Assembly: GCA_004764695.1 (NCBI GenBank)
Contig: SMSO01000035.1
Coordinates: forward strand, 3,670,040-3,734,039
DNA from: Schizochytrium sp. TIO01
Taxonomy: Eukaryota; Protista; Bigyra: Labyrinthulomycetes
Direction: 5' to 3'
DNA: 64,000 nt
In this document: piece by piece, positions 1 through 64,000 of the stretch
How the letters are laid out: each line of letters starts with the position of its first letter
Position numbering within the stretch: position 1 is the first letter of the stretch
Translations under genes and position numbers: made by a program
The notes under the pieces: model-generated
Told to the model about the DNA's origin: nothing
Seen by the model: only the letters and a program-made list of their open reading frames with translations
Databases searched by the model: none

Positions 1-1
1 A

Positions 2-673
2 AAGGGCAAGGGTCAGGTTTCTGGTGTTTGGGACGCTGATGTCTTGCGACAAGGCGTCTTCTTTGATCAAAATGGAAATAAGTTGGACGCGGTTTTTGAT
101 GATGAAGGAAGAGTTGAAGAAGGAGTCTTTATGAATGCAGAAGGCAATGCTTCATACAAAGGGCGATTCAACAAGGCAGGCCTCCCACATGGTGTTGGTA
201 ATGCCGCATACCCGGATGAGTCAAAATACTCGGGAACTTTTGTCAATGGCCAGCGTCATGGTCAAGGCGCATGGTCAGTGTCTCCCCTTGAGTGGTATGC
301 TGGAGGGTGGAAAGAAAATGTTTTTAACGGCGACGGAATCCTTGCCTTCAAATTGAAGTCAAAGGCCGGTGATGGTGAAGACGGAGTATCAAAACCTGTG
401 GAACTCGAGGCTACCTGGAATGCTGGCAAATTAGACCCTGTGCGTTTATGCTGTGTTCGTGACGCAGTTACGCGCGAACCAATCTTTGAGGGTAAACTTC
501 AGGACTGGGATAGTGCTACGCAAGTGCCTTCATTTAGCCCCCCGACAATGTCTTTTAAACCGGAGTACATGCCACACGATTTTGCATGTTTTCTTGAGCC
601 GCTGCCTAGTTGTGAAGGAAAGGTTTTGCCAAGCCTGCCGAGTGACAGCGAATATGATACCGAGTCTGAATAA
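2..673 (+). CDS. MORN-repeat protein, 5'-partial (frame open from the window edge)
   Basis: Repeated YxGxFxxGxxHGxG motifs (YKGRFNKAGLPHGVG, YSGTFVNGQRHGQG, YAGGWKENVFNGDG). The frame has no stop from nt 2 to the TAA at 671-673. Confidence 0.8.
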   Translation, partial: KGKGQVSGVWDADVLRQGVFFDQNGNKLDAVFDDEGRVEEGVFMNAEGNASYKGRFNKAGLPHGVGNAAYPDESKYSGTFVNGQRHGQGAWSVSPLEWYAGGWKENVFNGDGILAFKLKSKAGDGEDGVSKPVELEATWNAGKLDPVRLCCVRDAVTREPIFEGKLQDWDSATQVPSFSPPTMSFKPEYMPHDFACFLEPLPSCEGKVLPSLPSDSEYDTESE

Positions 674-1370
674 CGTACTTCATTAAGAGAAAGCTTTGGA
701 TCCCGATAAAATTAACTCCTGCCATTTATGACAAAGACGTAAAATTGAAATTGAAATTAACACACAACTGCTTTGCTAATATGGTTCTCTTACTCTAACC
801 CTGGCAAGCAACAATCTGTGCGCCCACTTGGATTGAAGTACGGACGTATGGCATCGTTATCTCACTGTCAGTGTCACTAGATATCATAGACTTCTTCTGT
901 AGAATTAATAGACATGAGCAAAGTGAGATGTATAATGTTATTAACCCTAAGAAAGGCCTTGCGAAAAGCTCGTAAATATTTCTTAATATTAAACCTTATA
1001 TAGATGGTTTCTTGAAGTTCCATTTTTCTTTTCCTTTTTTTAAAAACATAAAGTAAATACAAGGCAGATTAGGTAGAATGCTGGCAGAGAATATTTCAAT
1101 AGCTCGTAAACATATTCATCAATGTAACGTTCCAAAGATGGCTACGACTTAAGGAATTCATGCATTTTCTTTGAAGATGAAATTACAATACTCAAGAGTA
1201 GTGTATGGTATTTAATAATAAAAAACACCTCGAAAAGTGTCAGGGTTTGGCACTTGTTGTTGAATTTTCTTTGTCGCGCCTTGTTTAAGCTTGGTCCATG
1301 CGCATTGTAAAGCCCACGGTGAAATTCTATTACCACGATATTGATCATAATCATAGAATAAAATATTCAC

Positions 1371-2003
1371 TCATTGCTGTGATTTTCGAGCCATTCTTTG
1401 TGACGTGTAAGTCGAATTGTAAGCCTCGTGGTCTTCAGTGCTCACATTTTTACGACGTGAAAGCAGCTGAGGAGGGACGAAGACATTCTGCGAGGAAGGT
1501 GCGCTTGGACGTTGAGCTGATGTGGTGGCTGACTGCTGATATTTAGTGGGTTGGGTTGGTTTTTGCTGGCCAAACCTGGGGAGGTCCTGGTGATGCGTTG
1601 GATTAAATTTTGGCAAACTTTGCAGCGGTTGTTTCAACGCAATAGTTTGCTCGCCAAATTTCGGTAAATTTTGTTTCGGAGCGCTATTCTGTTCACCGAA
1701 TTTTGGCAGATCTAGTCGAGGCTTCTTTATTGATTCTTTGGATATCTGTGGTGTATGAGGGTTCTCAGAAGAAAGTAATTCCGCAGGTCTTTTGTGTGGT
1801 GAAGGAGTTTCCTCAGTTTCCATGCGCTCGCAGTCGTGCGTTGCAGCCATTGGATTTGTTACGTTGTTATTTTCTGTTTCACTTGATGGTTCAACGTTCG
1901 GCACTTGTTTTGGGACTTCACGATCTCCCAAATTTTGTTGGGTTTGTACCTCCTCGTCGTCGCTTTCCTCGTCCGAAGACGACGCGTAGTTTTGAAGCAT
2001 CAT
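1371..2003 (-). CDS. Uncharacterised disordered, probably nuclear protein (210 aa)
   Basis: ATG start; N-terminal L-x-x-Y-A-S-S-S-D-E-E acidic motif; four LP[KR]F repeats; C-terminal FVPPQL..RKNVSTED motif. Composition looks protein-like. Confidence 0.7.
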   Translation of the reverse strand: MMLQNYASSSDEESDDEEVQTQQNLGDREVPKQVPNVEPSSETENNNVTNPMAATHDCERMETEETPSPHKRPAELLSSENPHTPQISKESIKKPRLDLPKFGEQNSAPKQNLPKFGEQTIALKQPLQSLPKFNPTHHQDLPRFGQQKPTQPTKYQQSATTSAQRPSAPSSQNVFVPPQLLSRRKNVSTEDHEAYNSTYTSQRMARKSQQ

Positions 2004-2876
2004 CCTTGCTAAAATTGTTCAACTGATGGCTTGTTTCTCCACAGTATCAGCGAGCTCTGCACTCTCTCTGCACTTTCTCCACTTTCTCCAAGCAATCTTC
2101 ACTCGACGCTCGAACTTCAACGTCAAGCCACGCTTGCAAGCGCTCTTCGTTGGAGAAGATGTTTTGCATCTCATCACAGACCTTTTCATTCTTTTCTTCA
2201 AAAGTTCATCATTGGAATAAAATTAATGGAATACCCAATTCTCTTATCATGATGGCGCTTATGATCATAAGTTCACCTGGTCGTGTAATATAAAATGTCT
2301 ATCCATTCTTTCGCTGACTCGGTTGTGCAAATCAACTCATCGATAACAACACAACTCTAAAGCAATTCATCCATCGCAGTTACCAATCGAGTGGCCGACC
2401 AAACCTTCGATCGCCTCCGAACGATCTTTGGGGCGTCGATCTATACGACTAGGACTGCGGCAGAGGCTCTGTCGTGCACCAGTTCACCAACACTCGAGCC
2501 GGTGTGGCATTTGCGTGCACATAAGAGGGCTCTACGGCAGTGAGGTACCGGTGGAGGAAACCCTTGTTCGTTGTGTGCCCATACAGAAAATAAACATACG
2601 TACGTGTAAGTTTGCGAACTGCAATCTGCATCAATATGAACGTGTATACCATAAAGGCTGCTAGACCTTCCTCGAAATTGATTGGGCTTATCTTAGCTCA
2701 CAACGTTTGTGTAGGATCTAGAGAACCTGATTCTTGGATTGGATGCAAGCAGAAGGACATTGTCATCATAGTTGATGGAAAACAACCACAGCCGCAGCAA
2801 ACTAACATGATACTAACTGGATTGTGTGTCTTTGATGAATTTGTTCGCGCAGTAGACAAGGTTAAAGTTTGCCAAA

Positions 2877-3941
2877 ATGGGTTTCTTTGGCGTCTTCGCG
2901 GGAATGATGATCACCGTATTGCCATTAGTCTCGGTGGTAGGCCTCTGGATCGCGTCCCTTTACGACCAAAGGTTCGCCAACATTGTCTACAAGCTACACC
3001 TGCTGCGCTTGGGTCTGAGCCATATGATTTTCTCCAAGGACAAGAAGTGGCCTCGCCAGCCTGATTCTGCTGAGATTCTTGACACTGTGGTGGCCTCCAA
3101 GCAAGTCATATTCGTCCGCCACGGAGAGAGCTGCTGGAATGAAGTTTTCAACAAAGGCTTTGGGCCAAGCTTCCCTGGACGTCTCTACCGCGCTCTCCGT
3201 GACGAGTTCTTTCAAGGCCCCACTCTGGACTCGACTTTCCTGGACTCTCCTTTGAGCGAGGAGGGTACTGAGCAGGCTGGAGGCCTAGCTAAGTTTGTGG
3301 AATCTAGTGATGAAGGTGTTGGTGCTGTTCTTAAGGGTCTGGAGGGTGAATCGGTGCTCGTCGCTAGTAATCTGCGCCGTGCTCTTTCAACTGCCACGAT
3401 TGGATTTTGGGCCCGCCTGCAGCGCACCCAGGAGAAGATCCACATTCTTTCATGCCTGCAGGAGGTGTCTACAAACGTTGACTGCGTTGCCCTCGCCAAG
3501 CCCCAGGGCTACCCTGAGCTTTCCGATGAAGAACTTCATGCAATCAATATGAAGAAGCAAACCTGGACCCCGGAGCGCTACTTTAATGCAGTGGAGAATG
3601 ATGGTGATAAACCGGTAAGCTCGCGCGGAATCAATCGCATGAAGGACTTTGCTTCTTGGGTTTTCGAGCAGGATGAGCCTACCATTATTGCTGCTGGACA
3701 CAGTTTGTACGCAAGACATTTCTTTAACACTTTTCTACCCCAGGCTTCAATGCATGTCGCTCGTGTTAACAAGATGCAAAACTGTGCTGTTGTTTCCTTC
3801 ACCCTTGAACTTGGCAAACTAAAGAACGGCAAAAGCTGGTACCGTATTCCGGAGGAGTCCATTGAGCCATTGTACCTTGGCTTCGAGGAGAAGAAAAAGA
3901 AGAAATCCTCGAAAACAACAAAACCTGAAAAGGGCGAATGA
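2877..3941 (+). CDS. Histidine phosphatase / phosphoglycerate-mutase-like protein with N-terminal hydrophobic anchor
   Basis: FVRHGES catalytic motif, DSPLSEEGxEQA, ASNLRRALST, LQE and AGH (second His). Residues 1-28 are hydrophobic. Confidence 0.85.
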   Translation: MGFFGVFAGMMITVLPLVSVVGLWIASLYDQRFANIVYKLHLLRLGLSHMIFSKDKKWPRQPDSAEILDTVVASKQVIFVRHGESCWNEVFNKGFGPSFPGRLYRALRDEFFQGPTLDSTFLDSPLSEEGTEQAGGLAKFVESSDEGVGAVLKGLEGESVLVASNLRRALSTATIGFWARLQRTQEKIHILSCLQEVSTNVDCVALAKPQGYPELSDEELHAINMKKQTWTPERYFNAVENDGDKPVSSRGINRMKDFASWVFEQDEPTIIAAGHSLYARHFFNTFLPQASMHVARVNKMQNCAVVSFTLELGKLKNGKSWYRIPEESIEPLYLGFEEKKKKKSSKTTKPEKGE

Positions 3942-4332
3942 GCTTATTCATCTCTTCTGCCAAATACATTACTATCCTTTAACACCAACATACTATAAAT
4001 ACGCTTTTGCTTTTTACTGTTCTAAGAATACTGGTTCACACGCCAAAATCGTGTTTGCTTCTGCTTCTTCTTGGTGTCTTAAGACCCATAGTTCCTACGT
4101 TGCATGAAAAATCAAGAAAGCGGCTAGAAATCTTGAAATGCGTAATCTACATGATATGCCCTTCTATACCATGTGGACTTCAGCGTCTTAGCATGTGAAA
4201 TTATTGGTGCTTTGGTTGTGAAAGTGAAAAATATGGTGCAAGGAACTTGAGAAAAGTAAACAAATACTTTAGAAACATGGTTGTAGTAATATGAAAGAAA
4301 TATAATAGGGCATAGACACGTGTTTGTTCGCT

Positions 4333-5673
4333 TTAGGCATAATCAAGCAGAATTGCGTCACGCTCCTCAGGACCAAGCAAGTCAAACTCCTCTTGGGTCA
4401 TGCATGGCAGTTTCTTCATGCTAAGTTTGAGGTTCAGGCGGTGCAAGTCAGTTTTATAATGCTCACGCTGAAGGGTACGATCAGAGCCAAAGGCTACATT
4501 GCAGGTGCGGCAGCGCAGACCACCCGTGTCTGTGTTCGGAGCAGCAGGTGCCACTGCAGGTGTGGGGGCCGGTGCTGCAGAATTAGCAGTCGTTGTAGTA
4601 GCAGATGCGGGCTCTGACTTGGAAGGCTTGTCATCCTCTTCATCATCATTGTCATCGTCTTCTTCACGGGCAAGACGGCGGAGATCCTTCTTCTTCTTCT
4701 TCTTGTTCTTTTTCTGCTGAATCTTCAGTTTCTGTAGGCTCATCACCTGCTCCTCATAGGGGTCAAGTTCCTCAGTATCGCCCTTGGATTTAGCGTCATT
4801 GCTCTTGCCATCATCATCATTCTCACGAGCATTGCCATCATCTATATCCTCATCATTAGCTTCTGTAGATGCCGCAGCCTTACCGGACTTTGTCGTACGT
4901 TTGGCATCAGCTGTCTCCACGTCTGCCTCGGTGTCATCCTGGACGCTGAAGTCCTTCACTTCAATAGATCCAGGCGGATTAAGTGCTGCTACGAACTCTG
5001 AGAGTGCCCTAAAATGGCCGGGGTCAAGATAAATCTGCTGCACAAATGAATCTACAGTTTCTTCAGCGCGGGAGACCTCTCCGTCGATGAGCTCCACTTG
5101 TTTAGTGACCTCGTCCTTAAGGTCCTTCTCAACCGCTACTCGCACAAGCATCTGGGCTCTCTTGATAGGCATAACCTTCTCCAGCTCACGAATAACCTCA
5201 AGAGCCTGCTGCTTAGCACTTTTGCTTGTGACAGCTGCGAAATGAATTGTATCTCGCATTGCTGTCTCGATAGTGCTGACGGGATAGGGTCTCATATTCT
5301 GAGGGTTAACACATTTCTCACTCACAATTGTGGCTACGTTCTTGAACCTGTTCTGAATTTGCACTGCTCGCTCACCCTCTGAGATCTGAGAAGTTCCTTT
5401 GCTTAAGATAATTCTGCACACTGCCTCAGTGTCACTGGTGCCGAAGGCGGCTTCAAGGTCCTTAGTCTTCGCAACCACGCCCTTGGAGACATTTTCGAAG
5501 ACACGATCGATTTGCAGTACCTCATCAATGTCCGTCTCAAGACCACTGCGCCAGTTCTCAATTTTGTTGCGGTAGCACGCAACCTCGAAGCGCTTGCCGT
5601 GACGCTTCAGACGCACCACAGCCACATTGGTCAGGCGAACCTGGTTCACAGCCTGTTGGATCTTTTGGCTCAT
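4333..5673 (-). CDS. SBDS: Ribosome maturation factor SBDS/SDO1 with acidic linker and C-terminal C2H2 zinc finger
   Basis: NQVRLTNVAVVRLKRHGKRFEVACYRNK, DEVLQ..VFENVSKG, CVNP..RPYP and KSAKQQALEVI are SBDS hallmarks. C-terminal CRTC...HYKTDLH. First ATG is at 5673; the ORF track starts at a TTG at 5703. Confidence 0.95.
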   Translation of the reverse strand: MSQKIQQAVNQVRLTNVAVVRLKRHGKRFEVACYRNKIENWRSGLETDIDEVLQIDRVFENVSKGVVAKTKDLEAAFGTSDTEAVCRIILSKGTSQISEGERAVQIQNRFKNVATIVSEKCVNPQNMRPYPVSTIETAMRDTIHFAAVTSKSAKQQALEVIRELEKVMPIKRAQMLVRVAVEKDLKDEVTKQVELIDGEVSRAEETVDSFVQQIYLDPGHFRALSEFVAALNPPGSIEVKDFSVQDDTEADVETADAKRTTKSGKAAASTEANDEDIDDGNARENDDDGKSNDAKSKGDTEELDPYEEQVMSLQKLKIQQKKNKKKKKKDLRRLAREEDDDNDDEEDDKPSKSEPASATTTTANSAAPAPTPAVAPAAPNTDTGGLRCRTCNVAFGSDRTLQREHYKTDLHRLNLKLSMKKLPCMTQEEFDLLGPEERDAILLDYA

Positions 5674-6618
5674 GACGACAAACAAGGGCAGAGCAGAACG
5701 CAAGGCGAACGCAAACTCTGGCGCGAGGTCAGTCGACTTAAGGTCTGCAGAGGAGCCCGACTTGGCCCAAATACAGAAGGTTCAACGATCTTCCTCAGAT
5801 TGGATCTGCAGTCGAAGTTGAGGCAATGGATGGAGTGCCAGTGAAAGTGAATGAATAGGCCTAAATCATACTAAAAATTAGAAAATGAATGAAGAAATCC
5901 AATTAGAAAGAACTTTAGAGAATTGCTGAAAGAGTGAACCTAAGAACAAGATTGACAAAGAAAAAACAACAGCAACAGAAGTAGAAGGAGCTGTTGATCA
6001 AAGAAGACCTAATTACAGGCTTGAGAAGGGCGCCAGGCTCTTCACTAGATGGTACGAAGGTTGATAAAAAAAATTAATCCTTTTGTAAAAATGTAAATTA
6101 CCATGAAAATTAAATAGAGCTGTACTAATAGTGTATTATAAGTGACTAAGAGTATCAACTCTCCTGGCTTCGCAGAACAGCTATGAAGGAAAATTACAAA
6201 AACTGTAATAACGGGATAAACTAATACAAGGAATGGATAAAAATCTTGCAACCACGCTATTGTTGGCAAGATCGAACTCTTGATGGACGCAACGAAGTTC
6301 ATATGCATGGTTCAGGGAAGGATAAGTTGCCTCAAATGAAGTAGAGAATTGAGGGGTCTCTGTAAGCCTCATGCAGTGTATCCGTACCTACAGACCATTG
6401 TAACTAGAAGTCTCAAATCCTGTATCAAGCCTAAATCTTGTTAAAATCAGGCTATCTGAGCTATTACAGAGAAATGTTTGGTGTAGTTCGAAAGCGCGGG
6501 GAAGCGCAAAAATGGTCAAGTACAGAACTCTCGTGTGCATCAAAACAGAAATAGAACATTATAAAATTAGACAGTTAACGTCACAACCTGAAAAGAAAGG
6601 TGGAGCAAATGTAAAGCA

Positions 6619-7938
6619 TTATAGAGGGGTCTCAGAATGGGGCCGACCTGCGTCACAGCTAGGTCTGTGCGGAGGTAACCACACTGGTGGTGTGACTTGG
6701 AAAACAGTGATGGATGAGCGACCTCCTTTCTTCTCCATGGACGATCCAATTTGGGTATTATCAAAAGACCACTCGTCTTCTACTACTACAACCTTGACCT
6801 TTTCTGATTTGGTGTTACTTGTTGAAGAGTTCTTCATAGAAAGTTCAGACGCTCGAACATTCTCCAAAACATTAAAGTACAGGTAGTAAAGTACAGCGAG
6901 TGTTGCACAGAGGATAAAGAATGGCACACCTTCATCAAAAATGACTATAGTTTGTACCTTTTTATTCGGGCTCATGGTAGAGCGTTGGCCGTTCGCTGGA
7001 AGTAATGTCATTGCGGAATAAACAAAACCGCTCATGAAGACTAGTGAGAGCGCAAAGACAACAACTGTTGAGGTATGACGAACACGATGCAAAAGGAGGT
7101 TGTAACGACATTTGGCCTCGTGCTTCATACTAGCGCTTGAATCTGTTCTTGACAAATCTGGGCTCTCATCGTCGCTGCATACGTGGGCTGGGGAAGTAAT
7201 GACCTCTTCAAGCATTTCTACCATCCCCGCTGCGCCGTAGGCAAAGCAGCCAATCATGAAGAGAATAAATGGAGCTGTAAAGACTGCAACATATGCTGTA
7301 CGGCCAAGACCAAACAAAACTGCTAGACCTACAACAAGAAGGCCTTCGAAAACATATACGACGCGACTATAAACAGATAAACCGCGCTTCATACTTTGCG
7401 TTAAGTGTCTTGACATACGAGCAACTTTAACCCATACCAAAGAAACATTCAGAAAAGACAATGTACTAAGGCACAAAGTGCACCCGACCATTGCTCGCTC
7501 TAGAGGCATGAGCAAAGGCTGGCGAGTTAATTCTCCATTAGACCCAGCCTCAAGAATGTTTTGATCTGGCTTAAGGACAATCGCAATGGTGGTGGCGCGC
7601 CAACAAATGTGAGCTAACATAGCACTCCAAAGCATCATTAGAGTCGCCACCTGCACATTTGTTTGACATCCACTCACTCTGATAAACCTCAAGAGCAAAA
7701 TAGATGCAGCAATGAAGGCAATTAACCCCAAGAGAAGTTGCAGGCTTGCCGAAACAATGAAGAAGTATGAGGTACCTCCTAATTCCAAACAATCATCTCC
7801 TGTCCAGCCATACCAGTACGAACATGTGCAAAGGCTCTGGTCGTCATACCAAGATGCGTTCAAATAGCAAACGTATGGCGCAACACATCCTGACGACCCA
7901 GTGTCTTCGGAGCAAGGTGCTCCCCAGTAATCACCCAT
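6619..7938 (-). CDS. Seven-transmembrane receptor-like protein with N-terminal EGF-like Cys domain (paralogue A)
   Basis: Six-Cys N-terminus ending CTCSYWYGWTGDDC, seven hydrophobic segments, and a Ser-rich C-tail. Clear end-to-end homology with 9898-11166. Confidence 0.85.
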   Translation of the reverse strand: MGDYWGAPCSEDTGSSGCVAPYVCYLNASWYDDQSLCTCSYWYGWTGDDCLELGGTSYFFIVSASLQLLLGLIAFIAASILLLRFIRVSGCQTNVQVATLMMLWSAMLAHICWRATTIAIVLKPDQNILEAGSNGELTRQPLLMPLERAMVGCTLCLSTLSFLNVSLVWVKVARMSRHLTQSMKRGLSVYSRVVYVFEGLLVVGLAVLFGLGRTAYVAVFTAPFILFMIGCFAYGAAGMVEMLEEVITSPAHVCSDDESPDLSRTDSSASMKHEAKCRYNLLLHRVRHTSTVVVFALSLVFMSGFVYSAMTLLPANGQRSTMSPNKKVQTIVIFDEGVPFFILCATLAVLYYLYFNVLENVRASELSMKNSSTSNTKSEKVKVVVVEDEWSFDNTQIGSSMEKKGGRSSITVFQVTPPVWLPPHRPSCDAGRPHSETPL

Positions 7939-9897
7939 CTTTAGAATGCAATCTGATCAGCTATTTGGGTACCTTTTGGTCTTATTTGTGTTTTGCTTGC
8001 GTTGCAGGCTCGCCAAAATTCTATTCGGGCTTTGTGGCCTTGCCGATGCGCTGCACGTGCCGTGAATTTCTTTTAAGAGTGTACTCGAGCCTCTCTAGTG
8101 TTGTAATTCCCCCTGCATGTGCTGCGAGCCTTTTCCTAGAGAGCTCTCGTCCTAGCTACCTGCAAAATAACAATACCGTCTGAGTTAATCTTGGAATCTG
8201 TTAGGACACGTTAGACTCGATTGTGCTTTCAGCTGAATGAATGCTTACAAACTTACATCACTTTTCACAATGATAGGCTCCCAAGTAGCGTTCGGAAAGA
8301 TCGGGGTCTTTAGATTCTCCTGTCTTAAAATTTGGCGATACTAGTAGTACATATAGAGTTTACTGCATACGTTTAACTGGCATGGTCACTTTTGTCTTTT
8401 TTTCTTATCTTTCTTTTCTCTTGTGGATTGTGAAATTCCAAGACTCCCCCCCGTCTTTCCTAAGTCCCCAAGCAAGGTGGCTGGTTATACACATCATCAT
8501 TTTATGTGTCCCATGATAAGAAAGAGTATCCCTAGATGTCGCCACAAGGTGAGTGTGGCTGATGGTTGCATTTGTCTTGAGGGCAGGTAAAGAACCAAGA
8601 GACGATGAATACCTACATGAGACGAAGTTACTCTATTTATCATTATTACAACTACTATTACTAAGAGCAGTCTTAATAGTGTCACGAGTGGTGCTAGTGG
8701 TACTAGTAATAGTATTAAAACCACACGGAGTACGTGTGGCATTCTTTGAAAAAGAACCAAGCTAAGAAAGAAGTGACTTCTTGAACATGAGTTTCAAGCA
8801 ACGCAAAACATGGAGCAATGTCACAGCAAACATGAAAACATCTCGAATATGCCATGCGCGGATGAAAACTGTAGTTTTCAATAGAGAATATACGCTAATT
8901 TGAAAGAACACTATACTCAAATAAGCAGTTATTTCTTCTCATCTCTGGTTGAACTTGGAGGTATCCATGCATAGCTCACAGATACTATGAGGGGATTCCG
9001 GTATCATTTATTAGCATATTAAAATGATCATACTATTTTACTTCGCAAGGTATCGATAATATAAATCACTGGCCTTTGTATCTGGGCCAAAACACCGTGA
9101 CTGGTTGCGTTCTGGGATTGCATAGTAGTTCGCATAGAAAAAGCAACTTGAAAGTAATCATGCAAGTTTTCATTCAAAGCACACTAGCACCAAAATGAAC
9201 GTGTGTACTACAATACAAGCCAAGTGTAAGCCTGAGCTGCATCATGAGATCCTTGTGCCAGTGATTCAGGTAGCACATAAAAGAAGACAACTTAAATTGG
9301 AACAACTCTCGAACCATAAGTAAGCAAATTTCTTTCTCTCTTTATGAAGCATTTCTTCAATTCTGTAAGTTCCCGGCATGCTTTTTTTTGCACTGTTTAA
9401 GCAGCAATGCTGTAGTGACCCAGGTAGGACTCGTTTGTTTCCAACATAGTTCGACCTCTGGATGTCATTCCCCACAGACCTCAATAATAGTTATAGTACC
9501 AACGAAATAGTAAAACCTGAGCACTGGTCTCATTGTCGATGAACAGATCTCTACATGTAATTTGGAGGGCCAATCATTTCCCTTATGGATTCTAACTAGT
9601 GTTATACAAGACAACAGAAAGGCTTCTAAAGCAACGTTTGCTAGAGCGTCAGAGAAACTTGATGATCATGCTGTTATCTATGGTACACTTTAAAGCTAAA
9701 CGTCATTATTTAGTGCATGATGATCTTTATAGACCAGGCTTCGTCGGCCGTAGCTCTAGACGTGGTTCAAGGCGACTTGGGATAACATAGCAGTTAAAGA
9801 CAAGACTGTGGACGTCGCTACACCTAAGAGCACTAGAACGTATGGCGCGTGCCTCATCAGAACATAACAAAATCTACAACGATTACACATTTCTATT

Positions 9898-11166
9898 CTA
9901 CATTTGCAAGTTTTTGGGTGTTGGAGCATCAAAAACACTTACGGAAGACCTTGCATAGGTTCGTACTGACGATCCGAATGACCAGCCCTCGTCCTCAGCT
10001 AGAGGCTTGTCTGTGACTTGAACAACGCCTTGTGCAGATATTGATGTGCTGGTCTGCCATGATTTACGAACTGTCTCAAGAACAGTAAAGTAAAGATAGT
10101 ATAAGGCCGTGAGCTGGGCACATAAAATGAAGAAGGGAATTGCCTCATTAAATAGGACCACTACATGAGCTTTTCGATGAGGATCAATGGTAGACCTTTG
10201 ACCATATTCTGGAATCAATGTTAGACCCGTGTAGATAATGCCACACATGAGTGTCAAAGCGAGGGTAGCAACAACTCCAAAGGCTGTTCTCTGGACACGG
10301 AAAATTAATGTGTTATAGATACCTGTAGCGCCTTGTGTATCCTCTTTGGCACCATGTCGTTGTTGTTGTTGTTCGAGCTCATCGTGCTGATTCATGCTCC
10401 CCTGATGAGCTCGAGTTGTCGCTGTGAGAGCATCAGACAAAAGGCTTGTCATTGACACAGCGCCATATGCAAAGCAGACAATCATGAAAAGTAGGAAAGG
10501 AGCCGCAAAAAATGTGACATACCCAGTAAGCCCAAGACCAAAAAGAATGGTCAAACCAATCACTAATAGGCCTTCAAAAACATAAACGGTTCTTCTATAG
10601 GCAGAGAGACCCCATCTCATATTGTGAGTTAGGTGCCTTGATAAGCGTGCAATTTGAACCCAAACCAGTGATGCATTCAAAAGCGCTAAAGTGCCTAAAC
10701 ACATGGTCAAACCTATCATAGCTCGTTCAACCGGTGTGAGTTGGTGTACCCGACCTTCATCATTTGCTTTGATTTCTAGTGTATTATCCCAAGGGGTGAG
10801 TACAATCATCATTGTCACGACACGCCAGCAAATCAAAACGACAAGTGCTAACCACAACAAAATTAAGGTAATGACTTGTATATTACCAAACTTGCATCCA
10901 TCAATGTAAAAGTATCGAGCTAGCAGAACTGTTGCAAGAGCGAGTCCGATAAATGCTGCTGATGCCTGAATGCCCGCAGAGGAGATTAGAAAATACGATG
11001 CTCCGCTAAGCTCCAGGCAGTCATCGCCAGACCAGCCGTACCAATATGAACACGTGCATAGGTTCGTATTATTGTACCATGATGCATGGATATAACATAC
11101 ATATGGTGCTACGCATCCGCTGGAGCCGGTATCTTGCGTACAATATGCTCCCCAGTAGTCGCCCAT
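9898..11166 (-). CDS. Seven-transmembrane receptor-like protein with N-terminal EGF-like Cys domain (paralogue B)
   Basis: N-terminus (MGDYWGAYC..CVAPYVC..CTCSYWYGWSGDDC) is nearly identical to paralogue A, with the same 7 TM pattern. Confidence 0.85.
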   Translation of the reverse strand: MGDYWGAYCTQDTGSSGCVAPYVCYIHASWYNNTNLCTCSYWYGWSGDDCLELSGASYFLISSAGIQASAAFIGLALATVLLARYFYIDGCKFGNIQVITLILLWLALVVLICWRVVTMMIVLTPWDNTLEIKANDEGRVHQLTPVERAMIGLTMCLGTLALLNASLVWVQIARLSRHLTHNMRWGLSAYRRTVYVFEGLLVIGLTILFGLGLTGYVTFFAAPFLLFMIVCFAYGAVSMTSLLSDALTATTRAHQGSMNQHDELEQQQQRHGAKEDTQGATGIYNTLIFRVQRTAFGVVATLALTLMCGIIYTGLTLIPEYGQRSTIDPHRKAHVVVLFNEAIPFFILCAQLTALYYLYFTVLETVRKSWQTSTSISAQGVVQVTDKPLAEDEGWSFGSSVRTYARSSVSVFDAPTPKNLQM

Positions 11167-13870
11167 CCTATGTCAGTGCTATACAGGTATCCGCCTGCAC
11201 AACCAAATCCCGCACAATTCCGAGTGCGAACCAACCTGCGCAGAAATTGCAGGTTTGCATTTAAGATTGGTTATGTATGCCCTTGTTCTTTTCTGAATTG
11301 GCGGCCCTTTTACTTCCCTTTGACGAGGACTGTCAAGTGCAGTTATGAGTTTGGAATCTCCAGTTGCTCAAAAGGTGGGAGCGAATCTCTCATGCATAAA
11401 CGATGGCAACTATGGTAGGTAGTGATGAGAGGAGGAGGTAGTGACATAATTGGTAGCCTACTTACTTCGTTTTCTCGTACCTAAGACCAGCTGCCAAGGA
11501 GAAACAATACTCATCTCCATCTCACTTACATACTACTTACTACCTACCTCCAAGTTTTCCTTGAGTTCTTCATGGGTACCTAGCTAGGTTGCTCCTATTC
11601 CAAACGTGAAGATAGTTGTTTTTAATCAAAGTCGACACGTGCCAGAGTCTAGGTAGGGTAGGTAGGTTCGCAAGTTTGATGCAATGAACTTGCTGAAGCA
11701 TGTTCACGCCAGGCTGCTGCACTGCCTTCTAAACGCAAGCCAGAAAGTCCAAAATATACATTTAAAGATAGAGTGACAGAGGTCAATATCTTGTTTAGGT
11801 GATGCGAAGCTATCAAAAATCAGCGAAGGAGATGGACTGTTTGTTAAATTAAATTGCTAGCTGCACTCTAGAGCCTATTACTAGGTACAAGGTAGGTACT
11901 AACCATCTCGCGAACTATAGGCAACTTACTGCTGTCATTTGTAGTTGGTTGACACCTCTACTTGGTCAACCATATGATATCACGACTATCGTCCCGAACA
12001 TTTAGTGGGTTTTCGCTTTCGAGAGATGAGTCGCACTTGAAAAGCTCATGCCTTAAACTGTATTTCGAGTTGTTTGAGCAGAGTTGAATCTACTGATAGT
12101 ATCAACTACTAGAGTGCACACTATGGCGTCTCAGACCTTTACTTTCCACCTCCAAGTCAGATTCTGACAAGAACATTGGTTTTGAACTCCGGGTCCGCCC
12201 CAGGGGACCTCCCAAGATTCTCATTCACAATTCGAGATCCTTTACACCCAGCTTGAATATGCATAAGTACACCTCTAATTGTACCTCAAGATTGTACTCG
12301 CAGGGTTCAGATGGCGCAAAGTCTTCAAATTAGAGGTTATCTATCAGATCTTCGTGCTACCGACTATTTTCTCACACCAGAGCCTTCAATCAACGAATTG
12401 TGTACCGGCAACGGTGAGGGTGAGTGAACAAGTCTTTATCGCCCTGCCGACTCGCGCCTTTTTAGCACGCAGTAGAAGAAGGCCTAGTTTACTATGGCTC
12501 TACAGTCTTTTCGCAAGAAGAAGTAGTATATGAGTTCTTATACATTAATTCCTGAGGTACTTCCCGTGTGTACACATAGCATTCTTACCATCATACGCTA
12601 GGAAGTTGGTTAGACTTTAGTCCTTCAATGGTCTCTGACCCCGACTGCAAGAGTAGAGATACTCTGTGCAAGTCAAACTGCAACAGTAGTTGACGCGTAG
12701 TTGATACAAGTTGACATTTATGATGCGGAATAGGCTTGTCGTGACAGTCATCCAGACTCAAGCTTTTACAGTCATGACGGGATGAATTTAGGGCAGTCAA
12801 TATCCTTGCACGAAGAGGTTGCATTGGAAATTTCGCAGAGGCTGCTATTTGCATCTTGCATCTTCTCAAAATATGCAAAGTATACTTTTGGTAGAAAAAT
12901 TGAGTCATCTTTCACTCCACAAGCCAAGAGTTATTAATCTGTGGCATCCTTCAATTTCGGGATTTGATCACACACTTATTACGTCACAGAAGAAATAAAA
13001 TGGTATTTATCAAAAATTAATTTCCGGTATACCTCATATGTTTTTCTCCGTGCCCATTGGTAAGATGAAATGGAAAGCGCCCCATGAATCTACAATTAAT
13101 TTGGACTCTTAGAAGAAGAGCAACATCAGATTCTCAATACGAAAAGATGAGGAGTTACAACCACATTCGTTGTCGTCATTTTCACTTCCTAGTAGAAAAT
13201 GGAAAATTAAAATTGTGGCGCTAGAAGAAACAGCGGCAGCAGCAGCAGCAGCAGTCGTTGCAGCCAATGAATAGATCTAGTATCTAGAGTCTTGAATACG
13301 CACCCTTTAATCTTCTAGAATTATATTCTCTTTACATTAGCTTCAGATTTACCAGCATGTTCCTCGGGAAGCCAGTAAACAGAGAAGACCTTAAATAATA
13401 GTAATATGTCAGTCATTGAGATAAAGAGAAATGCTACAGCCTTTTGTTATTTGGCATATTCATTTGGGCTGGACATGGTGATGTTATCCACAAGAGACGA
13501 CAAGAACATCGTCAAATTACTAGTGAGACCTAAAAGAATATCACGTCCAGTTTGTTGAGTGAGAATCACAAGAATTTCATGTTTTTGGATTTCTGTTTAT
13601 GAGGCTTGACTCAACCATGCTAGTCTTCTCCAATATACGAGCAACTCATCGTATCATTGACAAGGTATTTTCCAAATTGCAGGAGGAGTTGGAGTTTAAA
13701 TTTAAAGCAAGGTCAGGTTTCGCCTGTGTTCAAGATGATTTATCATGGAAAGCAAGTTAAGTATTTTTTTTACGAATTATTTGGTGCATGTAGTTGTTGT
13801 CGTTTCAGGGTCTGCGTATCATTATCACTGTTAAAATTTTGATTGAGGAGAAGAATGTTTTTTTGCTCTT

Positions 13871-16261
13871 CTACTCAACTTGAGCATCTACAAGTGTGAT
13901 GCGGTTACGGTCGGCAGATACATGCAACACATCGCAGGCTTCGTACTCGCGAAGACATGCGTCAAGGTGATCGGACGTGAAGCCCTTGGCAAGAATGTAT
14001 GGCTCAATGTCAGCGTAGCGGACGGAAGTCGTTTGGTGCGCTCTAGCAAAGTCAGCAATGCCTCGCAAAATGGATCCGAGGAGGTCTCCTTGGGCAGCAC
14101 CACCTTGGCGCTGAGCTGTAGGATCCTCGTCTTCTTCAAGAGAGATCTTTGAGGCGCGTACTAGGCGAATAGCCTCTTGCACATCATTTTGGCTGACAAC
14201 TGTTGAAAAACGCAGACGTGCCAGGGCTTGGGCCATGCGTAAGATACTGAGCAGCTGGCGTGCTGTAAGGAGTGCTTGTGACTCAGCCTCGCGAGCATCG
14301 GCAGCGTCCTGCTGACGCATGCTTACATATTCTTCAACGATGATGTTTGCAAGCTCTTCCGGAACATGAGGAGTAACCTTGCGAGCCTGGGAAATGTAAG
14401 CACGCAACAGGGCCGGGCGAACAGGTTCAAATTCCAACTCAGGGTGTTTTTGGTGACGGTGAACATGGGTAATGTGACGAGCAAGAGCACTATCTTGAGC
14501 CATATCAGGCACATCAAGCAGCAGAAAGAGCAGATCAAAACGAGACAGAAGAGCCGCTGGCAGGTTAATATTTTCTGCAGGGGCATAACGCTTGTTGTAA
14601 CGCCCATAAAGAGGGTTAGCAGCAGCAAGAATAGATGTACGGGCATTCAATGTGGTAGTGATTCCAGCCTTGGCGATAGAAACTGTTTGCTGTTCCATGA
14701 CTTCGTGAATTGCAGTACGATCAGAGTCATCCATTTTATCAAACTCATCAATGCAACAGATACCCATATCGGCAAGGACAAGCGCACCGCCCTCAAGCGC
14801 CACATCTCCCGTGGTCTTGTCTCGTGTTACGGCCGCTGTAAGACCAACACCACTAGAACCTTTACCCGTAGTGTAAACGCCGCGTGGTGCGATTGAAGAA
14901 ATATGTTTGAGCAGCTGAGATTTGGCAACACCAGGATCACCAACGAGGCAAACATTTATGTCGCCGCGAATGCTCATACCATCATTCATTCGTCGCGTTA
15001 CGCCACCCACAAGTTGCAGGAGCAATGCCTTTTTCACGTCTTCATGACCGAAAATCTCGGGCGCGATAGATCGTGAAAGCTTATCGTACACATTTTCGTC
15101 ATCAGCTAGCTCGTCAACCTCGTCCTCCATTTCAGGGCTGAGGTTGTCGCTCATTTGGGTATAGCTCTTTTTGTGACGAGTAATTTTCATGCAATCAAGA
15201 TAGGTATTCATAACCAGGCCAATCCTCATCTGCTGAAACGCACTAAGTTTCTCTGGCAGGAAGATACCAACAACTTCAACACTATCACCAGGGCTGCACT
15301 GGCGTGTGCAGCTGCCCTTGGCATGGATGGTCATCGATCGTGGGATGTGTCCGATGGGTACTTGGTCCGGGGCTTCTTGTATCTTAATCTCTTGAAACTT
15401 CACAAACTTGCTTCCTCGCGTTTGCAAGTGTAGACGACCCTTTTTCTTACCGCGAGCCTCCTTACACACAGGGACCTCGCACACAAATTTAGGCATGAAC
15501 TCGGTGCCAAGCACCTCCTGGTAGGTTTCAAACCCACAGTCATCACATTGGTATGTCGCCACTTGCACTACAGGTTTGACATCAGATACTCGTACAACGA
15601 TGCCTCTGATGCGAACCAAGCCTCCGATTTGTGCAGCCAGAACATTTCGCAGAGATCCAGCCTCCATTTTCCGAGGTGGTACCACGACAACCTCATACCT
15701 ACGCAGCAGCGAGGGTGGCAATCTGGCTCTTGGGTCAATATCCCCGTCACCATTCTCCTCATCTTCATCCAAAGGATCTGCCTGGTTTTCACGGCGTTCT
15801 TGATTCCTCTGCTCTTGCTCGACACGGTGCATTCTCAAAACCTCATTGATGTAGTTTTCCTGAACATCTTCCGCGGCATCGCGAATTGCGTCTGGGTCAG
15901 TTGGTTCCGGCATAAGCTTATCTGCCTGCTTCGCAAACATGTCCACATAACGCACTGTGTTCTTCATAATGCGGTCTACGAGGCCATCTTCATGAACTCT
16001 GCCTACCATGTCGTCAAGGTCGATTTGGAGCACCCGGCGCTTTCGGTTGGCGATTTCACGCAGCTGCTCGCGGTACTTGTACACGAATTGACCTGCAGAG
16101 GGCTCATCGCGGTACTCCTGCAGGAATTTTCCTAGTTCAGCCTCGTCAGCACGGTAACTAATGCGAGATCCATCAGCAGCACCGACACTATCTCTGTTAC
16201 CAGCACCAGTGCGTTGGCTAGCTTCCAGGCCGTCGCTGCCCTGTGATTCCAGAGACATCAT
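13871..16261 (-). CDS. MCM7: DNA replication licensing factor MCM7
   Basis: Walker A GDPGVAKSQ, IDEFDKM, arginine finger SRFD and C4 zinc finger. MCM7-type KFQEIKIQE..DQVPIGHIPRS and EIFGHEDVKKALLL. Confidence 0.95.
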   Translation of the reverse strand: MMSLESQGSDGLEASQRTGAGNRDSVGAADGSRISYRADEAELGKFLQEYRDEPSAGQFVYKYREQLREIANRKRRVLQIDLDDMVGRVHEDGLVDRIMKNTVRYVDMFAKQADKLMPEPTDPDAIRDAAEDVQENYINEVLRMHRVEQEQRNQERRENQADPLDEDEENGDGDIDPRARLPPSLLRRYEVVVVPPRKMEAGSLRNVLAAQIGGLVRIRGIVVRVSDVKPVVQVATYQCDDCGFETYQEVLGTEFMPKFVCEVPVCKEARGKKKGRLHLQTRGSKFVKFQEIKIQEAPDQVPIGHIPRSMTIHAKGSCTRQCSPGDSVEVVGIFLPEKLSAFQQMRIGLVMNTYLDCMKITRHKKSYTQMSDNLSPEMEDEVDELADDENVYDKLSRSIAPEIFGHEDVKKALLLQLVGGVTRRMNDGMSIRGDINVCLVGDPGVAKSQLLKHISSIAPRGVYTTGKGSSGVGLTAAVTRDKTTGDVALEGGALVLADMGICCIDEFDKMDDSDRTAIHEVMEQQTVSIAKAGITTTLNARTSILAAANPLYGRYNKRYAPAENINLPAALLSRFDLLFLLLDVPDMAQDSALARHITHVHRHQKHPELEFEPVRPALLRAYISQARKVTPHVPEELANIIVEEYVSMRQQDAADAREAESQALLTARQLLSILRMAQALARLRFSTVVSQNDVQEAIRLVRASKISLEEDEDPTAQRQGGAAQGDLLGSILRGIADFARAHQTTSVRYADIEPYILAKGFTSDHLDACLREYEACDVLHVSADRNRITLVDAQVE

Positions 16262-16526
16262 TGTGCTGTTGCGTCAATTAAAACGATGTGTATACTAATC
16301 AAGCGACTGGCTAATTCTATAAATCTCGTGCTGCGTGCGTGGGTAACTCCTACGTGCTTTGGTGCTTAGTGCAATTAAATCTGGTATGCAAGGTTGCAAA
16401 ATTCAACGCAACGAAGTTGACTGACAAATGAAGACTTGCAAAGAAGCCTATTTTCAGATCGAAGCAGAGAAGGAGAGCAAGAAACACCGCCCTGTCAACT
16501 ATTGATCTGTTCTACTCTGATCTGCT

Positions 16527-16556
16527 CGTTGTTGTTGTTGTTGTTGTTGTTGTTGT
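16527..16556. repeat. (GTT)n microsatellite upstream of MCM7
   Basis: Direct reading of the sequence. Confidence 0.85.
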
Positions 16557-18039
16557 AGATGTAGTTGTTGGTATCGTTGGTAATAATAATACCCTCTTTA
16601 TTATTATTGTTGTTGTAGATGAGGCCGTCGTTAAGTCAGTGGATGAGAGGCCCAACCCAATGAGCAGTGTGGCGACGGGCGGAGAGGCTTTTGGGCGGTC
16701 TAGGCGCCAGTGCAAGGCTGCTAAGTGGCTGCCTTCCTGCCGTGGCTGCCTGCCTGCCTGCGTGCGAGCGAGCGCGCCCGGAGACGCCGCCAACCTCAAG
16801 TGCAGAGACTGGAGTCTGCTCTGCCGTAGCTTCTATTTGAGCATCTCTGCTTATTCATTTCTGTGCATTTTTATAGTTTATTTTTAAACAACATAGTCAT
16901 TTATATAATTCTTAAACCGTGGGTTTTCTTCCATTGTTAAAATTATCATGAGTACTTTTGTCTCTTTTCAATCAGCCGTTCGCTCATTGAGAGGAAAAAA
17001 AGGATGTTCTACCCGTTCTATTCCAAATAAGATAGACAGTAACACCATTTAACTTATTGTTAGAACCACGGTTTAGAACAGATGGAACACAACCAATATA
17101 ATATAAAAGCTCCGTTCTAATATATAGAGAACAATTTTCCTTTAAATGAAAGTTTTTTTCCCTCCATTAGAGAGAAAACGGTAGTCCGTATAGGATCTAC
17201 TACTGGGGTCGATTTTTTCCCTCGCCTGCTTATTTCCTAGTTTTTTATAACTCATTTTGCATAGCACTAAATACACATAGACTAGTAGTGGCACATACTG
17301 GAATTCGTTTTCCTCCTTTGGAGCCTCCTAAAACTTTATAAAAATTAAAACCTTTATTTATAAAAAGCAAAGAAAAGCGTCTATCATGGAAAGGACCTCA
17401 GGCACTTCGAACAGGGAGGGACATGCACGCAAAAGACGTTGAATATAGGCATAAATCTAGTTCATCGCTTGTAAAATGGCCGTTTTGAGAAGCTGGTTAG
17501 CTGATCTTTAATTATTTTTTTAACCCAGTGTCTTTTCTGGCTAGTCTACATCAAGTCAATTCATAGGAAAATAACTCTAGACCTGTGCGGAATATAAATA
17601 AGAGAGCAATGCTTTGGAGATGCTTCGATGTGAACCCAGTGAGATTGCTAAAGTCGATAAATTTGATGTACAAACGTATCCGCCGCTGTATACGAAGAGA
17701 AACCCCGACACAACCGGTAGAGTGTTTGTTAGTCCATGAAAAAAACAAAAACAAAAAAAACTGCAGAAAACCTTAAATGAGTTGCAAAGTAGATGGAGCT
17801 CTCAGTGTCTTGAATGGGACCAAGTGTAGCAACGTGCAGCTGATTACAGCGTCAAGGCGTGCAATGCATTCAAAGAACACACATTAAGTTTTATGCATAC
17901 TCAAATCCACCTATGAAAATCATGTGACGCAGGGCCTACCGCAAATGTAACGAGCTGCTGTTTGCAAGAACAAAATGAAGATCAAATCAATGAGTTAACT
18001 AAATGTAAGAAATACATATTTATATATATTATAATTAAA

Positions 18040-19524
18040 TTAGAGTTTGGCAATGAGCTTGTCTTCGCCAATGTTCTTGGCAATGTGCTTGTCGCAAACA
18101 GCATTGGCGAGCGCATAGATTAGTTCGTAGTTTTCGTTCCAGATGCGAGCACCATCAGCAGGGCTCGTAGCTGCTGAGAGCACGCGGCTCAACTGGAAGC
18201 GAAGCTTCATCTCCTGCTGCTCAGGGGAGGAGCCAAAGATCATCTCGCGTCCAGTGTCCTTCCATGAAGTTTTTTGGAAGACCTTCATAGAATCACGAGC
18301 AATCTTCTGCATGAGGATGCGTCCATCACCCTCAGCAAAACTGCAGTTAAGAAGCCACGGGTTGCTCTGCATACCGGACTCGGCCATAAGGGAGTAAGAT
18401 CCAAGCTCACGCTTGAGCTTGTCGGTGAGATCAATTGCAGTCGCAACACTTCTGATCTTGGAGACAGCGATGGCCTCAACAAGCTCGTCATCCGGGATAG
18501 ACTCGGCAAGGAGAACCTTGCAAATGCGCTTTTCGACCGCAGCATTGTACGCGGTCATCATATCAAGACGGGCATCACCCTCAGCAAAGATAGCTGCAAT
18601 GTGCGGGATCTCTGAAAGGCGCGGCTGAGGGAGACCTTTGGGAGCCCAACAGACCTTGGCATCGGCATAAGCACGAGCTTTCTTGAAGATACGCTTGGCG
18701 AACTCGACAGAAGCCTCGGCGATTGCAAGTCGTCCAGTGAGAAGGCGCTGGCCGATAACCTCGAGGCGCATTTTTGTCTCGGTGGTTTGCACATACTCAT
18801 CATTGCGAATATCAGCATAGCGGCTCAGGAGGCAAGACTTATCGATCCAGACATCCTTAAAGCTCACGGTGGCATTGTCAAGATCGTTGGAGCAGACCTT
18901 GAGGCCCATGTCCTCCATGGTGACACCAGAGACCAATTCTCCTGTCTCCTCATCACGAATCTTCATGACAAAGGCGTGCGGGCCGTAGAACTTGCCTTTG
19001 ATGTTAAGATTGGCAATGACAACTGCACTTGTCGCAGTGAGACCCTGGCTAATCCAGTTCTTTTTGGCGCCATCATCGGGAGTATCAAGAAGGAATTGCT
19101 GGCGCTCCGGGCTCCAAGTTGCGGTAGTTTGCACGACAAGACCGCTGTTAACGCCGGCATACTTCTCCGTAAGGCAAAAGCAGCCAAGAGTTCCCTTTGA
19201 CTGAGCTTCGTTGAGTGCGGCAACCTGCTCGGGATTACCGAGGCCCAGAATGCTGCCAGCCCAGAGGTTAAAACTCACTGTAAAGGCCACACTCATACCT
19301 TCACCGCCGAGACCGTGGCCATTGCCAGGTGTCAGAAGAATGCGGTGTGCAGCAAAGAACCGCTCTGGGTTGTCGCGGAGATCCGTGAACTTCAGGAGAC
19401 CCTGCTTGATGAATCCCCGCAGCTGCTTCGCACGCTCCGAGTAGTGAATATCCTTTCCAAATCCCTTGGTGGCACTGATCACAGCCTGAGCCCATTCTTC
19501 ATTTGACATGTTGTCTCCAGGCAT
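18040..19524 (-). CDS. Peroxisomal acyl-CoA oxidase/dehydrogenase family flavoprotein
   Basis: GCFCLTE..AG, KNWI, G.TMEDMG.K..NDLDNA, L..GRL.IA and FAEGD (catalytic Glu position). C-terminal AKL is a PTS1. First ATG at 19524. Confidence 0.88.
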   Translation of the reverse strand: MPGDNMSNEEWAQAVISATKGFGKDIHYSERAKQLRGFIKQGLLKFTDLRDNPERFFAAHRILLTPGNGHGLGGEGMSVAFTVSFNLWAGSILGLGNPEQVAALNEAQSKGTLGCFCLTEKYAGVNSGLVVQTTATWSPERQQFLLDTPDDGAKKNWISQGLTATSAVVIANLNIKGKFYGPHAFVMKIRDEETGELVSGVTMEDMGLKVCSNDLDNATVSFKDVWIDKSCLLSRYADIRNDEYVQTTETKMRLEVIGQRLLTGRLAIAEASVEFAKRIFKKARAYADAKVCWAPKGLPQPRLSEIPHIAAIFAEGDARLDMMTAYNAAVEKRICKVLLAESIPDDELVEAIAVSKIRSVATAIDLTDKLKRELGSYSLMAESGMQSNPWLLNCSFAEGDGRILMQKIARDSMKVFQKTSWKDTGREMIFGSSPEQQEMKLRFQLSRVLSAATSPADGARIWNENYELIYALANAVCDKHIAKNIGEDKLIAKL

Positions 19525-22500
19525 TTCGACTGTCTTCAAGTAGTTTACGCTTCAAAAACCCAAGAGTACCGGTACCGCTGTGTCTTCAAGTCTCTAAGCA
19601 GCAAAACTCTGTGTCCCCGCAATTATCCTAGCTCGCCCTTTCAAGCAGCAAGCAAGTTTACGCAGACTCGATTCACAAGCCCCGACACCGCGGCCTTGCT
19701 CTGCAAATATCAATTAAGGTTTTGCTTTCGATTGTTTTGCCTTCTTCTCAGCAGCTCAAATCCAGATTCCAACAGGTCGGCCTCTGCGGAGTAACGCATT
19801 ACAGCCCCATTGAAATACCCCCCCCTCCTCGCACACACCTCGCACTCTCCCTCTCCTCTGCCCAAGATACTCCAGGCCCCGGACCCCCTCCACTGTGCGC
19901 TCGCCGCGGCGTGCGCAACGCAAATCCCTTTCGCTTTCTGCACTTCTTCTATAGCTGCCTACCTAATGCTATGTAGTGGGTACCCGCCTAGGAGTGGCTA
20001 GTCGGTGGCTAGCTACGTGCTTTGCATTCTCCAGTTCCGCTCAGAACTGTAGTACGATGCTGACGGCAGGTTCTACAGCAATCGTGCATTCCTCGCGTTG
20101 TTTCGGGTCGATTGGGCGGCCCTGTGGCCTCCGAGGTTCCTGGTCGAGGGGGCTGCTCTCACCTGAAGCTGCGGTCTCAGGCGAGTGAGTGAATTCTTCA
20201 GTTTCTTTCAACCTGGTCCCATGAGCATTTCAAGTGGACCTCAGGGCTTTCCCTCAGCAGTAGTACCTTCCTACCCCTGGCTAGCGAACGGTAGTGGACT
20301 AAGACTCACTACCTGCGGTACGCAGTAGAAGACCCATAGGGAGTGCTAGGTGGCCCCTGCCCACTGGGCGCTCTTTCGCTAAGGCTACATAGGTTCCTAA
20401 CTAGCTGGCGGCTTTCCTTTTTCTTCCTCCCTCTGTGTGTCGAACTCAGAAAGAACTAAGTAACTAAGAGAGAGCTGGCCCCGGTAGTACTTGGTTAACA
20501 GCTGCTAGCGGGCGCTTGAAAAGAAGATTATTTATAAAATGATTATTAAAAAGTTATTAGTACGAAAAACAGACGATTAATTGAAAAGTGTAAAGGAAAG
20601 AGTACTGAAAGAGCACGATATTGTAATTCTATTGGTCAATTGCAGAAGAATCATGAAAGAACTGTAAATTGCAAGTGCAAGTTGCAACTTGTAAAATCCT
20701 GTAATGCACTACGCTGAGCTTTCATGGAGTAATCCTGTGCATGGGTCCAACCCCGTATTCCTTCCCCTGGGCCTCTTTGCCACGCCCCTCCTTCGTCGCC
20801 ACGTCACTCTGACTGCATCCCGAATCCAAGCCCAAGAGCCTTTCTTGGGCGAGCAAGTTCAACTCCACTTCGGAGCCTGAATAGAGAGCCGCTTTGCTTT
20901 GCTTTGCTTTGCTTTGCATTGCACTGCACTACTCTGCTTTCTTTGGTGCCTCAACTCGCTGTGCAACAGCACTACACAGCAGTGCCGACCTAGTTTATGA
21001 GAAGGCCCAAAGTAGACACACGAAGCAAGAGTTCTCGCAGCATTTCATACGGAGGTCCTCGGAGAAGGACGCAAACACCTCCGCAGCGTTCAGCCCTTCA
21101 GCCCTCGAGCTAGACCATCGCCCAAGTCCTTTGCGAGCTCAGACTTCGCTACCGGTCAACCATGATGTAAACTTAGCCGGTATGATGATAGACTAAACGA
21201 GAGAAAGCATCATAAACGTGGCCACGTACGAGTTCCGGCACAACTTCGAGACCCACTCCACTCACTCCGGCAGGTCTAGACCAAGCCTGCGTCATGCCAG
21301 ACGAGTCGCCGCGGGGCTGATCTTCTTCGGCTTTGCCGGCCGAGAGTCGCTCTGAGGCCCGCCGTGCTCGCGAAGTGCAGGTTGTAGTAGGCGCAGAATG
21401 CAAAGCAGCGGTGTGAGCCCCAAGAACTGTGCCTCATCCCTACTAAGTAGTGTGCGCGGGACCAGCCTCGGCCAGGACTCGAGCTGCTCGAAGAAACGAC
21501 TACCTCGTGATCAGTCAGCGCCAGCTCGGGTCGTGGCGCGGGCGTAGAGGAGTCTGCCTGCCCGCACAAGGGGGGCGTTTGAGGCGGGAAACAGGGCTGA
21601 GTACTTAGTCTGTTCTAGTGCAATGGTGTGGTGTCTATTTATTCTGCACAAATGAAACGCCAATGCATGTCTAGCGCCTGCTTAGTGCTGCTGAATCCCT
21701 CATCTGGTTCGCCTTTGAATGGAATGACAGCCGCAACACAAGCTCGAGCACCTTGATTGAAAACTTGGATTAGCCTGTCTCATTCTTAATTATTTTAACT
21801 TGCTTGATTAGGATATGCGCCGATTTGAGTACGAAATAGTTGTCACAAAAACATAGCATGGCTTGGGCAAAGTCACGTACTCGTGGGCGTCGAAGCGCCA
21901 TAGAGCTAACGGCGCTGCGCTAGCATCCAATGCACTGACTCAACTCCTGGTGCAATGAACACTCAAAAGATTAATGATGACTCAATGGTTGCCTCTAGAG
22001 TTAACCATCTAGGCTACTTGTCGTTATTTTTTCAGAAATGAGCCTGGGCTTCCCAAATGGATTGAGTGTGAAAGGCAAATATGGTCGTAATCGGCCATCA
22101 ACATTTCACCTTCCACTGCCGTACAAAGCGCGACCTAGGTACCTGGTGTCTCGAAGTGCAAAGATCAGTAAGAAGCAAGAAACCTAAGAGAAACAAAAGA
22201 TGACGAAATAACTTGTGTAACAATAAAAAAAATAATATAAAAATTGCCGATTTTTTTTAAAAAAGAGATAAAAAGGTGGATAAGTTGAGAGCGCGTATAT
22301 TAAATCTTTGAACTGGGGTCTCATCAGCCTGCGAGATAGCCAACCCAAGTCAGAAGTCATTACATTTCACAAATTTAGGGACTGGGTAGGGCACTCCATC
22401 ATATTTATAACACCCAAGCCGGAACTCATGAGTAGGAAAGGCTATGCACAGGAACAGGAGCATCAGCAAAGGGCGATGATAAGAACGGCAAAAAAAGATC

Positions 22501-23875
22501 ATTCGTCGGTGCCAATAGCAGTTTTGGCTTTCGAATCTGCTCTAACATCGCCCATTCCATAGCAGGGTACGTGTAATATCAAGACCTCCGTGTCCAACGC
22601 CCAGCTCATGAATACAATCGAATGCAGCCATCTAGCCTTTCGCATGTACGCGTTTGAGATGGTCTTGTCTTTGGGCATCTCGAGACTATTTTCAACGTCT
22701 TCAAGAAATACACCTCCAAAAATTAACATCCACCATCATGCCTACACCATCCAATTGCATTTTCTACTCTTCTAAATGGTACTGTTGGACATTACGACGA
22801 ACTGAGGTTCTTGTTTGTACATATCCGATTCACTGCACCTGCGATACCTTTTTGACCTTGGCAAGATCCCCGTTGAAACGAATTGCCATCCGTGGTTTGT
22901 AATCTCCGTGGATAAGGACTATACTGGCGCGGGTGTGCAGGAATCTTGCCATGATGATAAGGAGTGAGGATGAGCGGGTGTGCATTCCTGCTGCAGTTGA
23001 TTTTTCGGAGGTTGTGGAGAGGTCTGAGGCTCGGAACGTGTGGGTTTTGTAGGTGTTGCTGTAGGTGGTCTAGGCTCTCGCCTGAGGAGATTGCGAGTAT
23101 TCGTGATATTTTGAAGAGCTCATTCCTTGTGAACAGAGATGAACTGACATTGTAGGACTTGCCTTCCTGACAGTCACGACTATGTGAGATAACTTTGCGA
23201 TGCAACTGTGAAGAACTGGTTGAGGATTAGTGGGTTCTGGAATGCAAAGTCTGTTCAGAAACCTTGATTGTAGGAGAACTAAATCTACAGAACAGGGTAT
23301 AGCAGGTACATTTTTTAATTATAAAAAAAAAAAAAAAAGTGGTTTCGATGGTAGAGTTCACTCTTTGTCTGCTTTGCACCCCTCTATAGTCTTCAGGAGA
23401 GCACATATTCTTTACTCAGAGAAGAACTTGTTCAATTCGATTTTTGTATATACTGGACGTCCAAGTATTTGGTATAATCTTAAATCTGGACAACTATGTA
23501 GACAAGCCTGGTCAGTTGTGTTGCTACAGTATAAAATGCGGAGGCCTTATCATCTATCTCAAGATAAGTGTTGGTAAACATCGGCCACCCCTCTCATATA
23601 TCAAATATCGCGGCTCTATAGATGGTTTTGCTCAAAATTTCTAGCAATGAAGTGCTTAAGAAGAGCAATTCAGACAGATACAAATCAAGCTAGTACTCTC
23701 GTGATTAGTTTATCTTGTCCAAGAAATTGCAACCCCAGCAGTAATGTTTGTTTATTTGCCCCAGAGCGAATTCCTTTATCCCTGTTATGGAGCAGACAGC
23801 ATATTGGCGTTGCTGACAGAACTCCATAAATGTAGCAGGTAGCTATGCGAAGATCCCAGCATTAATAACGTGCAC

Positions 23876-23912
23876 CATTCATTCATTCATTCATTTATTC
23901 ATTCATTCATTT
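23876..23912. repeat. (CATT)n microsatellite just upstream of the SAP-ABC-GNAT gene
   Basis: Direct reading of the sequence. Confidence 0.85.
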
Positions 23913-23993
23913 ATTGTAAACTATTGAGTCAATCTGAGACATAGCAGTGCATTTATTTACAGAACCTGTAGGCTCTTGCCAACGAGAGCACGA

Positions 23994-26468
23994 ATGTCGG
24001 GGCCCTCGCCACGGCGCGGCTGGGTCCGCGTGGAGGACCTCACGAAGCGGCAGCTGCGAAGCGTGCTCACAGATCTTGGTAGATCTGCTGCAGGCTCCAA
24101 AACCCTGATGGCAGCTCGCATGGCAGAGATTCCGCTCGCTCCAGAGGCGTGCGTGGAGCTTGACCTAGACTCTGCAGCCCTTTTCGGCGTGAGAGATGCA
24201 GAAGGCAAGGCAATCAAAATTGAAACTCTCCGCCAACCTGTGCAGATCGAACTGGAACCACCAGCTCCTGTACGAAATCCTGCCAAAACTTTCCCAGGCG
24301 CCGAGATTCTCGTTGGACATCATACAGGTCGTATGGAAGGTGCAAAGATTATTGCTGCTAATGTACGCAATGAAGGTGAAAACATCTCGGCCTCTGCGGT
24401 TTCTGAAAATCTCTCGAGTTCTAGGAAGCGTCCGAGACCTGATGATAGCTTACAAAATTCTTTGGAAAAGGCTCTTGATGTCAAAGGCTCAGTTATCGTG
24501 GTGCTCGGCAAGACTGGCACGGGAAAGACTCAACTCTTGCGCCGTATTGAGCGGACATCAGAGCAGCTCCATGCAGCTGAGGAGATAGCTTGGAATGCAG
24601 AGCAAGCGATTGTGTCGCAGTTCGGAACTGTAGACGAGGCATCGAAATGGCTTCTGGCAGTGGGCTTAACATCTATTCCTTCTTGGTGCAAACCTTATCA
24701 TATCTTATCGACTGGCGAGAGATACAGGGCGGTTATAGCTCGACTACTGCAGAAGGCTTCGCAAACGAAAAGTCACGTACTTGTGCTGGATAACTTCACA
24801 AGCCAACTTGACCGAGACACAGCGCGGGCCTGTAGTGCTGCGTTAGCAAAGCAAGTACGCAAGTTTGGGCTTGTATGCGTTGTGAGCACAGGTCTGCTCG
24901 ATACTGTGGAATGGCTAAGCCCAGAAGTAATTATTTCTACTGATGGGTCCAGCGGTGCCACGGTACACACAAACAATGACTTCACAGGAGGCCCTCGTGT
25001 TCGCATCTCAATTAGCCGTCAAAAGGTTTTGAAGCCTTTGCGCGAGGGAATTGATGTCTCCATGGCAGATGTACAAGACGCGAATCTTCCGTCAGCACAA
25101 GTCAATAGGCTGAGAGACAGCTTTCAGTTTGAGGTTGACAATATTGAAGAGGCTCCTCAGACGCAAGGCGGGACTGTTCTGCTGACAAAAGTAAAAACAG
25201 ACGAAGCGACGCAGTCTTGCGACCGACTTTTTGATAATGCATTCGATGGACAATGTATGCTCCATGTTCCCTCTCGGAGTTCGCTAGCAGAAGATGAGGA
25301 CAGTATGTGCCAGTTTCGCTTGGGTGTAATTACAGGTCTGTCGGGATCAGCAAAGAGTGTTTTACTTCGCCAGCATTTTGGGCCTCCCACGGAAGTTTGT
25401 TGGTCACCTGGTCATTCTGTAAACGACCATTTTGCCTCAGCTAAGGACGCCAAGGAAAAGCTGAATGTGGTGTGTCTTGATGCCGAGGAGCATGGTGGGC
25501 GTTCCTATTCAGAGCTGAGCGCTGGTGAGCAAGAGCTGGCAAATTTGGCTCGCCTTTTGAACCATCAACATGTTTACCTTGATGAGTTTACCAGCACACT
25601 AGACCGTCAACTAGGCGTCAAAGTAGCGTACTCACTGGCTCAATTTCTGAATGCTCAGGGGGAGAAGAACCAAGGGTGGGTTATCGTGACATGTCATGCT
25701 GATGTACTTAGCCCTCTTGCGCAAGCTGCTCAATGGATGTATGATACATGGAAGGGTCCGTTTCGCCCCCCAGAAGACTTGTCAGATCCCTCTACTAGAA
25801 ATTCTGATAGTCGTGCAGATGGCGAGGAGGGGTTGCTTTCGGAGCTTCAACGTGAAGGTGTTTTGTCTGGGGAGCACGGGCAAATGCTTCGAAGACCATG
25901 CGTAGATCTTCGATTTGCTCGTTGTGAGCCATGGCTGTGGTCTTTATTTCGAGACCATCACTACAAAACCAAAAACTTGTCTCGCAAAGCGCGGTGTTTT
26001 GTTTTATTTCAAGAGAGGACAGGTACCTTGGTTGGATTTCTTGCAGTGATCCAGCAGGTAGGCACCCCGCATGAAGACGCTGATGGCTTCTCGTATGAAT
26101 CGACCTGGCGAGCGCATCGCACGGTAGTCTTGCCTTCCTGGCAAGGTCTAGGCATTGGATCTCGCCTTAGTGATGCCTCTGCAGAGGTTCATCGGCAACT
26201 CTCTTGTATGTACATGGCCCAAACTGTGCATCCTCGTTTTGGAAACTACCGGGATCGCAGTCCATTGTGGGAAGCTGCAAAGTGGAATCACTCTACCCGT
26301 GCCTACAAGATTGAAACATGGAAGCAGCGTCTGGAAAACAAACGTATCAAGCTTCGTATTCCACGCTTTGTATATGCCCATGTTTACAAGGGGCCCGCAG
26401 AAGACGATGAAGCTATGAAAGCTTCATTTACGAATGAACGGATACAATTTGATGATGACGAAGAATAA
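23994..26468 (+). CDS. SAP domain + tandem ABC-ATPase domains + Mom-type GNAT acyltransferase fusion
   Basis: SAP-like VEDLTKRQLRSVLTDLGRSAAGSKTLMAARM (~24030-24131). NBD1: GKTGTGKT / LSTGE / VLVLDNFTSQLDR. NBD2: GLSGSAKS / LSAGE / VYLDEFTSTLDR / VTCH. GNAT: W..FRDHHY and HRTVVLPSWQGLGIG. No TM segments. First ATG at 23994; an upstream exon is not excluded. Confidence 0.85.
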   Translation: MSGPSPRRGWVRVEDLTKRQLRSVLTDLGRSAAGSKTLMAARMAEIPLAPEACVELDLDSAALFGVRDAEGKAIKIETLRQPVQIELEPPAPVRNPAKTFPGAEILVGHHTGRMEGAKIIAANVRNEGENISASAVSENLSSSRKRPRPDDSLQNSLEKALDVKGSVIVVLGKTGTGKTQLLRRIERTSEQLHAAEEIAWNAEQAIVSQFGTVDEASKWLLAVGLTSIPSWCKPYHILSTGERYRAVIARLLQKASQTKSHVLVLDNFTSQLDRDTARACSAALAKQVRKFGLVCVVSTGLLDTVEWLSPEVIISTDGSSGATVHTNNDFTGGPRVRISISRQKVLKPLREGIDVSMADVQDANLPSAQVNRLRDSFQFEVDNIEEAPQTQGGTVLLTKVKTDEATQSCDRLFDNAFDGQCMLHVPSRSSLAEDEDSMCQFRLGVITGLSGSAKSVLLRQHFGPPTEVCWSPGHSVNDHFASAKDAKEKLNVVCLDAEEHGGRSYSELSAGEQELANLARLLNHQHVYLDEFTSTLDRQLGVKVAYSLAQFLNAQGEKNQGWVIVTCHADVLSPLAQAAQWMYDTWKGPFRPPEDLSDPSTRNSDSRADGEEGLLSELQREGVLSGEHGQMLRRPCVDLRFARCEPWLWSLFRDHHYKTKNLSRKARCFVLFQERTGTLVGFLAVIQQVGTPHEDADGFSYESTWRAHRTVVLPSWQGLGIGSRLSDASAEVHRQLSCMYMAQTVHPRFGNYRDRSPLWEAAKWNHSTRAYKIETWKQRLENKRIKLRIPRFVYAHVYKGPAEDDEAMKASFTNERIQFDDDEE

Positions 26469-26730
26469 TTAGCCTCTTTTTTTTCTTTTCTTTTTCTCTT
26501 TACTTATAGGCAAGACAAGCTCTCACTTTATGAAAATGTGTTAACGTACCAACATCTTGAATGATATATTCATAGGGTGCATATATAGTAAAAGCAAATT
26601 AAGCACTAGCCAAGAAAATGCGCTACAGAATATTTCAATATCTCAAGAGGAACCCACTAAACAAGTACGAGGCTTAAGATAAGAAGAGTGGTGCTTGGTT
26701 TATGTTAAAATGGTGAATCTAAGGGAGACT

Positions 26731-27930
26731 TTAAGCTGAGACAGTTTTGGCCACAGGCTCGCTGTCCTGGGCGTTCTTCTCAGCAAGAGACTCGCGTTCT
26801 TTGCGAACATCAGTCTGCTTGGAGGCTTCGTACTCACGGAACCAAGCGACTGTGTTGGAGAGACCCTCTTCAAGCTGTACCTGGGGCTTGTAGCCAAGAA
26901 GCTCAAAAGCTTTGGTGGTATCAGCACAAGTGTAAGGAACATCACCTGGCTGGTCCGGGAGGATCTCGATCTTTGCCTTGCGACCGCAGAGGCGCTCAAC
27001 GGTGGAAATGAAATCCTTGAGCTTGCAAGTGTTACCCTTGCCCAAGTTGATGACCTCGCAGCCGAGAGGCTTGTCGATGGCTAAGACCACACCGTTGACA
27101 ATATCCGAGATGTAGGTGTAATCACGGGCAGAGGACCCGTCACCGTACTGCTGCAGGGTGATGCCGTTGAAGATACGGTGCATAAACTTGAACGGGGCCA
27201 TGTCGGGGCGACCACGGGGCCCATACACGGTGAAGAAGCGCAGGCCAGTTGACTGCAGGCCGTAGAGAGAGTTGTACGTAGCAGCAAAGAGTTCACAGGA
27301 CTTTTTGGTAGCCGCGTACTGCGAAACCTGGTTGTCCACGCGGTCAGACTCAGAGAAAACCTGCTTCTTGGAGCCACCGTATACACTCGAAGATGATGCG
27401 TATACAAAGTTTTCTACACCATGCTCAGCAGCGATTGACATGAGTGACACGGTGCCGACAATGTTGCTGTGAATGTAGATGAAAGGGTCCTCGATACTAG
27501 GGCGAACACCAGCACGTGCAGCAAGGTGACATACGTGGGTGATGCTGTGCTCGTCAAAGAGTGACTTGACAAGCTCGCGATCACAGATGTCTGCCTCTAC
27601 AAAAACGAAGAGGTCCTCTGCTGAGGGCAGTCCATCGCGTTTGGCGATTTCAGCAGCCTTCTTGCGCAAGAGCTCGATGTTCGAGCGCTTGATCTCCACG
27701 TCGTAGTAGTCGTTCATCTCGTCGATACCCACGACCTTGTCGCCACGTTCTAGGAGAACCTCAGCGGTGTGGCTGCCAATGAAGCCGCCAACACCAGTGA
27801 GGAAGACAACCTTGGGATTGCCCGACATGTTTGAGGAGCCATCATCCTCAGACGACCACTGCGATGCGAGGTCATCCGAGTTGCTTCGCATGCTGTCAAG
27901 GTCGCTAGTTCCAGTGGACACACGGTTCAT
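26731..27930 (-). CDS. UDP-glucuronate 4-epimerase (extended SDR, GAE/CapI-like)
   Basis: TGVGGFIG, HLAARAGVRPS, YASSSSVYG, YAATK, LRFFTVYGPRGRPDMA, RDYTYI.DIV and QPGDV. Confidence 0.9.
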   Translation of the reverse strand: MNRVSTGTSDLDSMRSNSDDLASQWSSEDDGSSNMSGNPKVVFLTGVGGFIGSHTAEVLLERGDKVVGIDEMNDYYDVEIKRSNIELLRKKAAEIAKRDGLPSAEDLFVFVEADICDRELVKSLFDEHSITHVCHLAARAGVRPSIEDPFIYIHSNIVGTVSLMSIAAEHGVENFVYASSSSVYGGSKKQVFSESDRVDNQVSQYAATKKSCELFAATYNSLYGLQSTGLRFFTVYGPRGRPDMAPFKFMHRIFNGITLQQYGDGSSARDYTYISDIVNGVVLAIDKPLGCEVINLGKGNTCKLKDFISTVERLCGRKAKIEILPDQPGDVPYTCADTTKAFELLGYKPQVQLEEGLSNTVAWFREYEASKQTDVRKERESLAEKNAQDSEPVAKTVSA

Positions 27931-29084
27931 GTTGGCGGTTCAAAAGTTGTTGATGATACTACTGCTTCTGTTTCTTGGAGCAATAGAACTTTTCAAAATG
28001 TGCAAGACAATCGCTAGCTTCTTAAGCTCCTACGTGTAGTATAATAAGCGCTTCTGCTTTAAGCTTCGCTTTGTTGCTTGCTTACTTGTGATACGAACTG
28101 AACTTGGTAAGCTCTGGACGAAAGTCGAGATTCGATTGATACTCTTTTGGTTCGTTCACGAGGGAAAGTGTAATTGAGGTTTGATCGACGAAGGATCGAT
28201 CAGGCAATAGTTTCCGATTGAGTAGATTGATTTGATTGGGTGTTTGGTTGATTTGAAAAAGAAGAAATCCGAGAAGCAATGCTTTCTCGTGCGCAACCTC
28301 GCGAGATGAGTTTCAACTCGCGCGCGGGTTGCGGCCCCTCTCAGACAGTGGTGCCTCCCTTGACCTGGGAATGCCTAAAGCTGGAGTGCCGCGTTTCCAT
28401 CGACGACTCCTGAGGGCTGATTTTGGGCTTCGCGCCGACCAGCTCTGGCTGGCGGGCGCTACAAGGCCACGAAGCGAGCACTACGCTCGCACACCACCTC
28501 CAAACCGCTCCGAAGCCTTAGCTGCCTGAACGACTTTTGCTGTCTTCGCTGCGGTGCTCTCGAGTTGCGGCTCTGCTGAGTTTTGCCAATGCCAAAGAGT
28601 GTTTCTGGTTCGAGATGAACTCACATTGTTCCCTTTCCCGCTAATGCTCTATTTGCCCGCAAGTGACTTATTCCGCGCCTCAAGTGAGTTATACCCTCTA
28701 TATTCCACTTTACTCCCTCATAGTTCACTTCCCGCCAGCCGTTCCCACGGAGGGAGACAGAGCGAGCGCGTCAGTCAGAGGGCGCGCGCAGTTTGCAGCT
28801 GTGGATCATGGCTGTGGTATGATTTATGCCCCACAGCACGCGCTCCCGCTCTCCGTATCCACTGCGGCTCCTTGCTGGTCCACAGGCGAGAATGACAAAA
28901 GGCGCGCTCCTCCTCCACCACCTGTCCGGCTTTTCGGCGCGCTGTGGGGGACAGGAAATGCGTGTCCTACTGCAGGAACTCCACAGCGATCTGCCAGCGC
29001 CTCGCGTCGGAGAAGAGCTAGTGAGGAAGTCGGCCCCGCAGTGGGAACTGCCGAGAGGGTGCTGACTCCCGCGACACAAAGAGA

Positions 29085-29615
29085 GATTGATTGATTGATT
29101 GATTGATTGATCTGTTGATCAATTGATTCATTGATTCATTGATTGATCTGTTGATTGATTGGTCTGTTGATTGATTGATTGATCTGTTGATTGATTGCTC
29201 TTTTCATGTGAAGGCACATAATTAATTAATCAATCAGTTTGTTTGTTAGTTAGTTAGTTTATTTATTTATTTATTTGTTTGTTTGTTTGTTAGTTTAGTT
29301 ATTTATTTTTATATATACAAATTTTTATATTGCTTACAGCTAAGATTGGTCATTCATTCATTCATTCATTCATTCATTCTTTAGAATTGCATCGTCTAAC
29401 TTACTTCGCGTAGGTTGTAGGTGCCTTCGAGTGTGCGATCTTCTCTTCTCGCATCTGCGTTCTCTAAGCTCTGAGATCTTCACCGGTACGCGTCACCTTT
29501 GGCCTTTACCTCCACTCTTCACTGTCTGAGGCGCTACTTTCGAAGACCTTCTCTCCATTCGCATCCGATCATGAACGAACGAACGAACGAACGAACGAAG
29601 AAACGAACGAACGAA
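29085..29615. repeat. Compound microsatellite cluster: (GATT)n, (TTTA/TTTG)n, (CATT)n, (GAAC)n
   Basis: Direct reading of the sequence; unique sequence lies between the arrays. Confidence 0.85.
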
Positions 29616-30370
29616 TGGGTTTACTCTTTCTATTCAAGGCTTCTTTAATTCTTTTCATGGGCAAATCTTACTTACTATTCACATGAAGATTAGTTAATAC
29701 GAATACATTCCCTCTATAAATTGGAGGTCTCTTCAGAAACCATTTCACTATGCGTATCAGTAAATAGATAGTGAAAGTATGTATGTCCAAGCTCCTCGAT
29801 GGTCTCCTCTTTCTTTGCCTCTTTCTTTGCCTCTTTCTGCTTTCTTTTCTTTCTGTTCTTTTTTGGCGGACTTTTCAGTTTTCGCTCTGCCTCCCATGTA
29901 ACACCTTATATGCTTTACCATAGGCCTCTCGTTCTCTGCTTTCATCTCCCCGTTCTGAAGTTCCCATCAATCGAAATCTGAATCCGAGTTAGACCACGCT
30001 TTAACAATCCTTTTTCTTTTCTTTAAAATTAAAAAAAAAAATAAAAAAATTAAAAAAATTAAAAAAATTAAAAAGGAGAAAGAGGACCATCGTGGACGAT
30101 CCTCGAAACTCGAATTTCGCCGTCTATTGACATCTCCAAATCAGTGGTTCGGTTGAGATCTCCAGCGGCTCCAAACTTCCTCCCTCTCTCTCTCTCTCCC
30201 TCCCTCCACATCCGCCTCTCTTCGACCCGTTTCGAGTCTTTGCTGCTTTCTTCAGCTTCTCCTTTCATTTCTGCGCACCGCCTCATGAAACAATGTGTAA
30301 AAAACCAACAAACAACCGATAGACAGTTAAAAGAACAGACAAGAGACAACAGATACGCACAACATAAAAA

Positions 30371-30435
30371 CATACATACATATATACATACATACATACA
30401 TACATACATACACATTCATACATACACACATACAT
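30371..30435. repeat. Imperfect (CATA)n microsatellite
   Basis: Direct reading of the sequence. Confidence 0.8.
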
Positions 30436-31457
30436 ATGAAGGTATAGACATGCAGAGGCAGAGATACATACATATACAGAGACAGAGAGCGTCAACTTCA
30501 ACGAACTTCGAACAATTCCTTTTGCCTCCTCTTCTCTCCAGCTAGCGCTAGCTGGCTGCCCATAGTCAGGCACATGCTAGCAACTAGGAGGTCCAGTAGG
30601 CCTGCGCTAAGCAGCCGTAGCGGCTGAGCGCCCTGCTTCCTCCGGGCTTTCTTTCGTCCCACATGGTACCTAGTACCTACAGTGAGTTGGTCCTCATCTC
30701 CTGCTTCCAAAAGCAAGAACCTGAAGAAGAAGAAGAACCAACCCGGAGAGGAAAGGGACCTTCTATCTCTGCGCGCCTTTCGAAGTTCGAGTCGCAGCGG
30801 AGGTTTTGCCTTTCGATCCTTGTGATGGGCAGAGCAATTCAGTTATTCATGCGGTCACCGACGCTTCATCTGCGTTTCGTCGCTCCCATCGCATGTCTTA
30901 AACCTTGCAACTGGAAATCTGTCCTTAAATGCTAAATTTTTATAAGAAGATTCTTTTCTTGTGAAACATAGGTCGCCGCCTCTACCATACTAAATAGGAC
31001 TTACTATACGCTCTGCACCATCGTGACCCATAGGGTTAACGACCACCCAAGGGGAAGCGTAATAGGCCATCCAACGGCCTCTGCGGGGCGTTCGGTTCAT
31101 AATCTAAGAGGGGTTCCCATCGCTGCGGGCACTGTGGTAGAAACAACTACTGCCCCGCAGCTCGGGGCGGAAGGTCATTGCGACGGGCGTCGTTGCCTCA
31201 CATCGCTACTTCTTCATTCGCTCGTTCGTTCGTTCGTTCATTCATTCTTTCATTCATCTTTGAGTGCCCCATTGATGAAGTGCTGCATGCGCCGCCACGC
31301 TCCAACATGAGTTCGCTTGTGCCGAGTACAGAAAGGAATCTTCTTCGCTGCTGCCCAATCAACGCTCCTTTTGGCCACCGTTACTTCTAAAGTCTTTCAG
31401 GGGCTACGTAATCCATCCACAACCCATCAATCTTCTGACCTTAGCCTTTTCGCAGTT

Positions 31458-31492
<35 letters not shown>

Positions 31493-31567
31493 CTCGCTTA
31501 GTTCTTAAAGTGCGGTGGTCTCCTCTTTTAGGAAAGATAATCTGCGACGAAGAGGAGACAAAGATGT

Positions 31568-31800
31568 GAATGAGTGAATGTATGAATGATTGATGAATGA
31601 ATAAATAAACGAAGGAATGTAATGTAATATAATGTATGAATGAATGAATGAATGAATGAATGAATGAATGAATGAATGAATGAATGAATGAATGAATGAA
31701 TGTAATGTAATGTAATGTAATGTAATGTAATGTAATGTAATGTAATGTATAATGTATGTATGAATGAATGAATGAATGAATGAACGAACGTAATGTAATC
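31568..31800. repeat. Compound (GAAT)n/(GTAAT)n microsatellite
   Basis: Direct reading of the sequence. Confidence 0.9.
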
Positions 31801-33867
31801 AATCACAGCGAGGTGCTCCTGGAGCCTGAGCGACCCCGTTTGCCTGACGTGCCTGAGACAGAGAGAGGGATGAGACGGGTAGATAGACACCAGCGATGGT
31901 TTGGCAGCTTCCTCTCTCGCGCCTGGCGTTGAAGAAGTTGGTTGCAAGGAGGTCGGTGAGGGAGGCCTGGAACTTGGAGGAATGGCCGAGCCCGCCCCTG
32001 GAGGTAGTAGGTCAGCAAGTTCCTTTGAGCTGAAGTTGCCAATCCTGAGGAAGGAGGAAGCGTAAGCATGTTGCAGCGGCAAACAAAGATTTGGTTGGGG
32101 CTTGAGTCTGAATCAGAGGTAGAGGCTAAAGGCCACTGGGATTGACTCCGTCTCAATAAAGGGTGAAGGACCAGAGTATCATGATGTTGGCCACCGATCG
32201 TGATCAAGCTGAAGCATCAGCTGCTGGAATCGCTGCCATGGACGCCAACACGTGCACAACGTCAGTACTCGGAAGTTAGCAGCAAAGAACATGCACCAAG
32301 AACTAGTCATTTGACGAGTACTGTTCAAGAAAGTTAAAGCAGTACGAGGTGATCACTGAAAGTTGCAACCTCTGAGTATGAGCACAGAGGATGCTTAGAT
32401 GGATACATGAATCCTGTTCGGACAGACAGCTGCTGCCAGGGGCTGGCTCGATGGAATCGTTAGACTCGCATCGCGTGGCAATAATTTGACAGGTGCTACC
32501 AAGATATCAAATTGAGCAGCACCTGTTCACAATGCTGTGGATGTATTCTCAGCCTGGCAAACTCGGATGTTCTCTTGGATTTGCACGAGGGCTATTTCGC
32601 TCAATATGCTCTGTACCGTGCGAGATTCGCAACCTTTCAAGCACTTCAAGATCCGCAATTCTGACGATCCGACAAAACTATTCAGGAACGTACAACTTGA
32701 AGTGTAAAGTACTCTCAAGTTACAGCTTCTCCCCGGATGCGCATTGCTTATCTTTCGCACAACTTTTGCAAAATCCTCCAGGCAGGGTAAAAGGTAGGTA
32801 CAGCAAATCAGTCAATCGACAATCCTCAAACGGGCAAATGGTCAGATACCTTCTCTGTGTAGGTCTCCACCTGCTTCAACGTTGTTTTCCAACCGGGCAA
32901 ATTTAGCCCGAAGCCGGCACGCCGAGGGTAGGTATCCAGGGCCTCCTCCTGCGATCCCTCCAGCCTGCTTTCAGCTATTTCCCCCCATCTGCTGCAAGCC
33001 AAACCGCGAGCCTGCCTAGGTTTCATCGCCAGCGAGTTTCCACACACAACCAAGCGTCAGTAATCTCCCTCCGTCATCTATCTCTCCTGCAACTTGAAAG
33101 AAAGCAAGCAAGCTCTCCACGGATCTCCACTTCGAGTCAACAACGAACGATCAGTCTCTCCACGGTGCACACCTCCCGGGACTATAGCGATCTGTCTCCT
33201 CAGCCCGCCCTCAGTCCGAGCTGGCGCACCCCTCAATGGGCGCAATTCCCTCCCTCGCTCGGGCTCAGCCACGGCCAGGTCCCGAGCGGCTGCCAGGCCT
33301 CGTAGGCGGCGTCGCTGGAGGCGTCGGGTCTGCTCGCGATAGGCCCGAGACCCTCCTTGGCCTGCCTGCCTCAGCTAGCAACTTCCGGAGGGAGGGCGCT
33401 GCCTACGCTTTTTTCTGTGCAGGTTGCTTCGCTCGTGTTACTTTCCTTTGTCAGAGGGAAGCAGGGGCGGATGTGAAACCGAGGTAACCGTAACGGACGA
33501 AACGGGTATGTGGAATTGCTGTGGAGTTCTGAGGCGAGTGAGTTGTGGAGAAAGGCTCTCGTGAAGAAGCGTTTGCGGCCTTCTTTCTAAAAACAGGAGT
33601 CGAAGGCAGGAGGGAAAGAGGCACCAAGGTAGTATGGGGGCGCCATGTCTTCTTGTGTAATTTTTGTTATTTTTTTTGTTCGCATCAATATGTTTGATCA
33701 AGAGTTTATACCCATTTTCAATTGTTTATTTAATTTTAATGAATTAAGATGTTTTAATGCAAGAGAAATGAAGATTCCTCGACCGTTCTAGGTTCGTTCC
33801 GAGGGAGAGTCCTGGGTTCCGCATTTGTTCTGTGACGCTCTCGTATTTGAAGTTCAAATTCGTAGAG

Positions 33868-34119
33868 ATACATACATACATACATACATACATACATACA
33901 TACATACATACATACATACATACATACATACATACATACATACATACATACATACATACATACATACATACATACATACATACATACATACATACATACA
34001 TACATACATACATACATACATACATACATACATACATACATACATACATACATACATACATACATACATACATACATACATACATACATACATACATACA
34101 TACATACATACATACATAC
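33868..34119. repeat. Perfect (TACA)n microsatellite, about 63 units
   Basis: Direct reading of the sequence. Confidence 0.97.
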
Positions 34120-35561
34120 TATGTAGTTCCTAGTATTATTAGAGCTTTCATTCTTTCATTCTTTCTTTCATTCTTTAGAGCTTTCTTTTCTTTCTGTACA
34201 GCTTTCTTTCTTTCTTTCATGAGTCTGAGTTCAAGCTGTGACGAGCAGGATCGTAAAGGACCTCGAGGATTTGATCGTGCTGGTGTCGAAGAAGGTCAGG
34301 CTGGAGACTGGCAGTGCCACTGTGGAAGGTTTCGCCAAAGTTTGCGGCGCCTGAGCGAGGCGATTGTCGAACCGACTCCAGGACCACCAGGCTTTAAGTT
34401 GTTGCTCTGCCTCGTCAGCATGGAATCAAAGCCAACAGCAACGCTGTGGTGGTGAAGGTGTCTCCAGAGGTACCTCGTCAAGGTTGGTGGCGTTCTCGAG
34501 CTAGCTTGCTCACGCTCACACTCACTCGCTCGTTGATGGAGAGGAGGAGGAGGAAGAGGTTTTGAACGCGCTCCTGAGACAGCCTCAGACCTTGAACAGG
34601 TCTTGAGGAGTTGAGCGAGGAACTGACACGATGAACGAACGTTCATTCATTCGTTCGCTAGCTAGCTGGCTGAAGCTAGCTTGAATGAAGACAAAGATAT
34701 CTAGCTAGCTAGCTAGCTACATTCTTGAGCCACGACTAAAATATCCGGACTTGCGTGGCAGGTGATGAGGGACTGACTCAAGTACTAGGTAGAATAAATG
34801 ACTTCAGTACCTATCTGGAAAGGAAGGTGGTGCATGGCAAAAGTGAACGACGCAAAACAAGAATCTCTACGCATACAACTGGATCATCACCGGATTTTGA
34901 TTTCAGACGAGGATCTGACGTGGCTTGTGGTGGTGGCTTGCGGAGCCTTGCCTGTTGCTATTCGTTGATCCAGAAATCTAGCCGTACGTAGGATGCTGGG
35001 GTTAGTAACACTGGTGTCCGTCTTTTTTAGTGATATGGGCTAGCTACTTACGATATTTACTTGAAGTTTGCGCCGTTGGTGTAAAACTCGGAGTGTACCT
35101 ACGTCTTATCAGCGTCGCAAGTTATTCGACTACCATGTAGATACCAAGGTTTTCATCTTTGATTGAGCCACTGCCGTACCTTGATTATCTGCCAGGGGTA
35201 AATGCCACCCATGTTGTGGACCCGTGTCGTTCTGAAAAGAACTACAATTTAACCCAGCTCTTCGACAGCTCTCATGCGATTAATTATTCCCTTTTAAAAA
35301 TAAAAAATAAATGCCTGAGCGAGGTTTGCTAAATTTAGTAGGTTAGTTGGTACTCACAGTTTATTTCGTATTAATAGTCATTTGAAAGGACCAGAGCACT
35401 CAAAATTCACGAATAGATGTGCGAGTATCTCCAAAGTCGTTTGGTGGACCAATGGTAGTATCGACGGACGTGACGAATATGATTGAATTCTAGCTGTTGC
35501 TAAATATTAATTGAGAGGCTAACGTAGCAAAGTATATGCAAAAGCTTTGATTCAAGAGAGT

Positions 35562-36170
35562 TTAAGATTTGTATGTACATAAAAGTGAAGGCGACGAAGA
35601 AAGTCGAACCGGTATCGAGGGTAGAGCAGGGCTCGGTGAAATCATCACGAGAATGTTACGTAGGGTTTGCATCTCAGTTCTTGCTCTCACTCGGAACTCG
35701 TCAGATTCTGGATCGAGTTCCAAGTCGGCCATACCAAAATCGACGAAAACCGCTTTCTCCTGAGAGCCGCGGCAGCAAATGCTAGACCTCAAGATGTGGC
35801 CATGAAGAACTCCCATCGCGTGAATCTTCTCAAGAGCTTCAGTTGCTTTTCTAGCGAACCCATTGCAAAAGACCTCTTGGCACAGGGGGCGCTCTTCCTC
35901 GAATCGGGTAGCGAACCCGTAGAAAAAGTACTCATCAAGGAGGCCATAATCCACAATCTCTGGAATGCAATCTCCTTGTAAAGAAGCGAGGCGTTCGTAA
36001 ACCCGTGCTTCATTCTGGAGTCTCTCGACTAGACGGGCCTGCTTCCCCACGTCAGCGATCTTGAGGATCGCATTTTGAGTGACACCATTTGCTGGGAAGC
36101 TCACTCGCCATGTCGCGCCCGAGCTGACTGGAGTTAGAATTTCCTTACATGTCATTTCAAGCAGACTCAT
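35562..36170 (-). CDS. Crinkler-type protein-kinase-like domain (pseudokinase); probably the frameshifted 3' part of the upstream gene
   Basis: AILKIAD (VAIK), L.NE..VY..L..LQG.CIP, IH..GVLHGH and VFVDFG. The catalytic HGD...N reads HGH...S. The frame is open upstream to 36233 and overlaps the preceding ORF. Confidence 0.65.
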   Translation of the reverse strand: MSLLEMTCKEILTPVSSGATWRVSFPANGVTQNAILKIADVGKQARLVERLQNEARVYERLASLQGDCIPEIVDYGLLDEYFFYGFATRFEEERPLCQEVFCNGFARKATEALEKIHAMGVLHGHILRSSICCRGSQEKAVFVDFGMADLELDPESDEFRVRARTEMQTLRNILVMISPSPALPSIPVRLSSSPSLLCTYKS

Positions 36171-38469
36171 AGCTTTCTTTTTTACAGGTGAGCCAACCGC
36201 ATAATTTCGCAGATCTCCCGTAAAAGGCCTTAGTTAGTCTATTGGTGTGAAGGTCGGTTGTGGCAGAGGAGGTGGCATCTTTTTGGTCTTTCTGTTCATG
36301 TTGTAGACCTTTCGTGCTTTCGATGTTGGGTGCATCAGATTCGCAGACTACAGAAGGGTGCCCTTCCACATCTTTACAATGGTCTCGCGCTTTGCAGTCA
36401 TTACCTTGACACGGGATGAGCATTGCTCGCCCATCAACCTCGAGTGCAGGAACTGTATGCTGCGAAGCAATGAGAAGAACAAGGCCAATAAACTGGGGCA
36501 GCGTAAGCTCTGTGTTCGGTTTTGCTATCAAGGGCTGCTGATAATAGTGGTGGTAGTTTACTGGCATTGCATAATTCCACGAAACAGAAGGTGTGATAAG
36601 GATATTCCCGTTGCAGTCCCGGATAAATGCCGTAGTTGAAGAGCAGGTAGAGTATAGTCCAAAGTAGAGGCTTTTAGTCCTCATATAATTATACAGGCGG
36701 CGAATGACGGAAATCTTCAGGTGGAGCTCGGCGCTGCACCCTTGTCGTAAACAATTCTCGCTGCATTCATTAAGGTCAGATGCAGGAATCGACGAGCGAA
36801 ATGAGACCTGAGACGATTGCTCATGTTCTGTTGCCAACGCCTTACTTTTATTATTTGTGCTATTTACAGGCAATGTACCACCGCTGCCTAAAAAACACTC
36901 TCCTGCTGGCTTAAAATCGCCAAGAAGAAGATTACTTGTTAGAGAGGCTGTAGTACTTGCGAGGTTTTGTTCACCCAACTGACAAGACCCAAAATCGTTT
37001 CCTTGCAATTTAAGTCTCGCAAGTACGGCATCAAGAGAGGCCTTGAGGTGCCGGTTCGATTCTAAACCTTGAAGGTTGCTTATGAACCCTTGGCTTTTAC
37101 AGTAGTGAAGAAAATCTGCCATCGGCAAGAATTTTACTTGAACAGCTGGACTAGGTAAGTCCTCGATCCCAGAACCTACATTCGGCCCAGCCTTGACGAA
37201 TAAAAGCGGTGTACTGACTCGTGCAGCTTTGTCCAATACAGAAGCAGGAGATGCTGTTGCTGAAGAGAGTGGCTCCTCAAACGAGTCACGATTATGCTTC
37301 ATTGTCTCACTGGATGATTCCTCTGAAGAATTGGAGGCACAACCGGTTTGCTCTTGTCCTTCGGCTGTCGTTTTAGTTTGCTCAAAGTCAAAAAGCTTTT
37401 GGCAAACACGAAAGTACGAAGCTAGGAGATTCTGCTTGCTCCTTGAACAGGAGTTAAGATACGTCCAAAACGATTTTTGAGCATCTAGTCCTCCTTTTAC
37501 AGCCTTATCAAGAATCTGCATGCCATTGTCGTTTCCAGAGATCTCGGCATTTCCGTTGATCCGAGCGAGAAGCGCTTGTTTTTCAGACAACAGGGCTTCG
37601 TGTTCGCAAGGTTGATCCTGGGTTGGTTCTTTGACCAGGTGTGCTGTGACGGTTGCCATGGCGCGTGTTCCTGCGCGTGGAAGGCGTTCCGGAGAGCGTT
37701 CTCGGCGAGGTGTTATTGCTTGGGATAAAACCCCGCCAGTTCGAGCTGTAGACGTTGCAGAGCTGCTATGCCCATCACCCCGGATTTTGCTGTTAAGATT
37801 CGACAAGTGGGATTTATTCAGGCGAACATTTTCACTGGCCCTTATAGATGAGCCATCAAGCATAACCATGCCACAGTGACTGGTTTCCCATTTCTTGTCG
37901 AAGCCTTTCTCCGTGATCTTTGTTGGAGCTCGAGCAGGCGTTTCAAGATCCTGTACTGTCTTGATTGAGGGTACCACTGGAGCTACCATGGGGGATGGCT
38001 CTGGCTGTTCACAATCCTGCTCAGTGGAGATATTGAGTACTCGTGCTGATTCGGCCGCAGCGTTGGCACAAGCCTCGAAGGTCTCATTTAATGTAGCTTC
38101 GTCTTTCAAGAGCCGAGAGAGATCCGAGTAAGCTGACATATAGCACATCAGAGGTTTGAGTTGTACAGAACCAACTCGTTTTCTCCGCTCGCGAAACTCT
38201 TTGCATGCATTTTCATCTCCTCCAACTGAAGCTTTGATCAAGGCAATTAGCTTAGGGTCAACAGCAGATACACTCTCCCGGAGAGAGGTTTCCAGGACTC
38301 GCTTCTTCTTGGCAAGATTTCCCCGCTTTTCGTTCAGATGATTTGCCATCATCCGAGCTTTCTCAAAGGTCTCGATTATTGTCTTTGTTGCAAGGTTCTC
38401 GCGGCAGGCGCGAGACCCATTTTGCTTATTCTGCCTCGACTTTCCATTTATGATGACGCTTACTGCCAT
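36157..38469 (-). CDS. Large protein with C-terminal Crinkler-type restriction-endonuclease-like domain
   Basis: Uninterrupted ORF of about 770 codons. LLLGDFKP resembles a (D/E)xK motif, and IRRLYNYM....YFGLYST...TAFIR resembles the REase domain that precedes kinases in Crinkler-like effectors. First ATG at 38469. Confidence 0.6.
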   Translation of the reverse strand: MAVSVIINGKSRQNKQNGSRACRENLATKTIIETFEKARMMANHLNEKRGNLAKKKRVLETSLRESVSAVDPKLIALIKASVGGDENACKEFRERRKRVGSVQLKPLMCYMSAYSDLSRLLKDEATLNETFEACANAAAESARVLNISTEQDCEQPEPSPMVAPVVPSIKTVQDLETPARAPTKITEKGFDKKWETSHCGMVMLDGSSIRASENVRLNKSHLSNLNSKIRGDGHSSSATSTARTGGVLSQAITPRRERSPERLPRAGTRAMATVTAHLVKEPTQDQPCEHEALLSEKQALLARINGNAEISGNDNGMQILDKAVKGGLDAQKSFWTYLNSCSRSKQNLLASYFRVCQKLFDFEQTKTTAEGQEQTGCASNSSEESSSETMKHNRDSFEEPLSSATASPASVLDKAARVSTPLLFVKAGPNVGSGIEDLPSPAVQVKFLPMADFLHYCKSQGFISNLQGLESNRHLKASLDAVLARLKLQGNDFGSCQLGEQNLASTTASLTSNLLLGDFKPAGECFLGSGGTLPVNSTNNKSKALATEHEQSSQVSFRSSIPASDLNECSENCLRQGCSAELHLKISVIRRLYNYMRTKSLYFGLYSTCSSTTAFIRDCNGNILITPSVSWNYAMPVNYHHYYQQPLIAKPNTELTLPQFIGLVLLIASQHTVPALEVDGRAMLIPCQGNDCKARDHCKDVEGHPSVVCESDAPNIESTKGLQHEQKDQKDATSSATTDLHTNRLTKAFYGRSAKLCGWLTCKKESYESA

Positions 38470-39306
38470 TATATTATTTCCTTGCACAGTTTTGGATTTG
38501 GTTGCTTGTCAGGTTAGGTGCTAGCCCTATATTGGTTGACGTGATGCGACAAGTCTTCTTCCATGCAAAGGACAGGATAATCCAAGTAAGGTGTAATATT
38601 GCCTCGCAAATATCAATGCAGAGTAGCAAAAGTTTCCTATCCCGCGATGTACGAGTACTCAGCGGTGTATCAAAGTACTAGTTGAACTGTACCTTTTAAA
38701 AGATTTCTTTGACTTTTTTTTTTTTCGGTGGGGATCACTTGACCCTTCCTGTATTGCGTCAACTTCCGCGCGTTTACAATTGATTCGTTACAACGCCTTT
38801 TTAGAAGCCAATCGAGACTTGCCTCAACAAGTAACAACAATTCAGCTAGCAGCAAACTGCAAAATAAGCTTGCTGTCTATTAGCACTATATACTCTGAAA
38901 GCAAAAACTGTGTCAGCTTGTGTGGAAACCAGCGCGTAGACCAAGGTATGCGTCTCAAATCACCGCTTTCCGTCGGTATCCACCTTAACGCAGCACCCTC
39001 TGTAAGCTCTTTCGCACTTCCTTGTAAACCTGACCCAACTAATGTCCACTTAGGCACTTCTAGCACACAGGCCCTCACACAGTCTTTGCGTCCTTTGCCA
39101 CCAACGCCAAGTCAATTAGCTACCTTTAACTAATGCCTGTTTTGCAAAGCAAGCCCCCAAGCCTGTGACAACTCTTTATAGCAAATTAAACTATCGCGCT
39201 CGGATGTCCTTCGCGACTGCCAGTCCCAACAACGCAAGACCGCCGCAGTTCTTATCAAGAACTGGCCTAGACTGAGGAATTAATTCCACGCTACGAGGGT
39301 AGTAGT

Positions 39307-39378
39307 GGGAACTTGCGGGATTTCTGGAACCTCAGGATCTTAGGGAACAACTGGAATATCGGGAACAGCTGGAACAGT
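39307..39378. repeat. Degenerate 9-bp tandem repeat, 8 units (nGGAAnnnn)
   Basis: gggaacttg cgggatttc tggaacctc aggatctta gggaacaac tggaatatc gggaacagc tggaacagt. Confidence 0.65.
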
Positions 39379-42300
39379 GGGTGCGCGCTGGGAACGCCCT
39401 TTGAGAACACGAGCAAGACAAAGAAAGACAAACAAGCAAGCAAGCAAGCACGCAAGCACGCACGCGAGCTGCTGCCTGCGTCGCAGCTGGTCGCGAGACC
39501 GCTGCGCTAGCTACCCTTCAGGCCGGGTCCTGAGGACGCACCTCTTTGCTTTTTGGGCCTGGCTGGTGGTCAGGATCCTGCTGGTATTTGGTTTGCTGGG
39601 TCTCGTCTCGTGCGGGCTTCTGAGTTGAGAGACTGCCGCTTTGACGATTCCACACGCGCCAGAACTGTGAAATACTTGTAGTGGAGAATGGGGGGCAAAC
39701 TATTCTTTTTTGGTGATGGAGTTTATATGAGCCTCAGATAGCCTTTTTCTGTTTTCACTCTTTTTGCTAGGAATTCACTAAGCAATACGGTATTATAAAG
39801 TAAAAGAATTTAGCTAATGAGTGATTTCTCCCTCTTCTTAACTGCTACAACATTTTTAGCTACGCTTTAAAGGTAGGAATACAGAAATTTTCCAGTTTTC
39901 GTTTTAAATACATCAATCAATATTAAAAATGTTTCATATTTTATATTATTATTTTAATTTTTTAAAAATAACTTGTCAAGGCGGTTGTGCAAAAGTAAAT
40001 TGAATCGAGCGAGCTGTTGAAGGTTGGGCAAACGAACAGACAAAAACCTACCAAGCAAACGAACAAATAAAAAAACGTGCATACTGGTGAAAAACGACTT
40101 AGAGTAGGCTGGCGAACAAGTTCTGGATATATTCCAGGTCTTTAACAGCTCCAAGACGTTGACAGGCGTTTGCTTCAAGTTCGCCAGTCGAAACGAAAAT
40201 CTTCTCTAGTTTTTTTCCCTCACCTGTTTTTTTAAACTTTTCAATTGTGATTTATTTATTTATTCATTAATAGTTTTTTTTTTTTTCTGAACTTTTTCTT
40301 TTTTAGTTTTTATATTTAAAGACAAATTAAAAGTACTTTTTCGCTGACTCGGGTGTTCGCCAGATAAGAGGTTATGCATTCATGGAGGGGCTGCTCGGAG
40401 AAACTCGGCCAACGAGCAGGCTGGCTTTGGCAACAGGGAAGTGTTCGCCTGAATGGGTTTATCCGGTTATTTACCGCAGGTCTCAATCGAACAAACCAGG
40501 GAACTTCTGCATTTTTATTTTTTTTTAATTCATCGTGTTTTTATTATGTTATGTTTATTTATTTATAACTATAGGACCAAATCATTTTCTTGTTCATTAT
40601 TCTTTATTTCCTCTCACGAAAATCGTGTTTTTCTCTCATACTTTTTAGCGTGTAGGTACCGCTGGATCTGGAGTATAGACTATTAATGTCCAATGGTAGT
40701 TATTGCGCTACGAAGCTGGAGAGAGATTAGTCGCCAAAGGCATCTTTTCTTGAAGAGTTCAAGCTTGTAGAAACTACAGACTACATTTATAGTTCTGCCC
40801 TTTCAAGTTTATTTGTGTATTTCAGAACAAAATTTCTCTGAGGTGGGCTCCTCCATGGACACCTGAAGGGTTTCCCCAAACCTGGAGAATTTTAAATTAA
40901 TATATAATGTTGAAAAATCAAATTTATTCATCTGTGAAAGGCTCACCAAGACATTTCAAGCTCAGGTTGCGATTTGCGATGATTTAAAAAATGTGGATTC
41001 ATGATGATACCTTGTGAAAGAACTTGATTTCCTAGGCCATTTACTTGCTAGTTTGCCATCGATTATTCTGAGCTACTAAATAATAATCGAATAAAGGAGT
41101 ACAATTCTTATACCTAAAATACTAGATAGCCGGCTGATTGATTAACAGGAGCCCTGACACAGGAGAACTGATTGGAAATCTTGAAAGTGCAAGCCAAAGT
41201 CGCCGAAGAAATTTAGGGCACGAATTTAGATCATAAAATTGGATAATTCCCTCGGACGTACGTATGTTATCCATGTTTGAGGAACAAGGATGAGTATCAT
41301 TTCAGAATATGACGATACCATCATGTAAGCCACGCATGTTATAGAAATGTAATTTGGGGCGCTGTTTTTGTATAGTGACCGGTAATAGACCATCGTAATA
41401 TTCTCCAGTGATGAAGTGCGAAAATGGCAATGTTGAAACAAAGCAGAAGAAGTTTCCAGTTCCCCCCTAGGCTCATTATATACGTATATCACATTAACAT
41501 TAAATCGACAATATGTCTAGTTATCAATTGGTTGAATTGGCTGTGGCTTCTGCTCAAAGAGATTCACTCTTGAGTTATTATCGTCTGTGTTGTCGAGGTT
41601 GTACGACTGTACTCCTGCACCTGAAAAAAAAAAAGCAGGTGCTCTCGGGTGGCATTCAAGCCTTTACAGCTTTATTGTAGCTAACTAGACACTCAGCACA
41701 AATTCACCGTGACCAAGATCGCGCATTTTTCTGATATCAATGATCCCTTTGGAATCCAACGACAGAGTTTTCATACTCCCGCCACTCCCAACTTTGAAAC
41801 TTTAAAAAGAGTTCAAGCAAAGTCAACTTTGCTCAAATTCTCCAACAGAATTTTCAACAAAATAAGACAAATCAAGGCACTCCGAGTCCTAATGCAAGTA
41901 TATACAACTCATTTTAAATCTATACGAAACAGAACAAACGCAAAGGGTGAAGTAGTTTACATCAAGTTTTCCTTCAAGTTGAGCTACTCTAAGTAAAAAT
42001 AACATTAACATAAACATGAACATTAATATAAACAAGAAAGATGAAGCTGAATTGCTGATAGAGGTAGCAGCTATCTAACAGCAATTAAGCAGCAGGTTCT
42101 CTTTAGAGCGTCAGCGAGCAGGACAACCTGCGAATCGGCTCGAGTGCCCTTTTGCAGAACGCGCTGCGGCCAAAGAAATAAACTTCTGGTTGGATAATGA
42201 ACTAACAAAGCTTCAAGTCGAAGCTCTTTTCTAGGACAATCCCAGCTGTAGCCATGGGCCTCAGAGTCGCCCACAACGATCTTCTTTGCCGCTGTGCGGC

Positions 42301-43025
42301 TTGTGCTAGAGAGAGCATTGCGGGTGCGGCGAGCGAGCGCTTTTCCCTGAATGCAGAAGACCAAAAGAAAAGGAAAAAGGAAAAAGGAAGACTAAAACAA
42401 AACTAAAACAAAACTTCAATTAAAAAACTTGCGCGTGCCCTGAAGATTTACGATTATCGACTGAAGACCATGACCATGAATCGATGATGATGATGATGAT
42501 GCCTTGGAGTTCAGGCTGATGATCAATGAGGAAGACCACCATGCATTCTGCCTGCGCTGGGAAGCGCGTCTTTTACTCTACCGCGTCGGCAGCTCGATCT
42601 TAGTTCAACTTGCAGTGCACGTATTTGAGCTCTTGGAGTGATCTTGATGATTTATTTGCACGTGCTAGCTTTCTAAAGAACCTTGCGGTCTCGCTAACTT
42701 TCAACGCATTGCATTCATTCTTCTCTTGAACGGGCGCTTCTTTAGGCCATCGACGGAGCACCTTGAGACAAGACCTGCGTAGCGGGTTATATAGCCGGCG
42801 GGAGAAGCAGGCGAACAGCTCTGGAGCTCTCGCTCACTCAGCAAGGAAAACGCTGCAACCTGGGGGAGGACAACCTCAGCTTCGTTGCATTGATTGTATT
42901 CAACTTCTGGGAGAGCAAAAAAGCAATCGCGCGACTTGGAGGGGCCAACTTACAGACAAAAGGCAGGCAGGCTCTAAGCTCAAGTTGAACTAAGGAAACA
43001 GAGAGACGGCTTTTAATTTAGTTCT

Positions 43026-43113
43026 CTTCTTCTTCTTCTTCTTCTTCTTCTTCTTCTTCTTCTTCTTCTTCTTCTTCTTCTTCTTCTTCTTCTACTTCTA
43101 CTTCTACTTCTAC
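43026..43113. repeat. (CTT)n grading into (CTTCTA)n
   Basis: Direct reading of the sequence. Confidence 0.92.
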
Positions 43114-46100
43114 GTCTTTAAAGCAAGACAGAACCTATCGTGTTGCTGTTGCCCACTGTCGCGGCGAAAGTGGCTTTTAAGTCGCTGTAAAACGGAGTGA
43201 AACGAGCAACTAAACTTACTCTCAAAGCGAGATGAGGTTCATTCAACTTATTCGCAGCTGCAAACGATTCTGTCGCTGTCCATATCAGTACTCAATACCA
43301 AACTCCACGAGAAGCACAGCTTTTACAAAGGAGCTATCTGTAGACGAGCCCTTGAGATTCCGAAGACTCGAAGGGACCTGAAGTCTTAGCGACGGACGAT
43401 GGAAACACTCGCTCACTCACTCACTCACGCACTCACTCGAAGAGAAGGCTGACTGGCTGGCATTCAAGACCTCCTCGAGTCAAACTCAATATCTTGCAAC
43501 ATCTTGAAAATATCCAACTCCATGACAAGCAGTCTTTACCCAAGAGTGAAATGGACATTCACTCCTACGAGTAAAATCGACTGATCGATTGCCGGCTCGA
43601 ATCCACGGCATTAGCGGAGATCCAACGTTCAAGAAATTCGACTTCAAGCTCCAAGATGGCAAAACTGACGAACTCAACGACCTCTTCTGCATCCATACTT
43701 TTTATTTTATTTTATTTTTTAATTTGAATATAAATTAAAAATATTACCTTTATTTATAGAACAAAAACACGTGCCGTCTTTTGATTTTGTTCAAAGGTTT
43801 TACACGAGTGTTATCCAATCTTCCAATTCAAAGTCATGGTGATTATTTTGATGTCTGCAAATAAAACATATTATAGAAAGCACTCTTGCTTGCAGGATGC
43901 TGGACGCGCCAGCTGATCCCACCTGAGGATGACAAAGAGCTTGCCAGCGTCTGCTCGGCTCGATTTGACTTTGCCATCTCGAGTCACAGGACTCACAGGC
44001 AGAGCTCCCATCGTCGAAAGCTGCAACGACCCATGGCCGGAAAACACGCATTCACGCGCAAGTCCAACCTCTAAAGATCGCCGTCGCGCGTGCTAGCTAA
44101 GGTACTCCCAAGAGGGAATTTTTTGTTCATTTTTTAATAGAAAAGTAATAAATCAAAGGTTTTATAACTTATGAATATAGAAACACAATTGGGCGCTTTT
44201 CCTTTTTGAAAACTCTGAACTTTAAGATGGAAATCACTCGAAAATACCTACGCAGGTAGCTACATACCTCAGCTAGTACCCATTCAACTTTCCATGACGC
44301 TGCTGCAATCGTTTTGCTCCTCTCTCAGCTCTTTTCAAAATTGCCTATTTTAATTAATTGCACTCGGTACTAGCAGCATAATGATTGAAGCTGTTCGCTG
44401 CGAGGAAATCTTTCAAGTCCAAAAAGAAGAAGACGAAGAAGCAGTAGCAGAGGATTACTTTCCTTCTCTCCGCATAAATATCATATTTTCATACCTACAC
44501 AAACTATAAAAATAGTAGTATTAGTAGCACAAAATGCAAAACAAAGTTATAGGCATTTGTTATATGTACCTATATATTTTTTAATAATTAGATACATTTA
44601 TTGCGCTCGATTTGATGTAGGAGCTGAGTTGTCGAGAAGAGCGAAGCCTGGCGTAAGTGGTGTTTTCCTAGGGCTGTCTTTTTGAAGATTGTGCCGCATC
44701 TTCAAGTAAGATAATTCATCATTTTTTATGAAAAGAACCAGGAGAGAACCAACGAATCAGGCAGCGAACAGCAGAGAGAGCAATCGAATGAGTTTTCAAG
44801 TAAGCCAGCAAAAAACAAAAACAAAAACAAAACACAATTCACATCGGAAATTAATACAACGCATTATTTAATTTAGAAGAAAAGAAAATACTTTCAGACA
44901 ATATGTGTAATCACTTTACTTTATTAGGAAAAAGAAAAAGAAAAAGAAAAAGAAAAAGATGGAATTTTAGTTGAACTGAATGTGCTACGAGCTGTTTTCG
45001 TTGCAGATGAAAATCAAGAGATGATCCATCTCATAGGCTATCCCAAGACCGATCTTTCAAAGCGTATTTGACGCTTCTGTCCACGAAAGATCGCATCTGG
45101 AGCCAACGCCGACCTTCGAACGCCGCAACTCAGCCACCTGATGGTTCTGTAATCCTCTGCAAAAGAGCGTAGCATAGTTGTAATTTTGCTATCAGAATCA
45201 CCTTAATCTTTTGCAACAGAATAGTTTACGTAAGTACATAGGCACTAGTACATTCCGGTTTTTCCCAAGTATCAGTGGACTCATACTCTAATAACAGGAA
45301 TATGTGCGGGGTGCAACGCCACCATTCTTCCTCAGATTCAACGAGTGCACCGACTCTGAAGGGAACATGGCCTCTACCATGGTACCGCCTTGGTCCCAGC
45401 ACGTGCAATTTAATTTATTGAGCTGCTGTTTGAATGCAAAACAAGCCTATCTGAAAATTATAGTGTTCGAGAATCTTAGCCAACGGCACGTGGTTGAAAA
45501 TGAGGATTTATCATAACATATTTCTGTAAAAATTCACAAACCTGTTTCAGGTTCACTAAGGGGTCTCTTTGTAGAAAGTATACTTATAATTAAAGAATTG
45601 TCAGTCACAGTCTTCAGCGGCGATACCAGGACATGTCATGCCAATGTTCATATGGTCTTACACATGCTAATTCATTTTTTTTTTTCATTCGACGTACTCG
45701 TGAGAATCGCGAATCGTGAAGCCGGTAGGCTGTCTGTTAGTGCTTCAGTGATCAAGAATAAACACCTCAACATTTTAAATTCAACGACCACATCAATTAT
45801 TATTTCCTGATTTCCAGCGGAACAACATTTTCTTTTCAAGTAAAACTGATCAAGATTGATTAGAGATCTCTATAGAATAAGTGAGATCAACTATTCGCGA
45901 TCATAGAAAATGACTTGCATAGCTCTACCCAAAGTCTTACAGACTGAATTGGACCTCGGCACAGCGGCCTGAACATCGATTAGATTCTATTCGCAATTAA
46001 ACACAAATTTCTCTTACGCTACACCATCAGCAACGGCTGTGTTCTCATGTAATAGCACTCCCCCCCTGCGTAAATAGAGCTTTTTACACAATTAAATTGC

Positions 46101-49100
46101 GTGTCAACTGATAGAGTTGAATTAAAATGTAATTTTCCCTTCTCGGGAAAATATCATTAATGAAATTTACTCGTACCCCTAATCAATTGCACAAATTGTC
46201 AAAGTTTAAACCTTTTCTCAATCCAAACTTTTGCATTACAACACCTGAATGTCTAAACGACTAATTTTTCTTCATATAAATATATATAACAAGGACTTTG
46301 TATATGAATTTGGGAATTTCGAGAATGAGTATTGTGGTAGTGGCCGCACGGCACGCGTTGCAAGTCCTTTGTCATCACTCTTTTGGAAATAAATTGGACT
46401 CTAAAATTGTAAATATTCCTAAATGACACAGGGGCCAAATCTTGGATTAACCACTCGGTGGTATGAACCAAGCATCCTTGTAAACACTCTGATCGAATTT
46501 AACATACAGAATAGTCATAACAGCATTTGGAGACGCAATAGTTCTGCAACTTAATTTCATAGAAGTAAATTTATAAATAAAAGTAAAAGGAGATCGAGCT
46601 CGTTTCGGCTTCTCGCTATTTCTAATACTTCAAATACTTCGCACCAAGGCGGCCTCAAACTTGCTTCTCGTTCACCTTTGGCAGCGCATGGTTGTGCATG
46701 TTGCAAGTAATCTATCACCAGGACTGTTTGCGCAGCGCCGAGAGATTAGTTTGATTGTTGAAGTGAAAGAAATACTTGAATAGTTGCAGTATCAAGATGA
46801 AAATTAAACAAAAAAAAACATATAATCTGAGCTGCTGCAAAGCCTCTTAGCGTCTAGCTTGAGACAGAAAACTCTGCAAGATTCTTTAAGCGTCTAGATA
46901 TGGTATGGTATGATATGGCTGGTCTCCAACCCCCCAATTTGCCTGGCTGCAAGACAGGATTGTTGAAAATGCCGGGATATGATGTTCGCTCCATGACTGC
47001 TTTGCAAAATCAATTTATAAATGAAACGGACGGTCTGTACCCACTTCGAGTTTCTTTAGAGCAGTGGAAACTTTCTCCGTCACTAGAGCTTCGTGTTTCG
47101 CCGAAGACTGCCGCAGCAAAGGAGTAAGTAGCCTTCCGGATTCCTTGGCCATGGGAATCCTGCGCGTCAAGTTCCGGTCTACCTTCCATCACCTTGCGGC
47201 AGAGCATTGTAGCAAGCTCCACCTTTGACACTGTGTACTCAGAAAGACAATCCAGGCCAGATTTTATCGAGGTCTGAAGACTAAATCAAACTTATCGAGT
47301 TATTGAAAACAAGCAAACTGTACCGGGGAGTCATTTCAAGGCTAGAGAGGTAGCAACAACTGCAAAAACCATCGACACACCAGCATACTTGCTGGTGAAA
47401 CATCGCAGCACAGCTTAGAAAAGAATCGCCCCGGGACGAGGAGTACTCTAAGAGAGTCTTGCGAAATGAGCTTTTGTTTCTAGCCAGAGCAACAACCGTT
47501 TCATCCTTTTTTTACCCTCAGGCCGCGAGACAGGCTTTAGAAGAAAATATACGCTGCGAATAAAGAACACCAGGGCCATATGACCTTGAGGATGTCCTGT
47601 AGAACGTCGATTTGGCATTCGATGAAGCTGCTTTGTGTCTTTGTCTGCTCGAAGTAAGGGTGAGTGGCGCTTGTAATCGTGGAAATTGTACTTGACTCAT
47701 AGAATATTTTAATTTTTAATATTCCATAACTCTTTGCATTATTTTGTGCGCCAAAGTAGTGCGAGAGCAAGCAACTTGAGAGAAAAACGAAGGTTTGTGT
47801 AGGGTTTTCATTAGGACATGCTCTATCAAACGCCCCGTAATTGCTCGTTTCGCAATTTCATTCAGTTTCTGAAATTGAAGATTATATTGTACTGCAACAT
47901 GAAATGAAATAAATTTACACGCTCTTTTAGAATGGATAATTGATACTTAGATCATGAGTGCTTGATGTAGTTATACTGGAATCGGGTCAGAGTCTGGATG
48001 CCCTGGTCCACTGGCCAGGCCATGTTGCATCTCTGTAACCACGGAAGATCCCATAGAGGTCAATTTAAAATTGAAAAAATGGTGAATATTATGTATACAC
48101 AAGGATGGCAGGATTCATGTATTTGACTTTCACTAATCCTCATGAGTGCAGTCACTTGCAGATCTGTGATTTGGCGCGCGTAGGTGATCAAATTCGTAGC
48201 AATGGCTGCTGCGAATTAAAGCGGCGATTAATCTTTCTTACCTGTATCCCATACTCTCGATACGTCAATAAATCAACATGGAAGTGCTACCCATCCACCT
48301 CCAGAGAGGCTGCTGCCGCCTTCTATGTTTGTCTCGAAGTCGATGCCCGCTTTCCATAACAACTGTATGCCTCCTCCCTGCAAGCATGCGGCATGGTCCT
48401 CAAGATAGGAATTTTCCTCTCAATCCACCTTAAAGACGAACAAAAAACACACACAAGTAAGTTCCACATATCTTCTGGCTAGCTACCAGTTTATTCATTC
48501 TCACTTCCACTCCTTTGTACGAAGGTGTCACTTCTCCAAGTCGCTTGGCCATTCCGAGTCTACGGTGTCTGTCTTTTCTTGGCAGGGAAGTAAGCCTGGC
48601 CCGTGAAAAGGGCGAATTCTCAGCGCCAGCTTGACGAAGTCGGCACTTCCTTCCGTGCAATGGATTTTCGGGATGTCGCAAGTCTCCAGGAGTCCGGCAC
48701 TTGCAGAGACTGTTCTGGTACCGTCTTGTCGCAGCACGGGGATCAGGTAGCTGTAGTGGTGCAGCTGCGACCCCGTCGATACCCGCTAAGCTCTTACTTT
48801 CAATGGAGGCTTTGTTCACTCTCAAGATTTCTTTTTCGGACATTTTCTTGGGAAATCTTTGAAGGTGAAGAACCGCCTCCCAAGAGTACCTGGGTGAGGA
48901 GGTAATAGGAAAACCAACTTCGATCTTTGTTTGGATCAGCGCCTAAGAACCAAAGTTATAAACTGCTCCAATGTTAAGCTTGCCGAGGGATCGATCTTTC
49001 GCTTCAGAGGGAATGCGTTGAAGCTACTTTTAGTTCTCTATGAAAGTAAATTTACTCAATTGAAGTTTATAAACTTATGAAAATCAAAATATTTTATTTT

Positions 49101-51321
49101 ATTTTCTTCTGGAGATCACAGCCTACTGGCAACGTGAAAAGACCACTCTTAGTAAGACCCCTTCGCTCCTAGCTGCGAGGTTCTCCTTGGGGACTTGCTG
49201 ATCCTAAACTGCTGTGAAGGCTCTAGTTTCAAAGGCTCGTTTGGAACCAGACCGACTTGACAATCTGAAGAAGAAGAGGGAAACAAAGCAACGCAAAGAA
49301 ATTAAGAAATTAAGAAAGAAATTAAGAAAGAAATTGAGAAAGAAAAAGAAAAAGAAAAATCTCGATATTACGAATTCCAGGCTGCTGACCGAACGAATCA
49401 CAAAAGATCTCGAAAGCCCCGCAAGAACAGCGGACTCAAGTTGTCCTAGTATTGGTCAGCCTGAGCATTTCTCGAGGCCATGAAGATCCAATAGAAGCTG
49501 CAAAAGTACAGAACCTGGGTTTGCCAAGCTGCCGATAAGTATTGTAACATCTACCCTCGCAACACTGGTTATGATTCATTACCTACCTATGTTTTCGCTT
49601 GGATGTTGTTCTTGTTTGTTTGTTTGTTTGTTTGTTTGTTTCAGGAAGAAATCATTAACTGCTATTCAATAGAATTTGGTTCTGGTAGATGTGCTAAAGT
49701 ACGCGCGTCGGATTTCATGCCGCAGTTGCTACTTGGCAAGAAGACTATGATATCCTAGCTGAAGAAAACTCCAAAGCTTTGTTGAAGTCTTGCTGTAATT
49801 TAAGTAAAGTAGCACAAATTCAATCGAGAATTTGCCAATTTGAAGATGATCATATGGTGGATCATGGCTACTCGATGTTTCCATTTACACCTGAAATTGA
49901 ATGTGATTGCAATCGTCAACAAGTAAGGACGCTCCTTGATTTGGATTGAATAAACCTTAGTTGTATCAAAGTGATCGAAAGCGTAGCTCAACCTTACTAA
50001 ATTATTGGAAACTGCATGTTCGCTCTGCGCAGTTCTAAGCTGACTGAGCACGCGCTGCACTTCTTTCAAGTTAGTGGGCAGCACATGCCGCTTGAAGGTC
50101 CTGTCTACAAAGCGAGTCGATTAGATTTAAGGCTTCAAAACAACTATCACGATGCAGGCCATCCAATATTGATGAGATAGGCTTAAAAAAAAAAAAGAAT
50201 ACAGTATAACTTGTCATGAACAAGAAATTTCTAGAGGTGGGAACTCGCCAATAATGCAATAAAATGGACCCGGAGTGTTGGAGAAGTTTTGGAGCTTCTT
50301 AACAATTCTAGGTTACTACTACAAATTTGGCAACTTCTACTGCCCTAAGAAATCTTTGAGCGACACAACTGCGATCGATACGTGATGCGCCTAAGCACTG
50401 TAATTGAAAACATTCCATTAAGAGATTGTATTCCTTCATTGAAATGATTGCCCTTGAGCTGAGAAATCTCCTGCTCCTTTTTATTACCACGCGCCCTGGC
50501 CGCAAAGCCGCCACCAGAGCTTTGGAACAAGTAAGCCAAAGCCATTAGTTACTTACATTGCAATTTACGTCAGGCTAGGCATTGCCGCAGAAACAATGTA
50601 CGAGGGCTCAATAGGATGGGGCGAAATGACTGGGCGAATGTTAGAAGCTATGCTTTTTGGCATTTGTGTTTTTAATTTGTGCAGCTATTTTCGTACAGGG
50701 ATACAAGTAATAAACCATCGTTAGGATGACATTTATATTTGTAAATATACGTTTTTAAATTGGAAACGACAATGTATGTATTGTTGTTTCAAAAGACGCC
50801 AGATGATACCCGCCGCGTGATATGGCGCAAACTCATCCACTCAATGCATTCCCAACTGATTATGCTGCAATTTTTTAATATTATTTATGTCGTTACAGAG
50901 TAAGATGCTGACCTTTTATTTGTTTGTTGTTTCGGTCTCTGGTACTATTGTGTTGCTTGGCGCTCATGTTTTAGAAAACCAGCATTTCCTAGCAAGGACA
51001 GCGTTTTCTCTATGTGGTACAGCAACTAGAACTGATTTAATTGCAGTAAACCCCGCCTAATTCAGTTTATATGCATCGATGCAAGCAGCACTTCTTATCA
51101 TCAATCAGGATTATGTCGAGTCACACAATTGCAAGAAGGCATTTGCAGGTTATGAATGCAAAAGTGCATACATGTCAACAGTACCCCCCAAGTGCATTCT
51201 CAAGGGGCATTCATGGGGGGTATTATACTTACCGCAGATAAGGGTAAAAGAAAGAGAGGCTTTGTGGCGCAGACGATACAATCAAAAGACCAATCTACAC
51301 ATTTTGCTCTGTCTGTGCAAG

Positions 51322-52064
51322 ATGGGCTCTACATTCTCGTCAGGCAAAACTCCAACTCCTATTTCGGCTGCTCCTCTGGACCCAAACTCCACCGGACCTG
51401 TTGAGATCAGTGGAGCACCGCTCAAGACGGCCGAGGAAGATGTGGCTGCCTCAAGCACTGCGACACCACAAGAGACTGCGGAGCCTGAAGACGCTCCCAA
51501 ACCACGCAAGATCCCCATGACCAGGGAAGAGGCACGTGCAGCATGTGACCTTGAAGACAAGCTTGCACAGCTCTGTATTGTGGAACGCTTCTCTGAAACT
51601 TGGTGCAAGGTAAGTAGATCAGCTCCCCTTTGGGCTTACATTCTTCAAAATAGAAGGAATACAGTGCAATAGTACAATACAAGCCGCTGCGGAATCCCCC
51701 AGGAACATTAGTTACAATCATCTGGGTAACTATAACTTGGTTGGTAGCTACTGCACAGTGTCGAAAAAATGAATGATCTGACAAATGAAGATGATGGATC
51801 ATGTTGATGTTTTCACAGGATGAACTAGAGAAGTTTTGGACATGCTACATGGGTAATCGTGGCTGGGCCACCAAAGCAGACAAGAAGAATCGTTTTGAAG
51901 ACTATCTGCCTGCGCCAGTGCGCGATACAATCGATAAATATGGTGTCATTGTAAAGGATACCTTGGAGAGCAAATGGAACCCTAAGCGAGCAGAAGCTGC
52001 CCACCAGCAGCACCAGCAGCAGTCAAGTGAAAGTACCGGATCTGCCGAAGACAAAGAGGCATAA
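51322..52064 (+). CDS. Two-exon twin-CX9C (CHCH) protein with N-myristoylation motif, 177 aa; exons 51322-51609 and 51819-52064
   Basis: ATG in CAAG-ATG-G context giving MGSTFS. Donor AAG|GTAAGT at 51610 and acceptor TTTTCACAG at 51818, phase 0. Splicing yields C-DLEDKLAQL-C ... C-KDELEKFWT-C. Confidence 0.8.
51610..51818 (+). other. GT-AG spliceosomal intron (209 nt)
   Basis: Consensus GTAAGT donor and pyrimidine-tract CAG acceptor. Removing it joins two ORFs in frame and completes a CX9C motif. Confidence 0.78.
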
Positions 52065-52849
52065 ATTTGAGAAATAAGTTCGTCCAAAGACGTCTTGTAC
52101 ACTGAAGGGAGACCCTACCTATTTCACTACACCGCGAGAAACCCCCAAGTTTGCTTGCTATGAGGGCTACTTGTAAGCCAGATCACGCGTTATATTGCTT
52201 TTGATGTTTCGTAACCAGCTGATGACACATAGTTCTTGCGTTGAAAAAGACCAGGGAGTTCTGCAATCTATGTGCCATAGGGCATGCTTCAGATACTTAC
52301 AGGGTTCAAGACACATGGATATGGGTTGGCCCTCCACGAGTGATGGCGATGGGGAAGATAGACATACAAAGTACTTTTAAAAAAATATAAAAAAAATATA
52401 AAACGTGTAGTAGTAGAGTTTTATAATTCGTTTCTATAAAAGGTTCCCATGATGTGAGTGTTATTTATGATAACTTGTGGGGGCTGGGCAACCGTTTCAA
52501 TATGCAAAGCTTGCCCGCAATTCGCTGCTAAAAGACGCATACAGGGAAGAGTAGTTTTCGCAAATGTAGAAAGGAGGAGAGGGATAAAAAAGCGTGAAGA
52601 CTAGCGACGGAGAGAATGAGTAACGCAAGAGGATTGAGCGAAATACTTTGGAGGATACTCCAAGATATTTGGTTCAATTCGCCACAAAGAATTGCTTCCG
52701 AAGCACGATTTTATCGCGCAAAGTTTCGATGGGCAACCAGCCAAGTGAGGAATTGAAAAATGACATAGCAGACGCCTCCTAGTATGGTTGCAGATGGTCA
52801 ATTCCCATCGGGGTGGTCACAGATATGATGAAGAGGAAGGATAAAGAAT

Positions 52850-54184
52850 TTAGACAGTCAGGCTCTCGTAGAATTTGAGGAACTCGGGTCCGTTCTTGGA
52901 CCAGAAGTTGATCATGACAGTTCCGTCCATGTTGCGAATGTTGTGGAACCAGCCAGCAGGCAAGTAAAGAATCTCGCCAGCAGTAAGATCGACAGTGAGG
53001 AATTGGGTGCTGTCCTTAATCTTTGACTGAGTTGCGGTGAGAGCGGTGTTAGGGAGAGCGAGGCGCTTGACCCAGCAAAGGCCGCCTTGGCAGTTGGGCT
53101 TCAATATCCTGGCATCACTCGGGGGGGCAATGGTCCAGCGCTTGGTACCGGCGACCATCATAGCCCAGTTGTCACAGCAGTCGCTGTGAAGAGGGGTATC
53201 AGCAGAGGTAGGACCAAACCAGAATGCGGGAAGCATCATGGGAATGTCAGGAATGATGGGGGGGCGCTGGGCGTTAATGCGGTTCAGCGCCTGGAGGTTG
53301 ATCTTGGTGTTACGAGGGTAGCTCTTACCATTGGTAGTCTTGACGAGCTTTTTATCGTCCATGAGCTGTGTAAGTGCAGGGCCGAGGTCGATGTCCTCAG
53401 AGACGATGGCGCCGTACTTGTACAGCTTAGGCTTGGAGTTCGGGTAGATCTCCTTGAGCTGCTCAAGCGTGTACCCCTTCATTGTGAAGTTCAAGTGGCG
53501 GAGCGCATCAAAGGGGATGATTACAGGCTGTGAACGCTCCATGAAGAGCTTGCGAAACTTTTCCGCGGTGATGCCAGTGTCTGTGCGCAGACGAGGAATG
53601 TAAAGACGAGCCGGGTGTTCACGGTGGTAACGTTCATGGGCCAACACAATCTTGGAGTACTTGCGAGTTTTGGACTCGGGTAAAGTCTGAATAATGGGAG
53701 CGTTATCAAAGGCCTCCTGATCCACGAAAAGGGATCCCTCTTCCTTCTCGTCATATGCCTCACCGGTGGTCTCCTCATCCTCGCCGTCGGACTCGGAATC
53801 CGTAGTGTCTTCATGCGGTTTGGGCTCATCGTTTGCTGAGACCATGTCGTCACTGCCAGAGTTCTTGACGACCTCGTATGTAGGGTAGTCCCGCATTTCC
53901 TCGGCCGCGCGAGCTGCCGACTCTTGCTCCTCCTCTTCGGCGGTCTGCGAAGATGACACAGAGCCCGCCGCAGGGGTGAACTCCATCGTCTGCACCGGAG
54001 CTCCATTCCTCATCTGGAGGTTGTTCTCAGATGCGGGAACGGAGGAAGCGCCTGGCATGACGAGGTAGAGCACGATCATGGCTGCGAAGCCAGCGGCCAC
54101 AAGGTAGAAGGCACGTACATTCTGCTGCGACGTCCGCTTCTTGTGGTACTTGTTGTCATCAAGAAAGGGCTCTTGTGCCGCCAT
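52850..54184 (-). CDS. Type-II membrane-anchored JmjC (cupin-8) 2OG/Fe(II) oxygenase
   Basis: TM helix at about aa 26-43 and an acidic stalk. FWFG....TPLHSD..DN...V.G.KRW, and L.AGEILYLPAGWFH completing the HxD...H triad. Confidence 0.88.
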   Translation of the reverse strand: MAAQEPFLDDNKYHKKRTSQQNVRAFYLVAAGFAAMIVLYLVMPGASSVPASENNLQMRNGAPVQTMEFTPAAGSVSSSQTAEEEEQESAARAAEEMRDYPTYEVVKNSGSDDMVSANDEPKPHEDTTDSESDGEDEETTGEAYDEKEEGSLFVDQEAFDNAPIIQTLPESKTRKYSKIVLAHERYHREHPARLYIPRLRTDTGITAEKFRKLFMERSQPVIIPFDALRHLNFTMKGYTLEQLKEIYPNSKPKLYKYGAIVSEDIDLGPALTQLMDDKKLVKTTNGKSYPRNTKINLQALNRINAQRPPIIPDIPMMLPAFWFGPTSADTPLHSDCCDNWAMMVAGTKRWTIAPPSDARILKPNCQGGLCWVKRLALPNTALTATQSKIKDSTQFLTVDLTAGEILYLPAGWFHNIRNMDGTVMINFWSKNGPEFLKFYESLTV

Positions 54185-54388
54185 CTTGGCTCAGGCCGTA
54201 GAGCCGATGTACACGCAGCGCCACTCGCGAGGATAAACTAAGGCCGCCTGTGAGCGGGGCCGGGACACAGACAGCTGGGAGCACTCTTGCTCGCGGCCGG
54301 TGCTGCTGCTGCTGCTGCTGCGGATGCTGACTGATTTGAGTTTGCTGCTGCTAGCGCGAGAAATCGTTTATTTCTAGTTTATGTTTTC

Positions 54389-54424
<36 letters not shown>

Positions 54425-54505
54425 AAAATGTTTTCCAAAACATTAATTTCTCTCTCAGACTTTCTTTCACCGGGACGCTCTACCACCCTCGCTAAGGTTT
54501 CCCCT

Positions 54506-54545
54506 AAACAAACAAACAAACAAACAAACAAACAAACAAACAATC
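54506..54545. repeat. (AAAC)n microsatellite; a (CT)n tract lies about 100 nt upstream
   Basis: Direct reading of the sequence. Confidence 0.85.
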
Positions 54546-56666
54546 AATCAATCGTTCAATCAATCATTCAATCACATCAAAACTGCTCATTCTTTGTTTC
54601 TCCCTTTTCAACAGGAAAAAGAAAGCAGAGGGTCAGAACCGCCAAAGGGCCCAAAAGAGGCGTCGCAAAACACGCTCATCCGGCGCCTCTCAAACGCGCG
54701 AAAGCGAAGCGACGACGACGATGACAACGATGACAACGCCGCGTGAAAACCCTTTTCTCGCGGCCGCTTTCCTCGTCATTACGTCCGTGAGTCTTCGTGA
54801 CGAGGGCCCTTCTACTCCGCACAGCAGAGCCGCTAGTGGCGAGCAGTCAGTAGGAGTTAGCTACCTACTGGCATGGTAGCAGGCACTTACAGCACTTTTT
54901 AATAATAATAAAATTAAAAAACAATTCTTATTACTGTAAAAGGCGTATGTATAATATGAGCTCGAACTCCTCTTTTTTTTTCTTTCTTTTTTTTTCTTGT
55001 TAATTTTAACTTTAAATAAATATATATATATATATATTTAATACAAACTATAAATTAACGATGTTTGCTTTAATTAAATAAGCACAGGCAAAACAGAACA
55101 GAAAGACTCCAAAAGCTTCTGAGGAGAACTAAACAAACTGGTATAGTTAAGCATAGACACGACTAGGCGATAGGACCTCTATGTTACTTATTTCCAGCGC
55201 TCGTTTCGAAGAACTGGGGTAGTACGTGCCTACTGACTGCTAGTCTTTGAGAATGAGAACAGAACAAACTGCGAATTGAAAGAGGCAGCGAAGGACCCGA
55301 ATGAACCCTTGAGCGAATGAGCGAATGAGCCAATGGAGAGTCGAGTGAAGATGTGTAGAAGGCCCAAAGGCCAAAGCTGTCGCGCGTCTTCAGATGGGCT
55401 CGTTGGCTCAAACATGCTTCGTGAAGATGACCTTTTGTAGAACTTGGCAGAAACGAGGAGCAGAGTTAAGAAGTCTCATCCACGGCTGGTTTCCGACTTT
55501 AGAAAGAACGAGAGAACGGAGGAAACGCTTTCAATTCTCGTCAATCACGATGATGATAATGATACAAAAAATATATAAATAAATATTATTATCTCAATTT
55601 TTAATTTAAAATGTTAAACTTAAAAAATGGTGCGAAAAGTACGAGATCGGCTTCTGCCAAAATGGAGAGCCTTTCTGAGTAAGCACGTACCTAAGGGCCT
55701 CTTCGTTAGGCTACTTATTCATTCATTCATTCATTCATTCATTTGTTTGTTTGTTTGCTTATCCACTTGAAAACCACTCTTGTTTATCTGTGGAAAAGGC
55801 GGTTCGTTCCAAAGTTGAGAATAATCAACTTGAACTCGAACCAGGATGTGAGAAAACATACAGAAAGAAGAGAAAACCATGACTTCCACTTGTCGAGAAA
55901 GGGTCTACTCTGCCCCACATGGGACTACACTCCTTCGTAGCAATTCGAGCAGATTGGTTCTCCGTCGGATATAGAGGGGTACTAAGGGACGTTTAAAATT
56001 CAATGCTGTGATTTTCGATAGATCTAAAGATTGATTGATTGCTGAGTGAGTGAGTGAGTGAGTGATCGATCGATTGACTGATTTTACTCGATCGATGATT
56101 GTACACGCTCCAAAACCTGTGTCTTCGAGTGCCTGCTTTAAGGCCACGTCCTCGAGATGGCCTCTTCTATGCACATGTATCGGTCCAATTGTGCTGTCGA
56201 TGATGGCGATCAACCGATTTATCCATCCATCCATTGATTTAACCTGAACTTTCTTAGGCTATGTTTAACTCCCTCACTCACCCACTCATTCATTCTTTCA
56301 TTCTTTCTTCATTCATTCATTTTTCTATTTATTTTTTCCTGCCATTGGTTTGTTTTTCTGTCTCCTCCGTATCTTCGCTGATGTACTAAATGTGTAGAAA
56401 AGCACGCAGAACCGACCTTCGCAAGAACCTTGAACCCCTTAGTCCAAACTCGGACAGACTCTGTCGGCTTCGAGCTCAGCAGTGACAGGCCTTGCCAATC
56501 ACTTGAGCTGTTGTCCACGAAACCGTCGCTCGCTTCATCGTCGATAACAGAGACACCTTCGTCAGCTCTCTGTGATTCTGCGAAGCCGAGAGCACGCAAT
56601 TCAAGTGAACCTCCACACTCTGAGACAATTGACGATAACTCGGAATTGATGGCACATGCAATTATG

Positions 56667-56882
56667 TGTTTGTTTGTTTGTTTGTTTGTTTGTTTGTTTG
56701 TTTGTTTGTTTGTTTGTTTGTTTGTTTGTTTGTTTGTTTGTTTGTTTGTTTGTTTGTTTGTTTGTTTGTTTGTTTGTTTGTTTGTTTGTTTGTTTGTTTG
56801 TTTGTTTGTTTGTTTGTTTGTTTGTTTGTTTGTTTGTTTGTTTGTTTGTTTGTTTGTTTGTTTGTTTGTTTGTTTGTTTGTT
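56667..56882. repeat. Perfect (TGTT)n microsatellite, about 54 units
   Basis: Direct reading of the sequence. Confidence 0.97.
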
Positions 56883-56934
56883 GCTGATGTGATGCTGTCG
56901 ATATCGCCAATGCTACCAATGTTGCCGTTGTAGC

Positions 56935-56950
56935 TGTCGTTGTCGTTGTC

Positions 56951-56983
<33 letters not shown>

Positions 56984-57085
56984 GTTGTAGTTGCTACTGC
57001 CGCTGATGATGATGATGATTATAACAATGATGATAATGATGATGATTATGATAATGATGATATAATGATGATAATGATGATGATG
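56935..57085. repeat. Imperfect (GTT/GTC)n then (GAT/AAT)n trinucleotide tract
   Basis: Direct reading of the sequence. Confidence 0.85.
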
Positions 57086-57689
57086 ACTTCTTGAACGTAA
57101 GTTTCCCGAGAAGCAAATACGGAAAACTTGAAGGCTGCAGCAGATCGAGAGAACCAACGACTCGAAGCAAAGAGGACGACCCACTCTGAAAGATCTCGGT
57201 CTCTGCTGCCTTGAAGGGAACTGGCTAATTAAATTGCTCGCTCCCGCATATTTGTCAGCGCGATTGAAGGCGCGAGAATCATGACGGGTCCTTTGATTGA
57301 TCGATTGATCGACTGATGAGTGTGGAGTCAGTCGGGTTGGATAGATTATGCATTAACAGAGTACGTACCGTGACATATTATCTATTGCTCACGGTGGACT
57401 CAGAGCGTGCTGAGCGACCATCGCAGCACTAAAGTAGAGGTAGTACTTAGGAACTTACGCTGGCAAAGCCTCGGAAAAGGATCGCGCAAAGGTTTCGATT
57501 TGCAAAGTGATACGTATCGGGTGAAGTTCTGCATGGAAAGCAGACCTCATTCATGCGTCTGTAAAGCCGCGGAGGCGCAGCGAAGAGCTGCCTTTTCGAG
57601 CATTGGTGAGCGTCGCGGTGGTGATAATTGTTGATTGAAACTTCGGGCAAATGCAAATGTGGCGCGAATATATTCTCATTTGGAGCGAA

Positions 57690-57923
57690 CTTGGAAATCT
57701 TGGAAATCTTGGAAATCTTGGAAATCTTGGAAATCTTGGAAATCTTGGAAATCTTGGAAATCTTGGAAATCTTGGAAATCTTGGAAATCTTGGAAATCTT
57801 GGAAATCTTGGAAATCTTGGAAATCTTGGAAATCTTGGAAATCTTGGAAATCTTAGAAATCTTGGAAATCTTAGAAATCTTAGAAATCTTGGAAATCTTG
57901 GAAATCTTGGAAATCTTGGAAAT
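57690..57923. repeat. 9-bp minisatellite (CTTGGAAAT)x26, three units CTTAGAAAT
   Basis: 234 nt = 26 units; variant units start at 57852, 57870 and 57879. Confidence 0.97.
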
Positions 57924-59270
57924 CTCGGAAGAACCTGACCTCAATTTGACTTGAGCTGTGAGGAATTGCGGAGGGATTCATTCTGGGTCTATGAGTAGGG
58001 TACCTTTGGCGTTCTTCAGACTTTTGATCCGCCTGAATGCACTGCGTTTCCTGTGACCTAAAGGTGCATATCTACGCAGCAGGAGCTCCATCTCTCAAAG
58101 TCTCCACATCCTCGTGAACGAATCTAATTCTGCGATGGCGGAAGAGGGGGATCGCCTGAAATCTGCAACCGAGCCGAGATTGGGGAGAGTTAGGCGCAAA
58201 CGCGCCACAGCCAAAGCCAATCGTGGCCGTAGGACTCGCTAATGATTTGGCCGCCAACTTATTAAATTAATTCCACGAAGTGATAAGCTTTTCAACTGAT
58301 CGATTGCTCGTCATCCATTTTACCACAGTTTCGTTCTTCTTATAGATATATATAAATCTATATATATAGAGAGAGAGGGAAGTCTTTCGTTCTAACGCGA
58401 GCCTTACTGTAAAAGATAGGAGAGGCAGTAGCCGTCGGTACCTGCTTTTGTATGGGGAGATGAAGCAAACGCTTTACAGAGTAAAAGAGCAAATGTGCAT
58501 TGACCAAACATGTTGAAACTTCAGAAAGCTGTGAGGAATAGAGGTTCCTTATCAGTGAAGAGGCATAAACGTCGCCAAAAAAAAAGTCACAGAGCCTCAA
58601 TTCGGGTGCCTTTAATCGCGAGACGCATTTCTGCTTCAACAGTCGGTTTCTGTTTCTTCTTCTCTTTTTCTTTCTTTTTCTTTTTCTTTTTCTTTTTCTA
58701 ATTTATTTTTTTAATTTAATTAAATAATTATGGAAATGCAATTGATCTCCGCGGACGCTTCCTCTCTCCTTCTGCGATTCGATGGGACGGCTAGGGCCGC
58801 TACGCCGCAGATGCTCGCAAATACGAGTAAATACCTCAATACGGTTTTTGCGGGTATCGATGAATAAACTTGTAGGAGCCCCGGTAGCGGGTTTCGTTCC
58901 GTTCTGGGGCTGCTGGTGCCCGGTTTCAATAGCGCTTGCATGGGGCTGTTCTTATTGCTATTTTAACCTTTTTTTAACTATTTTAAAATGTACTGTCTAT
59001 GGTCTATGATCTCCTCTTTGTTCGATTGTTATTTTATTTATTTCATTTATTTATTTGTTTATTTAAATTGACAAAAATAGATATTCAACGCATTACCCTC
59101 CACGCCTGATCGCAAATGTACCTCGAAGACCGGCAAGCCCATGACGCGTAGCACTACCTGCGTGCCTATCAGGGATGACTTCATAGAAACTCGTCTTGAA
59201 AAACAGTTAGGTCACCGGTTTTCCTTCGTGTATCTGTATTTTTTGTTTAATATTATTTACAAAGTAATGC

Positions 59271-59418
<148 letters not shown>

Positions 59419-60729
59419 GCAATTTTCATTTAACATTGAAACGATGGGCTGTTACGATCGTGATCGGCTCGGAGCCACGTCTCGGACGGCTGCGGAGGAC
59501 GGGAGGGCGCCCAGAAGGCCTCCCAGGGCGCCCGGCCCGACCCAGACGGACGCAGAGAGGCCCGCCACATCCCTGCGGCCAGGCTCGCGCAGGGTCCTGG
59601 CACCTCCTCCATGGCCTCGAAGGGCATTTTGCTTCTTTCTCTCTGTTTCCCTCTTTGTTCAAAGGAGACCTTTTCACCTTTTCAGAGGAAGAGATGAATG
59701 AATGAATGAATGAATGAATGAATATATATAATATAATCGATCCCAACCCATCGATAGATTTAGACGATCGATGGGAAACTTGCAGTCGAACTCTGCGCTC
59801 CGGGCATGGGGTGTTCGAGGAAATGCGGAGCTTTGGAAAGAGCAGGAGCTTATGCTGCTTGGATCTTGGATCTTGGATTTGGTTTTGGTTTTGGTTTTGG
59901 TTTTAGTTTTGAGCGAGGAAAGCTGAAGATAGATAATGCGTAGTCAAAGAAGACCGAGGTCTTTCTTGTGACGGATAGCAAAGAAGACGCACACACGTTC
60001 ATTCAGAGCGTGGATGTCATCGATCTCAGGTCAAGATTTATGCAGGCACCTTCCAAAGCGTCGCGCGGGGGCACGAAATGCTGGCCTTGAGGGCTGCTGG
60101 CAGGTGAAGTGGGTAGCAGGCAGCCCGACCATCGTGCGCATGCTCTGGTTGCAGGCGAGATTATTTTCATCAAATACGGTGCTCCTTCAGAAGGCGGGGA
60201 AATCACGAATGACCTCGTATCACTCCACAGAGGGTCTTTCATTGCTAACCGTAAGGTGAGTAACACCCCGGCAGAAGAGAACCCGACCCTCCAAATAGAA
60301 AAGTTGAAGTTGAAGAAAAGGAAAAGGAGAAAGACGCAGAGAATCCTACGAAGTTTTGGCCGACAGCATGTGTGAATGTGTGCATGCATGTATTCATGTA
60401 TCTATGTATCTATGTATCTATAATTTTATTATTCTATGAATCTATGGATCTATGTACGTATGTGTACGTATGTATGCACACATGGGATATCTGGATGCAA
60501 GAGTGGTCACAGACAATAATTACTCTGGAATGCTGCCTCTCAAGATTCAAAGAGGGGTACTGGAATGGAGAATCCTTACACAATTATGAAAAATAGAATA
60601 GAATATAGAGCATTCGTGCACGGCAGATTGGATGACACGATTACTTTCACGTCCGGATAAGCAAAGATTGTAGAGATGCTTGGTAAAATCCCCATAAAAT
60701 CAGCCAGTATACTCTAGGAAGAGATGAAA

Positions 60730-63700
60730 TTATAGTTCATCCAGCATGAAGTCGATCAGCTCACTCAAATGCGCGTCGCGTTCACGAAGCGCACTAAATA
60801 CGGCACGCGCCTCGCTCTTGATGAAAGCAGACTGGGCAGAGATCCGGGCGCGACGCTTTTCTGCTTTCTTGGCAAGCCGTGCACTGTCACTTGCCTTCTT
60901 GAAAGCTTCGGCTGCTCGCTGCTCAGCAAAAGCGCGAGCAGCCTGAGATCTGGCCAAATCCTCGCGAAGCCTTGCGACCTCCTCCTGAACACCTGTTGAG
61001 ACAACAATAAGGCCATTAGGGAGCTTTCTAGCCTCAGACATGTGAAGCAGAGCAGCCGTGCCATCATTGTTTTTAACTCGCTCATGCTCAGTAGCCTTCA
61101 CAGAGCACCTCGCCATCTCAGCGTCATCTGAAACTTGGCCAACACCAGAAGTACGCCCAAACCTAGTTGGTAGTTTGGTGGATTTCTCATGTTGATTGGG
61201 TACACTGCGAAATTGAGACAGCTCTTTTCGAAGGAGGTCAACTTCAGCATCCCGTGCCCTGATCTCCTCTAGCAAGTGCGATGAACGCTTTGCATATGTG
61301 TTATCAATCTTTTCAAGCTCAGTCTGCGTATCCTCGAGCTGCTTACGCAAACGCCGATTTTGGCGACTGTACTGCTCTAGCTCAGCCTCAAAATTCGGTG
61401 CAGCGGTGCCATGTGAGACCTTCGTAGTCGCATTATTTTCTGAGATCACTAAAGGCAAGGCAGCAGCAGGGGTGGTGCACAACGGCCAAGCTTGTTGAAC
61501 TGTATCCACTTCAGCAAGTCCCTCTTCTTCGGAGAACTCACTTTCTAAACAAGTGTCGGTGTGAACTCTGCAAGCCTCAACAAGGGGAAGCGCTGCTGAT
61601 GGGATATGAGTGTTTCCTTCCGCCTCACTTAGCTTTGCCTCTAGCTTGCTAATAATTTCTAAATGTCCTAACAGGACCTCCGCCTGCTGTTTGCGTTCAT
61701 TCTCAACTTCAACATAACGATTCTGAAGGGTACAGAGTGAGCTGGATTTTTCTTCAATCTGAACTTCTAGATCCTTGTTTTTACTCATAAGAATATTTTT
61801 GCTTTCCTCAATCACTTGCATTTTCTCATGCAAGGCATTCTTCACTTTTTCGACTTCGTTATGCAAATTTTCGCATTCTTGAACTCTCTGGCTTAACTGT
61901 AGCTCTAAAGTAGCGAGATCCTCTTTATATTGCTCCGCCTCTGCATCATACATCTGTTTGTTTTCCTCAAAATGGGCTAGATTTTTTTCTAATACTGCTC
62001 TGCATGATTCAGATTCTGAAAGGTCGCTTTTAACCTGCTCCAGGTTGCTACGAAGATTCTCCACATCAGTCTTAGCGCGCGTATGTTCTTCTTCAAGGTG
62101 TTTTAGCTCCCTTTTTGTAAGCTCAAGCTTTGACAATGCTGATTGTTGTTCTTCATGAAGTTCTGCATGTTTTTTATTCATGAGGCTACGCTCTGCTTCT
62201 AAATTGTCTTGCGCAAGTTGCAGCTTTGTTACATAGTCTGCCTCGGTTTTCCTTTGTTCATTCAACAAGACCATCACTGCGGCTTTGTCACTATTCTGCT
62301 GCTCAGCGAAGTGAAGCCTTTCTGTTTCCAGCAGCTCACAAGTTTCTTTCAATTGATGCTTTAAATTTTCAATGTCAACCTTCAGTTGTGTTCCCTGTGC
62401 TCGCAGTGCAACATTTTCAGTCTTGAGTGCATCAATTTGAGCCTTTAGAACAGTGTGGAGCTTGTTATGCTGTTGTAATCTTGCATTTCGACACTTCTGA
62501 TCTTCTAAATCAAGTAAGAGCTGTGCATTCTCACCACGCAGTTGCAGTATAGCATCATTTGCCACACTACCCTCAGATTCCTCACGATGCTCATTCACAA
62601 CTTTTTGCTGAATTTTAGCGTTACAGCTACCTCCTAATAATACTGCATCAAAATCTCGATCTGAATTGGAAAGCACTTCACCATAACCTTGATAATTCGC
62701 AGCTTCCTCTCCATCCAAGCTCTGCAACTGCTCAAGCTTTCTTCGCGCGTCTTGTAGTCTGTGTTGCAGAGCTTGATTTTGTGCCCGTAGTACTATATCT
62801 TCCTCTGAACTGCCTTGTGTAGAGACTGCGCACTCTTGACTGCCACATTCATGAGACACTAAAGTCTGTCTCAACACAGCTACCTCTGCTTTGAGGTCTT
62901 CAACATTATATTCCAATTGCAAATTCTGCGCTTGAAGCGCCATACTCTCTGTTGTGGTCGAACTAGTGTATTCTGATTTCTCATCTCTTAAATCACTGAT
63001 TTGCGCGAGTGCATCTTCAAGCCGTTTGCGGAGGGTTTCGCTTTCACCTTGCAATTTTTTCTCTTCGTCACGGAGGCTTTGTACAATATTCTCCAACCTC
63101 TTTTTAGAATCAATTTCGCCACGCAGGCGATCAAGCTCAACTGTATCTCTCTCGTGCTCGCCTTGAAGTCGGGCAAGCCTCGCTTTGAGATCTTCGATAT
63201 CATATCCATGTTCTATGTTTTGCGCTCGAAGATCTGTATTTTCCCGCTCCAGATTCGTTTGCAACTCCTTGTGCATCGAAGCATGGTTTGATAGCTTGAC
63301 GTCTGCTTCATCAAGCTTTGTGGTAAGTGTTGACGCTTGATCCTGAAGTCTTAAGTTTTCTTCGCGAAGCATTCCAAGTTCTGCTTGTAAAGACAAGTTC
63401 ATATCGGACTTTGATTGCATCTCTGCGTCAGCTTTGGCCATCATACAGTCTTGTTCGTCTTTAAGCTTGGCGAATTCCGACTTTAGGTCCTCTACTTCAT
63501 AATGTAAATCCAAATTTTGTGCACGCAATGCAGTGTTTTCAGCGTTTAGGTCTTGCATTTTACTGTCTGTACTATCCTCCTGGTTCTGTGAGTGACTACG
63601 CAATTCATCCCTCTCAGTGCTGACCTCATGCAATTTCGAGCGAAGAGCAGTATTCTCTCCACTCAACTCTTCCACTTGCTCTTTTAGATACACACTCATT

Positions 63701-64000
63701 TCCTCCTTGTCACGCAATGCTTCAAGATCGCCTATTATGCGGTCGCGCTCTGCCTGGCCATTTGAAACATCTCCTTTTAGGTCCTCAATCACATACTCTA
63801 GCTCTAGATTTTGCGCTCGGAGTGCAGTGTTTTCTGCGTTCATCTCGACTATTTGATTTTGTAATTTATCATGCATGTTGTCAACCTGGATATTATCCGT
63901 ACTTTTCCCTAAAGTACTATTGAAGTTGTCTTTCACTTCGTTTAGGTCATTGTTCAGGTCAACCATTTCAGATTTCAATCTACTGTTTTCTTCGTCAAGT
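60730..64000 (-). CDS. Long coiled-coil protein with ~98-aa internal repeats, 5'-partial
   Basis: More than 1080 codons open, continuing to the window edge. Heptad-rich E/L/K/Q composition; recurring ENTALRAQNL.L.Y..EDLK. Confidence 0.85.
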   Translation of the reverse strand, partial: LDEENSRLKSEMVDLNNDLNEVKDNFNSTLGKSTDNIQVDNMHDKLQNQIVEMNAENTALRAQNLELEYVIEDLKGDVSNGQAERDRIIGDLEALRDKEEMSVYLKEQVEELSGENTALRSKLHEVSTERDELRSHSQNQEDSTDSKMQDLNAENTALRAQNLDLHYEVEDLKSEFAKLKDEQDCMMAKADAEMQSKSDMNLSLQAELGMLREENLRLQDQASTLTTKLDEADVKLSNHASMHKELQTNLERENTDLRAQNIEHGYDIEDLKARLARLQGEHERDTVELDRLRGEIDSKKRLENIVQSLRDEEKKLQGESETLRKRLEDALAQISDLRDEKSEYTSSTTTESMALQAQNLQLEYNVEDLKAEVAVLRQTLVSHECGSQECAVSTQGSSEEDIVLRAQNQALQHRLQDARRKLEQLQSLDGEEAANYQGYGEVLSNSDRDFDAVLLGGSCNAKIQQKVVNEHREESEGSVANDAILQLRGENAQLLLDLEDQKCRNARLQQHNKLHTVLKAQIDALKTENVALRAQGTQLKVDIENLKHQLKETCELLETERLHFAEQQNSDKAAVMVLLNEQRKTEADYVTKLQLAQDNLEAERSLMNKKHAELHEEQQSALSKLELTKRELKHLEEEHTRAKTDVENLRSNLEQVKSDLSESESCRAVLEKNLAHFEENKQMYDAEAEQYKEDLATLELQLSQRVQECENLHNEVEKVKNALHEKMQVIEESKNILMSKNKDLEVQIEEKSSSLCTLQNRYVEVENERKQQAEVLLGHLEIISKLEAKLSEAEGNTHIPSAALPLVEACRVHTDTCLESEFSEEEGLAEVDTVQQAWPLCTTPAAALPLVISENNATTKVSHGTAAPNFEAELEQYSRQNRRLRKQLEDTQTELEKIDNTYAKRSSHLLEEIRARDAEVDLLRKELSQFRSVPNQHEKSTKLPTRFGRTSGVGQVSDDAEMARCSVKATEHERVKNNDGTAALLHMSEARKLPNGLIVVSTGVQEEVARLREDLARSQAARAFAEQRAAEAFKKASDSARLAKKAEKRRARISAQSAFIKSEARAVFSALRERDAHLSELIDFMLDEL

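Follow-up and report, generated by a model that had tools for sequence, protein, structure and literature searches.

An 824-aa protein encoded in the 64,000-nucleotide stretch of Schizochytrium sp. TIO01 DNA analysed here (the window) belongs to the phage/prophage ABC-ATPase+GNAT family (PHROG 11143) and carries twin nucleotide-binding domains (NBDs). The predicted enzyme probably acylates DNA or RNA bases. Our main reading, to which we assign a probability of about 0.4, is that it is a nuclear, nucleic-acid-directed, ATP-gated acyl-CoA N-acyltransferase derived from a ParB-associated phage/prophage ABC-GNAT protein, with DNA as its likeliest acceptor. The features on which this reading draws are as follows, in window coordinates.

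23969..26961 (+), smallest stretch that appears to be transcribed: a short 5' leader precedes the ORF, and the 3' end runs into the convergent neighbour gene.
23994..26468 (+), coding sequence for 824 aa with its stop codon, free of internal stops and present once in the genome.
24039..24122 (+), divergent SAP motif, aa 16-43, LTKRQLRSVLTDLGRSAAGSKTLMAARM, from hhalign against own-genome SAP domains and an AF2 helix-loop-helix.
24141..24356 (+), aa 50-121, structured and beta-rich but unassigned to any family (AF2 pLDDT about 84-93, five short strands).
24414..24968 (+), NBD1, degenerate ABC domain, aa 141-325: Walker A GKTGTGKT, signature LSTGE, Walker B VLVLDN.
24423..24437 (+), basic patch RKRPR, aa 144-148, within a disordered linker (pLDDT 50-61 over residues 131-150).
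25179..25778 (+), NBD2, canonical ABC domain, aa 396-595: GLSGSAKS, LSAGE, VYLDE531, D-loop, C-H568-AD.
25899..26393 (+), GNAT acyltransferase domain, aa 636-800, net charge +13, from Pfam, AF2, fold matches and charge.
25938..25964 (+), family-specific motif W649-x2-F652-x2-H655-H656-Y657, located at the acceptor side of the GNAT cleft and retained by phage singles and eukaryotic twins alike.
26109..26159 (+), beta4/motif A, the acyl-CoA pyrophosphate loop, R706-A-H-R709-TVVLP-S-W-Q717-G-L-G-I-G722, in invariant columns of the family alignments.

The open reading frame (23976..26468, + strand) would give 830 aa if translated from a TTG; the first ATG, at 23994, gives 824 aa. The gene is covered by likely transcriptome contigs from four studies, none with a splice joint, indicating that it has no introns. 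One transcript-like contig (X4 record 7, 2993 nt) spans exactly 23969-26961, contigs from X1, X9 and X7 start at 23920, 23953 and 23997, and depth climbs from 0-20 upstream to 285-733 over the gene. The gene is probably expressed, as the covering contigs look like transcriptome assemblies; we judged the runs to be RNA from their contig totals (27-48 Mb versus the 64-Mb genome) and their uneven depth.

The gene had been proposed from the sequence to be domesticated in a protist, and its setting and probable transcripts bear this out. Its contig, at least 3.7 Mb long, is one of 37 in a 64-Mb assembly; the gene is flanked by MCM7 and a eukaryote-like epimerase gene, and its GC (0.502) and GC3 (0.447) are near those of MCM7 (0.508 and 0.474), with GC3 close to that of its neighbours. 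An orthologue is located on a 380-kb Hondaea contig and others are found in the MMETSP and EukProt transcriptomes, with orthologue identities to the 824-aa protein of 59% and 42%. All 24 listed public runs, from 11 studies, contain at least half of the sampled words of the stretch. The closest characterised relatives are phage proteins, which would suit bacterial or phage contamination of the assembly, or a recent viral insertion, rather than a host gene; the contig, flanks, composition, orthologues and runs all contradict this, as do trees that set the twin-NBD clade apart from prokaryotic and viral forms, and we regard the idea as effectively refuted.

Homology to the single ABC+GNAT fusions of phages and bacteria, already recognized in the sequence-only reading, is strong. 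The phrog_11143 profile matches at E 5e-89 (299.7 bits, 3 stretches), and tblastn retrieves 73 phage records in two pieces, ABC (153-320) and GNAT (640-811), skipping NBD2. At E ≤ 1e-10 there are 945 matching representatives, and examples of phage members are Tenacibaculum phage pT24 gp038/037, Burkholderia phage phiE255 gp29 and Gordonia phage AnClar gp2. The family motifs W..F..HHY and R.HRTVVLP.[WFY]QG.G.G are present in the 824-aa protein and kept in twin and single forms. Such fusions were predicted by the Aravind group to acylate DNA bases (PMC7824862 sec. 3.4.7), a prediction that goes back, as cited there, to Iyer et al. 2013 (NAR gkt573); our literature search found no functional study of any family member. 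The suggestion of an ATPase-coupled nucleic-acid acyltransferase thus matches a published family prediction (PMC7824862 sec. 3.4.7), and it also fits the ParB operon, the basic GNAT and the chromatin-domain fusions described below.

A ParB_N-like gene immediately precedes the ABC-GNAT gene on the same strand in 67 of 80 prokaryotic loci (median gap 37 bp); together with one canonical NBD per polypeptide, this is typical of the family without strictly defining it. ParB-like partners experimentally activate a phage DNA-base dioxygenase (PMC13229309). A search of the whole TIO01 genome returned no ParB_N at E ≤ 0.001, the control matching in 10 of 14 genomes. Directly downstream, 41 loci carry a terminase-small-subunit-like gene (a lead only); among IMG/VR phages, 12 loci have a UvrD helicase gene directly downstream, 11 have an AEP primase gene directly upstream and 13 have PolA nearby. 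Genuine Mom genes occur in 5 of the 80 loci, immediately downstream of ABC-GNAT in two, and a Formyl_trans_N (Fmt-like) gene follows ABC-GNAT in Gordonia phage AnClar and Burkholderia phage phiE255.

The predicted architecture, SAP, two ABC NBDs and a C-terminal GNAT in a single polypeptide, was recovered, and the SAP motif is the part that needs qualification. Profile-profile comparison and a predicted helix-loop-helix favour it, but its Pfam score (PF02037) is below threshold, at 11.4 bits for the whole protein, 17.3 bits for the N-terminus alone and 19.9-20.7 bits in orthologues, against a gathering score of 23.9; the protein is not among the genome-wide SAP matches at E ≤ 1. Against a profile built from 19 stop-free genuine SAP domains of the same genome, the protein alone scores 8.6 bits, which 2 of 2000 shuffles reach. 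The segment is kept in four relatives, three of which outscore all 2000 shuffles with the SAP profile, and hhalign against the own-genome domains gives a probability of 95.2% (E 2.7e-8, 35 columns). The AF2 model has helix 18-27, a loop and helix 36-44 (pLDDT about 90). Given this retention in relatives, the hhalign match and the modelled fold, we read the N-terminal segment as a divergent SAP. The beta-rich segment that follows has sequence similarity only to the Hondaea orthologue, and the basic patch, retained in relative P0002 as SRKRPRKPD, appears NLS-like.

Both NBDs are soluble and no transmembrane domain accompanies them, as the sequence-only reading had it: the highest Kyte-Doolittle 19-residue window reaches 1.45. 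ABC_tran scores 35.8 bits (cut-off 25), and the two NBDs are 30.5% identical to each other. NBD1 has an intact Walker A, signature and D-loop, with the catalytic Glu of Walker B replaced by Asn267 and the switch His by Leu; NBD2 has all five ABC motifs (Walker A, signature, Walker B Glu, D-loop and switch His) and is predicted to be catalytically competent. Across the twin clade, NBD1 keeps the Glu in 23 of 45 members and the His in 17 of 45, and NBD2 keeps the Glu in 45 of 45. The full-length AF2 model is compact (pTM 0.87).

Pfam Acetyltransf_1 matches the GNAT domain at 27.5-30.8 bits (cut-off 20.7), and its AF2 model (pLDDT 83.5) aligns with solved GNATs at VIA Z scores up to 12.8 over about 138 residues. 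The acceptor-side sequence WLWSLFRDHHY occupies aa 647-657, with the H655 and H656 codons at 25956 and 25959; motif A, a match to generic GNAT motif A in profile searches, reads RTVVLPSWQGLGIG at 26118-26159 and, with the preceding residues, RAHRTVVLPSWQGLGIG at aa 706-722. The positions originally reported for both motifs agree with the translation. The residues on the acceptor side hardly vary between actinophages and protists, which argues for a universal substrate. The GNAT is basic family-wide (net-charge medians of +8.5 to +14, with 93-100% of members positive), unlike the neutral or acidic NBDs, favouring a nucleic-acid acceptor. Fold ranking placed protein N-terminal acetyltransferases on top and did not single out nucleic-acid enzymes, but it is little informative because the scores are nearly flat (Z 11-12.8).

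The twin-NBD form is present in stramenopiles, foraminifera and chlorarachniophytes, and a separate twin group includes a dinoflagellate. According to NBD and GNAT-region trees, the two NBDs of the 824-aa protein go back to a single ancient tandem duplication that other SAR protists share. Eukaryotic members carry further domains: a Chromo fusion in Elphidium (E 6e-12) and an SBNO helicase module in Pelagodinium. Three cluster representatives (P0024, P0030 and P0077) fuse ABC+GNAT, or the GNAT core, to a SpoU-type RNA 2'-O-methyltransferase; SpoU_methylase (PF00588) is C-terminal in P0024 (E 6.4e-24) and P0030 (E 3.7e-7) and among the precomputed Pfam domains of P0077. All three fall in a 30-row clade with the 824-aa protein (SH-like support 99), in a sister subclade.

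In the mechanism that we propose, the two NBDs would form an intramolecular head-to-tail sandwich that stands in for the homodimer of the single-NBD phage proteins, and each ATPase unit would have a single GNAT. The degenerate site (NBD1 Walker A/B with the NBD2 signature) would hold ATP stably, and hydrolysis would occur only at the consensus site formed by the NBD2 Walker A/B/His and the NBD1 signature LSTGE. ATP-driven closing and opening may clamp or remodel nucleic acid, and a base would enter the basic GNAT cleft, putatively lined by the invariant W/F/HHY, R-x-H-R and Y752 residues, where its exocyclic amine would be acylated from acyl-CoA. The phage enzymes are probably brought to DNA by a separate ParB-like protein; in the protist, the fused SAP motif and the RKRPR NLS-like patch may have assumed targeting, including nuclear import, in place of ParB. 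Tentatively, this could be taken further: the enzyme, ATP-gated and captured once from a phage ParB/ABC-GNAT module whose DNA-loading partner was replaced by fused chromatin tethers, might mark the genomic DNA of thraustochytrids and other SAR protists with an undescribed acyl group (for example, acetyl) on its bases. If so, these tethers would be lineage-specific: labyrinthulomycetes would use SAP, foraminifera Chromo and a dinoflagellate an SBNO helicase.

DNA is favoured as acceptor by the chromatin tethers of eukaryotic members, SAP in TIO01, Chromo in Elphidium and SBNO in Pelagodinium. With the same architecture and ATP gating, the acceptor could instead be RNA (tRNA, rRNA or other nuclear RNA), for example in ac4C-type base acetylation, performed alongside ribose methylation in relatives, with SAP binding RNA or sitting at transcription sites. 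The SpoU fusions in P0024, P0030 and P0077, from the same clade as the 824-aa protein, make this a serious rival, and the Formyl_trans_N neighbour in the AnClar and phiE255 lineages points in the same direction; both also count against DNA. So does the appearance of the ribosome-acting ABCF and ABCE1 proteins among the best matches to the twin-NBD model. SAP domains can bind RNA as well, and the SAP signal is weak in the 824-aa protein alone. The tRNA-acetylating GNAT toxins TacT, AtaT and GmvT are among the fold matches, TmcA/NAT10 provides a precedent for an ATPase-coupled RNA acetyltransferase, and a basic GNAT suits RNA as well as DNA. RNA nevertheless fits poorly with the ParB_N operon and the terminase and replication-module placement, hallmarks of phage DNA transactions, with the adjacency of Mom in phage loci and with the Chromo and SBNO-helicase fusions; moreover, no THUMP, PUA or TmcA C-terminal tRNA-binding domain was detected in the 824-aa protein. 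We consider an RNA acceptor unlikely, if a real contender.

More doubtful is an acetyltransferase of chromatin proteins (for example, histones) or other DNA-bound proteins, with the ABC module serving as a DNA clamp and the GNAT acetylating protein bound there. Its attraction is that the top folds are NatD, Naa60, RimI and Naa10/50, which are protein N-terminal or lysine acetyltransferases, and that SAP and Chromo are typical companions of histone-modifying enzymes. That ranking carries little information, however; the acceptor-side residues are invariant across actinophages, proteobacterial phages, Bacteroidota phages and the protist, whose hosts share no chromatin proteins, and a strongly basic GNAT is unfavourable for basic histone tails. 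Similarly improbable is acylation of a small molecule or nucleotide (a dNTP, NTP, polyamine or antibiotic-like compound), despite the many SpeG, aminoglycoside, phosphinothricin and arylalkylamine acetyltransferases among the nearest solved GNATs: the SAP/Chromo/SBNO fusions, ParB operon and basic surface would be hard to explain. Family activity has so far been predicted only, which leaves a little room for a non-catalytic ATP-dependent scaffold as well, but the invariance of the CoA loop and candidate catalytic residues makes an inactive scaffold unlikely. A nucleic-acid-directed acyltransferase, with DNA as the likeliest acceptor, remains our preferred reading.

Several known systems resemble the 824-aa protein in part. 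The sequence-only reading had called the GNAT Mom-type, yet Pfam Mom, profile searches and fold ranking identified a generic GNAT only. The Mom family profile (PF25680) did not match the 824-aa protein or 11 GNAT-domain relatives at E ≤ 1, nor, at E ≤ 10, the orthologues or the N-terminal segment taken alone; it does match a neighbouring phage gene (E 1e-12). The ABC-GNAT family profile failed to retrieve Mom (PDB 8BV8) at E ≤ 10, hhalign of the family alignment against Mu Mom gave a probability of 0.07% (E 0.67, 19 columns), and jackhmmer from Mom recovered the neighbouring Mom genes but none of the ABC-GNAT proteins that all 80 loci encode. In the nearly flat fold rankings, 8BV8 was outside the top 50 by Foldseek and VIA-align. 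Judged by sequence, the 824-aa protein is not a close relative of phage Mu Mom. The two share the GNAT fold and an Arg at the start of beta4, and the W...HY arrangement in the N-terminal helix region of the family aligns, without statistical significance, to Mom W48/H58/Y59, which are needed for Mom activity (PMC13219725 sec. 13). Mom and the ABC-GNAT enzyme are encoded side by side in some phages, and in phiE255 the ABC-GNAT gene follows the tail-fibre genes, a mom-like position. Mom, however, has no ATPase and no Q/R-x-x-G-x-G/A CoA loop, reading LHDDMPRNSES where the 824-aa protein has the family-invariant LPSWQGLGIGS. Mom is a tRNA-dependent DNA adenine N6 glycyl-transferase whose donor is Gly-tRNAGly and whose HTH-like insertion is essential; this Gly-tRNA mechanism supersedes an earlier one (PMC13219725), on which the suggestion of including Fe2+ in an assay had depended.

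ABCF/EttA, ABCE1, UvrA and MCR component A2 likewise carry two NBDs per chain and no membrane domain, and such single-chain proteins gave the full-length model its best fold matches (E 2e-10 to 1e-8). Of these, ABCF, UvrA and ABCE1 work on nucleic acids or ribosomes. Many asymmetric ABC proteins also have one site without the catalytic Glu and switch His. None of the four has a GNAT, their inter-NBD linkers or insertions (PtIM, FeS, UvrA DNA-binding insertions) are missing in the 824-aa protein, and the NBD tree derives its NBDs from the phage ABC-GNAT lineage rather than from those families. In public records the Hondaea fermentalgiana orthologue is named FtsE, with which only an ABC NBD is shared; given an NCBIfam FtsE score of 34.6 bits (cut-off 264.85), a second NBD, a GNAT and no partner logic of the FtsX type, that name is a mis-annotation. 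An ABC transporter was also rejected, every NCBIfam transporter equivalog scoring far under its cut-off and no hydrophobic segment being of transmembrane grade.

TmcA/NAT10 (Kre33) fuses a P-loop ATPase to a GNAT and acetylates RNA cytidine N4 with acetyl-CoA and ATP. The concept of a P-loop ATPase plus GNAT acting on a polymer nucleobase is the one proposed for the 824-aa protein. The TmcA/NAT10 ATPase is a helicase-type domain whereas that of the 824-aa protein is an ABC NBD; TmcA/NAT10 also has another domain order and a dedicated tRNA-binding domain, and we saw no homology beyond the GNAT superfamily. The phage ABC-GNAT proteins have the same domain order as the 824-aa protein, NBD then GNAT, are 28-32% identical to it across both domains, have a similarly basic GNAT and share the motifs VGL.S.P.W.KPYH.LS.GE, DEFTS.LDR, CH.D, W..F..HHY, R.HRTVVLP.[WFY]QG.G.G and QTVHP.FG.YR..SPLW. 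At 340-450 aa, they have one NBD, with fully canonical ATPase motifs in 47 of 48, whereas the 824-aa protein has a tandem-duplicated NBD forming a predicted single-chain pseudo-dimer with a degenerate first site and one GNAT. The N-terminal SAP motif, beta segment and NLS-like linker are additions relative to the phage proteins, and, unlike phage members, the 824-aa protein is encoded by a chromosomal eukaryotic gene without a ParB-like partner gene.

Judged from its sequence, the ABC-GNAT protein is a eukaryotic, SAP-bearing, single-chain and asymmetric twin-NBD variant of a computationally predicted kind of enzyme, the phage and prophage fusions of an ABC ATPase with a GNAT domain, for which acylation of DNA bases has been predicted in the literature (PMC7824862, section 3.4.7). 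Translation confirmed the architecture proposed by the sequence-only reading, with two NBDs and the GNAT domain in a single open frame, and its coordinates proved exact (H655 codon at 25956, H656 codon at 25959, RTVVLPSWQGLGIG at 26118-26159). The gene and its surroundings comprise the following features, in window coordinates unless residues are given:

23976-26468, forward strand: ABC-GNAT ORF, 830 aa if begun at a TTG, 824 aa if begun at the first ATG (23994)
24141-24356 (aa 50-121), forward strand: predicted beta-rich segment after the SAP motif and before the linker, pLDDT about 84-93
aa 144-148: RKRPR patch in a disordered linker, present also in the Hondaea orthologue
13874-16261, reverse strand: MCM7, a complete 796-aa uninterrupted ORF with MCM_N, OB, P-loop, lid and MCM7 winged helix
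26731-27930, reverse strand: convergent NAD-dependent epimerase/dehydratase gene, its end and the stop codon of ABC-GNAT 263 bp apart

In Pfam, residues 152-285 and 476-571 gave ABC/AAA signals and residues 651-743 matched Acetyltransf_1 (27.5 bits against a cut-off of 20.7). A hydrophobicity scan found no TM-grade segment, in agreement with the earlier assignment of a protein lacking a TM domain, and all NCBIfam matches were to generic transporter-type NBDs, far under equivalog cut-offs. Predicted models were obtained for the full-length protein (pLDDT 87.9, pTM 0.87) and for the GNAT domain (pLDDT 83.5). The beta-rich segment resembled only the Hondaea orthologue in sequence and had no match in Pfam, PHROG or the ESM Atlas; the RKRPR patch may serve as a nuclear localisation signal.

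Sequence searches tied the protein firmly to phages. PHROG 11143 matched it at E 5e-89, and tblastn returned 73 phage records, Tenacibaculum phage pT24 among them, whose 290-410-aa proteins align in two pieces, NBD1 and GNAT, with NBD2 skipped; of the phage or bacterial origin suggested earlier, the phage-derived reading holds. An exhaustive phmmer search yielded 945 representatives at E<=1e-10, and single-NBD forms occurred in at least 591 IMG/VR contigs and in the genomes of at least 562 prokaryotic species; most of these genomes are from Planctomycetota, and Nonomuraea and some archaeal MAGs are represented too. The best named relative, from Hondaea fermentalgiana (P0002; 59% identity, on a 380-kb contig), is the only orthologue named in NCBI/UniRef, where it is called 'Cell division ATP-binding protein FtsE'. 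We reject that name as a mis-annotation, which hides the family from keyword searches. Our literature search found no functional study of any family member; the abstract of Iyer et al. 2013 reportedly mentions a 'stramenopile alga' for some systems.

The gene is single-copy in the Schizochytrium sp. TIO01 genome (64.07 Mb in 37 contigs) and lies, with the rest of the window, at 3.67-3.73 Mb of its contig, about 8 kb from the upstream MCM7. Neither gene appears to have introns, which suggests an intron-poor genome, and their base composition is close (GC and GC3 of 0.502 and 0.447 for the ABC-GNAT gene, 0.508 and 0.474 for MCM7). Contamination as the origin of the gene was considered and rejected as scarcely credible.

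Sequencing data further inform on transcription. All 24 listed public runs (11 studies) contain at least half of the words sampled from the window, and the locus was compared with four assemblies, each from a different study and 29-39 Mb in size. Their contigs start at 23920-23997, depth climbs from 0-20 upstream to 285-733 across the gene, one contig of X4 (the assembly of one run) spans exactly 23969-26961, and no contig shows joints across the locus. From the contig totals and steep depth steps we infer that these runs are RNA, a status that is not on record; if the assemblies are transcriptomes, the gene would be transcribed, intron-free and equipped with a short 5' leader. Contigs of three runs pass through both the ABC-GNAT and epimerase genes, and with the X4 contig reaching 26961, the 3' transcript ends of the two convergent genes appear to overlap on the same assumption. 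In one strain, four bases (AAGA) are inserted after 26662, within the shared 3' region (26469-26961). An A+T-rich ATTC/ATTT-type simple repeat at 23869-23919, just 5' of the transcript start, is a possible core-promoter element. Between runs the gene differed at 5 synonymous and 8 non-synonymous positions, mostly in linkers and too few for an estimate of selection.

Phylogenetic analyses indicated how the eukaryotic form arose. Twin NBDs characterise 62 of the best 152 representatives, and a single NBD 77 of them. For 45 twin proteins, the NBD tree gathered the NBD2s into one clade (SH-aLRT 98) and the NBD1s into another (94), with the phage-size single forms apart; in GNAT-region trees, built with FastTree only and with moderate supports, all 42 scorable twin proteins fell into one clade (92). 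Together, these clades indicate one acquisition and one tandem duplication. The main twin clade includes Hondaea (a stramenopile), Gymnochlora (a chlorarachniophyte) and the foraminifera Nonionella and Elphidium; the dinoflagellate Pelagodinium represents a second, separate twin group. Catalytic residues were distributed unevenly between the two domains:

Conservation of catalytic residues in the NBDs
Single-NBD (phage size): catalytic Glu 47/48, switch His 47/48
Twin NBD2: catalytic Glu 45/45, switch His 32/45
Twin NBD1: catalytic Glu 23/45, switch His 17/45

In the window protein, NBD1 has Asn in place of the Glu and Leu in place of the His, and NBD2 keeps both residues. Its full-length predicted model came closest in fold to the single-chain twin-NBD proteins ABCF/EttA, MCR component A2, UvrA and ABCE1.

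The N-terminal SAP motif proposed earlier stood up less evenly. Pfam SAP scored 11.4 bits at residues 13-40, under its cut-off of 23.9, and recurred at the same position in orthologues at 19.9-20.7 bits, also sub-threshold; the gene was absent from genome-wide SAP matches at E<=1, a search in which 21 SAP domains passed the cut-off. Against a genome-specific profile built from the 19 of these with a stop-free extracted segment, the Hondaea orthologue and two further relatives (P0003 and P0109) outscored all 2000 shuffles, whereas the window protein alone reached 8.6 bits, equalled by 2 of 2000. Profile-profile comparison of five N-termini with the genome's SAP domains gave 95.2% (E 2.7e-8) over 35 columns, the entire motif, and the predicted model places a helix (18-27), a loop and a second helix (36-44) at this position. 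We accept the segment as a divergent SAP on these profile and model comparisons.

The sequence-only reading had also called the GNAT domain Mom-type, after the DNA-modifying enzyme of phage Mu, a designation that our analysis does not support. Pfam Mom (PF25680) matched neither the protein, its orthologues nor 11 GNAT-domain relatives; a GNAT-only family profile run against PDB sequences brought up only weak matches to generic GNATs and missed 8BV8 (Mom), which was among those searched; hhalign of the family GNAT with Mu Mom gave a probability of 0.07%; and jackhmmer from Mom found true Mom neighbours, not ABC-GNAT proteins. By fold, the GNAT model matched N-terminal acetyltransferases, RimI, SpeG and similar proteins (Z 11-12.8), with Mom absent from the top 50 by either of two aligners. 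Mom lacks the Q/R-x-x-G-x-G/A CoA loop, whereas this loop is invariant in the ABC-GNAT family; the donor used by Mom is Gly-tRNAGly, not acyl-CoA (PMC13219725). The sole stretch aligned by hhalign sets W649/H656/Y657 opposite Mom W48/H58/Y59, residues required for Mom activity (PMC13219725, section 13); as a link to Mom this is at most suggestive, the alignment not being significant. What holds of the earlier interpretation, as far as sequence can tell, is a phage-derived, nucleic-acid-directed, ATP-coupled acyltransferase.

The two enzymes nevertheless meet in phage genomes. In some phage contigs the gene next to ABC-GNAT does match PF25680 (E 1e-12), and a genuine Mom gene lies near the ABC-GNAT gene in 5 of 80 viral (IMG/VR) loci, immediately downstream in two, so some phages hold both GNAT-type enzymes in one cluster:

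Mom-family genes (PF25680) near ABC-GNAT genes in viral loci
L044:6032-6952 (E 1e-12)
L060:6080-6547
L065:3212-3841
L077:3015-3593
L027:1503-2369

In the Mu-like phage phiE255, the ABC-GNAT gene follows the tail-fibre genes, the place of mom in Mu. Together, the negative profile and fold comparisons and the shared loci describe distinct GNAT families joined in phage genomes.

Prokaryotic relatives showed a conserved neighbourhood. In 67 of 80 prokaryotic loci the gene immediately upstream of the enzyme gene encodes a ParB_N-like protein (median gap 37 bp), an assignment that Pfam also makes on an Arthrobacter phage homologue, and in 41 the gene immediately downstream encodes an HTH or small-terminase-like protein of about 176 aa. 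The order in Planctomycetota is S1/HtrA-like protease (35 loci), ParB-like gene, ABC-GNAT and the 176-aa protein (for example L103:1688-2899 and L106:4235-4798). PDB sequence searches with the ParB-like and downstream proteins gave no match; small terminase as the identity of the latter is a lead only, from ESM Atlas look-alikes. The single-NBD form is strikingly enriched in Pirellulales, Thermoguttaceae and Planctomycetaceae (loci L089-L168), which probably carry a widespread prophage or gene-transfer-agent-like element. In IMG/VR phages, UvrD helicase, AEP or VapE primases and PolA flank the gene. Two unrelated phage lineages have a Formyl_trans_N (PF00551) gene immediately behind the enzyme gene, with overlapping stop and start codons (Gordonia phage AnClar gp3, L002:2312-2959, E 5e-10; Burkholderia phage phiE255 gp30, L001:5996-6607, 2.9e-21), and its product could form a third part of the modification pathway. 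The AnClar protein is annotated as 'tRNA-methyltransferase'. Formyl_trans_N was a neighbour in none of the 160 metagenomic and genomic loci sampled, the 80 from IMG/VR included, and ParB, dominant in prokaryotic genomes, neighboured 1 of 80 in IMG/VR, so both links are clade-specific. Experiments have shown that a phage DNA-base dioxygenase needs ParB-like partners (PMC13229309). A whole-genome search found no ParB_N in TIO01, which fits a replacement of ParB by fused tethers.

Several features bear on what the enzyme would acylate. The GNAT domain is basic, with a net charge of +13 in the window protein and medians of +8.5 to +14 across the family (93-100% of members positive), while the NBDs are neutral or acidic; its acceptor-side residues stay unchanged all the way from actinophages to protists. 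Both properties argue for a nucleic-acid acceptor in general. We tentatively favour DNA (probability roughly 0.4), as suggested by the ParB_N operon with its dioxygenase precedent, the small-terminase-like neighbour (as a lead), the helicase, primase and PolA flanks, and fusions to chromatin modules: the Elphidium relative P0041 carries a bona fide Chromo domain at residues 128-170 (E 6e-12), and the Pelagodinium relative P0100 a complete Strawberry-notch (SBNO) helicase module at 1295-2557 (AAA_34 4e-90, Helicase_C_4 2e-74).

Fusion partners conflict, however, with chromatin modules on one side and an RNA methylase on the other. Three relatives, P0024 (1262 aa), P0030 (860 aa) and P0077 (683 aa), join ABC and GNAT, or the GNAT core, to a SpoU/TrmH-type 2'-O-methyltransferase and fall in the sister subclade of the SAP-bearing group within the same 30-row clade (SH-like support 99); together with the Formyl_trans_N genes of AnClar and phiE255, they speak for RNA, the main alternative acceptor, to which we give a lower probability than to DNA. 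These three sequences come from metagenome and Logan contigs, and one source names P0024 'tRNA (guanosine-2'-O-)-methyltransferase'. A chromatin protein as acceptor appears improbable, and a small-molecule acceptor or an inactive protein equally so. DNA remains our preferred but tentative reading.

To our knowledge, no DNA-base-acylating enzyme is known in any eukaryote, and we know of no identified writer for reported marks such as plant N4-acetyl-deoxycytidine. Whether such marks are truly epigenetic is reportedly debated (PMC8722123, PMC11065753). A DNA acceptor would make the product a new class of eukaryotic DNA mark; an RNA acceptor would make the enzyme a second, ABC-powered route for RNA base acylation. 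Our analysis corrects the public 'FtsE' label and adds a chromosomal, genetically tractable and, by our reading of the assemblies, expressed eukaryotic member, whose form is a single-chain asymmetric ABC pseudo-dimer of one origin spread over SAR protists; the prokaryotic and viral forms, with their tight ParB operon, could be tested in a heterologous host as a simple pair of genes. Outside the Mom and NAT10/TmcA lineages, we know of no better-defined candidate among dedicated nucleic-acid acyltransferases than the ABC-GNAT family.
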